A stretch of DNA of 64,000 nt from a bacterium (GCA_018700055.1 JABISL010000042.1:7298-71297), one strand, 5' to 3'. Positions 1 through 64,000 are shown, numbered from the stretch's first letter. The notes: generated by a model from the sequence alone, not told the origin. Made by a program: numbers and translations.

Positions 1-1
1 A

Positions 2-601
2 GACGCTACCTTAGCTGACTTAGTTGCTAAAGGGGCTACATGGGAAGTGGTTGATTTTGGATGTATGGATGAAGCACTTTCAGTCTATTATATTTTGGCT
101 CCTGCCGAGGCGTCTTCTAACCTAGAACGTTATGATGGCGTGCGTTACGGGCATCGTAAACCGGATGCGGCTAATCTTAATGATATGTATACGCGGACGC
201 GTGGTGAAGGCTTTGGTCCGGAAGTGAAACGCCGGATTATTTTGGGGACATATGTCCTTAGCTCTGGCTACTACGATGCTTACTATTTGAAAGCTCAGAA
301 GGTAAGAAGTTTGGTTATTAAGGCTTATCAAAAAGCATTTGAGTCGGTGGATGTGATTTTGTCTCCTACTGTCCCTTCTCTTCCCTTTAAACTGGGCGAA
401 AATTTGGAAGATCCTATTGCGATGTATTTGCAAGATATTGCGACGATTCCGGCTAATTTGGCTGGGCTTCCGGCAATATCAGTCCCTTGTGGAACGAGTT
501 CAGAAGGGCTCCCAATTGGGGTTCAGATTACCGGAAAAGCATTCGATGAGATGACTGTATTGTCCGTGGCTGATGCGATTCACGTGAAGGAGACTCTCTA
601 A
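2..601 (+). CDS. gatA: Glu-tRNA(Gln) amidotransferase subunit A, C-terminal part (5' end lies upstream of window)
   Basis: Amidase-family C-terminal region in frame from window start; stop TAA overlaps gatB ATG (TAATGG); classic gatA-gatB order. Confidence 0.8.
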
Positions 602-2073
602 TGGCTACTCAATATGAAGTAGTGATCGGGATTGAGGTTCACGCGCAACTTAGTACGAAGACCAAGTTGTTTTGTGGTTGTTCAACCGCGTTTGGTTCTA
701 AGCCCAATACCAATGTATGTCCGGTTTGTTTGGGAATGCCAGGTGCATTACCGGTTCTAAATGAAGACTCCGTAGAGTTGGCGATTCGGTCTGGTTTGGC
801 AATGAATTGTGATATTCAAGAGATGTCAGTTTTTGCTAGAAAAAACTACTTTTACCCGGATTTGCCAAAAGGTTATCAAATCAGTCAGTTTGAATTACCG
901 ATTTGTTTGGGTGGTTCACTCGCGATTACTGTGCCCAATGCGGATGGGAGTTATGAAAAAACAATTGGGATTACACGCATTCATATGGAAGAAGATGCGG
1001 GTAAGTTAATTCATCAAGGGGCAGATGCTATTGCAGGATCAGATAGTTCATTAGCAGATTTGAATCGGGCCTGTACGCCGCTGATTGAGATTGTATCTGA
1101 GCCAGATATTCGCTCGGCAGCAGAAGCGCGGGCCTATATGGAAACCTTGGCGATGATCGTCAAATATTCGGGTGTTTGCGATGCCAATATGGAAAAAGGT
1201 AACTTGCGAGCGGATGCTAATGTTTCTCTTCGACCCGTTGGCCAAGAGGAGTTTGGTACCCGAACAGAAACCAAAAACTTAAATTCATTTAGAAGTCTCG
1301 AACGGGCTATCTTGTATGAGATTCAAAGGCAGACACATGTGCTTGAATCGGGTGGTACTATTCGTCAGCAAACATTGAATTATGATGATTCTACTGGCAA
1401 AACATCGGTCCTCAGAGACAAAGAAGATGCGCATGACTATCGGTATTTTCCTGATCCGGACTTGAAGCCCTTAATGGTTACTCAAGAGCAGATTTCTGCG
1501 ATCCGAGACACATTACCAGAACTGCCTCGCGCCAAAGAAGCGCGATACGTTGACTATGGGCTGAATGACCAAGAGATTAAGGTCTTGTTGGCTGATTTAG
1601 ACTTGAACGCGTATTTTGAAAATTGTGTTAAAGCCGTTCCAAATGCGGAGTCGATAAAAGAGATGGCGAAGTGGTTGGTAGGGGACTTTTCCGCCTTAGT
1701 AAATGCCGCTGGCGGGAGTTTTGATACGCCTGTTATTAAGCAAGATGCCTTTTTAGAACTAATTGTATTACTAAAAGACGGGACGCTTTCTGGAAAAATG
1801 GCCAAAGGGATTCTGGAGAAAATGTACCAAACGGGTAAGACTCCTAAGGCATTGCTTGAATCCAGTGGCGGTGGGCAGATATCGGATACTTCTGAACTGG
1901 ACGGTATTGTTGCTCAGATTCTCAGTGCCAATATGGATGTCGTGGCCAAGGTACAAGGTGGTAAGACTAAATCCGCGGACTTTTTGATGGGACAAGTGAT
2001 GAAAGAAACGCGAGGACGTGCCAAACCTGATTTGGTTAAACAGCTTATTATGGATCAAATCGCAGCGCTATAG
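601..2073 (+). CDS. gatB: Asp/Glu-tRNA amidotransferase subunit B
   Basis: 490 aa; GatB-typical N-terminus (MATQYEV..GIEVHAQL) and C-terminal GatB/YqeY domain; follows gatA. Confidence 0.9.
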   Translation: MATQYEVVIGIEVHAQLSTKTKLFCGCSTAFGSKPNTNVCPVCLGMPGALPVLNEDSVELAIRSGLAMNCDIQEMSVFARKNYFYPDLPKGYQISQFELPICLGGSLAITVPNADGSYEKTIGITRIHMEEDAGKLIHQGADAIAGSDSSLADLNRACTPLIEIVSEPDIRSAAEARAYMETLAMIVKYSGVCDANMEKGNLRADANVSLRPVGQEEFGTRTETKNLNSFRSLERAILYEIQRQTHVLESGGTIRQQTLNYDDSTGKTSVLRDKEDAHDYRYFPDPDLKPLMVTQEQISAIRDTLPELPRAKEARYVDYGLNDQEIKVLLADLDLNAYFENCVKAVPNAESIKEMAKWLVGDFSALVNAAGGSFDTPVIKQDAFLELIVLLKDGTLSGKMAKGILEKMYQTGKTPKALLESSGGGQISDTSELDGIVAQILSANMDVVAKVQGGKTKSADFLMGQVMKETRGRAKPDLVKQLIMDQIAAL

Positions 2074-2076
2074 GCG

Positions 2077-2367
2077 ATGAAAAAGACCCAGAATCGATTC
2101 TTATTTCGATATGCTGTAATGGCGATATGGGTGACTACTTTTTCAATACTTGGTCTTTTTTATAATATTCGAATGGTAGAAATCAATAAACAGCTTCAGA
2201 GTACTGTAGAAAAACTGCAGGTCTTGGAAGAATTGAATAGAGAGTTAGAGCTGAGCCTGTTATCTCAAACACGTTTGGAAAAAATTGAGGAAAAGGCAAT
2301 CTCGACTTTGGGAATGAAGGCCCCGAGACGAGTGATGTACTTTGTGCCGGATGAATCCAATGACTAA
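2077..2367 (+). CDS. FtsL/FtsB-like cell division protein (short N-tail, one TM helix, coiled coil)
   Basis: 96 aa, topology typical of FtsL; immediately upstream of and overlapping PBP3 gene. Confidence 0.5.
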   Translation: MKKTQNRFLFRYAVMAIWVTTFSILGLFYNIRMVEINKQLQSTVEKLQVLEELNRELELSLLSQTRLEKIEEKAISTLGMKAPRRVMYFVPDESND

Positions 2368-4108
2368 GCGGCTATCCCCCCGGTTTTTTATTATTTTATT
2401 AACCTGTTATTTAGTGGTGGGGTTGTTTGCGGTCAGGCTTTTTTATTTGCAGGTGCTACGACATGATTTTTTTGTACAGAAGTCGGAGAGACAGGTTCAA
2501 AAAATCATCAAAATTCAATCCCACAGAGGCGTTATTTATGATAGAAATAAACGTCCATTAGCGCTAAGTAAGAAAGCGTATTCTATTTATGCGGTTCCGC
2601 CTAAAATTGAAGATGCTAAGCAGTTTGCTAAGGCAGTGTCTTCGGTACTGAAGTTGCCTAAGGGTAAGATGTTTAAGAGTATCAATACTAGTTATCCCTT
2701 TGTTTGGTTAAGACGCAAAGTGGATCGAGAAATGATGGAGGCCGTAACTGAGTTGGAATTGGAAGGGCTCCATGTGATTAACGAGGAGAAACGGGTCTAT
2801 CCCAAAGTCTCATTGGGGGGCGATGTCTTGGGGTTTGTGGGAATGGATGGGGGATTGGGCGGTTTGGAGTATCAGTATGATACTTTTTTGAAAGGGTCTT
2901 CTGCCAAGATTATTGTAGAGGGTGACCCGAGAGGTTACCCGATTATATCTGGGTCTCGTGATGTTCAAGGAACGCCGACGGGGTTTCGATTGGGGATTAA
3001 ACGGTTTGAGCCGATGTCCTTTGATGGGGGACATGTCTATGTCACTCTTGATGAGCGCATTCAATATGCGGCTGAGAAGGCCCTTAGGGAAGGTGTTGAG
3101 CGGATGGAGGCTCAGAGTGGGGTTGCGATAGTTATGGATCCGCATTCAGGCGAAATATTGGCGATGGCGGATTATCCTCAATTTGATCCCAATCGGTTTT
3201 ATAAAGCCAAGGATAAAGTTCGTAAAAACTCAGCAGTGGTAGATGTGTTTGAGCCGGGATCGGTATTCAAGGTTTTTTTGATGGCTTCCGCTTTGGAAGA
3301 AGGGATCGTTACGCCAGGAACAGTCATTCGTGTGCCGGAAGAGCTACAGCTTTTTAATCGAACGATTAGTGAAGCACATCGACGTAAGCCAGGGGAGTCA
3401 GATCGCAAGACGGCGACAGATATATTAGTTGAATCCTTAAATGTTGGGACAACGATGATTGCTACCCAATTGGGAGAGGCTAAGTATTATAAATATCTCA
3501 GAGGGTTTGGGTTTGGTCAGCGGACTGGGATTGCCTTACCGGGTGAATCTCAGGGCTTGTTACGTCATCCCAGAGATTGGTCTGCCGTGGATATTGGGAT
3601 GATGTCGTTTGGTCAGGGTGTGGCTGTAACCACGCTGCAGTTGGCAACTGCAGTGTCAGTAGTTGCCAATGGTGGGATGCTAGTTCGTCCCCGGATTGTT
3701 CAGTATCTAACCGATCATGAGAGCGTGACTGTAAAGGCAACGCCGAAGACGTCTGTGCGGCGTGTTATTAGTGAAAAAACAGCCCGTCAGGTCCGTGAAA
3801 TGATGGGTGATGTCGTGACGCATGGAACAGGGACCCCCGCACGTATTAGAGGCTATTCACTAGGTGGAAAAACGGGGACGGCTCAAAAGGCAGCACCCGG
3901 TGGGCTGGGGTATCTAAAGAATGACTATGTGGCCTCTTTTATTAGTGTTTTTCCCTTGCATGACCCACAAGTGGTTATTGTTGTGGCTATTGATACCCCT
4001 CGCAAATCTATTTGGGGATCGACTGTGGCTGCGCCAGTAGTGCGGCAAATTGCGAAGACAATAATAGAAACTCATAATATTCCACCAGATGAATTGAGAC
4101 TGCCGTAG
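2342..4108 (+). CDS. ftsI: Penicillin-binding protein 3 / peptidoglycan D,D-transpeptidase FtsI
   Basis: 588 aa; N-terminal TM anchor, dimerization domain, transpeptidase motifs SVFK (SxxK), SLN (SxN), KTGT; true start may be an internal Met (MNPMTKR or MTKR). Confidence 0.85.
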   Translation: MCRMNPMTKRLSPRFFIILLTCYLVVGLFAVRLFYLQVLRHDFFVQKSERQVQKIIKIQSHRGVIYDRNKRPLALSKKAYSIYAVPPKIEDAKQFAKAVSSVLKLPKGKMFKSINTSYPFVWLRRKVDREMMEAVTELELEGLHVINEEKRVYPKVSLGGDVLGFVGMDGGLGGLEYQYDTFLKGSSAKIIVEGDPRGYPIISGSRDVQGTPTGFRLGIKRFEPMSFDGGHVYVTLDERIQYAAEKALREGVERMEAQSGVAIVMDPHSGEILAMADYPQFDPNRFYKAKDKVRKNSAVVDVFEPGSVFKVFLMASALEEGIVTPGTVIRVPEELQLFNRTISEAHRRKPGESDRKTATDILVESLNVGTTMIATQLGEAKYYKYLRGFGFGQRTGIALPGESQGLLRHPRDWSAVDIGMMSFGQGVAVTTLQLATAVSVVANGGMLVRPRIVQYLTDHESVTVKATPKTSVRRVISEKTARQVREMMGDVVTHGTGTPARIRGYSLGGKTGTAQKAAPGGLGYLKNDYVASFISVFPLHDPQVVIVVAIDTPRKSIWGSTVAAPVVRQIAKTIIETHNIPPDELRLP

Positions 4109-4119
4109 CTGCCTGTTGG

Positions 4120-4866
4120 TTGAGTGATATAATGCACACTATGGAAATCCAAGTACGAGATATCATTAAGCAGATGGATGAGTGGGCGCCGCAAGAGTTG
4201 GCGGCGGCTTGGGATAATGTGGGCTTGCAGATCGGGGATGTTGAGTGGCCGGTTAAGTCTGTTTTGGTAGCTTTGGACGTGGATGCGGCTTGTTTGGAAC
4301 AGGTGGCTTCGAACAAATATGACTTAGTGATTACCCATCATCCGTTGTTTTTTAACTCGATTCGTTCGATTGATCTTCGGACTGATATCGGACGGATTGT
4401 TTGGACATTTATTAAGTCGAATACAGCATTGTTTTCGGCACATACTAATCTAGATGTTGTGCCTGATGGCGTGAACGATACATTGTGCAAGGCTTATGGA
4501 TTTGAACCCAAGACTGGCGAGGCCTTTGATAAAGGATTCGGTAAGTGGTTTGAGTGTTCAGAACGACGGTTGTCTGATTTGGAGTCTATTATGCCGTGTC
4601 GTGTGGCAGGTGCTAAGACGATTGATAATATAAACCGAGTCGGGTTTTGTGGGGGAAGCGGGAAGTCGATTATTCAAGAGTTACCAAACAAAGGAATTAA
4701 CGTCTTTATCACTGGTGAAGTGGGATATCACGACGAAGTGTTCTGTGAATTGAATGGGATTGTCTTGATATTACTAGGACACAAGGAATCTGAGGATCCG
4801 GTTCTTCCGGTCATTAAAGAGCGACTATTAGCTCAATTTCCAGGAATCCAGATCGACGTTATTTAG
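4120..4866 (+). CDS. Nif3-family dinuclear metal center protein (GTP cyclohydrolase 1 type 2 homolog)
   Basis: 248 aa; Nif3-like N-terminus (..IIKQMDEWAP..LAAAWDNVGLQIG) and His-rich metal-site residues; start codon choice uncertain. Confidence 0.65.
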   Translation: MSDIMHTMEIQVRDIIKQMDEWAPQELAAAWDNVGLQIGDVEWPVKSVLVALDVDAACLEQVASNKYDLVITHHPLFFNSIRSIDLRTDIGRIVWTFIKSNTALFSAHTNLDVVPDGVNDTLCKAYGFEPKTGEAFDKGFGKWFECSERRLSDLESIMPCRVAGAKTIDNINRVGFCGGSGKSIIQELPNKGINVFITGEVGYHDEVFCELNGIVLILLGHKESEDPVLPVIKERLLAQFPGIQIDVI

Positions 4867-5824
4867 TCAGATTACTTAGTGGAGAAACGTCCGTATTATC
4901 CGCAACCGTTGCGTTTGTGATTACGGAATTGGCGCCAATGGTGCACCCAGATCCAATGGTAGTCGTGCCAGTGATTATGGTGCCGGGATTGATGATCGTA
5001 TCTTGGCCAATTGTTACATCGGATTCAATATAAGTATTAGTAGGATCAATAATTGATACGCCATTTACCATGTGTATGTGATTGTTTTTTTGATAGAGGA
5101 CCTGATTGCATTTGGCGAGGTCCATTCGGGTATTGATTCCAATGACTTCGTCGGGATTTGGGGTGCAATAAGACCGAATGAATTCGCCTTCATCTTTTAG
5201 GATTTGGATTACGTCTGTTAGGTAATATTCTTTTTGCTTATTGTTGGTAGTAATTTTGGATAGCGCACTGATTAGCAAATCACGTTTGAAGCAATAGACG
5301 CCGGAGTTGATTTCTTTAATGAGGAGTTCTTTTTCTGAGCAGTCTTTGGCTTCTCGAATAGCGGTTACATTTTTTGCTTTGTCATGAAGAATTCTTCCGT
5401 AACTGGCAGGTTCATTTAAGCAGGTGGTAAGAATAGTGCCTGCTGCACCAGAGTCACTATGAGCAGTAAGAAGGGTTTTGAGAGTGTCATCTTCTATTAG
5501 TGGACAGTCGCCAGCCAAGATAATGATATGGTCAGCAGATTGGTCGTTGATATGCGGAATGACCTGCATCACGGCGTGACCTGTCCCCAACTGTTCCAAT
5601 TGTGAAACATAAGTGATGTTGGCGTGAGGCGTCATGGCTTGGAGTCGATCGGCTTGATGACCAACAATGAGATAGGTTTTAGTTGCTTGGAGTCGTTGAA
5701 CTGCTTCAATGACGTAATGTACAACAGGTTTTCCTGCGACATTATGGGCCACTTTTACAATATCGGACTTCATCCGAGTCCCTTTTCCTGCTGCGAGAAT
5801 AATTGCGTCAAATGAAAGAGTCAT
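4859..5824 (-). CDS. GlmU-like sugar-1-phosphate uridylyltransferase with only a short C-terminal hexapeptide segment
   Basis: 321 aa; N-terminus ILAAGKGTRMKSD matches GlmU uridyltransferase signature; C-terminal left-handed beta-helix repeats truncated relative to full GlmU; 8-nt tail-to-tail overlap with nif3-like gene. Confidence 0.6.
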   Translation of the reverse strand: MTLSFDAIILAAGKGTRMKSDIVKVAHNVAGKPVVHYVIEAVQRLQATKTYLIVGHQADRLQAMTPHANITYVSQLEQLGTGHAVMQVIPHINDQSADHIIILAGDCPLIEDDTLKTLLTAHSDSGAAGTILTTCLNEPASYGRILHDKAKNVTAIREAKDCSEKELLIKEINSGVYCFKRDLLISALSKITTNNKQKEYYLTDVIQILKDEGEFIRSYCTPNPDEVIGINTRMDLAKCNQVLYQKNNHIHMVNGVSIIDPTNTYIESDVTIGQDTIINPGTIITGTTTIGSGCTIGANSVITNATVADNTDVSPLSNLTK

Positions 5825-5913
5825 GATCGTGAGTATATCATATTATTTCTTGTTTATTCGAGGTAGAAATGATAAAATAAATACGTTTTTAGACCAAAAT
5901 TATGGAGGCCTTC

Positions 5914-7481
<1,568 letters not shown>

Positions 7482-7523
7482 GTAAGGCTGCCATAAATTT
7501 TGGCATCTGATCTATTTTAGTCA

Positions 7524-7568
7524 CCGTTTTTGTCCTCGAGCTATAGTAATAGCCCTGCGGAAAAACGG
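7524..7568 (+). repeat. Copy 1 of a conserved structured element. Core is TGTCCTCGAG-CTATagtaATAG-CCCTGCGG. Flanking arms CCGTTTTT / AAAAACGG are complementary
   Basis: 30-nt core identical to copy 2 (about 13169-13198) and near-identical to copy 3 (about 19856-19885); inner hairpin GCUAU-AGUA-AUAGC; about 45 nt after gap stop. Confidence 0.6.
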
Positions 7569-7649
7569 CAGCTAGAAATAGTCCAGCTACTCAAAATTTA
7601 AAGGCAGGTAGGGGGAGGGGGAAATTAAGAATATAACGAGAAAAATATA

Positions 7650-7688
7650 ACCGCGCCTAGAACTTAGTGTTTTGGGTGCGGTTTTTAT
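7650..7688 (+). terminator. Rho-independent terminator-like hairpin plus T-run between convergent gap and lspA
   Basis: ACCGCGCC..GGGTGCGGT stem followed by TTTTTATTT; overlaps lspA stop. Confidence 0.45.
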
Positions 7689-8134
7689 TTGTTCTGTTTC
7701 AGTGATTGGATCGTATCAACAAGGTAACAAGCTACGGCGATGTTGATGGCGATGTCAGCAATGTTGAAGACGGGGAATATATGGATGTTGATGAAGTCGG
7801 TTACGACTCCGTATTGGAACCGGTCGATGAAGTTGCCAAGTGCGCCAATGATTAAGAAGATCGTGCCATATGTTTGCCACTCGGTTTCGGTGAGATACTC
7901 CCAGAAGAAGGCGATGGCGAATAGGACGGTTAGACTGATGATTAAGAGTGGGAACTGTTGCCCGGCGAATATGCCGTACGCAGCACCAGGGTTAAAGACT
8001 AACTGGAACTTGAGTAGTGGGGTGAAAGGTATCCCAGGAGAGTTGTATAGGACACTCCGTGCGATCCATTTAGTCAGTTGATCAAAGCCAACGCCAGTAG
8101 ATATTAAGGCAATTGGTCGGAGCCAATTAGGCAT
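7685..8134 (-). CDS. lspA: Lipoprotein signal peptidase II
   Basis: 149 aa; LspA motifs (FDQLTK, NPGAAYG, FNIADIAI); N-terminal TM helix appears short, start uncertain. Confidence 0.75.
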   Translation of the reverse strand: MPNWLRPIALISTGVGFDQLTKWIARSVLYNSPGIPFTPLLKFQLVFNPGAAYGIFAGQQFPLLIISLTVLFAIAFFWEYLTETEWQTYGTIFLIIGALGNFIDRFQYGVVTDFINIHIFPVFNIADIAINIAVACYLVDTIQSLKQNK

Positions 8135-8525
8135 TAAGTAATAACCGAACCAAAGCGCCTAAGAATACAGTATCTCTTAGGAAGTAAGTTAGTAAGAAGA
8201 GGATGAAGAGAAATCCTAAGAAGAACCCTGCGCCTCGGAAGAATCCAATTACAAAGTTAACCGTAAGGAGACGTTGCGGGTGAGCTAATAGTACCAAAAA
8301 CTCGTCGAATTGAGATTTTTGGAATACCGATAAAAGGACTTTGACGTTGTCATTAAAAAGATCGATTTCGCTCATGTTTCTGGCCAGTTGATCTTCGATA
8401 TCTTCGGGACGAAAATCACCAAGTACTTGGTGATCATAACGTTCTTTTGCCGCTAATGCTTCATCGGTAAGCATATGGGTTTGAGAAGAAATCGCTTCTA
8501 TTTTGGCTTGGAGATCGTCTGTCAT
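8127..8525 (-). CDS. Hypothetical protein with C-terminal hydrophobic segment
   Basis: 132 aa ORF between pgk and lspA in the same orientation, overlapping both by a few nt; no recognizable motif. Confidence 0.4.
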   Translation of the reverse strand: MTDDLQAKIEAISSQTHMLTDEALAAKERYDHQVLGDFRPEDIEDQLARNMSEIDLFNDNVKVLLSVFQKSQFDEFLVLLAHPQRLLTVNFVIGFFRGAGFFLGFLFILFLLTYFLRDTVFLGALVRLLLNA

Positions 8526-9742
8526 TATCGATCCTTGAGTACGGCCACGCCGGGGAGCTCTTGGCCTTCTAAATAAGATAACGAAGCACCGCCGCCAGTA
8601 GATATATGACTCATTCCGTCAGCTACACCGGCCTTGTTAACTGCGGCTACAGAATCACCACCACCTACAATGCTAATGGCATTGGATGCTTCGAGTGCCT
8701 TGGCGACTGCGATAGTTCCTTTTGCAAATGCGTCCATTTCAAATACGCCCAAAGGCCCGTTCCAGATGACTGTCCCTGCAGCCTCAATGACTTGGCAAAG
8801 TGCTTTGACAGCTTGAGGTCCTGCATCGAGCCCCATTTCATCCGATTGAATATCAGTTGAAGGTGCCAAACGTGTCTCCGCATCTGCGGCGAATTTTTTG
8901 ACTAGGACTTGGTCCTCAGGAAGAATAAGTGTAGTCGATGATTGAGCAATAGTGTCTAAGAAAAGCTTGGCTTCATTTAAGAAGGAATCTTCTACCATAG
9001 AGGTTCCCACTTCGTTGCCTTGAGCTTTTAATAAGGTGAAGCTCATAGCGCCACCTACAAAGAGTGTATCTACCTTGCCAATTAATTGGCGAAGGACAGC
9101 AAATTTACTAGAGATCTTAGATCCGCCAATGATGGCTAAGAACGGTCGCTTAGGTGATTCAAGTGCCGCGCCAAGGTAATGGAGTTCTTTTTCTACTAAT
9201 AGTCCTGCATAAGCCGGGATCAATGTGCCGATACCTTGTGTAGAGGAATGGGCGCGATGTGCGGTTCCGAATGCATCTTGAACAAAGATGTCTGCCAAAG
9301 CAGCGAAGGATTTGGTTAATTCAGTGCCATTATTGGTTTCGTCTGATTCAAACCGAACATTTTCTAGAAGGATTACATTACCTGGATTGAGATTGTTTAC
9401 AGCTTCTGTAACAGCGGGGCCAACAACATCTGAAGTGGATTGAACGGGGTGACCCAATAATTCACTGAGACGTTGGGCAACAGGCGTTAGTCTTAATGAG
9501 TCATCAATGGTTCCATTTGGGCGACCTAAATGAGAAGCCAAAATAACCTTCGCGCCACGACTACTTAGATACTGGATTGTTGGGATTGATGCTTGGATTC
9601 GAGAATCGTCAGTAATAATTCCATCTTGTAGGGGAACATTTAGATCTGCTCGAACAAAAACACGTTTACCGTCCCAAGTTGAATCAGGAAGGTCTCGAAT
9701 TGTTAATTTGTCTATAAGAGGTGTAGTCATCGTAGTGTCCAT
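8525..9742 (-). CDS. pgk: Phosphoglycerate kinase
   Basis: 405 aa; PGK N- and C-domain signatures. Confidence 0.9.
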   Translation of the reverse strand: MDTTMTTPLIDKLTIRDLPDSTWDGKRVFVRADLNVPLQDGIITDDSRIQASIPTIQYLSSRGAKVILASHLGRPNGTIDDSLRLTPVAQRLSELLGHPVQSTSDVVGPAVTEAVNNLNPGNVILLENVRFESDETNNGTELTKSFAALADIFVQDAFGTAHRAHSSTQGIGTLIPAYAGLLVEKELHYLGAALESPKRPFLAIIGGSKISSKFAVLRQLIGKVDTLFVGGAMSFTLLKAQGNEVGTSMVEDSFLNEAKLFLDTIAQSSTTLILPEDQVLVKKFAADAETRLAPSTDIQSDEMGLDAGPQAVKALCQVIEAAGTVIWNGPLGVFEMDAFAKGTIAVAKALEASNAISIVGGGDSVAAVNKAGVADGMSHISTGGGASLSYLEGQELPGVAVLKDR

Positions 9743-9825
9743 TTGAGTGCATAATTATATCAAAATTAGGGGTCAGGCACTAGGGGGCAGAGCTAGGCTC
9801 GGCTGCAGGTGTTATTACTGCTACA

Positions 9826-10746
9826 ATGTGCGTTATGGAATTTATAGTAGACGAAGACCAAGTAGGATTGCGATTGGACGTGGCGGTAAGTCAGGTGTCA
9901 GGTGTTGCCCGTGGAAAGGTCCAAATAGCCATCAAGTCTGGTAGTGTGACTGTTAATGGAAAAGTATTAAAAGTCGCGTATCGATTGTCTAAGGACGATA
10001 CTGTATCAGGCGATATTCCGCTTGAGCCGATCTTAGAGGTGGATACTGAAGAAGGTGCTGAGCCAGTGAGAGCCTTAACTAAGGCAGATCTTACGATTGT
10101 TCATGAAGATCGTCAGATTTTGGTTATTAACAAACCTTCAGGGATGATATGTCATCCCGGGACACGAGCGGAATTGGGAATTCTTACCGAAGCGCTTGTG
10201 GACCATAATAAGGGTATTGCCAAAATCGGACAGTCAGGCCGACCAGGGATTGTTCATCGATTGGATAAACATACTGAAGGACTGATGGTCGTGGCTAAGA
10301 CAAAAGCGGCGTATGAGAGTTTGGTGAGCCAGTTTAGAGAACGTACTGTAGATAAAATGTATTATGCCGTAGTTCAAGGGAACATTGAAGATGATGGTCT
10401 TGATATCGATAGGCCAATTGGGCGTCATAGTAAGATGCGGTTACGTCGGGCTTGTGGTCAGTCTGATCCATCGACACTCAAAGAAGCCTTTACTCAAGTT
10501 ACTGTTATCAAACGGTATATTACAAAAACTTTAGTGGAGTGCCGTCCCAAAACCGGTCGAACACATCAAATTCGAGTTCATTTAAGTGATATCGGCCATC
10601 CAGTTGTGGGCGACCCACTCTATGGTCCTAGGTCGCGTAGACAAGAAGAAGGGCAGTTGTTGCAAGCGGCATATTTGGCTTTTGATCACCCTAAAACAGG
10701 GGAACGCGTTACCTATGAGTTGCCAATGTCGGAACGGTTAACCTAG
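9826..10746 (+). CDS. rluD: RluA/RluD-family 23S rRNA pseudouridine synthase
   Basis: 306 aa; N-terminal S4-like domain, catalytic HRLD motif; start may be the second ATG (MEFIV). Confidence 0.8.
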   Translation: MCVMEFIVDEDQVGLRLDVAVSQVSGVARGKVQIAIKSGSVTVNGKVLKVAYRLSKDDTVSGDIPLEPILEVDTEEGAEPVRALTKADLTIVHEDRQILVINKPSGMICHPGTRAELGILTEALVDHNKGIAKIGQSGRPGIVHRLDKHTEGLMVVAKTKAAYESLVSQFRERTVDKMYYAVVQGNIEDDGLDIDRPIGRHSKMRLRRACGQSDPSTLKEAFTQVTVIKRYITKTLVECRPKTGRTHQIRVHLSDIGHPVVGDPLYGPRSRRQEEGQLLQAAYLAFDHPKTGERVTYELPMSERLT

Positions 10747-10800
10747 AAACTGACTAATAACTTTGCCTTTTGTGACTTAGATTGAGTACACTGGTAGGGT

Positions 10801-20024: not shown

Positions 20025-21902
20025 CTATTCAGCCAACTCAACATCATAAAGAATGTCGTCTAATTCATGTCTGTATAGCGGCATGTTGAGTCGTTTTTCA
20101 TCAAGGACATGGCCGATGAATCCAATGGTTCGTCCCAGAACGAAGAATGCATTTAGAGCGCCAGAGTCGATGAGTTGCTCAATTTCTTTGTCCGAATAAT
20201 TAAGGTTTTTCCACATGTCGACTAAAAGAACGCCCACTGCGCCATCTACGTTTAAGATGAGGTTGGGTTTCTTAGATGTCGTTACCTTTTCTACCTCAAG
20301 GGCAAAGTTTAGTGTAAGGGTATCTGGGAAATTGTCCTTAGCGAATTTTTTCAAGCTTTCCACTCGTAAGTCAGGATTTTTGGTGGATTTAATTCGATGT
20401 CCAATCCCAGGAATGGCGAGGCCTTCTTGTTTCATGTAATCCACAAATGCATGTGGGGACATATTCTCGTCTTTGCCATGTTTGAAGTGTTTCGCTGCAC
20501 CATCAATAGCACCACCAAAACGTGGTCCAATGGTTAGGATTCCACTTACTAGTGAGGAAATGAGGTCTTTTCCTGCTCTAGCAGTTACACGCGCATTGTG
20601 TGCACCACTAACAGCTGGACCATGATCGGCAACCGTTTTGATTACTGTTTCGATGAAGTCGCTGGCCCATTTTGGGTAGCGTTTTTTGAACCAAAGGAGT
20701 GCTAAGACATCCCCAATGCTGAACCCAGTATCAGGTGTGGCTACTGAGCTAATAGGGAATCCGGCATAAACCGCTTCTTCGCCACGATCATCGGAGATCG
20801 TACAAATAAAGTTGGTTTGTTTTCTGATTTTGCCACTTTTCTTAGCTGCGGTATAGTCTTCAGGGATTTCAGGAAGTTGCTCGTCTGTTGTGACTGCGTC
20901 AGTTTCTGATTTAGTTGTTTTTGTAGTCACGTCTTCTGAAATTTGATCTTTGATTTGATTATAAACTTCATTAATGAGCTTAGGGAGCTCATTGAATGTG
21001 TCTGGTACTTGAATGCCAGCGTTCCGCATCGCTTTGTTTTTGGCTACAGCGGTTTCAGAGTTGCTGTTAGCTTTGGCCCCAGCGTGTCCGAACTGAACCT
21101 CAGAAGCAAAGTGTGCCGCAACAGTCCCAAGGCTCCATCCGATAATGGGCTTGGTGATTTCGCCGTTCTTAACTGCTTCGATCACATCATACTCATCGGT
21201 ACCACCAACTTCACCCAATAGGATGATATAGCGGACTTTGTCGTTTTTCTCCATCATACGGATGTAATCGATAAATGTGGAGCCTGGGTAACGATCGCCA
21301 CCTACAGCCACGCCTTCGGCCAATCCGTTAGCGTTGATGGATACTATATTAGCTAGCTCATTGAACAATCCGCCGGATCGCGTCACGAGTCCTGCAGATC
21401 CTGGGCGGTGTAGTTTGGTTTTTACAATGTTATCCATTGTTCCACCAATATTTGCGATTTTGAATGAGCCAGGTGTGATGGCTCCAACAGATGACGGTCC
21501 AATTAATAGTTTGCCGGCTTCTTTTGCTTTGATAACCATCGTTCGTGCCAAGCGTTCTGGGATTCCTTCAGCAGTAACCATAATGGTTTTGAGTGATTTG
21601 TATTTAAGTGAATCCATTGTGACATCATAAGCGGTTCTAAATGATGCGAAGTTTAAGAATACATCGGCTTCAGGGAAACGACGAACCGCCTCTTCAGTTG
21701 TTTTTACAACGGGAATAACGACTTCTCTCGGGCCAAAAAAGAACTTTTGGACAGAGGTTTGAGTTGTTGGGTGAACAATCGCTGCGACAGAAGGTGTTTC
21801 TCTACGACAGATATAACCGTAGTCCAACATTTGTTGAATGGCTTTGGTGTTGTTGTTCCAGAATATAGCTTGGGTATCGTTTGTAAATAATTGTGCTGTC
21901 AT
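20025..21902 (-). CDS. aclA: ATP-citrate lyase large subunit (CoA-binding/SucD-like plus citrate-synthase-like domains)
   Basis: 625 aa; phosphohistidine loop QFGHAGA, C-terminal GHRIKS citrate synthase-type motif. Confidence 0.8.
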   Translation of the reverse strand: MTAQLFTNDTQAIFWNNNTKAIQQMLDYGYICRRETPSVAAIVHPTTQTSVQKFFFGPREVVIPVVKTTEEAVRRFPEADVFLNFASFRTAYDVTMDSLKYKSLKTIMVTAEGIPERLARTMVIKAKEAGKLLIGPSSVGAITPGSFKIANIGGTMDNIVKTKLHRPGSAGLVTRSGGLFNELANIVSINANGLAEGVAVGGDRYPGSTFIDYIRMMEKNDKVRYIILLGEVGGTDEYDVIEAVKNGEITKPIIGWSLGTVAAHFASEVQFGHAGAKANSNSETAVAKNKAMRNAGIQVPDTFNELPKLINEVYNQIKDQISEDVTTKTTKSETDAVTTDEQLPEIPEDYTAAKKSGKIRKQTNFICTISDDRGEEAVYAGFPISSVATPDTGFSIGDVLALLWFKKRYPKWASDFIETVIKTVADHGPAVSGAHNARVTARAGKDLISSLVSGILTIGPRFGGAIDGAAKHFKHGKDENMSPHAFVDYMKQEGLAIPGIGHRIKSTKNPDLRVESLKKFAKDNFPDTLTLNFALEVEKVTTSKKPNLILNVDGAVGVLLVDMWKNLNYSDKEIEQLIDSGALNAFFVLGRTIGFIGHVLDEKRLNMPLYRHELDDILYDVELAE

Positions 21903-21911
21903 TGGAATCTC

Positions 21912-23225
21912 CTAGTTATGAGTGTCTTCGTACGAAATACGAACAATGTCAGTAATATGGGTTTCTGGACCGTAGACTTCGATAGGTAAACCGAGTTTTT
22001 TTCGGGCTGCGTTACGAATGTTTTTTAGACCAATCTCGTAGTTAGGACCGCCCCGACGGACATAGATTTTGACGCCTATGGATTTGAGCTTGTCGGCATG
22101 TTCTTCAAAAGCTTTGATAATGCCATTGAAGGTCTTCGCTACATCTGTGAAGTTGGCGATAGCACCGCCAATAAGGAGTACTTTGTCTCGTCCCTGAGGG
22201 TCTTTTTCACGTGTCATCAAATCAATGACTGTGCTGGCATATTGATAAGTCTCTTGCATGCTTGGGTTTCCAGAGTACTCGCCATAGTTAGCTAGCTCTT
22301 TAACGTCCCATGTATCTGCAATGGTATCTGCATAAACCACTGAAGCACCGCCACCCGCTACAAGTGTCCATACTTGACCTTTGGGATTAAGAATCGTGAG
22401 TTTGAGACTAGCACCTGATTTTTCATCGATTTGTTTGATTAGTTTTTCTTCAGGGGTTTGGGCGTCTCGTCCAAATGAATTGGGGAACTCCAATTGGCCC
22501 CATTTCTCATGCATTAAGAATCCAGCTGTATCATCTACTTTGCCAACTAAGTCGAGAAGGTGAACAGTTTGGTTACGAATAATAAATGGGTTGATTTCTA
22601 GATAAGTGAAATGCAAGTCGCGGAAGAAACGGTACAGTCCCGAGATAAAAGTAACGAGGTTATCGTGGTTATCTACTGTATTTGGAAGTCCGTTTGTAAT
22701 CTGTGCGTTTATTTTTTTGTCGGAATCGCCAAGAGGGATTTTTATACTTGTTACGCTGTCCCAGTTTTCTTCAATCTCAACGCCACCTTGTGTAGAGAAG
22801 TGAATTACATCATGGTCGTTTTCTGCTTGTATTGCGACGTAGTATTCTTCCGAAGCTTCGTGAGCCACAAAGGGCTCTACAACGAAATATCGGAGTCGTC
22901 CGGTGTTGCCGTCATGAAGCGTAATGTCTTGCTTGGCTTTTTCGTCAATCCAGTTCGCGGCGGCATCTAACGTGACGTCTCCCGGCTTGGACTGCTTGTA
23001 GAATACTAAGTCGTTTTTACCACGTTTGCCAAAAAGCATGTCGGGTTTGGCGACAAGTGCGGTGTCTTTTAGCCATGACTGATCGTCACTAGCTGTTTGT
23101 AAATCGGTTCCGTTTGTTACTAATACGGATTGAGTAGCGGATTGAAGTGTATCTCCAAAATAGCTATCCCAATGGGTTGTTAAAAGTGCTTTTGCGTCTG
23201 CTTCGCGTATGCCTAGTTGTGCCAT
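21912..23225 (-). CDS. aclB: ATP-citrate lyase small subunit (ATP-grasp, SucC-like)
   Basis: 437 aa; long collinear similarity to the N-terminal third of eukaryotic ACLY (SGASLKLT.LNPKG..WT.VAGGGASVVY.DTI...LANYGEYSG.PS...TY.Y....LMTREK....IGG.IANFT.VA.TF.GI). Confidence 0.8.
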   Translation of the reverse strand: MAQLGIREADAKALLTTHWDSYFGDTLQSATQSVLVTNGTDLQTASDDQSWLKDTALVAKPDMLFGKRGKNDLVFYKQSKPGDVTLDAAANWIDEKAKQDITLHDGNTGRLRYFVVEPFVAHEASEEYYVAIQAENDHDVIHFSTQGGVEIEENWDSVTSIKIPLGDSDKKINAQITNGLPNTVDNHDNLVTFISGLYRFFRDLHFTYLEINPFIIRNQTVHLLDLVGKVDDTAGFLMHEKWGQLEFPNSFGRDAQTPEEKLIKQIDEKSGASLKLTILNPKGQVWTLVAGGGASVVYADTIADTWDVKELANYGEYSGNPSMQETYQYASTVIDLMTREKDPQGRDKVLLIGGAIANFTDVAKTFNGIIKAFEEHADKLKSIGVKIYVRRGGPNYEIGLKNIRNAARKKLGLPIEVYGPETHITDIVRISYEDTHN

Positions 23226-23286
23226 GAGTGACCTTCCTTTTTTGAAGAGTAATTGAAGGGGCTATGGTAGCACGAAAGGGACTAAT

Positions 23287-24249
23287 TTACACCCAATCTC
23301 GGGGATTTTGGAGAACCTCTACAAGATCCGCTTCGGGGGACCCTGGTTCGGGGTGATGATCATACTGCCATTGCACATGAGCTGGGAGTGACATAAGGAT
23401 GCTTTCGATTCGTCCGCCTGTTTGGAGTCCGAACTGAGTTCCTCGATCATAAACTAAATTGAATTCGACATAGCGACCCCGTCGTATTTCTTGCCATGTG
23501 CGTTCGGGCTGGTCATAGGCCATACGATGGCGTTTCTCAATAATTGGAGTATAGGCGTCTAGAAATGTATCGCCACAGTCTTTTACAAATGCAAAAATGT
23601 CTTCTTTAGAACGATCGTTTTGATAATCAAAAAAGAGTCCGCCGATGCCACGGGTTTCATTTCTGTGGGGGATAGTAAAATAAGTGTCGCACCATTTTTT
23701 GAACCGGACATAATAGTCAGGATCGTGCTTGTCACAGGCAGTCTTATGAACCATATGAAAATGTTTGGCATCTTCCTCGAAAAGGTAATGAGGTGTTAGA
23801 TCAGCACCTCCACCAAACCACCACATTTCTTGGCCATCAAATTGGATTTCGAAGTACCGATAGTTGGCATGTGTTGTTGGGGCATTAGGGTTTTTTGGAT
23901 GGATTACTAGGCTGAGTCCTGTCGCAAAAAAATGAACGTCCGAAGGGGATTCGGGTGCATCAACGCCTTGTTGAGAAATCATCTTTCGAAACATGGGCCA
24001 CTCGTTTTCTTTGACGGGGCCATAAACGACAGAGGTATTTACGCCCCCTTTCTCAAATGTAGCGCCATCTTGAATTACTTGAGTGACGCCGCCACCACCG
24101 TTTTGACGATCCCATCGATCAGCATGAAACTTGGTGTCCGTTTCAAATGATTCTAGTCCATGACAAATACGGGTTTGGAGTTCTTGTACCCAAAGAGCCA
24201 TGTCATATGCCATCGGGGAAAAGATATCATTTTTTTCGAGTGTAATCAT
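23287..24249 (-). CDS. hemF: Oxygen-dependent coproporphyrinogen III oxidase
   Basis: 320 aa; HemF family signatures (GGGADLTP, YVEFNLVYDRGT). Confidence 0.85.
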   Translation of the reverse strand: MITLEKNDIFSPMAYDMALWVQELQTRICHGLESFETDTKFHADRWDRQNGGGGVTQVIQDGATFEKGGVNTSVVYGPVKENEWPMFRKMISQQGVDAPESPSDVHFFATGLSLVIHPKNPNAPTTHANYRYFEIQFDGQEMWWFGGGADLTPHYLFEEDAKHFHMVHKTACDKHDPDYYVRFKKWCDTYFTIPHRNETRGIGGLFFDYQNDRSKEDIFAFVKDCGDTFLDAYTPIIEKRHRMAYDQPERTWQEIRRGRYVEFNLVYDRGTQFGLQTGGRIESILMSLPAHVQWQYDHHPEPGSPEADLVEVLQNPRDWV

Positions 24250-24317
24250 GAGGTAATTATAGCATGGGAGCTAGGGGAGGGTTAGGTTGATATATGAGCC
24301 TGTGGATAGGGTTGAGA

Positions 24318-25175
24318 TTAGGTTTTTATGGGTTTTGGGAGTTGTGAGAATAGCTTAGCAAGGGGGCCTTGTTCGGCTACATGGGAATTATGAAACTTTT
24401 GATAGCTAGGTCGACTGCGAATATCCATGATCGTATGTATTGATAAGGGTGATGTTTTCCAGACATTGTCAGCCACTAAAAAGTGTTCGCCTGCTTTTTT
24501 AAGCGCTTTGGTATCACCATTGGTTGTCGTTTCGTGGAGACCAACAGCGATAAAATAATTTGCCAGGTACAGTCTCTTTGGTTCTTGCGAGCCTTCATGG
24601 CGTTTTATGTGGTGTGTTAACAACTCTCTATAGAGGAGCATTCCTAGTCTTAAGCGGTCTAAAGGAACTTTTTTCCCTTTTTCAATAGGTGTACATAAGT
24701 CAAAAGCGACTTTTCCTATTTTGGCTTCTTTTTCCTCTTCTGAAAGGTTTGGGTCATTAGCAATGTCTGAAAGAGTGTTGAGTGCTAACCCCTGATCAGT
24801 TTCGGTGATCCACCCTTTTTGTAGCCATGGGTCTGATTGAAAAGGGTCTAATAAGGTTATTGAAATGAATTGGGCATTTAGATCAATATTATTTATATCG
24901 TCGCGTTGGGGGAGTGATTGGTGAACGTGTTTGGATACATTTTCAGATGATGGGAGTCCAGTCTCTGGGGTAACATTTTGGGCAATAACGTTGTTAGAAG
25001 GACAGGCATATCCAAGGACAGGGTATGGCTCGAATGCTTCGGGGGTTTTGCCTAGTTTGATGGCAGTACCGTTGCCGGTTATTGGTTGGGTAACAGGTTC
25101 TGCTGCACGGAGTTCACTATGTGAACTTGTACGTTGTTGATAACTACTGGGTGCTGCTGTGCCTAATCCGTCCAT
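24318..25175 (-). CDS. Hypothetical protein
   Basis: 285 aa, no recognizable domain or TM segment. Confidence 0.45.
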   Translation of the reverse strand: MDGLGTAAPSSYQQRTSSHSELRAAEPVTQPITGNGTAIKLGKTPEAFEPYPVLGYACPSNNVIAQNVTPETGLPSSENVSKHVHQSLPQRDDINNIDLNAQFISITLLDPFQSDPWLQKGWITETDQGLALNTLSDIANDPNLSEEEKEAKIGKVAFDLCTPIEKGKKVPLDRLRLGMLLYRELLTHHIKRHEGSQEPKRLYLANYFIAVGLHETTTNGDTKALKKAGEHFLVADNVWKTSPLSIHTIMDIRSRPSYQKFHNSHVAEQGPLAKLFSQLPKPIKT

Positions 25176-25273
25176 GTGATCCTCCTAAATAGAGCAGATG
25201 CTTTATTTTATAATAAAAGAGGGAGTGTCTCTCTATTATTATGAGATCTCTGGTTATTTTTCAAGCGTTTCTG

Positions 25274-26542
25274 TTAGCTTAAGAAATCTAGATTTGAATC
25301 AGAATCATCGGATTCTTTAACTGATTTGTGAGGCTCGCTATCGTGAAGAAAGCTTAAATCACTATCATCACTAAATTCCGATCCCGTCTCCGCCATTTCA
25401 AGATGTTTCAATTCCAAGCGTTTGTTTTCTTTTCGCTGTTCTTCTAGCCGGGATTCTTCTAATTGGAGCTTTCGTTGGGATGCGTTTTGATCATCTATAG
25501 TGAGATCGAAAACGGCCTCTCCCCCAACAGGGACTGCAATCGCGATTGCGGTTGGGCTTTTTTCGAACGCTTCACCGACTTGTTGTGCAAAAGGGATCGC
25601 GGGCTGATTATTTAGGACAGAGTCATAATAAGAATGTCCCACCATTAGTGCTCCCATATTATCTGTTAATGAATCGGCACTAACTTTTTGTGTGATTGGT
25701 TGTGACTCTTCGGTAGTTGATGCTTCTTTTTTGTCAAAAGAATGGACGAGGTTACCTGATATGTTATGGAAGTTGGCTGTCTCTGGCATATTGGCATCTA
25801 GAAAGAAGCTTTTTAGGTTTTTACTGTTCTTGAGATTGCTAAAGACAATCGCTTTTATATTCGGATCTTTTAAATTGATCTTAGAGACACTTAATAATCT
25901 GTTAAGAGAGGTGCTTTTGGCATAGATATCGGTTTGAATGGCCGTGTCTAATTTTGCAATTTTTCGTAATCTAGTAAGTCCGACTTCGGCATAGTTGTTA
26001 GCCCATTTGGCACTTGAGTCTATGATAGATCGGATGTGCGTTGCTGAGGTGCTATTGAGTTCAATTTCATAGTCCTTATCATTATTTAGGTCATTTCTAT
26101 CTCTTTGCGCTTTGTTGCGATATTGCCCCAGTTTTAAATTGTGAGAGTATTCTTCGTTATAAATATTCGAGGATTCACGTGCCATCATTTGTTGTAGTTC
26201 GCTTTGCACGGTTTTGATAATGCCATTTCGATCATTTGGGTTTAATCGTTGAATAGCAGGGTTTGTTTCGATGGCTTTCTCGACCATAGCGGCGCCTTTT
26301 TCAGCGATATGTTTCTGTGTATTGTCAGTGTTACTGGTATTGTTTGAGAAGTATAATAACGCTTGTTCACCTGCCGCTAAGTTAATAAAAGGAGTTTTAA
26401 CTTGTTGCCAGACACTGTCTGTGATTTGGCGTACAGGAGTATTTGAATTGGATGAAGGTCCTTCTCGTGTAGCGACTGGGGGGATCATTGAACCCTGTGG
26501 TCCTTGAAATGGCAAAATAAACGGTTGTGCGGCATTCATCAT
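25274..26542 (-). CDS. Hypothetical protein with coiled-coil and Asp/Ser-rich acidic C-terminal tail
   Basis: ORF from track (non-ATG first codon); start placed at the internal ATGATG (MMNAAQ) because AAGGGAG lies 7 nt upstream; C-terminus KLQLEESRLEEQRKENKRLELKHLE..SDDSDLSFLHDSEP..DDSDSNLDFLS. Confidence 0.45.
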   Translation of the reverse strand: MMNAAQPFILPFQGPQGSMIPPVATREGPSSNSNTPVRQITDSVWQQVKTPFINLAAGEQALLYFSNNTSNTDNTQKHIAEKGAAMVEKAIETNPAIQRLNPNDRNGIIKTVQSELQQMMARESSNIYNEEYSHNLKLGQYRNKAQRDRNDLNNDKDYEIELNSTSATHIRSIIDSSAKWANNYAEVGLTRLRKIAKLDTAIQTDIYAKSTSLNRLLSVSKINLKDPNIKAIVFSNLKNSKNLKSFFLDANMPETANFHNISGNLVHSFDKKEASTTEESQPITQKVSADSLTDNMGALMVGHSYYDSVLNNQPAIPFAQQVGEAFEKSPTAIAIAVPVGGEAVFDLTIDDQNASQRKLQLEESRLEEQRKENKRLELKHLEMAETGSEFSDDSDLSFLHDSEPHKSVKESDDSDSNLDFLS

Positions 26543-26742
26543 AAATATCTCCCTTTCTCGTGTGTGCATCACGTATTTGCCCAGTTTTTTTGGAATTAAA
26601 ACATGGATATATTGTGGTGAGTGCTAATGAGTCATTGATACTGTTGGATGAATTTCCAACGGGTATTGTCATCAAGGATTGGGAAAAAAGTAGCTACATT
26701 GATTATGTATCGGGACTTGGACTAGTTCGGGGGAATAAAAAA

Positions 26743-26768
26743 GCCCCCTTGCCGTTAGACAAGGGGGC
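26743..26768 (-). terminator. Strong GC hairpin (GCCCCCTTG..CAAGGGGGC) followed on the minus strand by TTTTTTATT, terminating the CpxP-like gene
   Basis: 9-bp perfect stem directly 3' of the 26798 stop. Confidence 0.7.
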
Positions 26769-26797
26769 TTTAAATAATCAGTTAGACGTTATCTTTT

Positions 26798-27316
26798 TTA
26801 CTTTTTGATGCTGCACTTAGCGCACTTTTTTTCGATGGTGCAAGAGCTACATTTTTTGTCTGCGTTTTTGTCAATGCTACAGCTATCACACTTCTTCTCG
26901 ATCGTGCATGATTTACATTTTTTCTTCATCGTATCAAATTTGGCCTGTTGTTCAGGTGTTAAGATGGCACGGATATCGGATTTTTTTAGTGATTTAATTA
27001 CCATGATTTCGTCATGAAAATCACTTTTTGCTTGTTTGTAAGCAGGAGTATGTTTTTCTAAAATAGTAGTGACTTGAACTTGTTGTTCAGGCGTTAGATT
27101 AAGTTTTTTGGTGAGGCGCTTAACCTTTTTTTCTTGATACTTGCTATGGCAATTGGATCCGGATTTGATTGGACAGCTTTTGCTATATCCGTTTCCACGG
27201 CTGCTACTACACTTTCCTAGGTCACAAGCCTTGCCGAGGCCGTATCCGACAACTAATAATACAACTGCAAATACAGCTAATGAGAGACGGTTTTCTTTGT
27301 TCTTGAATAATGACAT
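26798..27316 (-). CDS. Spy/CpxP-like periplasmic protein with C-terminal cysteine-rich tandem repeats
   Basis: 172 aa; N-terminal hydrophobic signal/anchor; two LTPEQQ motifs (LTxxQ family); C-terminus has 4 repeats of C-x-S/K-C-T/S-I-E/D-K-K. Confidence 0.5.
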   Translation of the reverse strand: MSLFKNKENRLSLAVFAVVLLVVGYGLGKACDLGKCSSSRGNGYSKSCPIKSGSNCHSKYQEKKVKRLTKKLNLTPEQQVQVTTILEKHTPAYKQAKSDFHDEIMVIKSLKKSDIRAILTPEQQAKFDTMKKKCKSCTIEKKCDSCSIDKNADKKCSSCTIEKKCAKCSIKK

Positions 27317-27495
27317 TAATAAGTTCCTTTGTATGACTAAGATGATAAAACAATATGATAATTATACTTCAGTTCATTGGAGAGTGGGGTTTGGTTACAA
27401 TTATATTTGTGTCCATCATATTTATATTACGGGCCAAAGCCCGAGCGCGCCGTTGGCGCTTAGCGGTTCAATCCGCCAATTCGGTCTTTTGGTAT

Positions 27496-27881
27496 TGGTG
27501 GAGGTGAGCGGAGTTGAACCGCTGTCCGAAAAAGCTCAAAAGTGAGCACTACGAGTGTAGTTCTTGATTAATTTAGTAATACTGGACCCCAAGAACAGGG
27601 TGTAGCACCACGAGATACCAAAAAGTTTCGCATAATGAACTGGTATCCCATCATTACACTATCCAGTAAATAACTCTTCTAACTATACTGGCGGACAGCT
27701 AGAGAGGCATCGTTGCTTAATTAAGCAGCGATTGAGTCGCTAAATGAACCGAAGTTCACATAGCTAACGTTAGAAGTAGTTTCTGCAGTTATGTTTTTTA
27801 TGCCTTTTTACGTGGCCTGGCATCTCCACGACTCGCGTTCAACTTCTAAGGAATCTTTCCCGTCGAAACCAAATCACCCCC
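27496..27881 (-). ncRNA. ssrA: tmRNA (transfer-messenger RNA), one-piece
   Basis: 5' GGGGGUGAUUUGGUUUCGACGGG acceptor/D analog; 3' tRNA-like GGUUCAACUCCGC..CCUCCACCA; internal ORF GCA GAA.. encodes tag AETTSNVSYVNFGSFSDSIAA then UAA; terminator-like hairpins downstream at about 27420-27480. Confidence 0.85.
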
Positions 27882-28082
27882 AAATGATGAAATAAATCGA
27901 AAAAATGCCTTGATCTTCGCCTTATTTCTATCATTTACCTGAGGCAAAGAAATACAAGAGAAGAAGAAAGAGATTCGTTATTTCAACTATTTGGTGTTTA
28001 AACCAAATTACCAATGATCAAATGCCGCAATGGGCAGGTTGATTATCGATGGGGTGGGCTATCAAGTCAAGTTGGCGGAAGG

Positions 28083-29339
28083 CTAGCTAGACTTGAATTG
28101 GCCCTTGTCATAGAGAAGTTTGATAACATCTTGTTCTGCAGAAGAGAGCTCGTAGTGACGTCGCTTCATCATCTCATGTGCCGTTTGAAAGAACTTATCA
28201 CTGTCATGTTTTTTGTATTGTTTAGCATTTCCCCAAGCGAAAGAAGGGACATATTTGGGATGAATTGTACTGCCAAAGATACTGGCCCCAAAGCCAATAA
28301 TAGACCCGGTGTTCAGTAGTGTACCGATTCCCATTTTGACATGGTCACCAACAATGGATCCGAAGAACTGTTGTTGGGTAGATGTTTTCTTTTCGCCGAT
28401 TTCGATACGAACGGGCTGGTAGTTGTTTTTGAGATTAGAATTGGTAGTCATTGCGCCCATGTTTACCCATTCTCCGATATAGGAGTGTCCAATAAAACCA
28501 TCATGGCCTTTGTTTGTATATCCAAGCATGATTGAGTTTTTGAATTCGCCACCTACCTTACAATGTGGTCCAATCGATGACGCAGAGATGCGTGCGCCAT
28601 TAATGCGGGTGTGCTTTCCAATGAATAAGGGTCCCTCAAGTCGTGAATGGGCTTCAATATGGACCCCATTTTCAATAAAGATAGGTCCCTTAGTAGCATT
28701 TAAGACAACGAAGTCTTCGATAACTGTATTCTTGTCAATGAATACATTGTTTTCATTATAAATAGAGGTTAGTGGTTGTAAGTCGCCCTTGATGATCCCT
28801 GGCTGATTAAACTTAACGAAGTCATCTCGGAGAACCGATTCGTTTAATGTTAAGAGGTCCCATAGCTTGGATACGATTTTGACCTGATCCAATTCTTTTG
28901 TAACACAGTTGCTTCGAAATGTTCTGATGATGTCTTCGTTAGATGGAATATCCGTTAATAAATTTTTCATGGCTTCCATTTGAGCGCTTCGTAAATAAAG
29001 CGCAATAACTTGGCCTTTATAGGTAAATAATAGATCATGGGAATTGGTATGATTTGTAAGGGTATCAAATAGAGGTTGATCCATGATGACGCGCCCATTC
29101 AAGAAAAGGCAGGGTGATCCCGTATTGATTCGGTTGACTGAGAGGTCTCTGTGTTTGTGTTTGACCAACGGCGTGAGGTAATCGCGGCAATGGATCGTTA
29201 AATTGGCATAATCGAAGTAGAAGCGAATTTTCTCAAGTATGGTGCTGATTCCCAATAGGAGATCATAGGCAGGACGCAATACAGTTAACGGGTGTAACTC
29301 TTGGTAGACGTCATCTTCGAATATACAAATGTTGATCAT
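28083..29339 (-). CDS. Nucleotidyltransferase-like protein with C-terminal left-handed beta-helix (hexapeptide repeat) domain
   Basis: 418 aa; C-terminal half made of imperfect hexapeptide repeats (IGKHTRINGARISASSIGPHCKVGG...); N-terminal domain lacks the canonical G-rich NTP loop; exact function unassigned. Confidence 0.55.
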   Translation of the reverse strand: MINICIFEDDVYQELHPLTVLRPAYDLLLGISTILEKIRFYFDYANLTIHCRDYLTPLVKHKHRDLSVNRINTGSPCLFLNGRVIMDQPLFDTLTNHTNSHDLLFTYKGQVIALYLRSAQMEAMKNLLTDIPSNEDIIRTFRSNCVTKELDQVKIVSKLWDLLTLNESVLRDDFVKFNQPGIIKGDLQPLTSIYNENNVFIDKNTVIEDFVVLNATKGPIFIENGVHIEAHSRLEGPLFIGKHTRINGARISASSIGPHCKVGGEFKNSIMLGYTNKGHDGFIGHSYIGEWVNMGAMTTNSNLKNNYQPVRIEIGEKKTSTQQQFFGSIVGDHVKMGIGTLLNTGSIIGFGASIFGSTIHPKYVPSFAWGNAKQYKKHDSDKFFQTAHEMMKRRHYELSSAEQDVIKLLYDKGQFKSS

Positions 29340-29355
29340 AGGTGGTGGATCCAGT

Positions 29356-32070
29356 TTATTTAGTGGGTTTATTTTTTACTGTCTTGATCAGGGAGTCAAT
29401 GGTTTTTCGAATCTGTAAGAGTTCATTGAGGATAGACTTCGATGTCGGGGATTGTGATTTTAAAAGCTTTTTGTCGACGATGGGTTTCATTGGGGAGGTA
29501 TTTCCAACGATGGCATCAATGGCCGTTTCTAGTGATTTTTCCATAACAATCTTATCACCGTAAGCGAGGATTACCCGTTTAAGCTCAGGCATCTTACTTT
29601 GGGTAGCTTGCAGATAGATAGGTTCTGCATACACAAGGCTGTTTTCAAATGGAATGACCATCAGATTTCCACGAATGACTCGAGAGCCAACCTGTCCCCA
29701 TAGCGTTAAATTTTGGGAGATATCGGTATCTTGATCGATACGTGATTCGATTTGCATTGGCCCAAAGATGGTTCGTTTTTTGGAGAACTGAACGACGTTG
29801 AGTTGGCCATAGTTCTCTAGGTCCCCTTTAGCACTCATCCAGGCAATCATGTTGTTCTTGTTGGTTGGGGTAAATGGGCGCATTAAAATAAAGGATTCTT
29901 TGGTCTCGCCTGGGAGTTTGACGATCGCATGATATGGCTCCATTTTGACTTCTGTTTCGCCGTAAGTTTCGGATGGGATATCCCAAAGGTCTTCGCGGTT
30001 ATAGAATACTTGTGGGTCGGTCATATGATAGGTGCGATATAAGTCGGCTTGTATACTAAATAGGTCCTTTGGATATCGAATATGACGCTGGAGGTCGATT
30101 GGCATCTCAGCAAACGGTTTGAAAAGCGTAGGATAGAGTTTAGCGAGTGTTAAGATAATGGGATCCTTAGGATCTTTGATGTAGAAGTGGGGCATTCCAT
30201 CATAGGCATCAATCGTTACACTGACAGAGTTGCGGATATAGTTAAGTGTATTGCGGTAAGGTTCGGAATAGGGGAACTTGTTGGAATGTGTGTAGCCATC
30301 CATCATCCATACCATCCGTCCAGAATCGCTTAATACAAGATAAGGATCATTGTCATAGGCAATATAAGGTGTGATTTTTTTCACAATTGTCGCAATGTTT
30401 CGATCATATAAGAGACGACTTTCGGGGCGGATGTAGTTACTGATTAATATTTTGATATCTGAGAACTTGATTGCATAGATTAGTCGATGGAAGATGCTAG
30501 AGAGTTGGATTCCACCCGATCCTTGATAGTGAGTGAGCTGGTTCTTGGACCCTTTGGGGTAATCGAACTCCTTTAACGAGGTGTTCGCAATGATGTAGTT
30601 GTTGGGTTTTTCACCAAAGTAAATTTCAGGGCGTGTAATGGGAAGTCCAACGTGGCTAACTGGGGGAAGGTCTTTGATGAAAAATACTGGGAGGCCTTCG
30701 GGACTAACTTGATTGACAGGCGAGAGGCATAGCCCATAACCATGCGTATAGACCAAGTGTCTGTTTAGCCAGGTTTGTGCTTGGGGGCTAAGTTGATCGA
30801 TGACCATCTCACGAGCTGATAACATGACTTGCCTAAGTGTCCCGTCAATCATGTAGCGATCAACATCCACTTGTCCAAATTCATAGTAGAGTCGGATTTC
30901 TTGAAGTTGTTTAAAAGTCTGTTTTAAGGGCTCGCGGTTCCATAATCGAATATTGTTAAGGGTTACCCGATTGTCTTGTAGTGTTTTGTCAGACAAGGTG
31001 TTTTGCAGGTCTAGTTCAGAGACTTTTACTTTATCTAACCCGTAAGCAATGCGTGTGTAATTGATGTTATGTTTGATGTAGGGGAGTTCTTTTTGAATTT
31101 CGTTAGGGGAAACAATGAAGTTTTGAACAATAGAAGGAATGACATTTCCTACGAATAGACTAGAGATAATAATCAGTCCAAATCCCAAAGCAGGAATCCT
31201 TAGGGACGATCGAAAGGCCCATATTAATAATATGACACCCTCAAATAAAAGTAAGAAGGCCTGAATGCGTTGACTAAATAAGCGAACATGGATGTCTGTG
31301 TATCCGGCACCAAATACACTGCCGTCAGTAGAATAGAGGAGCTCCGCCATATTAAGAAACGAATCAGCGGAACTGTTAAAGCAAAGAATTGCCAGTATGA
31401 AAGCAATATGGATTTTGATGCCAGAGCTACGCTGGCTAGAAAATACATATGCGAGAATGTTTTGTGAAAAATAGACCCATCCCACGAACCCTAGGGTAAA
31501 GATTATTAGTGTGGATATGAGGTTTTGAAGTTTTTGGAATAACGGGAGCGTAAATACATAAAAGCCCATGTCTCGATTGAAGATAGGTTCAATGATGTTA
31601 AAAGGAGTTTGATGGATGTATAAATACCATTCTTGCCACCAGGACTTAGTGATTAATGCAAAAAAACTAGCTAGTCCAAGGACCCCAAGGATCAATAATG
31701 TCCGATAAGCCTTGCTAGAAAGTGCGGCAAAACTACTCGTTGATTTGTATGATTGGAACGATCGGTAAAGGTCATTCATAAATTCAAAAGGTGGGTTGAA
31801 GTGGGGTGTAGATAATTTGGACTTCGTCGAAGCGCTTATACGTCGAGCGATCCAGACATTGAGTCCAATAAAGGTGGAAAATACGGCCAATGCGACTCCA
31901 AATACACGGAGTTGTGCGTGAAGGGTAAACCACCATACGGGCTCAGCGTTAAACGATCTGAACCAGAGTAACTCTGGGTATAGGTTGAGAATGAATCGGG
32001 TAAAAGGGATTCCAAATAGAATCAAAACGGGGAATAGTGTCATTAACACTAGCGTTTTTGAACGTTTCAT
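29356..32070 (-). CDS. UPF0182-family large membrane protein
   Basis: 904 aa; about 7 N-terminal TM helices followed by a large soluble region, matching the UPF0182/COG1615 architecture. Confidence 0.55.
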   Translation of the reverse strand: MKRSKTLVLMTLFPVLILFGIPFTRFILNLYPELLWFRSFNAEPVWWFTLHAQLRVFGVALAVFSTFIGLNVWIARRISASTKSKLSTPHFNPPFEFMNDLYRSFQSYKSTSSFAALSSKAYRTLLILGVLGLASFFALITKSWWQEWYLYIHQTPFNIIEPIFNRDMGFYVFTLPLFQKLQNLISTLIIFTLGFVGWVYFSQNILAYVFSSQRSSGIKIHIAFILAILCFNSSADSFLNMAELLYSTDGSVFGAGYTDIHVRLFSQRIQAFLLLFEGVILLIWAFRSSLRIPALGFGLIIISSLFVGNVIPSIVQNFIVSPNEIQKELPYIKHNINYTRIAYGLDKVKVSELDLQNTLSDKTLQDNRVTLNNIRLWNREPLKQTFKQLQEIRLYYEFGQVDVDRYMIDGTLRQVMLSAREMVIDQLSPQAQTWLNRHLVYTHGYGLCLSPVNQVSPEGLPVFFIKDLPPVSHVGLPITRPEIYFGEKPNNYIIANTSLKEFDYPKGSKNQLTHYQGSGGIQLSSIFHRLIYAIKFSDIKILISNYIRPESRLLYDRNIATIVKKITPYIAYDNDPYLVLSDSGRMVWMMDGYTHSNKFPYSEPYRNTLNYIRNSVSVTIDAYDGMPHFYIKDPKDPIILTLAKLYPTLFKPFAEMPIDLQRHIRYPKDLFSIQADLYRTYHMTDPQVFYNREDLWDIPSETYGETEVKMEPYHAIVKLPGETKESFILMRPFTPTNKNNMIAWMSAKGDLENYGQLNVVQFSKKRTIFGPMQIESRIDQDTDISQNLTLWGQVGSRVIRGNLMVIPFENSLVYAEPIYLQATQSKMPELKRVILAYGDKIVMEKSLETAIDAIVGNTSPMKPIVDKKLLKSQSPTSKSILNELLQIRKTIDSLIKTVKNKPTK

Positions 32071-32115
32071 TTGGCCTATTATATGTGGGACTCACCGCTT
32101 GCGTAAAGGAGTAAG

Positions 32116-32192
32116 TGGTAGCGGCGAGTGGATTTGAACCACTGACCTCACGATTATGAGCCGTGCGCTCTTACCAACTGAGCTACGCCGCC
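32116..32192 (-). tRNA. tRNA-Met or tRNA-Ile2 (anticodon CAT), elongator type, CCA encoded
   Basis: rc reads GGCGGCGTAGCTCAGTTGGTAAGAGCGCACGGCTCATAATCGTGAGGTCAGTGGTTCAAATCCACTCGCCGCTACCA; cloverleaf complete; G1-U72, so not an initiator. Confidence 0.9.
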
Positions 32193-32266
32193 ACTTATTA
32201 GATCTCAGAAATTATACAGAAAACCTAAGGAGCTGGAAAGTCGGCGCTAAGAAAGTTGGCTTCGAA

Positions 32267-32980
32267 TTATTGATTCGAGCCTAGCTTGTTAATTTGAGCG
32301 AGCTCTTTTTTGGTGAGTTGGGCGACCTGCCCTTCTTTTAGACCTTCTAACTCTATAGGGCCTATAGACAAGCGCTTTAGACTAATATTGTTGTAACCAA
32401 AGAGTTCAAAAATGCGGCGAATAATTCGGTTTCGTCCTTCAGTAATGGTGATAACGACTTCATTGTCAGAGACGCGAGTTACGGATTCCGCTTGAACAGG
32501 GCCGTCGCTTAAGAATATTCCTGCCTTAAGGCGTTGTTCTATATTAAGGGGGAGCGGGGAATTGACTTTTATTTGGTACGTTTTGGGTACTTCAAATGTC
32601 GGATGTAGGATCATATGGGCGAAGTTGCCGTCATTGGTCAGTAATAGAAGTCCATTGGTGTTGCGGTCCAGACGCCCGATTGGAAATAACTGTTCGGGTA
32701 ATCCTTTGAGGCATTTTCTGAGATCATCTCTGCCTTTTGGGTCCTCTAAGGTGCAAATAATATTTCGCGGTTTATTAAGCTTGAAATAGAGTAATTCCAT
32801 TTCGGATTTGATTCCCGTTCCGTCCATCTTTACCCTGTCTTTTTCAGGGTTGATTAAGTGAGTGAACTTGCTAATTACTTTGTTATTTACTGTGACACGT
32901 CCTTGTTTGATTGCGTCTGTTATCTTTCGTCTAGAAAGCGGGGTTTGGGATGCTATAAATTGTTCGATGGATTGTTTCAT
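32267..32980 (-). CDS. RsuA/RluB-family rRNA pseudouridine synthase
   Basis: 237 aa; N-terminal S4 domain, catalytic GRLD motif (PIGRLDRNTNGLLLLTND). Confidence 0.75.
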   Translation of the reverse strand: MKQSIEQFIASQTPLSRRKITDAIKQGRVTVNNKVISKFTHLINPEKDRVKMDGTGIKSEMELLYFKLNKPRNIICTLEDPKGRDDLRKCLKGLPEQLFPIGRLDRNTNGLLLLTNDGNFAHMILHPTFEVPKTYQIKVNSPLPLNIEQRLKAGIFLSDGPVQAESVTRVSDNEVVITITEGRNRIIRRIFELFGYNNISLKRLSIGPIELEGLKEGQVAQLTKKELAQINKLGSNQ

Positions 32981-33528
32981 ATTGAGTCTTGGATAATGGC
33001 TTTTGGTTGTCCGGTAATCTGTACCGTTTTTTTGGATAAATCACTGATAAATTGATTGCTGGTCAGCTGAATCCCCTTGGTGGTAATAATGATTCTGCCG
33101 TCCCCATAAATTTGATTCCGTTTATCGTTCCAAGTCATAGTATCACTACTCAAGTGGATCGGATATGCCATAGTGTAAAATGTCGCCTCGGCTTGACGGA
33201 GACTGAACTGGTTTTTTTTGGTGTAAATATGGGCGACGGGCGCACTAATATGAGCGGTTTTAACACCGTTGTTATAAAAGTTGCTACTGACATCTTCTAC
33301 GAGAGTGATCCCTTTGTCTTTGAAGGTAGAGGCTGTTTCTGCGGTGAGTTTCATGTCGACATTACCGTTTCTTAATAGCGAGATGGTGACATTAGTGAAT
33401 ATGTAATCGGCTTTGGTTTCATTGATATGTGTTTGGGGTAATTGCGGGGGAGTTAGTGTGTAAGAGATGACCCAAATGACAAATCCGAGTAAAAACCAAT
33501 ATTGATAGTGCCATAGTTTTTTTAGCAT
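32977..33528 (-). CDS. Membrane-anchored periplasmic protein, possibly LptC-like
   Basis: 183 aa; single N-terminal TM helix then beta-rich domain; assignment by architecture only. Confidence 0.3.
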   Translation of the reverse strand: MLKKLWHYQYWFLLGFVIWVISYTLTPPQLPQTHINETKADYIFTNVTISLLRNGNVDMKLTAETASTFKDKGITLVEDVSSNFYNNGVKTAHISAPVAHIYTKKNQFSLRQAEATFYTMAYPIHLSSDTMTWNDKRNQIYGDGRIIITTKGIQLTSNQFISDLSKKTVQITGQPKAIIQDSI

Positions 33529-33531
33529 GTG

Positions 33532-34158
33532 TTATTCCGGAGGCGTTGGGGTGTATTTGGCTTCTGCCGATTTAAGTCGAACAACGTGCATGGACTCTCC
33601 CAAGAATCCAAAATAGTCTCCGGAGTCGAGTTGGGCTTTGGCATAGAGAAAGTGTACCGCAGTCGCATTGGGTTCGATCGCTAGCGCTTTTTTACACCAG
33701 GATATGCAAGTGGCGTAATTTTTTTGCTCCCCATAGAGCAACGCAATTAGACCCATGGCCCACACTTGTTTGGGGTTCAGGGTGACGACTTTTTTGAATG
33801 AGCGAATAGCCGCTTCTTTTTTGTCTTGAAAGTAATAGGCAAAAGCTATTTTGAAATGATGTTTCCAATTGTTGGGTTCTAGCTGAAGCTTGGCTGTATA
33901 GTTTGTGAGTACCTTGTCCGCATAGTTTTTGTCATAGTCGGGGACCATTGATAACTGCTCCCAAGCGATTTCGATCCATCCGGTATAGGCATAGTTCATA
34001 GCTAATTCGAATCGCGTTTCGGCATTGGATAGTGCATGTACTTTGGCTTCCAGTGCCCGTTGTTCTTTTACAAGATCTTCGGGAATATGAAAAATGGCTC
34101 CGTGAGCGAATCCAGTAAGGAAGACTATGCAGGATAGTAGAGCAACATATCGTTTCAT
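33532..34158 (-). CDS. Secreted TPR-repeat protein
   Basis: 208 aa; signal peptide MKRYVALLSCIVFLTGFAHG; TPR-like helical repeats. Confidence 0.55.
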   Translation of the reverse strand: MKRYVALLSCIVFLTGFAHGAIFHIPEDLVKEQRALEAKVHALSNAETRFELAMNYAYTGWIEIAWEQLSMVPDYDKNYADKVLTNYTAKLQLEPNNWKHHFKIAFAYYFQDKKEAAIRSFKKVVTLNPKQVWAMGLIALLYGEQKNYATCISWCKKALAIEPNATAVHFLYAKAQLDSGDYFGFLGESMHVVRLKSAEAKYTPTPPE

Positions 34159-35015
34159 GAGGGTCTTGGAACATCTCCAGTTAAGACAATTTTGGCTATT
34201 TCTATCATAGCATTTCGGTAGGGGCGTTTGCTTTTCATAAAGGGGCTTAATAGCGTATATATGAGGAGTCTAGGGAGAACGTCGACCCAAATTAAAACGC
34301 GGAATAAGGGGTAGCAAAACCAGGGGTAATATTTGCGACATAAATATAAGCTGCCACGATAACCTGCGACCATGGATTGGGGTTTTCGCGTACTAGTAGC
34401 TAGTCCCCCGAAATGTGTAATTTCAACAGTGGGTAAATATATTATGGGTCGTTTTAATTTTTTGAGTTGGTTACAAAAGTCGGTGTCTTCATTGTAGAAA
34501 AATAAGTTTTCATCCAAGCCTCCGATACTTTCATAAAGGGGTTTTGGTGTCATTAAACACGCGCCGGAAATAAATGAAACAGGTAGTGGAGTTTTGCTTT
34601 TGAATCGCCATGATCCAAGGCCACTGCCTTGAGGTTGGAGGCTGCCATCCCTGTTAAGTAGTTTGGGTGATAGAGCGCCCGTTTTAGGATTTGATTTGAA
34701 GTAGTTTAGCATGCCTTGAAGAGCTGTTGGGGGGACCAGGGTATCGTTATTGAGAAGTAATAAGTAATCGCCCTTACAATGGGGTAAGCAGAGGTTGTTT
34801 CCTCTGGCGAATCCACTATTTTCGGGGTTTTGGATAAAGGTAATTTTGGTTTTGTATGTTTTGATTATTTCCGGTGAATTATCTGTGGAGGCATTATCAA
34901 TGACAATTACCTCAAATGGATCGGATGTAACGGATGCCAAAACAGAGTCCAGGCAATCGGCAATAAAACCGGCACTATTGTAGTTGACGATAATGATACT
35001 GAGTAAAGGGGTCAC
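34155..35015 (-). CDS. Family 2 glycosyltransferase
   Basis: 286 aa; LSIIIVNYNS..DNASTD GT2 motifs, DxD region. Confidence 0.75.
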   Translation of the reverse strand: MTPLLSIIIVNYNSAGFIADCLDSVLASVTSDPFEVIVIDNASTDNSPEIIKTYKTKITFIQNPENSGFARGNNLCLPHCKGDYLLLLNNDTLVPPTALQGMLNYFKSNPKTGALSPKLLNRDGSLQPQGSGLGSWRFKSKTPLPVSFISGACLMTPKPLYESIGGLDENLFFYNEDTDFCNQLKKLKRPIIYLPTVEITHFGGLATSTRKPQSMVAGYRGSLYLCRKYYPWFCYPLFRVLIWVDVLPRLLIYTLLSPFMKSKRPYRNAMIEIAKIVLTGDVPRPS

Positions 35016-35017
35016 GG

Positions 35018-35521
35018 TTATAGTGCTGTTGTAGCTGCTTTTTGTGATACCCGTTGTGCGGTTTCAGAAATGGGGTTTGCTAAAAAGGGAAGAGCAACTG
35101 TTTTTAGTAATGTGTTGGATTCTTCCTCAGAGGCATCCAGTTGAATATCCCAGATCGTAGATTTCGATAATTGGTTTATTTTTGAGTTAAACTTGGCCTC
35201 GATTTGATCAATGAGACGATGTTCCCCCGTGTAGTCATTCGCCGTAACCTGGAACTGAACGCTATCGGACCCAGAGGTAAAAGGGCTGCTAAACCGATGA
35301 CTTTCTTTGTTGGGATTGGCGATATAATAGCTGTCATTCAAAATTTGAGTTACCAATGCTGTGGCCGCTTCTTCAGATAGGTCAGTTGTTATGTCCCATT
35401 GAATAGTCCGTCGAAGGCTTTTTAGTTGACTCAACCCTTTTAAATTTACCAAAGCTTCTTTCGCTGATAAGCAAGTTAGATCAGTGTTTTTTTGGGATAT
35501 CCAAACGGTGATTTGGCTCAT
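35018..35521 (-). CDS. Tandem PurS-like protein (two PurS-type repeats)
   Basis: Two ~80-aa halves each ending in an (I/L)ANP..E motif typical of PurS; start placed at MSQITVW right after purQ stop; the ORF track extends it 12 codons upstream. Confidence 0.4.
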   Translation of the reverse strand: MSQITVWISQKNTDLTCLSAKEALVNLKGLSQLKSLRRTIQWDITTDLSEEAATALVTQILNDSYYIANPNKESHRFSSPFTSGSDSVQFQVTANDYTGEHRLIDQIEAKFNSKINQLSKSTIWDIQLDASEEESNTLLKTVALPFLANPISETAQRVSQKAATTAL

Positions 35522-36279
35522 GATAGGTCCTTTAATGCAGCAAATAATGGGGCCCAAGGACCTGTAGAAGTGGTGTTTGATTCAATCCAACTTGGGATTT
35601 GCTTAGTCTCTACGGCGCGCTCAGGGTGAGGCATCATTGCAAAGACATTTCCCTTTTGATTGCCGATTCCAGCGATGTTGGATTGGGTGCCATTGGGATT
35701 TGTTGGGAAGTCTGTTTCGATGGTTCCTTCTGATGTGCAATAGACCAGTGTAGGGTAGTTTTTAATGACTGTTTCATCTGCAAAAATAAACCGTCCCATT
35801 CCGTGGTTTACGGGGATAGGTAACGGCGTGGTAGTGTCAAACGCTGCTAAAAATCGATTCGCCTGAGGCTGTGTTGCTTTGACATAGATCCAATCACAGA
35901 TGTGTCCGATTTGCTCATTGTTGAGTTGATTAGGGGTCAGTGCTACTTCGCGAGAGTCGCTTCCTTTTGCATTGGGAATGAGTCCTGTTTCAGCAAGAAT
36001 TTGGCAGCCATTACAAATCCCTAAGATTAGTTTGTTGGCTTGATCTGCTTTTCGAAGGTAATCAATAATCGGAAGGTTAGCAGCAATTACGCCACAACGT
36101 ACACGATCTTGATAAGAAAACCCGCCAGGTAGGATGTACGCAGAGTAGCTATTAAACTCTTCTTCGGAGCAATTCCATCGGATGATTTGAGCACTTATGC
36201 CTTGGTTAGTGCAAGCGCGAACGGTTTCGCGTTCACAATTACTTCCGGGGAATTGAATAACGGCAACGGATGGAGTCAT
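35518..36279 (-). CDS. purQ: Phosphoribosylformylglycinamidine synthase glutaminase subunit PurQ (class I GATase)
   Basis: 253 aa; FPGSNCE, catalytic Cys in GICNGCQIL, C-terminal MMPHPERA. Confidence 0.7.
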   Translation of the reverse strand: MTPSVAVIQFPGSNCERETVRACTNQGISAQIIRWNCSEEEFNSYSAYILPGGFSYQDRVRCGVIAANLPIIDYLRKADQANKLILGICNGCQILAETGLIPNAKGSDSREVALTPNQLNNEQIGHICDWIYVKATQPQANRFLAAFDTTTPLPIPVNHGMGRFIFADETVIKNYPTLVYCTSEGTIETDFPTNPNGTQSNIAGIGNQKGNVFAMMPHPERAVETKQIPSWIESNTTSTGPWAPLFAALKDLS

Positions 36280-37256
36280 TATCGGAAAAAATCTCGCTCT
36301 ACGTTGATGGATGCGATCATGCCATCCGATACAGCTGTAGCTATTTGGCGAACTTGTTTGCTGCGAATATCGCCTGCTGCATAGATGCCTGGAATATTGG
36401 TTCTCATAAATTCGTCAGTAATGATAAATCCATCTTCGTCAGTGTCGATCTCTACACTGATAATATCTTCGGGAGGGATGCGGCCGACATAAACAAATAT
36501 GCCTTTTACATCCAACCAAGTATGTTGGCTGTTTACAGTGTTTTCAACCTTGGCTTTTTCAACCCGATCAATTCCAAATACTTCGGATACTTTGGAGTCC
36601 CAGAAGATATCAATTTTAGGATTTGTTTCAACGCTTTGTTTGATGCTTTTTACGGCCCGTAGATGGTCCTTGGAATGCACCATATAGACCTTGTTAACAA
36701 AGTTGGAGAGATAGTCCGCTGCGTAACATGCACAGTTTCCACCACCGATGACCATGACGTCTTCTTCATGATGAAATTCTACATCGCCTCGAGCATAATA
36801 AGAGACGCCGCGACCTAGGAACTGACGTTCAAAGTTGGTGTCCAATCGTTTGGGTTCTAACCCCAAAGCAAAGATAATGGCCTGACATTTATATTCGCTA
36901 TCTAAACTGGTTTTGATGATTTTTTCTTTGTCGGAAATATTTAAGATATCTGTTACGGATTCGCAAACATGGGTAATCGTAGGGTAATCATTGAGCTGAT
37001 CTTCCATTCGTTTGCCCAGGTCTTCTCCTAATATCCCTTTTGGAAAGCCAATGTAGTTGCTGATTTTGCATGCGGTAGATGTTTCGCCGCCGGGCAATGC
37101 CTTTTCGATGAGTAGGACATTTAAATTGGCTCGCGCAGCACCCAGGGCTGCGGACATTCCTGCAGGTCCGGCTCCAATTATAGCAACGTCAAAGCGTTCT
37201 GTTTCTTTGGGTGCTTGGCGTTCTAATTCTGTTTCTGTTTGTGTGTTGTCGATCAT
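36279..37256 (-). CDS. Thioredoxin-reductase-like flavoprotein lacking the CxxC redox site (YumC-type ferredoxin-NADP+ reductase-like)
   Basis: 325 aa; FAD motif IIGAGPAG, NADPH motif VIGGGN, but YYARGD sits where TrxB has CATCDG. Confidence 0.65.
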   Translation of the reverse strand: MIDNTQTETELERQAPKETERFDVAIIGAGPAGMSAALGAARANLNVLLIEKALPGGETSTACKISNYIGFPKGILGEDLGKRMEDQLNDYPTITHVCESVTDILNISDKEKIIKTSLDSEYKCQAIIFALGLEPKRLDTNFERQFLGRGVSYYARGDVEFHHEEDVMVIGGGNCACYAADYLSNFVNKVYMVHSKDHLRAVKSIKQSVETNPKIDIFWDSKVSEVFGIDRVEKAKVENTVNSQHTWLDVKGIFVYVGRIPPEDIISVEIDTDEDGFIITDEFMRTNIPGIYAAGDIRSKQVRQIATAVSDGMIASINVERDFFR

Positions 37257-37280
37257 AATAACCCCTATAGTTGTACTATT

Positions 37281-37697
37281 TTATAACGATTTTGAAAATG
37301 TTACCTTAGTTTTTCCCCGAGTAATGAGTTTGTTTGTTTTTAGATTAAAGACGATTGACTCAGATTTGAGAATGTCTGACTCATCTTTTATTTGTGATTC
37401 CCCAGTAAGCGTGACGATTTGAGCCGGAATATTATAGTCGGCTTCGTGGGACTTTCCTTTATAAGGGGGGTAATCGAAGAGGGCTTTTTTGATTTGGATT
37501 GTGCGGGTGTCTTGGTCATAGTTTACGGACGAGCCACTAATAGTCATTTTTTTTCGAGTGACCGAAACGTTGCCATCGGCAATGATTTGATTACTGACAC
37601 CATCCAATATAAACGTATTGGCTTTGACAATAATGTTTTGCGCACTAAGTGGCAGCGATAATAAAATGAAGGATAAGGACAGAAACGTTTTTTTCAT
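37281..37697 (-). CDS. Small secreted protein, possibly LptA/OstA-N-like
   Basis: 138 aa; signal peptide MKKTFLSLSFILLSLPLSAQN; beta-rich; weak resemblance to LptA fold only. Confidence 0.35.
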   Translation of the reverse strand: MKKTFLSLSFILLSLPLSAQNIIVKANTFILDGVSNQIIADGNVSVTRKKMTISGSSVNYDQDTRTIQIKKALFDYPPYKGKSHEADYNIPAQIVTLTGESQIKDESDILKSESIVFNLKTNKLITRGKTKVTFSKSL

Positions 37698-37723
37698 ATC
37701 TAAATCCCTTCATTTATTTATAG

Positions 37724-37799
37724 TGGTGACCCGGGTGGGGGTCGAACCCACGACCACCTGATTAAAAGTCAGGTGCTCTACCAACTGAGCTACCGGATC
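37724..37799 (-). tRNA. tRNA-Lys (anticodon TTT), CCA encoded
   Basis: rc reads GATCCGGTAGCTCAGTTGGTAGAGCACCTGACTTTTAATCAGGTGGTCGTGGGTTCGACCCCCACCCGGGTCACCA. Confidence 0.9.
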
Positions 37800-37933
37800 A
37801 ATAGTTGTATAAACTTAACGGAAAGTGGGCAGCCTGACAATAGGCAGTCTATTAGTGTTAGAGATTTCGTTGGAATTGATATGTTAGACTGGATTAATAA
37901 ATTATAAATATTCTTTTTTTGGAGTGCTTTTCT

Positions 37934-39130
37934 ATGAAACTAAATACCCAAATTTTTCTCGGTTTAATTCTCGGTGTAGTCGTTGGCTTAGTCTTAGGTG
38001 ATGCGGCTGTTTTGTTTGAAACGGTAGGGGAAGTCTTTTTAAGATTATTGAAGATGCTTATTATCCCGCTTATTTTGTCCTCCATTGTTATGGGGATTGT
38101 GAGCTTGGGAGATGTGCACCATTTAGGTAAATTGGGTGGCCGGACTGGGTTTTATTTTCTTGGTACGACTCTTTTGTCGTGTACCTTAGGGGCGTTTATT
38201 GCGACGATGTTGAAACCTGGAATTGGATCAGGGTTAACGGTAGCTAACTTTTCAGGGGAAGCTTTGACGAATGAGACGATGTCTTGGGGAACGATATTTA
38301 CGCAGATTGTGCCTAGTAATATTGTTGGGTCAATGGCTCAAGGACAAATGTTGCCTACTATTTTCTTTGCTCTTATATTTGGTGCGGCGCTAATTTCTAT
38401 CGGTCCTAAAGGAGAAAAAATTATTCAGTGGATGGATAGTTTTAATGAAGTCATTCTTAAGTTGGTAGATTGGGTTATGCGTTTGGCACCGATTGGTGTT
38501 TTTGCACTTATGGCAGCCTTAGTAGGGGATACTGGATTGGAGGCATTTGTTCCTTTAGCTTTATATATTTTGACTGTGTTATTGGGTCTTTTTATTCATG
38601 GTCTTATTTTCTTGCCAATTATTTTGATTGTATTTGGTGGGTTCTCCCCATTTGTACTAATTCGACATGCATCTCCTGCATTGGCGATGGCCTTTTCTAC
38701 GAGTAGTAGTATGGCTACGTTGCCGATTACGATGGACTTTCTTAAGAAAAAGGTTGGGATATCCAATCGAGTGGCTAGTTTTGTTTGTCCATTAGGTGCC
38801 ACGATTAACATGGATGGAACCGCGTTGTACCAGGTTGTTGCGTCGATTTTTATCGCTCAGGTTTACGGTATTCATCTCTCTATGGGGCAGCTTGCGATTA
38901 TTGTTGTCACAGCAACATTGGCATCCATAGGTGCCGCTGCTATCCCAAGTGCTGGGTTGGTAACAATGGCAATAATTTTGAATGCTGTTGGGCTTCCTAT
39001 TGAAGGAATTGGCTTGATTTTGGCAGTGGATCGAATTCTGGATATGGTTAGAACGTCAGTTAACGTTCTGTCAGATTTGGTAGGATCTGTGATTGTAGCG
39101 CGTCGTGAAGGTGAGTCTTTGACCCTTTGA
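37934..39130 (+). CDS. Dicarboxylate/amino acid:cation symporter (DAACS family)
   Basis: About 400 aa, 8-10 TM helices with the GltP/DctA-like reentrant loop region; ATG at 37934 with GGAG upstream; the track ORF starts at an upstream TTG (37919). Confidence 0.75.
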   Translation: MKLNTQIFLGLILGVVVGLVLGDAAVLFETVGEVFLRLLKMLIIPLILSSIVMGIVSLGDVHHLGKLGGRTGFYFLGTTLLSCTLGAFIATMLKPGIGSGLTVANFSGEALTNETMSWGTIFTQIVPSNIVGSMAQGQMLPTIFFALIFGAALISIGPKGEKIIQWMDSFNEVILKLVDWVMRLAPIGVFALMAALVGDTGLEAFVPLALYILTVLLGLFIHGLIFLPIILIVFGGFSPFVLIRHASPALAMAFSTSSSMATLPITMDFLKKKVGISNRVASFVCPLGATINMDGTALYQVVASIFIAQVYGIHLSMGQLAIIVVTATLASIGAAAIPSAGLVTMAIILNAVGLPIEGIGLILAVDRILDMVRTSVNVLSDLVGSVIVARREGESLTL

Positions 39131-39738
39131 TTCCCCAGTTAGTTCGGGATCAGTTAGCGCTCTATTTGCCTGAAGAACGTATTGCTCACTCTGACCGTGT
39201 GTCAGAGACAGCGGTGGGGATGGCTGAGCATTGGAAAATGCCTACGGATATTGTTCAACGTGCGGGATGGGGTCATGATATTGCGAAAGCCTTATCCCCT
39301 AAAAAAGTCTTGAGGTTGGATTGGGATGGATGGCCGCAGTTTGACTCGTTGTATGACGACTATCCTGCAATTTGGCATGCCTTTGTTGGCCCTTTAATGA
39401 TAGAAAAGTGTCTGGGGTGGACGGACTCAGAGTTTTTGAGTTGTGTAAGGTGGCATACGACTGGGCGAGCTAAGATGAGCTCTTTCGAACAAATTATATT
39501 CGTTGCCGATTACATTGAGCCCGGAAGGTCTTTTGATGACCGAGACTATATTCAAGGTTTGGCCAAGGAGAGTTTGGACTTAGCAACATTTGCTGTAGCA
39601 AGTAGGAGTATATTAAGTCTAGAAAAGCGTCGTGGTACAATACACGCCCATACGTTACGGTGTCGCGACTATTATCAGTCGATTGTAGGACAGGAAGATG
39701 CAAAAGATATCGTAAGGATTTTAATAAACTTGAGCTAA
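39127..39738 (+). CDS. HD-domain phosphohydrolase, YqeK-like
   Basis: 203 aa; HD motif (H..HSDRV..GHD). Confidence 0.6.
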   Translation: MIPQLVRDQLALYLPEERIAHSDRVSETAVGMAEHWKMPTDIVQRAGWGHDIAKALSPKKVLRLDWDGWPQFDSLYDDYPAIWHAFVGPLMIEKCLGWTDSEFLSCVRWHTTGRAKMSSFEQIIFVADYIEPGRSFDDRDYIQGLAKESLDLATFAVASRSILSLEKRRGTIHAHTLRCRDYYQSIVGQEDAKDIVRILINLS

Positions 39739-39741
39739 TGT

Positions 39742-41490
39742 ATGTTGCACTATACTACCCAATCTAAACGCAGCGGTTTTGTTTATGCCTTATGGGCATT
39801 TTTAGGCATGTTTACCGCGACTTTGCTGGTCTTTATTTTTCTTTTGACAGTCAGTAAGGCTGTTTTTTTAGAAACGTTTTTAGGAATGATTCCCCAACAG
39901 CGGTTACAAGGCGTCAATATTTTGGTTTTTGGAATTGATGAAACCAAAATTGTGCAACGGGCCGATACTATTATGTTGGTTCATTTGGATGAGGAGTCTA
40001 AGCGGATCGGTGTTCTGTCGATTCCTCGAGATTCCAGAGCGTATATTCCAGGTGTTGGGATATCGAAGGTTAATCATGCCTATGCTCATGGTGGTGTTCG
40101 TTTACTAAAAGATACAGTGTCTCGGTTTTTGGCCGTTCCAATCGATCATTATGTTCGGGTTAGTTTGAGTGGGGTAGAGACTATTGTTGATGAGTTGGGA
40201 GGGATTCCCATCAAAGTAGATAAACCGTTGGTTTATGAAGATAGAGCGGCTAATTTGCACATTGATATTCCTTCAGGGGATCAAGTTTTAAAGGGTGAGG
40301 ATGTGATCGGGTACCTGAGGTTTCGTCATGATGTTAAAGGCGATATCGGTCGGATTCAGCGGCAGCAACGATTTCTTAAAGCACTGACCAAGCAATTGTT
40401 GTCGTCTGGGGATGTGTTTAAATCCCCTTTGATGTTGAGACGGGTAAGTAAGTCATTAGAAACGGATGTTTCATTAACTGAGATGATGGGGATGGCTTCT
40501 TTGTTTTCAAAGGCTCTTAAACAAGGGAACTTGAATGTAGGGTCTGTTCCTGGGGCGGTTACCTTGATTGGTGGGATTAGTTATTGGCGCCCTGATTTTT
40601 CGTCACTTGAGCGTACTGTAAATGACGTATTGTTTGGATTTGGAAATGTATCTAATGCGGTTGCGGCTGAAAGGGCGGCAAAAGCGTCGATTATTCTTGA
40701 CCCCGAGCTAAAACCAAAACTAGAACCCGATCCTGCACCCGTTGTCATTGTGGAGAAGAAAGCGGTTTTGATTACGAAGTTCCCTGAACTTGAGTCTATA
40801 GCCAAGCCGATAGTTATTGCTACTAAGACACAATTGAGCAAGGGTGGGTTATTAGCCGCGTTGGATAGTATTCCACAGAAAAAAGAACTCTCTGAGGCGT
40901 CTCCTAAATTATCTGTCCAAGACGAAGTCGTTGTGAAGATTATTGCTTCTTCTTCGACGATTCCAATTCCTAAAAAGGTAACTGTAAAAGCCATTGTTCC
41001 AACCTTAAATAGTTCTGAAATAATATCTAAGAAGGCTGTCGTTGAGCCTGTTGTCGCTAAGGCAGTGTCTTCTGATAGGAGAACCGTAACGACTGCTGAG
41101 GTGCATCATATAGTGGAGCAAGTTGATCCTGCATCACCGTCTTTTCAATCTAAGGTTAAGTCAGAATTAAAACTTGAGGTTTTGAATGGGGATGGGGCCA
41201 AAGGATTGGCTCAAATTGGGGCTCGATTTATGAAAGACCATGGCTATAAGGTGGTGCGGTTTGATAACTCTAAAAAGTTCACTTATGACAAGACGCTTAT
41301 TGTAGATTGGAAAAACAATGTTGAAAATGCGCTTGTTATCGCGCAATTCCTTGGAATTGACCCCAAAAATATTATTGTTTATGATAGGCCCAACAAGTCG
41401 CTCGATATGACCATCGTTATTGGGCATGATTGGGATCAGTTAATGCGCCCCTTTCAAATAGTAGAAGAGAGTAACCCTAAAAATGAGTAA
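39742..41490 (+). CDS. LytR-CpsA-Psr (LCP) family protein with C-terminal LytR_C domain
   Basis: 582 aa; N-terminal TM anchor, LCP core (RADTIMLVHLD), long Pro/Lys-rich linker, C-terminal LytR_C-like domain. Confidence 0.7.
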   Translation: MLHYTTQSKRSGFVYALWAFLGMFTATLLVFIFLLTVSKAVFLETFLGMIPQQRLQGVNILVFGIDETKIVQRADTIMLVHLDEESKRIGVLSIPRDSRAYIPGVGISKVNHAYAHGGVRLLKDTVSRFLAVPIDHYVRVSLSGVETIVDELGGIPIKVDKPLVYEDRAANLHIDIPSGDQVLKGEDVIGYLRFRHDVKGDIGRIQRQQRFLKALTKQLLSSGDVFKSPLMLRRVSKSLETDVSLTEMMGMASLFSKALKQGNLNVGSVPGAVTLIGGISYWRPDFSSLERTVNDVLFGFGNVSNAVAAERAAKASIILDPELKPKLEPDPAPVVIVEKKAVLITKFPELESIAKPIVIATKTQLSKGGLLAALDSIPQKKELSEASPKLSVQDEVVVKIIASSSTIPIPKKVTVKAIVPTLNSSEIISKKAVVEPVVAKAVSSDRRTVTTAEVHHIVEQVDPASPSFQSKVKSELKLEVLNGDGAKGLAQIGARFMKDHGYKVVRFDNSKKFTYDKTLIVDWKNNVENALVIAQFLGIDPKNIIVYDRPNKSLDMTIVIGHDWDQLMRPFQIVEESNPKNE

Positions 41491-41845
41491 ATTAAAACAG
41501 TATATTGATCAAATAGTAGTTGCGTTAGAAGACAAAAAAGCCTTAGATATTCGGTTTTTTGAAGTGTCAGAGCGTTCAAGTGTAACGGACTTTGTGATGG
41601 TTGTAGGCGCGAGTAATAACATTCATGTCAGAGCATTGCAGAACGCTGTAGATGAAGTCTCTCATGAGTTAGGGGCTGATGAAGATTTATATGATCATTT
41701 ACGGATCTCTGGAAAAGCCGAAAGCGGATGGGTAGTCTTGGATTTGAATTCTATAATTATCCACGTTATTCTAGAGGACCTTCGTCAGTTCTATGAATTG
41801 GATGCCCACTTTGAGAAAAAAGTGGTGGCATCACCAACTCATTAA
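41483..41845 (+). CDS. rsfS: Ribosomal silencing factor RsfS (Iojap)
   Basis: 120 aa; DUF143/Iojap signature. Confidence 0.8.
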   Translation: MSKLKQYIDQIVVALEDKKALDIRFFEVSERSSVTDFVMVVGASNNIHVRALQNAVDEVSHELGADEDLYDHLRISGKAESGWVVLDLNSIIIHVILEDLRQFYELDAHFEKKVVASPTH

Positions 41846-41848
41846 TTT

Positions 41849-41924
<76 letters not shown>

Positions 41925-42007
41925 TTTTTTCTGCACATTGACCAAAATTTAATGGTGGATATTTTTTGGGGATAACAGCCATGAGCTGTAGTGAACTTCT
42001 ATAAATA

Positions 42008-42043
42008 AAAACGGCCCTTCCTATCGAGTAGGAAGAGCCGTTT
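42008..42043. terminator. Bidirectional rho-independent terminator between tRNA-Ala (+) and rpoD (-)
   Basis: About 14-bp stem AACGGCCCTTCCTA..TAGGAAGAGCCGTT with T-runs on both strands. Confidence 0.7.
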
Positions 42044-42086
42044 AAAGTGGGTGCTTATGCCACGCTGATGAACTGTTTGGATCTAT

Positions 42087-43091
42087 TTAGGTTGTATACT
42101 CTTTTAGTTTTTCCATTCTTTTTGGGTGACGTAGTTTTTTGAGTGCTTTGGCTTCGATTTGTCGAATGCGCTCTCTAGTTACATCATATATTTTACCCAC
42201 TTCTTCAAGTGTTCTTGCCTTGCCATCTTCGAGACCGAATCGAAGGCGGAGTACATGAGACTCTCTTTCAGTAAGTTCATCCAAAACATGGTTGATGCCT
42301 TGTTTTAGGGCTTCTTGTAAGACCTTGGTCTCTGGTGCGCCTGAGTTTGCATCTTCTACGAAGTCACCTAAAGTATGTCCTTCTTCGTCTCCGATTGGTG
42401 TTTCAAGTGATAGTGGTACTTGTGAAATCTTGATGATCTCTTTTACCTTCTCAATTGAGAATCCAGACGCTTCCGAAATTTCGATTTCTTTGGGTTTTCG
42501 TCCTAGTTCTTGAAGTAATTGGCGGGATACTTTTCGAAGTTTGTTGATGGTTTCTACCATGTGAACAGGGATTCGAATTGTTCGTGCTTGGTCTGCGATT
42601 GCTCTAGTGATGGCTTGTCGAATCCACCAAGTAGCGTATGTGCTGAACTTGAACCCTTTTGAGTAGTCGAACTTTTCTACTGCTCTAATAAGTCCCAAGT
42701 TACCTTCTTGAATTAGGTCTAGGAATAAAATTCCTCGGCCGGTGTATTTTTTTGCGATACTCACTACTAGTCGTAGATTGGCGACAGTTAGCTTGTATTT
42801 GCTGATCAAGCAGCCTTCATCCATTCCTTTTGCTAGAGTGGTTTCTTCTTCTTTTTTAAGCAGTTTTACCCGCCCAATCTCTTTAAGGTACATTTTGACG
42901 GCGTCATCGGTTCCAACGCTGCCTTTCATACTTAAGATTTTTTCTAAATTGGCTAAGGTTTCTAACTCTGTACCGGTATTCTTTTCGTCACGGTCGTCTG
43001 CTTCTAGCTCCTGATTGGCAGGTTTTGCTGCTTTACTGGCATTTCTAAATTCTTCAAATTCACTGGACGTATTTTCGTTTGACATAAGCAC
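42087..43091 (-). CDS. rpoD: RNA polymerase sigma-70 family factor (primary-type; regions 1.2, 2, 3, 4)
   Basis: 334 aa; region 2 ([15 protein letters not shown]), region 4 HTH; immediately downstream of dnaG as in the dnaG-rpoD operon. Confidence 0.85.
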
Positions 43092-43105
43092 CTCTTTCTT
43101 TTGAT

Positions 43106-44854
43106 TTAATTCTGGTTAATATTCATTAGGTTGTTGAGTTGATGCAGTAGTTCATGCTGCTTCGCTTCGTCCAACCCTTGTTCTTTTAGCTGTTGTTTGA
43201 TCTCGCCAATTTGTTGGCCGGTGTGATATTTTTTCAGGGCTAAAATACTTTTCTGACACTCTTCCGATATCGACCGTATCGACCCAAATAACGCGGACCC
43301 TTCGACTAAAACTCGCGTTAGTTTAGATTTGTGTTCTGGTATGTCTATGACTGCCAATAAGTCTTGATCAATCGCGTCTGTGTTCTGCATGGACTGGACT
43401 AGAACTTTTGAGTTTTCTTGTGTCCAGTCATCAATAGTGAGTGCTTCAAGGATTTTTTTTCTAGAGGCTTTGTCTGTCGCCATTATGTATAGGAGTAAGT
43501 CTTCTAGTTTTTTGATTTTTTCTGTTTGCTGAATAGGTTTTGCAAACACAGGTCGTCGTTTTGTCTTAGGCGCACGGTTGAGTTTTGCAAAAATTTGATC
43601 TTTGTCGATCTGAAGCTCTTTTGCGATTTCGCTTATATAATGATCTTGTACGATTCCGTCTGACTCAGCCTTGATTATTGGGAGTAGCGATTCCATTAAC
43701 GCAGATACATTTTCGATTTTTGATGTATCTGTTTTGGATTTGAGTCGTTGAAATTTAAATGGAATCATATGCAAGGCATTATCCAATTTATCCTGAAAAT
43801 TGATTTCGCCGTTTTCGATGAGTTCATCGGCGGGGTCTTTGGACTCTAAGTTAAGAACACTTACCTTCATCTCTGCTTGTTGGAGTACTTCATAACTACG
43901 TTCGATGGCTGTTTGGCCGGCTTCATCAGCATCCATTGCCAGTATGACTGCTGGGGCATGTCGTTTAAGTAGATTTGCTTGAGATGATGTTAGTGCGGTT
44001 CCCATAGAGGCCACTGCATTTTTAAACCCATATTGGTGCGCCATGATGACGTCCATATAACCTTCCATAACTAGCGCCACCTTATTCTTACGAATGGGGG
44101 ACTTAGCTAGATCCAAGGCGTATAGAGTACGACTTTTATTAAATGTAGGAGAATCTGGCGAATTGATATATTTGGGACTATTGTTTTTGGCTACAAGTAT
44201 TCTTCCACCAAATCCAAGTGTGCGACCATGATGATCAATGATGGGGAACATGACGCGATCATAAAAGGGGGTGCTAATCCGTCCAGAGTCTTGTTCGCTG
44301 AATAGGCCACTTTGAATCAATTGGTCAGGGGAAAACCCTTTGTTGGCCAAATGATCTTTTAGTGGATTGGTTTCCGCAGGAGAGTAACCTAGGTGGAAGG
44401 CATCAATGCTTGCTTCGGAGACACCTCTAGCGATTAGATACTCAAAAGCCTTGGGATGTTGTTTCAGTGCGCCTTTGAAATATTCTCTTGTTTCAAATAG
44501 AAGATCCAGCAGCTGGCTGCGTTCTTCTGTTTTTTCTTTGTCTTTCTCCGTAACTTCCATTTCTTGGATTTCGATTCCCGCTTTTTGAGCAATTACTCGA
44601 ATAGACTCTATGAAATCTAAATTGTCCATTTTCATGACAAAACTAATAATGTCTCCTGATTCCTGACAGCCGAAGCAGTGGTAGAGCTTTTTTTCGGGGC
44701 TTACATAAAAAGAAGGGCTTTTTTCAGAGTGAAATGGGCAGAGTCCAACATGGTTCCTGCCTCTCTTTTTAAGAGGCATATAGTCGCTAATAACACCGAC
44801 GATATCGTCGTATGCTTTTACGGCATCTACTGTTTCCGTGTGGATACGTTTCAC
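43106..44854 (-). CDS. dnaG: DNA primase
   Basis: Zinc-finger [22 protein letters not shown] domain; start set at in-frame GTG (VKRIHTETV) because AAGGAAAG lies 7 nt upstream; the track ORF extends 28 codons further upstream. Confidence 0.85.
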
Positions 44855-45037
44855 TACAGCTTTCCTTTTTTTTCTAAATATTGAATTATGAGATTTTCGA
44901 TTTTTTGAGTGGCGCTTATTCCCTCTTTCAGCGCACACCCTTCAAGTAACTTCCACAGTTGTGGATTGAACGCGAGATTGACCCGCTTACTTTTGTTTCG
45001 TACTAGCTCTAATATTTTTTCTGCGTTAGCCAAGTCA
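44855..45037 (-). CDS. Small ribbon-helix-helix-like ORF (about 60 aa, non-ATG start) whose stop overlaps the dnaG GTG start
   Basis: Translation ..KRVNLAFNPQLWKLLEGCALKEGISATQKIENLIIQYLEKKGKL; no in-frame ATG (TTG/CTG only); occupies the position where rpsU often lies. Confidence 0.3.
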
Positions 45038-45295
45038 AATCCTTTATACAGTGATCTATATGTCTATTAGACCATATAAATTTGTTGAAAAAAATACAGT
45101 CTTTAATACAAAGTCTATATTTATAATTTGAGCAAATCAACGAGTAATATTTTGTGCTAATCCGTAAAAGTTTTGCGTATATTATCATACATATAAATTG
45201 ATGTACAAGTTCTTTTTTGCGCTGGTTTTTTCGTTTTAAAAATGCATGGGATATTCCGTATGGGCCTATTTTCTGTTACATTTAAAGGCACGATC

Positions 45296-45372
45296 GGGCC
45301 CATAGCTCAGTTGGTTAGAGCACCCGGCTCATAACCGGTTTGTCGAAGGTTCAAGTCCTTCTGGGCCCACCA
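45296..45372 (+). tRNA. tRNA-Met or tRNA-Ile2 (anticodon CAT), elongator type, CCA encoded
   Basis: GGGCCCATAGCTCAGTTGGTTAGAGCACCCGGCTCATAACCGGTTTGTCGAAGGTTCAAGTCCTTCTGGGCCCACCA. Confidence 0.9.
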
Positions 45373-45552
45373 TTTTAATTTTATAAGATTCACATCCGCC
45401 TTTAAGGGCTGAGATGAATCACGTTAGATCGGAGTAAATCCGATCGGCACTCAGCTGTAGGCACTCATTGATCGTTCGGACTGGCAGAGCCAGCTCATCT
45501 TTTTCCTTCGACAAAAAAGACGAAGGGTGAGTTTCTTTAGGTCAACCTGCCG

Positions 45553-45636
45553 CCCTCTATTTTGTTATATCGAAAGGTCACAAGTATAGAACGGAAAGAG
45601 GATACAAAGATTGGCCGTCTATAACAAAATAGAGGG
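45553..45636. repeat. 17-bp perfect inverted repeat (CCCTCTATTTTGTTATA..TATAACAAAATAGAGGG) around a 50-nt loop, between tRNA-Met and the 3' end of rnpB
   Basis: Arms read directly from sequence; no U-tract on either side. Confidence 0.7.
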
Positions 45637-45671
45637 GGGTAGTTGGCCCTGACTGGGAGATGAACTTATCT

Positions 45672-46028
<357 letters not shown>

Positions 46029-46073
46029 AACAGTTATCGTATTCTTAGGCTCAATAACAGTCAAGAACCAGAG

Positions 46074-46475
46074 TTAAAATCGATCAAGAATTGTTTTGAA
46101 GCCTTTGAGCTGACTCCATAGTTTTTCTACTTGGTTGGATACTTGAGTAGGAGGTTTGGTTTTTCTTCGTTTTTTGAGTAATTTATTTTCAAATTTAATT
46201 TTTTCACTCTCAGGCATGAGGTCATATGCCTTTCTGGCGAGGGTCTTTAATTCTTTGTGAAGGGGATACTCCTCATTTAGAGTGAAGACGCGGGTTTTTC
46301 CGATCTTTTCACTGACCAAAAGGCCTCCCTTTTCTAGCTTCTCTAGGGTATACTGGACCCCGTTAACCGCTACTTGTAACCGATCAGCAAGATCGTTAGC
46401 GTAACAGCGTTTTTTCTTATGGATGACAAATAAAATGACTTCCGTATGTTTGCTACCAAATAAATAATTTAACAT
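46074..46475 (-). CDS. Winged helix-turn-helix transcriptional regulator
   Basis: 133 aa; central HTH (CYANDLADRLQVAVNGVQYTLEKLEKGGLLVSEKIGKTRVF), basic C-terminal tail. Confidence 0.5.
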   Translation of the reverse strand: MLNYLFGSKHTEVILFVIHKKKRCYANDLADRLQVAVNGVQYTLEKLEKGGLLVSEKIGKTRVFTLNEEYPLHKELKTLARKAYDLMPESEKIKFENKLLKKRRKTKPPTQVSNQVEKLWSQLKGFKTILDRF

Positions 46476-46594
46476 GAATCTAACAAGCCCTTAGGTAATA
46501 TTGCCATTGCTATAGGTTATGGTACCAAATGTACTGGTCAATCTCACCATTTGGCTTTTGGGGATGGTCATTGTCTGCGTTATGATGAGGGTAA

Positions 46595-48073
46595 ATGTTA
46601 CACGCGATTGATTGGACAATAATAGTTGCTTATCTGACGATTACCTTCGGACTAGGGTATTCGCTTAAGTCACATATTCATTCGATGAAGGATTTCATTG
46701 GTGCAGGCCAACGCGTAGGTCCTTGGCTAAGTATTGCGACGATGGCAGGGACTGAGACCGGTCTGATTACAATTATGTATAGTGCTGAAAAAGGGTATTT
46801 GGGGGGATTTGCGGCGTTTCATATAGCAGTCGTGGGTGCGGCGGTTCCCTTAATAGTGGGGATGACAGGGTTTATCGTGGCTCGCCTCCGAGAGACTGGG
46901 GTCTTAACGATACCTGAGTATTACAATCTACGGTTTGGAAAAAGTACTCGGGTACTGGGTGGGGTAGTTTTGGTTTTGGCCGGTGTATTAAATATGGGAT
47001 TGTTTCTCAAAGTAGGGGCGATGTTTATTGCAGGAATGATTGGTGTTCCGGCTTCCAGTATTGGGGTAGCCATTATTATGGTTATTCTATTGGTATTGGT
47101 TCTGGGGTATACGATGATGGGTGGAATGATGTCGGTGATTATTACGGATTATCTTCAGTTTGTTTTGTTGTCATTGGGGTTCTTGGTCACAACAGGGTTG
47201 GCGATATGGCAATTGGGGCTGGGTCGGATTTTTTCTACGATATCGATAGAAATGGGGGAGGCCGGCTTTAATCCTTTTATTAGTACCGGTGAGTTTGGCT
47301 TGTCCTATGTGGTTTGGATGATTTTTACCGCTGGATTGGTAAGTTGTGCAATTTGGCCAACAGCAGTGGCTCGAGCGTTAACAACGGATTCCCCTGAGAC
47401 GACTAAGAAACAATATAGATGGGCCTCATTGTCCTTTTTGGTTAGATTTATGGTGCCTTATTTTTGGGGGATCTGTGCATTTGTATTCTTTAAGACGATT
47501 GGACAGGGGCTTTGGACTCAATCATTAACACCGATTATGGCATTGCCAGCGTATTTGTCTCAGTTGCTGCCTATCGGATTAACGGGATTGTTAATGGCAG
47601 CGATGATTGCGGCGTTTATGTCTACACATGATAGTTACTTATTGTGTTGGAGTGCTGTGATCGTGCAGGATATTATTGCTCCCTTAAAAAAGGGGGGATT
47701 GGATGATGCTAAGCGGATTCAATATACGAGGTGGGGAATTCTGGGAATCGGTGTGTGGATCTTGTATTGGGGATTGGTCTATCCGGGAGGCGATGCCATT
47801 TGGGACTATATGGCGGTAACAGGGGCGATCTATTTTACAGGGGCTTTTTCGGTATTGGTTGGTGGACTGTATTGGAAACGGGCGAGTCGTGTGGGTGCCA
47901 ATGCAGCATTAGTATCGGGCTTAGTAGCGATCGTAGGCTTAGCACCTGCTCAGCATTTGTTGGGTGTGAGTTGGGGTAGTGCCAAGGTAGGACTAGTAAC
48001 GGTGTGTCTTTCTATATTAGCGATGATCATTGGTTCGCTAGTTTGGCCTGACTTGAAGGAGTCTGCATTATGA
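46595..48073 (+). CDS. Sodium:solute symporter family (SSS) transporter
   Basis: 492 aa, about 13 TM helices, SSS-family organization. Confidence 0.75.
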   Translation: MLHAIDWTIIVAYLTITFGLGYSLKSHIHSMKDFIGAGQRVGPWLSIATMAGTETGLITIMYSAEKGYLGGFAAFHIAVVGAAVPLIVGMTGFIVARLRETGVLTIPEYYNLRFGKSTRVLGGVVLVLAGVLNMGLFLKVGAMFIAGMIGVPASSIGVAIIMVILLVLVLGYTMMGGMMSVIITDYLQFVLLSLGFLVTTGLAIWQLGLGRIFSTISIEMGEAGFNPFISTGEFGLSYVVWMIFTAGLVSCAIWPTAVARALTTDSPETTKKQYRWASLSFLVRFMVPYFWGICAFVFFKTIGQGLWTQSLTPIMALPAYLSQLLPIGLTGLLMAAMIAAFMSTHDSYLLCWSAVIVQDIIAPLKKGGLDDAKRIQYTRWGILGIGVWILYWGLVYPGGDAIWDYMAVTGAIYFTGAFSVLVGGLYWKRASRVGANAALVSGLVAIVGLAPAQHLLGVSWGSAKVGLVTVCLSILAMIIGSLVWPDLKESAL

Positions 48074-48195
48074 TTTGGATCTGGATATGGAAGATCGTTC
48101 TCATTGGAGGACTGATAGGATTTACAGTCATGGTTAGCGTTGTTGCCGTTAAGGGTTGGGGCGATCTCAAACGCTTATGGTTGGATAAGGGCTAA
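48070..48195 (+). CDS. Small hydrophobic protein (41 aa), ATG overlapping the SSS stop (ATGA)
   Basis: MIWIWIWKIVLIGGLIGFTVMVSVVAVKGWGDLKRLWLDKG; translationally coupled position after the SSS permease. Confidence 0.3.
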   Translation: MIWIWIWKIVLIGGLIGFTVMVSVVAVKGWGDLKRLWLDKG

Positions 48196-48926
48196 CTAAA
48201 CTGATATAGAACCTGTGCCACAGTAACTAACCCTGCATGTTCAGTTCTTAATATCGTTTTGCCGAGGGAGACGCTGTGGAATCCGTTGTCGGTTAGTGTT
48301 GTAACTTCTTTGGCGGACAATCCCCCTTCGGGACCAATGAGAATCACTATGCTCTCAGGTTTTTTTTGACTAGATAATATTCCTTTTAGGAGCGTTGGTT
48401 CGTCTTCCCAAGGTACGAGTTTGAGATCGGCTGACTTGATATCAGGATGGGCAAAAAGCTCGGATAGGGTACGGGGCTCATCAATCGTAGGAATTGTATT
48501 GGATTGGGCTTGCATTGCGGCACTCCATAAAATGCTTTCCCAGCGGGTTTTGTTCTTGAGTGTTTTTTTGTCATCCATAATTCGGACGACTCGTTCGGTG
48601 ATAAGTGGAATGAATTGATCGACGCCAAGCTCCGAACAGGCTCTGAGAATGTCACTCATCTTGTCTTGCTTAGGGAGGGCTTGGACCAGAATGACCTTGG
48701 GTTGGGTTCGTTTGGGTATAGGGAGCTGCTCTTGAATGGAAATCGTGATTGAGCTGGACTCAATTTCAACGATAGCGGTTTGGAGAAGGTGAGTGCCATC
48801 TTTAATGAGTGTTAATGGATCCTTTGGTTGCGCTCGGAGGACACGACGGACGTGATGATGCACTTCTTTAGGAAGCGTGAGCACATTATTCGATAACATA
48901 TCCGAAGTGATAAATAGCCGTGTCAT
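48192..48926 (-). CDS. rsmE: 16S rRNA (uracil1498-N3)-methyltransferase RsmE
   Basis: 244 aa; RsmE N-terminal PUA-like (MTRLFI..HHVRRVLR) and SPOUT C-terminal domain (LIGPEGG). Confidence 0.8.
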   Translation of the reverse strand: MTRLFITSDMLSNNVLTLPKEVHHHVRRVLRAQPKDPLTLIKDGTHLLQTAIVEIESSSITISIQEQLPIPKRTQPKVILVQALPKQDKMSDILRACSELGVDQFIPLITERVVRIMDDKKTLKNKTRWESILWSAAMQAQSNTIPTIDEPRTLSELFAHPDIKSADLKLVPWEDEPTLLKGILSSQKKPESIVILIGPEGGLSAKEVTTLTDNGFHSVSLGKTILRTEHAGLVTVAQVLYQFS

Positions 48927-48966
48927 AACCTTCAGTATAAGAGGTTGGACGAATAGAGGGAACTAG

Positions 48967-49581
48967 CTAGCTTATGTTTGCGTATCGCGTAGAAGGTTTT
49001 GTTCCTGCAAAGGATACTCTTTTGATTGAAACGAGACTGGACTTGCTTGAATATGGCTCGCTTAATGACAGGTAGTGGGTATCTTTTTGTCGTCGAGCTT
49101 CCTTTTGGGTGATTGTCATGGTTTTGTCTGTCAAAACGACCTCAGATGGCGGCGGAGGAAAGCTTTCTGAAAGGCTTAGAAGTCTGTGGGAGAGACTTGT
49201 TTTGGCGGTAATTGAAGTATCCTCTTCACTAAATAATTGTTTTTGGACGTTGTCATCTGGAGGATTGGGTAACGAGTCATCGTCTGATGTATGAGCGATG
49301 CGTTGCTCATCAATAAGCTGAATCAGTTTATCCTTATTATGTTCATCTGGAGAATAGGCGCCTGGATCCATAACAGAAGTGGGTGAATTTGATTGGTTAT
49401 TTTGTGATGGTTTAACTCGGCTTGGATTGACTCTTCCGGTGAGGCTCGAACGGCCAATGGGGTCTTTTTTTATGTTTTCATCTAGGTAGGGGCTATTTGA
49501 CCGTTTAATGGGAGGCTGAGGAGGGATTTTTAGTTGGTTGGGATTGATTAGTCTGAGACGAGGGGGGGTGTTACGTTCCAT
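48967..49581 (-). CDS. Hypothetical Pro/Ser-rich protein
   Basis: 204 aa, low complexity (PPQPPIKRSNSP.., PPPPSEV). Confidence 0.4.
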   Translation of the reverse strand: MERNTPPRLRLINPNQLKIPPQPPIKRSNSPYLDENIKKDPIGRSSLTGRVNPSRVKPSQNNQSNSPTSVMDPGAYSPDEHNKDKLIQLIDEQRIAHTSDDDSLPNPPDDNVQKQLFSEEDTSITAKTSLSHRLLSLSESFPPPPSEVVLTDKTMTITQKEARRQKDTHYLSLSEPYSSKSSLVSIKRVSFAGTKPSTRYANIS

Positions 49582-49709
49582 GAGGGGCTCCTTACGGGGG
49601 AAATTAGGATTATTTTGCCAGTATAACAGTTTGTTGTAGGCAAAATCTCGCTCTATTTTTATGTTTTTTAACTATTTTTAAATTAGTCGTGAGGATATGT
49701 GTGATTGGA

Positions 49710-49738
49710 TTGACAAAACCTATGGCCGATCTTATACT
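49710..49738 (+). promoter_or_regulatory. Consensus sigma70-type promoter (TTGACA, 17 nt spacer, TATACT) upstream of rpmF-plsX-fab operon
   Basis: Hexamers read directly; about 45 nt upstream of the rpmF ATG, which has a GAGG RBS. Confidence 0.6.
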
Positions 49739-49782
49739 CAACCCTTGCGTAATTCTTTATTCAATTTATACAGAGGTTAAAC

Positions 49783-49983
49783 ATGGCAGTACCTAAGAAA
49801 AAACGGTCCAAATCACGGACACGAACAAAAAAAGCTAACTGGACAGTAGAGCTCCCTAACTTGAGAGCGTGCCCAAGTTGTGGCATTAAGACAGTATCTC
49901 ATAGAGCTTGTCCTGAATGTGGTCAGTACAAAGGACGACAAGTCCTTCAGATCAAAACGAAAACACCTAAAACTGAGGACTAA
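49783..49983 (+). CDS. rpmF: 50S ribosomal protein L32
   Basis: 66 aa; MAVPKKKRSKSRTR.. and CxxC..CxxC zinc ribbon. Confidence 0.9.
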   Translation: MAVPKKKRSKSRTRTKKANWTVELPNLRACPSCGIKTVSHRACPECGQYKGRQVLQIKTKTPKTED

Positions 49984-49987
49984 TCAG

Positions 49988-51037
49988 TTGGTATCCATTG
50001 CGGTAGATGTCATGGGGGGAGACCATGCACCTGGAGAAATCGTAAAAGGCGCGCTTCAGGCATTGGATTTGTTTCCGGTTAAACTAGTATTAGTTGGGCC
50101 GGAACTTGCGGTGCAGTCTGAGTTGACTCGTTTAAAGGCAACTCCAGATCAATTGGCGCGTATTACAGTTAAAAACGCGACCGAAATTGTTGAGATGTCA
50201 GAGTCTCCAACTCAGTCATTTAAACGGAAAAAAGATTCGTCTATTCGAGTGGGTATAAATGCCCTTAAACAGGGTAATGTAGAGGCGTTTGTCTCAGCGG
50301 GAAATACAGGCGCTGTGATGACCGCGGCGACCTTGGTTCTTGGACGAATATCGGGTGTAGAACGACCTGCAATTGCGACTGTTTTTCCGTCAATGAAGGG
50401 ACAAATACTACTTTTGGATATGGGCTCAAATGTGGATTGTAAGCCGCATCATTTGGTTCAATTTGGTGTAATGGGAAGTTCTTTTTCTCAGGTTTGTATG
50501 GGGGTTGAGACCCCTCGAGTCGCTTTGTTGAATATTGGAGAAGAAGCTGAAAAGGGTAATGAGGTGACACAAGCGGCTTACCCGATGTTTTCGGAGGCTC
50601 CAGTTAATTTTATAGGAAATATTGAGAGTAAACAGATTATGTTTGATGAAGCAGATGTGATTGTTTGCGATGGATTTGTTGGGAATAATATACTGAAGTT
50701 TGGTGAGGGAATAACCAAATTCTTTATAGCCTTTTTTAAACAAGCGGCTAAGACATCTTTATTATCCAAGATTGGATTGGTGTTCTTGTATCCAGCATTA
50801 AAACGATTTAAGAAGTCTACCGATCATGAAGAATTTGGTGGTGCGCCTTTGTTGGGCGTTAATGGGGTGACTATTATTGCTCATGGGAGTTCCCATGCGA
50901 AGGCGATTATGAACGCGATTCGAACAGCCTTTGATGCGATTGAAAGCCAGATGATTTCAAAGATAGCTGCTGGGATTGAGGCTGAGAATGAAGCTCATAA
51001 GATCGCAAGTGCTGTGGTTGAGGAGCCGGTAGTATGA
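49988..51037 (+). CDS. plsX: Phosphate acyltransferase PlsX
   Basis: PlsX signature (VDVMGGDHAP); start set at in-frame TTG right after rpmF stop (alternative: ATG at about 50012); the track ORF extends upstream into rpmF. Confidence 0.8.
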   Translation: MVSIAVDVMGGDHAPGEIVKGALQALDLFPVKLVLVGPELAVQSELTRLKATPDQLARITVKNATEIVEMSESPTQSFKRKKDSSIRVGINALKQGNVEAFVSAGNTGAVMTAATLVLGRISGVERPAIATVFPSMKGQILLLDMGSNVDCKPHHLVQFGVMGSSFSQVCMGVETPRVALLNIGEEAEKGNEVTQAAYPMFSEAPVNFIGNIESKQIMFDEADVIVCDGFVGNNILKFGEGITKFFIAFFKQAAKTSLLSKIGLVFLYPALKRFKKSTDHEEFGGAPLLGVNGVTIIAHGSSHAKAIMNAIRTAFDAIESQMISKIAAGIEAENEAHKIASAVVEEPVV

Positions 51038-52035
51038 CCCCAATAGGAATTATTGGTGTTGGACACGCGGTGCCAGATAATGACGTTAAGAATGTTGATT
51101 TGGTGGCTATGGGGGTGGAGACCACAGATGAGTGGATTCGTGAGCGAACAGGTATTAGTGCTAGACGCATTGCGGATGCGGATACCAATACGTCTGATTT
51201 AGCGATAAAGGCAGCGCAACAAGCGATTGATCGGTCGGGAATTAACCCGGATGATATTGGTGTGGTTATATGTGCCACATCTACCCCAGATTTTGGTGGA
51301 TTTCCTTCGACAGCTTGTTTGGTTCAGCGTGCATTAGGCTTAGGACAAGTTCCTGCTTTTGATATTGCGGCGGCTTGCACTGGGTTCAATTATGCCCTGG
51401 AGTGCGGTGAATTATTTGTATCAAGTGGAAAGGCCAAGGCCGCTTTGGTGATTGCTGGGGATTGCTTGAGTAAGGTGATTAATTGGGATGATCGATCGAC
51501 TTGTGTATTATTCGGAGATGGAGCGGGAGCTGTTGTCTTGAGTAATGTAGCCTCTGGATATGGCATTATTAAGTCGACCTTATATTCTGATGGCACGCAT
51601 TCCGACATTCTTAAAATTGAGCCGGGTGTGCCTCGTAAACCTTTTCATAGTGACGATAGACTCGAAAAAAGCCCATATATAGTAATGAAGGGGCCTTCTG
51701 TTTATAAAGTGGCTGTGGCGTCTGTTCAGAAATCAGTTGAACAAATTCTTGCCGATGCAAATGTCAATCCAGAGTCATTGGATGCGGTGATATTTCATCA
51801 AGCGAATCTTAGAATTATGAATGCGGTTCGTGATCGACTGGGATTATCTGAAGAAAAGGTTTTAACGACGATCGAAAAATATGGCAATACGTCAGCGGCT
51901 TCAATTCCGATTACCTTGTCTGAGCATATTGAGTCGGGCCATGTAAAAGAAGGTGACTTGATCTTAATGGTTGGGTTTGGCGGCGGATTTACTTGGGCAA
52001 CAACATTAGTAAGATACGGCGGAAAGGAGTCCTAA
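51034..52035 (+). CDS. fabH: 3-oxoacyl-ACP synthase III
   Basis: 333 aa; catalytic Cys (AACTGF), His/Asn motifs. Confidence 0.9.
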   Translation: MTPIGIIGVGHAVPDNDVKNVDLVAMGVETTDEWIRERTGISARRIADADTNTSDLAIKAAQQAIDRSGINPDDIGVVICATSTPDFGGFPSTACLVQRALGLGQVPAFDIAAACTGFNYALECGELFVSSGKAKAALVIAGDCLSKVINWDDRSTCVLFGDGAGAVVLSNVASGYGIIKSTLYSDGTHSDILKIEPGVPRKPFHSDDRLEKSPYIVMKGPSVYKVAVASVQKSVEQILADANVNPESLDAVIFHQANLRIMNAVRDRLGLSEEKVLTTIEKYGNTSAASIPITLSEHIESGHVKEGDLILMVGFGGGFTWATTLVRYGGKES

Positions 52036-52036
52036 T

Positions 52037-52975
52037 ATGACACGTTTAGCAATTTGTTTTCCTGGGCAAGGGTCTCAGGCAGTAGGAATGGGACAAGATC
52101 TCTATAATGAGTTTGATTCCGTTAAGACTTTATTTGATGAAGCAGGCACTATTCTAGGCAAAGATATTAAGAAAATTTGTTTTGAAGGTCCTGAAGAAGA
52201 GTTGATGCAAACCGAAAATACCCAAGTGGCTATTTTTCTTGTATCTGTGGCGCTGTACCAACAATTAAAATTAAGTGGGATAACGCCTAGTTTTGTAACA
52301 GGTCATAGTTTGGGTGAGTTAACGGCTTATTATGCGGCCGGTGTTTTGGATCTAGAGACGGCTCTTGCGGCGGTGATTAGAAGAGGTCAGTTGATGTCTC
52401 AAGCGCACCCTAAGGCAGAGAGTGCGATGGCGGCTGTGATGGGAATGGATATTGTGGCTCTCGAAGCGGTAGTGACAGCTCATGACGCGGGTGTAGCTGT
52501 GGTAGCTAATTATAATTCCGCTGCTCAAGTAGTTATCTCTGGTGAACGTGTTGCGATTGAAGCGGTCTCAGAATCCCTAAAAGAAGCGGGTGCTAAACGT
52601 GTGATTCCTTTAAAAGTAGGCGGTGCATTTCATTCGCCATTAATGGAATCAGCAGTGGTGCCTTTTACTGAGTTTTTATCTGATAAGTCATTTAATAATG
52701 CATCTGTTCCAGTAATTCTGGATCGGACGGCTCAACCTGAATCAGATGCTGAGTTACTTCGAAGTAATTTGCCGGAGCAAATTCGTAGTTCCGTTCAGTG
52801 GACATCTATTTCCCAGTTTTTGGGTAAGAATGTCGATGTTGTGATTGAGTGTGGTCCTGGGCGCGTGTTATCAGGCTTGCTTAAGAAAACTAGTCCAGAC
52901 CTTACTATTTTTAGTATTTTTAACTTGGAAAGCCTTAATACAGTGTTGCCAGAACTGACTAGCGCTGTAGAGTAG
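52037..52975 (+). CDS. fabD: Malonyl-CoA:ACP transacylase
   Basis: 312 aa; GHSLGE active-site motif. Confidence 0.9.
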   Translation: MTRLAICFPGQGSQAVGMGQDLYNEFDSVKTLFDEAGTILGKDIKKICFEGPEEELMQTENTQVAIFLVSVALYQQLKLSGITPSFVTGHSLGELTAYYAAGVLDLETALAAVIRRGQLMSQAHPKAESAMAAVMGMDIVALEAVVTAHDAGVAVVANYNSAAQVVISGERVAIEAVSESLKEAGAKRVIPLKVGGAFHSPLMESAVVPFTEFLSDKSFNNASVPVILDRTAQPESDAELLRSNLPEQIRSSVQWTSISQFLGKNVDVVIECGPGRVLSGLLKKTSPDLTIFSIFNLESLNTVLPELTSAVE

Positions 52976-53027
52976 GCCAATTAATATGACAACAACAACA
53001 GAAGAAAAAACGAAGGTGGGTGCAGGA

Positions 53028-53774
53028 ATGTTAGTAAAAGATAAAGTGATTATTGTTACTGGTGCTAGCCGAGGAATCGGAAAAGATATCGCTACGGCCT
53101 TGGCTGCAAATGGTGCCACATTAGCGATTTGTTCTACTAAGTCAGAAGTGGCTCAGAGTGTTGCGAAAGACTTGGCTGATACATATTCAATACAAGCCCA
53201 AGGGTGGGGCGTAGATGTATCTGATATGGCGTCTGTTAAATCGTTTATAGAAGAAGTCGTAAAAACGTTTGGACGTGTAGATGTATTGATTAACAATGCC
53301 GGGATTACTCGTGATAACTTATTAATGCGAATGAGTGAAGAAGAATGGCAAGCGGTATTGGATACTAATTTGAATTCTGTTTTCTATACAACCAAGTCTG
53401 TCATTCGTCCGATGCTCAAACAAAAAGGGGGACGGATTGTTAATATCGCCTCAGTTGTGGGCGTTATGGGAAATGCGGGGCAATCCAATTATGCGGCTTC
53501 TAAGGGCGGAATGATTGCATTTACGAAGTCGATTGCGCGAGAATATGGCGCAAAAGGGATCCTTGCTAATACAGTGGCACCTGGATTTGTAGAGACAGAG
53601 ATGATTGAATCGTTGCCGGACGATTATCTTAATAATATAATAAGTAACATTCCGCTTAAGCGATTGGGTAAGGCTGAGGAAATAGCCAACCTTGTTTTGT
53701 TTTTAGCTTCGGATTTATCCGGGTATATGACAGGACAAGTATTCAATATCGATGGCGGAATGGTTATGAACTAA
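53028..53774 (+). CDS. fabG: 3-oxoacyl-ACP reductase
   Basis: TGASRGIG Rossmann motif, YAASK catalytic motif; start set at ATG preceded by AAGGTGG (the track ORF starts 14 codons upstream without RBS). Confidence 0.85.
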   Translation: MLVKDKVIIVTGASRGIGKDIATALAANGATLAICSTKSEVAQSVAKDLADTYSIQAQGWGVDVSDMASVKSFIEEVVKTFGRVDVLINNAGITRDNLLMRMSEEEWQAVLDTNLNSVFYTTKSVIRPMLKQKGGRIVNIASVVGVMGNAGQSNYAASKGGMIAFTKSIAREYGAKGILANTVAPGFVETEMIESLPDDYLNNIISNIPLKRLGKAEEIANLVLFLASDLSGYMTGQVFNIDGGMVMN

Positions 53775-53792
53775 AATCAGGAGGAATTAATA

Positions 53793-54041
53793 ATGGCATT
53801 ATCACGCGAAGACATTCTTGCAAAAGTTAAGACAGTAGTAATAGAGCAATTAGGAGTATCAGAGGAAGAAGTAACTGAGGAAGCATCATTTACTGAAGAC
53901 CTAGGTGCTGATTCTTTGGATACAGTAGAATTGGTAATGGCTCTTGAAGAAGAGTTCTCTACCGAGATTGCAGACGATGAAGCTGAAAAGCTTACGACTG
54001 TAGCATTAACAGTAAATCACATTGAGAAAAGCTTAGCTTAA
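53793..54041 (+). CDS. acpP: Acyl carrier protein
   Basis: 82 aa; DSLD phosphopantetheine site; GGAGG RBS. Confidence 0.9.
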
Positions 54042-54171
54042 GCCTTTCGTATTGAAAGGATGTCCGGGGGTTCTTTTTATTTAGATACTGTCTATTTAAG
54101 AAGGGTGGGCACCTTTTGATTGGGAGCCCCTTCAAGGGGGAGTATTAGTTAAGAAAAAAAAGGAGAGTCAA

Positions 54172-55407
54172 TTGTCTGAAAAGCGAGTTGTAATTACAGG
54201 GTTAGGAACCGTAAATCCTATTGGTAGTAATGTGCCTGACTATGAAGCGGCATTAAAATTAGGGAAGTGTGGGATTACGAAGATCACCAAGTTTGATGTA
54301 TCTGACTATACGACCAAAATTGCAGCGACACTTAAAGATGATGTGGACTTATCTCTCCATTTTGATAAAAAAGAACTTAGACGCTATTCTCGATTTGTAA
54401 TGTTAGCGGTTGTTGCTGCAACAGAAGCCGTCAAAGACTCCGGTCTTGATGTTGAGAAAGAAGCGGATCAGATTGGTGTTGAAATTGGATCGGGTATTGG
54501 TGGTATCGAAATACTTGAGCAAACGTGTAAAACGTTAGCTGAGAGTGGGCCATCTAGAGTGGGTCCTTTTACAGTGCCAATGATGATTCCCGATATGGCC
54601 GCAGGGTTAGTATCTATTCGAACAGGAGCCAAAGGACCTAATAGTGCTTCTGTTACAGCTTGTGCATCTGGTACTCATTCAATGGGTAATGCATATCGTA
54701 TTATCCAACGTGGTGATGCGGTTGCGATGATTGCCGGTGGATCTGAAGCTTGTGTAACACCTGTTGGATTAGCGAGTTTTTGTGCGGCGAGATCGTTATC
54801 TCAAAACGAAGACCCCTTAACAGCTTGCCGTCCATTTGATGGTGCTAGGGATGGATTCGTAATGGGTGAAGGTGCAGGTGTGTTGGTATTCGAAGAATAT
54901 GAGCATGCTAAGGCACGTGGCGCGACTATTTATGCTGAAGTAATTGGGTTTGGTTCATCAGGCGATTCTTATCATATTACTGCACCCGCACCAGAAGGTG
55001 AGGGCGGATCTAGAGCATTTGCTAAGGCACTTAAAGATGCTGGGATTAACCCAAGTGATATTGATTATATTAATGCGCATGGAACATCTACCATCTTGAA
55101 TGATAAAAATGAAACGGCAGCGATTAAGAAGATTATGGGCGACGATGCATATAAGGTTGCAATTAGCTCAACGAAATCTATGACAGGCCATTTATTGGGT
55201 GCTGCTGGTGCAATTGAGATTGTAGCTGGATGTCTCGCTATTCGTGATAGCTTTGTTCCGCCAACGATTAACTATAATACGGTTGATCCTGATTGTGATC
55301 TTAACTATACGCCAAATGAGGCCGTTGATAAGAACATTGATGTGATGGTTTCCAACTCCTTTGGATTTGGTGGGCACAACGCAGTAATCGCTATCAAAAA
55401 AGTCTAG
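54172..55407 (+). CDS. fabF: 3-oxoacyl-ACP synthase II
   Basis: 411 aa; catalytic Cys (ACASG), His-His (HGTST, GHLLGAAG). Confidence 0.9.
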   Translation: MSEKRVVITGLGTVNPIGSNVPDYEAALKLGKCGITKITKFDVSDYTTKIAATLKDDVDLSLHFDKKELRRYSRFVMLAVVAATEAVKDSGLDVEKEADQIGVEIGSGIGGIEILEQTCKTLAESGPSRVGPFTVPMMIPDMAAGLVSIRTGAKGPNSASVTACASGTHSMGNAYRIIQRGDAVAMIAGGSEACVTPVGLASFCAARSLSQNEDPLTACRPFDGARDGFVMGEGAGVLVFEEYEHAKARGATIYAEVIGFGSSGDSYHITAPAPEGEGGSRAFAKALKDAGINPSDIDYINAHGTSTILNDKNETAAIKKIMGDDAYKVAISSTKSMTGHLLGAAGAIEIVAGCLAIRDSFVPPTINYNTVDPDCDLNYTPNEAVDKNIDVMVSNSFGFGGHNAVIAIKKV

Positions 55408-55522
55408 ACAGACTTAGTTTTTCGGATATTTAAATATCCAGAATCTAAAAGTCGCCCATCACAATAAAATTAGTCTTGTTTAAATAAGATTAGAATAATC
55501 CAGTTTATGGAATGTTCTAATG

Positions 55523-55549
55523 AGGGCGTTATTTAATAGCCCTTTTTTT
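55523..55549 (+). terminator. Weak terminator-like hairpin (AGGGC..GCCCT) plus TTTTTTT after fabF
   Basis: 5-bp stem, 11-nt loop, T7 run; second palindrome GGATATTTAAATATCC at about 55423. Confidence 0.35.
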
Positions 55550-55565
55550 CTGCTATACTAATTTT

Positions 55566-56135
55566 ATGTTGATTGCAGGTGTGGATGAAGCAGGAAGGGG
55601 GGCCTTAGCAGGTCCATTAGTAGCAGCCGCGGTGATACTGGGGGATGATCTTGATTATACGCTGTTAGGCGATTCTAAGGTGCTGACAGCAGCTAAGCGA
55701 GATAAGTTGTTTGATCTAATTTATGCATCAGACTCCTATATTGGGGTATCGATAGTCCCACGCAACGTAGTGGATGCGCGGAACGTACTTCAAGCAACTT
55801 TATCTGGGATGGCTAAGTCTGTCGCTAGATTGAAGGTACACCCAGAGCTGGTACTGATAGATGGGAATAAAGCACCTGATATTAGAGATTGTAAGGTAGA
55901 GACGATTGTTAAAGGGGATGCAACCGAGCCTTGTATATCAGCTGCATCGATTATAGCCAAAGTTACTCGAGATCGAATTATGTGCCGTTATGATGAAAAA
56001 TATCCTGGTTATGCTTTTTCAACGCATAAGGGTTATGGTACTCAGCAGCATTACGATGCGGTATTCGAGCATGGGTTGTCGTTAATACATCGGCGAACAT
56101 TCACGATAAGTCGACAGGAGACGCTTTTTACGTGA
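55566..56135 (+). CDS. rnhB: Ribonuclease HII
   Basis: 189 aa; DEAGRG active-site motif at N-terminus. Confidence 0.85.
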   Translation: MLIAGVDEAGRGALAGPLVAAAVILGDDLDYTLLGDSKVLTAAKRDKLFDLIYASDSYIGVSIVPRNVVDARNVLQATLSGMAKSVARLKVHPELVLIDGNKAPDIRDCKVETIVKGDATEPCISAASIIAKVTRDRIMCRYDEKYPGYAFSTHKGYGTQQHYDAVFEHGLSLIHRRTFTISRQETLFT

Positions 56136-56491
56136 CAGCGCTATCCCGAAAGCAGAAAGGAAACTTGGGTGAGGCATTTGCAGCCAAGTATCTTGAGGGG
56201 AAAGGGTATCGAATTATAGATCGGAACTTTTATGCCAAGGGTGGAGAACTTGATATTATTGCAAAGACTAATGATGGGGTTTGGGTGTTTGTAGAGGTCA
56301 AATCATATAAGTCCAATTCACCAATTCACCCTTTAGAGGCAATAACCCCACTTAAGCAACGGCGTATCATTCGGACTGCACAAGTCTACATAGCCACTCG
56401 TATTTATAAAGAAGTGGCTAGTAGATTTGATTGTGTAGTTATCCAAGACGGAGAGGTCACTCATCATCTTGAAAACTGTATTAGTCTTTAA
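56132..56491 (+). CDS. yraN: UPF0102/YraN-family endonuclease-like protein
   Basis: 119 aa; YraN signature (GE..A..YL...GY.I..RN). Confidence 0.7.
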   Translation: MTALSRKQKGNLGEAFAAKYLEGKGYRIIDRNFYAKGGELDIIAKTNDGVWVFVEVKSYKSNSPIHPLEAITPLKQRRIIRTAQVYIATRIYKEVASRFDCVVIQDGEVTHHLENCISL

Positions 56492-56887
56492 GAAGTACCT
56501 TTAGACGGTTTTCTGCACGGATCAAGGATGCTTTTGCACGAGCCGTATCCGTTTCTTTTTTAGGTTTCTTAATGCGATCTTCCGCGCGTTGCTTAGCGGC
56601 TTCAGCGCGTTTTTGATCAATTGTTTTTTTCTCTTCCACAAAAGGGGCCATGATTGTGATGGTCTTTTTTGTGATATGTGCGACACCTTCAGGGACAAAG
56701 TAAGTTGTCTCTGTGGCATTGATGTCACGAGTCATTAACTTGCCAGGCTTAAGAATGACAAGCATTGGGGTGTGAGAAGGGGTTACCCCAATCTCACCGG
56801 TAATACTCATTAACTTAGTGAAGCTAACTGTTTTTTCAACAGCCGTTCCTTCAGGCGTTACTACTTTGAACCCAATCTGACCGGACA

Positions 56888-56888
<1 letters not shown>
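56481..56888 (-). CDS. atpC: ATP synthase F1 epsilon subunit
   Basis: 135 aa; position and sequence typical. Confidence 0.85.
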
Positions 56889-58324
<1,436 letters not shown>

Positions 58325-59191
58325 CTAGTTAAGCGATGCTGCGCCGGCTACAATTTCTGTTAATTCTGTTGTAATCGCCGCTTGCCTGGACCGGTTAAAC
58401 AGTAGGGTTAAATCTTTAATCATTTCTGAAGCGTTATCTGTTGCAGAATCCATTGCTGTCATTCGAGCACCTTCTTCTGCGGCCTTACTTTCTAGTTGTG
58501 CTTGTAACACGATTTGAAAAATTAACTTAGTAATAACCGCTTCTAATACTGCTTCTTTACTAGGTTCATAAATAAAGTCTGCATCGGTAACGGTTTCTGA
58601 AGGCCAATCTTTTAGTTCAAAGGGCAGTAATTGTTTTTCTACTTCTTGAGTAGTAAGTACTGACACAAATTCACTATAAATCAGTGTAATCTTTCCATAT
58701 GCGCCATTAATGTAATCAGTGACTAATGGGGCAACAATTTTTTCAATAGCGGATTCAGTAATTAGATCACCTGCAAGTCCGATAATAGAGTCTCTGATTG
58801 TTGCATTCTCATTTTTGAGTTGCTGGTTCCCTTTGTTTCCAATCAGAATCAAGTCAATATCGGTGTCTTTTTTATCAGCAATGACCCGTTTGGCTTTTTT
58901 GATGATGTTGCTATTAAATCCACCACAAAGACCGCGGTCACCAGTAATCAAAATAATCGCTTCTTTGGTGCCTCGTCCCGGCTCAAGTAAAGAAGGTAAG
59001 TTGTTCGGAGATAATCGCGCTGATAAATCATTGATCATATTTCCGAGTGCATCTCCGTATAACTTCGCTTTTGTAACGCGCTCTTGAGCACGTCTGAACT
59101 TCGAAGCCGCTACCATTTTCATCGCCGAAGTGATTTTTTTGGTTTTTTTAACGGATACGATGCGTTGTTTAACTTCGCGTAAGTTAGCCAT
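58325..59191 (-). CDS. atpG: ATP synthase F1 gamma subunit
   Basis: 288 aa. Confidence 0.9.
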   Translation of the reverse strand: MANLREVKQRIVSVKKTKKITSAMKMVAASKFRRAQERVTKAKLYGDALGNMINDLSARLSPNNLPSLLEPGRGTKEAIILITGDRGLCGGFNSNIIKKAKRVIADKKDTDIDLILIGNKGNQQLKNENATIRDSIIGLAGDLITESAIEKIVAPLVTDYINGAYGKITLIYSEFVSVLTTQEVEKQLLPFELKDWPSETVTDADFIYEPSKEAVLEAVITKLIFQIVLQAQLESKAAEEGARMTAMDSATDNASEMIKDLTLLFNRSRQAAITTELTEIVAGAASLN

Positions 59192-59206
59192 TGGTATCTA
59201 TAATCC

Positions 59207-60715
59207 TTAGTCTACAAACAGTTTCTGGATGTCTTTGATGACCTTTTCCAGTGTGGCTGATATGTCGTCGGATAGTTTCTTTTCAGATTCAATTTGGTCT
59301 AGAAGGGCACTGTGTTCCATGTTTAGTACAGAGTGTAGCTCTTTTTCGAACTCGCGAACCTTGTTAACAGGGACTTCATCAAGAAGGCCTTTAACTGTTG
59401 CATATACAATTGCGATCTGAAGTGAAATACGAAGCGGTGTATATTGGTTTTGTTTCAGAATCTCAATGAGACGCTTTCCACGTTCCAATTGGCTTAATGT
59501 ACTCTTGTCTAAATCTGATCCAAATTGAGCAAAGGCTTCAATTTCCCAGTACTGAGATAGATCAAGTCTCAAACTACCAGCGACTTGTTTCGTCGCTTTG
59601 ATCTGAGCGTTGCCACCTACACGAGATACTGAAATACCAGGGTTAACCGCTGGTTTAATACCAGAGTTATATAGATCTGATTCTAAGTAGATTTGTCCAT
59701 CTGTAATAGAGATAACGTTAGTAGGGATGTAAGCAGATACATCACCGGCTTGTGTTTCAATGATTGGAAGCGCTGTAATAGATCCGCCACCTTTTTCATC
59801 AGAATACTTAAGCGCACGCTCAAGAAGTCTGGAGTGGAGATAGAATACATCTCCAGGGAATGCTTCACGTCCAGGAGGACGCTTCATTAGTAGTGATAAT
59901 TGACGGTAAGCAACAGCGTGCTTGGAAAGGTCATCATAAACGACCAATACATGTTTGCCGGCTTCTGCAAATTCTTCTGCAATTGCACATGCGGAGTAAG
60001 GTGCCATGTACTGCAATGTTGCAGAATCAGATGCGGATGCAGAGACAACTACTGTGAAGTCCATTGCGCCGTATTCTTTTAATGTTTCTACAACCTGAGC
60101 TGTAGATGATTTCTTTTGGCCAATTGCAACGTATACACAAATAACGTCACTGCCTTTTTGATTAATAATAGTGTCGATCGCAATCGCAGACTTACCAGTC
60201 TTACGGTCGCCAATAATCAACTCACGTTGACCACGTCCGATAGGAATCATCATATCGATCGCTTTAATTCCTGTTTGCATTGGCTCAGTAACAGGCTGTC
60301 TGTCACATACGCCAGCGGCTACCTTTTCAATTTGGCGAGTCGCTGTTGTTTTGATTGGGCCAGCACCATCGATGCCTTGTCCTAAAGGATCAACTACGCG
60401 TCCGATCATAGCTTCCCCAACAGGGATACTCATTACTTTTCCTGTACGCTCTACAGTATCGCCTTCTTTTACTAATTCGGCGTTACCAAGGATTACTACT
60501 CCAACGTTGTCTTCTTCCAAGTTGAATACCATACCAATAACGTTTTTAGGGAAAGAGACCATTTCCCCGGCCATGACATTTTCTAGTCCGAATACACGGG
60601 CAATACTGTCACCAACTTGAAGGACGGTACCGACTTCTTTAACATCTACTTTCCAGTCGATGTTTTCGATTTCTTTTTCTAATATTGCTGTGATTTCTTC
60701 GGGTTTAATACTCAT
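59207..60715 (-). CDS. atpA: ATP synthase F1 alpha subunit
   Basis: 502 aa; Walker A GDRKTGKS. Confidence 0.95.
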
Positions 60716-60726
60716 GGTAGGTCTCC

Positions 60727-61269
60727 TTAATTCTTAGTAGATAGACGGGCTTTAAATTGACGAAGGGACTGCTGAACAGACCCATCGTATACGGTATTGT
60801 CTATTGTGGCCTTGAATCCACCGATTAAGTCGGCGTCAATTCCAAATGATACACGTAGTTTTTTATCACTTCTAAGCTGAAGTTCTTGAACAATCTTTTG
60901 CTGTGTAGTTTCACTCACTTCAGAAGCGGTTAGAATGGTCGTTTCCGCTGTATTATGGAAGTTAAGTAATGCACGTTTAGCAGTTGTTTGTATTTGCGGT
61001 AACAAATGTAATCGTTTCTTTTGAATTAGCACACGGAAGAAATTATTCAGGTGTTTGTTTTTGCTGAACTTTTCTACAGCAGAAATAAGAATAGATAAAC
61101 GATCCTTTTCAGATGTCATTGGGCTTTGCAAAGTCGCCCAAACGTTTTCATTATTCATTATTGCTTGGCTAGCATCACCTAAAGCAGAAACCACCTTATC
61201 GGTAGTCTTGTTGTCGAGGTTAGCGATTAATGCGTTGGTATATCGTTCTGCTAGGGTGCTATCACTCAT
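60727..61269 (-). CDS. atpH: ATP synthase F1 delta (OSCP) subunit
   Basis: 180 aa. Confidence 0.8.
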
Positions 61270-61751
61270 TAGTTTTTTATCCGTTCCAAATAATCTTGGA
61301 TTAATCCGGTTTGTTTGTCTTTATCAAGGGTTTCTTTTAGGACTTTTTCTGTAAGTTGAATCGTTAGAGTAGCGGCTTCACTTGTTAAAGTTTGCTTCGC
61401 GCGCTGAATGTCTTGGTCGATCTCTTTCTTAGCGTTCTGAACCAATTGCTTGGACTCTTCTCTGCTTTTGCTGATTGCGATATCGCGTTCCGCTTTAGCA
61501 GAGTCTTCTGCTTTGGATCTTATGTCCTTCGCTTCAAGATGTGCTTTTTTAAGCAGTTCTTTGTGCTCAGTTAAGATTCGTTCAGATTCATTGCGACTCG
61601 ACTCTGATTCTGCGATATTATTCTTGATTGAATCCGCACGGTTTTTAAGGAAGTCCGAAAGGGGCTTCGATAAAAAACGCTTCAACAACCAGAACAATAC
61701 TGCAAAGTTGATGATTTGGAATAATATTTCGTAGAGATTGATGGAAATCAC
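61269..61751 (-). CDS. atpF: ATP synthase Fo b subunit
   Basis: 160 aa; N-terminal TM helix then long charged helix. Confidence 0.8.
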   Translation of the reverse strand: MISINLYEILFQIINFAVLFWLLKRFLSKPLSDFLKNRADSIKNNIAESESSRNESERILTEHKELLKKAHLEAKDIRSKAEDSAKAERDIAISKSREESKQLVQNAKKEIDQDIQRAKQTLTSEAATLTIQLTEKVLKETLDKDKQTGLIQDYLERIKN

Positions 61752-61770
61752 TGTTTGACTCCTTAACCCT

Positions 61771-62022
61771 TTAGACTACGAAGATTAAGATCAAGGCAAC
61801 TACTAGAGCATAAATGCCAGTAGTTTCAGAAATAGCCTGACCAATAATCATTGTTTTTGTAATTAAGTTAGCTTCGTCTGGACGGTTACCGATTGCTTCA
61901 CAAGCTTTTCCGCCAACAAATCCTTCTCCGATTCCAGGTCCGATTGCTCCGAATCCCATAGCAATACCTGCTGCTAGTAATGCTAATGCTTTTATAAGTT
62001 CTGCTCCGCTAATTGTTTCCAT
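61771..62022 (-). CDS. atpE: ATP synthase Fo c subunit (single hairpin, carboxylate present; ETTGIY motif)
   Basis: 83 aa; GxGxGxG helix 1, loop RPDE, helix 2 IGQAISETTGIYALVVALILIFVV. Confidence 0.9.
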   Translation of the reverse strand: METISGAELIKALALLAAGIAMGFGAIGPGIGEGFVGGKACEAIGNRPDEANLITKTMIIGQAISETTGIYALVVALILIFVV

Positions 62023-62062
62023 GTGAAATCCTCCTAAGAATTTAAGTTCAAAATTATATCAG

Positions 62063-62770
62063 TTACACTACAAATATCAAGATAAGCGCGACGACCAATG
62101 CATAGATATCAGTGGTCTCCGTAATCGCTTGTCCGATAATCATAGTTCTGGTTAATAACCCCATGTTTTGGGGGTCACGTCCTACTGCGAGATTGGCATT
62201 CTTGGCAACAAGGCCGTCACCAATTCCTGGCCCAATCGCTCCGAATCCCATTGCGATTCCACCGCCAAGTATGGCGAAGATCTTAATGAAAGAGTATTCA
62301 GGGTTAAGTGTAATCAATATCAGTGCCACTGTAAGAGCAAAAATAGTAGAGGTCTGAGTTACAGCTTGTCCGATAATCATCTGAACGGTTAATGCATCCG
62401 CATTTTCAGGGTTGCGACCAATGCCTTCCATGCATGACCCACCAGGCAGACCTGCACCAAATCCAGAACCAATAGTTCCGCATCCAATCGCAATTCCGGC
62501 TGCTATATAAGTGATGCCCTTCATAAAGGTTGTTCCACCGGCGCCGAAGATTAAGATTAGTGCAATTACCAATGCGAAAATAGCGGCTGTTTCTGTAACC
62601 GCTTGCCCGATAATCATAATACGGAGTGTTTTTTGTGAGGCACCAGGCTGACGGCCTAGAGATTCAGCTGCCTTCATGGCAATATAACCTTCTCCAACGG
62701 CAGATCCGATGGATCCAAGTCCGATAGCTAATCCAGCTCCAAGCATTGCGCAAATTGTGACGAATTCCAT
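62063..62770 (-). CDS. atpE: ATP synthase Fo c subunit, triplicated fusion (three c hairpins, 6 TM helices); middle hairpin has Gln in place of the ion-binding Glu
   Basis: 235 aa. Three tandem c-type repeats: helix-2 sequences IGQAVTETAAIFAL, IGQAVTQTSTIFAL and IGQAITETTDIYAL; polar loops RQPGA, RNPEN, RDPQN. Third repeat nearly identical to the single c subunit. Confidence 0.85.
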   Translation of the reverse strand: MEFVTICAMLGAGLAIGLGSIGSAVGEGYIAMKAAESLGRQPGASQKTLRIMIIGQAVTETAAIFALVIALILIFGAGGTTFMKGITYIAAGIAIGCGTIGSGFGAGLPGGSCMEGIGRNPENADALTVQMIIGQAVTQTSTIFALTVALILITLNPEYSFIKIFAILGGGIAMGFGAIGPGIGDGLVAKNANLAVGRDPQNMGLLTRTMIIGQAITETTDIYALVVALILIFVV

Positions 62771-63627
62771 TAGTTTTTCTGTCCTATATATGTGATTGCC
62801 AACATGGTAAATACAAAGGCTTGAACAACGCCGGCGAAGAGACCAAAGAAGGCCAGTAGCCCGACGGGTAGAAAGATGAATTTAACTAGTGAAGATACAA
62901 TAGTGATAATCATGAACCCACCGAAGATGTTGCCGAAGAGACGGAAGGAGTGAGATACCACACTGGAGATTTCACCGATAATATTAAGAGGGAGCATGAT
63001 ATTGATAGGGGCTAATAATAGGTACCATCCTCTACAAGGAATGATGTCACCCCAATATCCCTTTAGATACTCTAAAGGGCCGTTTTTGAAGATGCCATGT
63101 AAGTGAGCGATTATAAATACCATTAACGCTAACGCCATATCTGTATTTACTGAGCGTGTTGGCTCTGAAAGGTCTGGTGTGTTTAATAGGAAGGCATACC
63201 AAACGTTAGGGTCTACAGTGAATTGTAGGTTGGTAAGTCCTTTGAACGCGAACTCTACGCCGTCACTACCTATTAAAGAATGTACTAGTGCGATGATGCT
63301 GCCGATGAATTTGCCAATATTAGGAAATACACCGATCCAGTTAGATACGAGTACAAATATAAATAGAGTAAAGATAAATGGAACATAACGTTTGCCGTCT
63401 TTGTGTCCTAAAGAGTTGAGTGTAATGTCTTCGATGAACTCGAATAATAATTCAAAGATGTTTTGGAGTTTGCCAGGGATCGTTTTTAACTGACGACCAG
63501 CGATTAATCCAAATCCTAAAATAAGACCCATGACAATCCACGTCATAATAAACGTAGTTGGGTTAACTTCGATGCTGCGTCCGAAGAGATTAAGAGTTAT
63601 AAGTGTGACTTGGCCTAAATTTTCCAT
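62770..63627 (-). CDS. atpB: ATP synthase Fo a subunit
   Basis: 285 aa; conserved Arg in SHSFRLFGNIFGG. Confidence 0.9.
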   Translation of the reverse strand: MENLGQVTLITLNLFGRSIEVNPTTFIMTWIVMGLILGFGLIAGRQLKTIPGKLQNIFELLFEFIEDITLNSLGHKDGKRYVPFIFTLFIFVLVSNWIGVFPNIGKFIGSIIALVHSLIGSDGVEFAFKGLTNLQFTVDPNVWYAFLLNTPDLSEPTRSVNTDMALALMVFIIAHLHGIFKNGPLEYLKGYWGDIIPCRGWYLLLAPINIMLPLNIIGEISSVVSHSFRLFGNIFGGFMIITIVSSLVKFIFLPVGLLAFFGLFAGVVQAFVFTMLAITYIGQKN

Positions 63628-63636
63628 AATGTTTGT

Positions 63637-63963
63637 TTAAATATCCTTGGATTTTAGTCTTTTTTTACTTCTCATAAACACAGCTACAATAGCTGCGTAC
63701 TGGAAGGTGAATAAGCTTAACAGAATTACCCACAGATTGAAATACTGATTGAGCCTAATTCCGAGTATCATCGGAATAGCATAAATACCCATGCGTGCGA
63801 TATAGCCGATAAAAGTAACGCTTTTGCTTTGTTGAGTCAATACTGTAACCTGTGTTTTGACCAGGTTTTTGAAGCCCCAATAGCTAAAAAATACACCGAG
63901 AATTACGGATAAAATGATTGTGTACTGTTCTAATAGAAAAGCGATAATACTAATCGTCATCAC
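63637..63963 (-). CDS. AtpI/AtpZ-like small membrane protein at head of atp operon
   Basis: 108 aa, 3-4 TM helices, upstream of atpB. Confidence 0.45.
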   Translation of the reverse strand: MMTISIIAFLLEQYTIILSVILGVFFSYWGFKNLVKTQVTVLTQQSKSVTFIGYIARMGIYAIPMILGIRLNQYFNLWVILLSLFTFQYAAIVAVFMRSKKRLKSKDI

Positions 63964-64000
63964 AATACGAACAATCCAAGGGACAGTTTTAGCGATTAAA

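Follow-up and report, generated by a model that had tools for sequence, protein, structure and literature searches.

A 64,000-nt stretch of bacterial DNA (hereafter, the window) carries an additional open reading frame beside the ordinary c-subunit gene of an ATP synthase operon. This frame is a genuine, strongly conserved gene ('atpE1') for a six-helix c subunit of the canonical F1Fo enzyme of a marine bacterium belonging to Candidatus Marinamargulisbacteria. It encodes three fused c hairpins, and the middle one is devoid of the ion-binding carboxylate. With a probability of roughly 0.6, we read the product as a true three-hairpin c that joins the single-hairpin c in one heteromeric Na+ ring, where each fused subunit would take one site out of the ring. 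That the two kinds of subunit co-assemble, that few fused copies enter a ring, that the enzyme is coupled to Na+, and that the stoichiometry changes is what we infer from the sequences.

The first-pass annotation had described three complete c repeats in the 235-aa frame, and both Pfam and the alignments bore this out. ATP-synt_C matched three stretches of the protein (E = 5.8e-43; score 145 bits, cut-off 24), and TIGR01260 (F-type subunit c) gave 109 bits against a cut-off of 44. The three hairpins and the single c were aligned with 25 invariant columns and an unshifted register; the identities of the segments to hairpin 1 fell between 46 and 51%. The repeat boundaries matched intact hairpins in the alignment as well as in an AlphaFold2 model (28 homologues), which predicted six long helices arranged in three hairpins (pLDDT 93.4, pTM 0.88). 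The Glu residues claimed for repeats 1 and 3 and the Gln claimed for repeat 2 were read from the sequence as E60, E218, and Q139, and every quoted motif was present. Each hairpin fits the F-type c pattern of a Gly-rich inner helix and a polar R-x-P loop; the loops of hairpins 1, 2, and 3 are GRQPGA, GRNPEN, and GRDPQN. Helix 2 is AVTETAA in hairpin 1, AVTQTST in hairpin 2, where the carboxylate is absent, and AITETTD in hairpin 3. The hairpins are joined by linkers of 6–8 residues, into which stop and start signals would not fit. In the DNA, four in-register copies (the three hairpins and the single c) follow each other with spacings of 237, 237, and 292 nt. Because these copies are only 64–75% identical, the triplication is old, neither recent nor made by the assembly. 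The coordinates are collected in Table 1, where residues 32, 35, 63, 65, 66, 67, 68, and 70, as in the text, follow the I. tartaricus numbering.

Table 1. Location of the c-subunit genes, the surrounding ATP synthase operon, and other features of the window.
Feature	Coordinates	Strand	Details
Fused three-hairpin c gene	62063..62770	-	235 aa, ATG start, six TM helices
Hairpin 1 (residues 1-75)	62546..62770	-	E32, E65, T66, A67, F70
Hairpin 2 (residues 76-154), dead site	62309..62545	-	A32, P35, Q65, T66, S67, F70
Hairpin 3 (residues 155-235)	62066..62308	-	D32, E65, T66, T67, D68, Y70
Codon of E60 (hairpin 1)	62591-62593	-	carboxylate
Codon of Q139 (hairpin 2)	62354-62356	-	CAG
Codon of E218 (hairpin 3)	62117-62119	-	carboxylate
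Codon of D221 (hairpin 3)	62108-62110	-	extra Asp68
Single-hairpin c, 83 aa	61771..62022	-	one ATP-synt_C (Pfam); E32/E65/T66/T67/Y70
Shine-Dalgarno AGGAGG, perfect	62030..62035	-	7 nt ahead of the single-c start
atpB, subunit a, 285 aa	62770..63627	-	stator Arg in SHSFRLFGN
atpI-like	63637..63963	-	ATP-synt_I match weak, 20.4 bits, under the 25.1 cut-off
b	61269-61751	-	
delta/OSCP	60727-61269	-	
alpha	59207-60715	-	
gamma	58325-59191	-	
beta	56888-58303	-	
epsilon	56481-56888	-	
Operon from b to epsilon	56481..61751	-	
Sodium:solute symporter	46595-48073	+	
RNase P RNA class A	45673-46026	-	
UPF0182 membrane protein, 904 aa	29356-32070	-	
tmRNA	27496-27881	-	tag AETTSNVSYVNFGSFSDSIAA
ATP-citrate lyase-like adjacent gene pair	20025-23225	-	Citrate_synth_N + Citrate_bind; Ligase_CoA + Citrate_synt

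The order of the genes in the window is atpI-like, a, fused c, single c, b, delta, alpha, gamma, beta, and epsilon. The normal atpE reported earlier was located directly downstream of the fused gene in the direction of transcription. The fused c is encoded between atpB and atpF of an atpIBEFHAGDC operon, which is the placement of an F-type subunit. V/A-type membership was rejected, as the models of the K subunit stayed below their cut-offs (NF004913, 66.8 against 211 bits; NF011483, 64.2 against 188) and the operon encodes F-type a, b, delta, alpha, gamma, beta, and epsilon subunits. Assignment to the N-ATPases was likewise discarded: even with three domains summed, TIGR03322 reached 124.7 bits against a cut-off of 130.85, the gene order is canonical (not atpDCQRBEFAG), and a gene for OSCP/delta is present. 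Elsewhere, the window holds four tRNA genes (two for Met, one each for Lys and Ala). It also holds a gene pair resembling ATP-citrate lyase, an enzyme that marks the reductive TCA cycle, although the lineage has been described as having no CO2 fixation pathways.

A search of related genomes, which the first-pass annotation had suggested, found the triple-c gene across relatives mostly labelled Candidatus Marinamargulisbacteria. The identical 235-aa protein was found on 8 contigs from different projects. The best 120 database hits included 84 three-hairpin proteins of 227–240 aa with 70–82% identity, several of them named Candidatus Marinamargulisbacteria, and all 84 had the E/Q/E pattern. They came from ENA, JGI, NCBI, Tara, and single-cell genomes, and every ORF was uninterrupted. 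We then scanned one genome per species, which gave 24 related loci (L008–L031, mostly with the same label), and derived the gene order from ORF calling and HMM annotation. All 24 loci begin with atpI/a followed by the fused gene, with subunit a uncalled in L019. The fused gene is followed by the single c and b in 22 of them and in three other assemblies of the window's own gene; of the incomplete pair, L021 ends inside the fused gene, and in L011 the two c ORF calls overlap. Gln occupies the carboxylate position of hairpin 2 in 23 of the 24 loci. Four loci with a Marinamargulisbacteria-type operon (L016, L020, L025, and L029) are labelled Rickettsiales, Actinomycetota, or Alteromonas, probably owing to mislabelling or mis-binning.

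Pairwise dN/dS values for hairpins 1, 2, and 3 were 0.042, 0.040, and 0.052, ratios that are approximate since dS is near saturation, and the within-position identities were 74, 74, and 77%. As both measures are alike in all hairpins, the carboxylate-less hairpin 2 is, by sequence divergence, as constrained as hairpins 1 and 3. We rejected a pseudogenised middle hairpin on the same grounds. The codon for Gln (CAG) is one transversion away from a Glu codon (GAG), yet Gln has been retained. Across the family, hairpin 3 is the most similar to the single c (58% mean identity).

To define the wider family, we searched all 1.84 billion cluster representatives, which returned 377 proteins at E values up to 1e-10. 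The best 150 of the 377 consisted of 48 three-hairpin, 69 four-hairpin, 26 two-hairpin, and 4 five-hairpin proteins, and one each with 6, 7, and 13 hairpins. Fused c proteins of 2 to 13 hairpins, as predicted from such sequences, are common in metagenomes. The Desulfobacterales (e.g., Desulfosarcina ovata DSCOOX_33710 and Desulfatitalea sp.) have four-hairpin forms with the patterns E-Q-Q-E and E-Q-E-E and five-hairpin forms with E-Q-Q-Q-E or E-Q-Q-Q-Q, annotated just 'ATP synthase F0 subunit C' or 'hypothetical'. As in the window, a is followed by a fused c, a single c, and b, and derived residues recur position by position: A67/F70 in hairpin 1, P35/F70 in those hairpins that have Gln, and a canonical set in the final hairpin. 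Their single c is 65–68% identical to that of the window, and their hairpins gave position-specific profile scores against the window family. In contrast to the window, they have more internal dead hairpins, Fo genes apart from F1, two b genes, and a shorter subunit a. The window's subunit a exceeds theirs by about 60 residues, mainly through an insertion of about 50 residues after TM2. This insertion was found in all Marinamargulisbacteria loci and is clade-specific; the insertion that a Planctomycetota relative carries at this position is unrelated.

Other relatives varied both in the number of hairpins and in the pattern of sites. A Desulfobacteraceae MAG (L032) encodes a three-hairpin E-Q-E form with the same GIGDG in hairpin 3 as the window family, a Planctomycetota MAG (L035) has E-Q-Q, and SI034_bin25 (L033) has a two-hairpin E-G form. 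Two relatives with the same architecture retain all three carboxylates (E-E-E): L023:1605-2318 from a Lake Mendota MAG and L049:7001-7708 from a Margulisiibacteriota MAG (P0133). By these forms, the fusion preceded site loss or can exist without it. L023 is of freshwater origin, unlike the marine E-Q-E forms, and the loss of the site may be linked to salinity. Taken together, the sequences, short as they are, point to one old fused ancestor, with later gain or loss of internal hairpins and lateral spread, convergence being a possible alternative. It is conceivable, at somewhat less than even odds, that these proteins form a large, apparently undescribed F-type family with fused c subunits of 2–5 hairpins (7 and 13 in candidate-phyla bacteria) and programmed dead sites, in which the 3-, 4-, and 5-hairpin forms of Marinamargulisbacteria and Desulfobacterales arose only once and internal dead hairpins were duplicated later.

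Several loci at the margins of this search had unusual arrangements. In the F-type operon of L048:7001-12242 (ENA ERZ650153 NODE_54), a 968-aa c with 13 hairpins, all with Glu, is followed by a, a second c (448 aa), b, alpha, gamma, and beta; P0207, the 447-aa representative of the second c, has 6 hairpins. To our knowledge, a 13-hairpin 'monomeric rotor' has been known only from the archaeon Methanopyrus kandleri. L047:7001-8575 (Candidatus Gracilibacteria GN02-872) has one 524-aa, 7-hairpin c before a in an F-type operon. Translation with table 11 failed for both L047 and L048, suggesting an alternative genetic code. A distant four-hairpin E-Q-E-D family (about 60 cluster representatives among the best 150, e.g., P0195) shows approximately 30% identity at a length of about 318 aa. 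In L050:1821-3606, on a short contig, such a gene directly follows a and precedes a 262-aa gene that has no recorded Pfam annotation and is not a single c.

The ion-binding residues of the four hairpins encoded in the window were compared with those of known Na+ rings. The Na+ ligands in the F. nucleatum ring are E32 and E65 from one subunit, S66 O-gamma and V63 O from the adjacent subunit, and a water molecule held by T67; Y70 and S66 act as hydrogen-bond donors to E65 (PMC3692424). The single c of the window has a complete two-carboxylate Na+ ligand set (E32, E65, T66, T67, Y70), and each of its four best solved relatives (A. woodii c1 and c2, F. nucleatum, and I. tartaricus) comes from a Na+ ring. 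It most likely has a Na+-type site by its ligand set, and we predict that it binds Na+. Measured against the full set (Q/E32, E65, S/T66, T67, Y70), hairpin 1 is partial (A67, F70), hairpin 2 does not have the set, and hairpin 3 is partial, having D32 and receiving T66, S67, and F70 from the neighbouring hairpin 2. Hairpin 3 also carries an extra Asp at position 68 (D221 in the motif ETTDIY), one turn beyond the carboxylate. This Asp is invariant in 84/84 Marinamargulisbacteria proteins and missing from L023, L030, and the Desulfobacterales forms; Gly stands at this position in known Na+ rings.

The ligands missing from hairpin 1 (A67, F70) and hairpin 2 (F70) would also suit a proton-coupled enzyme, in which the polar residues near the carboxylate would confer no Na+ use in vivo. 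Two-carboxylate sites can indeed shift towards H+, as in M. acetivorans (PMC3692424). However, the single c, presumably the majority subunit, has every F. nucleatum Na+ ligand, and the marine habitat, the Na+-NQR reported for the clade, and the sodium:solute symporter in the window also speak against proton coupling, which we consider unlikely. Marinamargulisbacteria were predicted to be aerobic heterotrophs, with Na+-NQR and an aerobic chain (bioRxiv 10.1101/328856). Together with the symporter, these reports make a sodium economy plausible.

The orientation of the sites was approached through covariation among the 150 cluster representatives. Tyr70 was present in hairpin i in only 2 of 170 cases when hairpin i+1 was dead, and in 33 of 185 when it was live (odds ratio 18, p = 3e-8, the p value being only indicative given the relatedness of the proteins). 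The reverse pairing of Tyr70 with a dead or live neighbour showed no association in the same set. T/S67 gave no clean signal as a directional marker across the cluster representatives, probably because many of them are H+-type. The covariation suggests that Y70 of hairpin i serves the carboxylate of hairpin i+1. The 4- and 5-hairpin c proteins fit this logic, and so does A. woodii c1, where F70 in hairpin 1 stands ahead of the dead hairpin 2. In the window, the degenerate face of hairpin 1 (A67/F70) can be read as looking onto the dead hairpin 2, with the hairpin's own carboxylates kept. By the same pattern, the intact T66/T67/Y70 face of hairpin 3 must look onto the live carboxylate of the next subunit in the ring. 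The site of hairpin 3 itself seems atypical (D32, no Tyr provided by hairpin 2, the extra D68), and its function is not assured.

These features can be accommodated by a mixed rotor. One or a few fused subunits would assemble with several single c subunits into one heteromeric Na+-binding ring. Hairpins 1 and 3 would each provide one carboxylate site, and hairpin 2 (A32, P35, Q65) would fill a ring position and carry no ion; the fused subunit would then span three positions and carry two ions. A ring of N hairpins with k fused subunits would have N-k sites and pass (N-k)/3 ions per ATP, extending the principle of the A. woodii c1(c2/3)9 ring from two to three hairpins. As arithmetic on an assumed ring size of 11 hairpins, 1, 2, or 3 fused subunits would leave 10, 9, or 8 sites, corresponding to 3.3, 3.0, or 2.7 Na+ per ATP. 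A mixed ring is supported by the co-occurrence of the fused and single c genes in every sufficiently long locus and by the neighbour-serving face (Y70) kept by hairpin 3.

The translation signals bear on the proportion of the two subunits, with the strength of the Shine-Dalgarno sequence and gene spacing being rough guides to protein stoichiometry and a weak proxy for dosage. The start codon of the fused gene overlaps the atpB stop (TAATG), leaving a gap of -1 nt here and a median of about 9 nt across the loci, and the spacer ahead of the single c has a median of about 40 nt. The predicted anti-SD pairing in the window is -10.2 kcal/mol for the single c vs -3.9 kcal/mol for the fused gene, and the means over 31 loci are -10.3 and -5.7 kcal/mol. 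A fused gene that abuts atpB with a weak Shine-Dalgarno sequence, beside a single c with its own spacer and a near-perfect one, supports few fused and many single c subunits. A near-consensus sigma70-like site (62080..62053 on the minus strand; TTGATA, 16 nt, TGaTATAAT; 11/12, with an extended -10) extends over the final codons of the fused gene and the spacer that precedes the single c. The motif was absent from the related loci, where the spacers are 15–80 nt. An internal promoter for the single c was therefore rejected, and the motif is treated as probably due to chance.

Alternatively, the fused subunit may form a homo-oligomeric ring of its own, e.g., 4 x 3 = 12 hairpins with 8 sites, the single c making an alternative ring, so that the cell would have two interchangeable rotors. 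Fused c genes with no adjacent single c do exist (7 hairpins in L047, 4 in L050), and all-fused rings probably exist in nature on this account. A ring of this kind has been proposed for the triplicated proteolipid of Methanocaldococcus jannaschii. Among archaeal enzymes, c subunits of 2, 3, and 13 hairpins have been described (PMC9171764). In the relatives of the window, however, each of the 22 loci of sufficient length has the two c genes side by side in one operon, and a conserved separate promoter was not found in the related loci. The ribosome-binding site of the fused gene is the weaker of the two, which is the wrong way round for filling a ring alone. Furthermore, the closest solved Na+ F-type rings (I. 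tartaricus, F. nucleatum, and A. woodii) have 11 hairpins and cannot be tiled by three-hairpin units. We regard a separate fused ring as rather improbable here.

The fusion could also be mainly structural, nucleating ring assembly or fixing ring size, with the dead site as a tolerated by-product. The equal constraint on all three hairpins is in line with this view, as are the E-E-E versions (L023; P0133 in L049), which still keep the P35 and F70 features. Since these sister forms have the same fused architecture, the sequences imply that the fusion must have a value apart from site loss. Nevertheless, Q was found in 84/84 proteins and 23/24 loci despite being one transversion from E, and E has likewise given way to Q in most of the 4- and 5-hairpin relatives and, independently, in A. 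woodii c1. This retention and recurrence argue for selection on the loss itself. A purely structural role is accordingly quite unlikely in our estimate; a structural contribution is compatible with the mixed Na+ ring and does not exclude it. An artefact, be it three atpE genes joined by a sequencing or assembly error, for which the first-pass annotation had allowed, or a decaying pseudogene, was rejected and can practically be dismissed, given the identical protein on 8 contigs, more than 80 homologues at 70–82% identity in many independent assemblies (single-cell genomes included) with none interrupted, linkers of 6–8 residues, and a dN/dS of about 0.04.

The number of ion sites in the c-ring sets the ions per ATP, a basic bioenergetic exchange rate. 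We know of only one family of bacterial F-type enzymes (A. woodii, C. aceticum) in which this ratio is lowered by a fused, partly dead c, and this lowering has been interpreted as adaptive for organisms living at the thermodynamic limit. Hybrid rotors containing a fused c with a dead site are an established principle; the novelty lies in finding three hairpins with two sites in an F-type enzyme, in the host of this enzyme, and in the graded series of 3, 4, and 5 hairpins. Homologues of the protein are already public, named only 'ATP synthase F0 subunit C'. In the full-text literature, we found no description of an F-type c with three or more hairpins, although an earlier mention is possible, and no account of the ATP synthase of Marinamargulisbacteria, an enzyme that bioRxiv 10.1101/328856 does not discuss. 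The literature search also returned no paper on the Desulfobacterales 4-/5-hairpin c. According to a 2026 paper, which refers to Brandt and Mueller 2015, the genomes of Desulfatiglandales contain between two and four copies of atpE.

The three-hairpin, two-site c, strictly conserved in a widespread marine class predicted to be aerobic, would extend the principle, as would its 4- and 5-hairpin relatives in sulfate reducers. Fewer ions per ATP has hitherto been explained for energy-starved anaerobes, unlike which the present host is predicted to be aerobic. One may ask what a seawater organism that has Na+-NQR would gain from spending fewer Na+ on each ATP. If the fused c proteins do form one large family with programmed dead sites, graded lowering of the ion/ATP ratio by fused c subunits would be a widespread bacterial strategy, reaching beyond energy-starved acetogens or archaea and operating in an abundant aerobic marine lineage. 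The family would offer a natural series for studying the passage of dead positions at the a-subunit interface, with one in the 3-hairpin, two in the 4-hairpin, and three or four in the 5-hairpin forms. The operon is compact and could be expressed in E. coli DK8, as for A. woodii.

The resemblance to A. woodii c1 proposed by the first-pass annotation held for sequence and fold, and reflects parallel evolution, not shared descent. The best match among solved sequences was 4BEM_J (A. woodii c1, E = 1e-23), followed by A. woodii c2, F. nucleatum c, and I. tartaricus c. 4BEM_J was also the top Foldseek match (rmsd 1.5 Å over 158 columns), with four-helix V-type proteolipids next; none of the Foldseek matches was a solved chain spanning all three hairpins. 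The A. woodii c1(c2/3)9 ring has 11 hairpins, 10 sites, and a ratio of 3.3 Na+/ATP. In this hybrid ring, nine one-hairpin c subunits are combined with one two-hairpin c1 that has a single Na+ site (PMC9171764). Hairpin 1 of c1 keeps Q...ET, and hairpin 2 has Q...QT (PMC7911925; also visible in our alignments). Like the window, the F/V-hybrid rotors of A. woodii and Clostridium aceticum have the fused c encoded between atpB and a single-hairpin c in an F-type operon, Gln in place of Glu in one hairpin, and Na+-type relatives. The window protein, in contrast, has three hairpins (six helices) and two live sites vs two hairpins and one site, an internal vs a C-terminal dead hairpin, and Glu or Asp vs Gln as the helix-1 ligand; its host is a predicted aerobic marine heterotroph vs an energy-limited acetogen. 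The c1 hairpins are 66–70% identical to A. woodii's own c2 and 35–42% to hairpins of the window family, and they gave no position-specific signal against its positional profiles. Orthology was rejected on the closeness to c2, the lack of a profile signal, and the different position of the dead hairpin. Judged by these comparisons, A. woodii c1 is a parallel invention of independent origin.

Two further systems resemble the window in part. The triplicated A1Ao proteolipid (K subunit) of M. jannaschii, which we take to have six helices and two carboxylates, likewise combines three fused hairpins with only two ion-carrying carboxylates; however, it belongs to an A-type enzyme and makes up the ring alone, whereas the window has an F-type operon and a separate single c. 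Archaeal c subunits with 1, 2, 3, or 13 hairpins have been described (PMC9171764). F. nucleatum c11 (PDB 3ZK1; PMC3692424) shares E32 and E65 with the single c and hairpin 1 of the window, and T67, Y70, and the two-carboxylate site with the single c, the window having T66 where F. nucleatum has S66. The F. nucleatum ring is homomeric and built of single hairpins, whereas the window encodes a fused c beside the single one.
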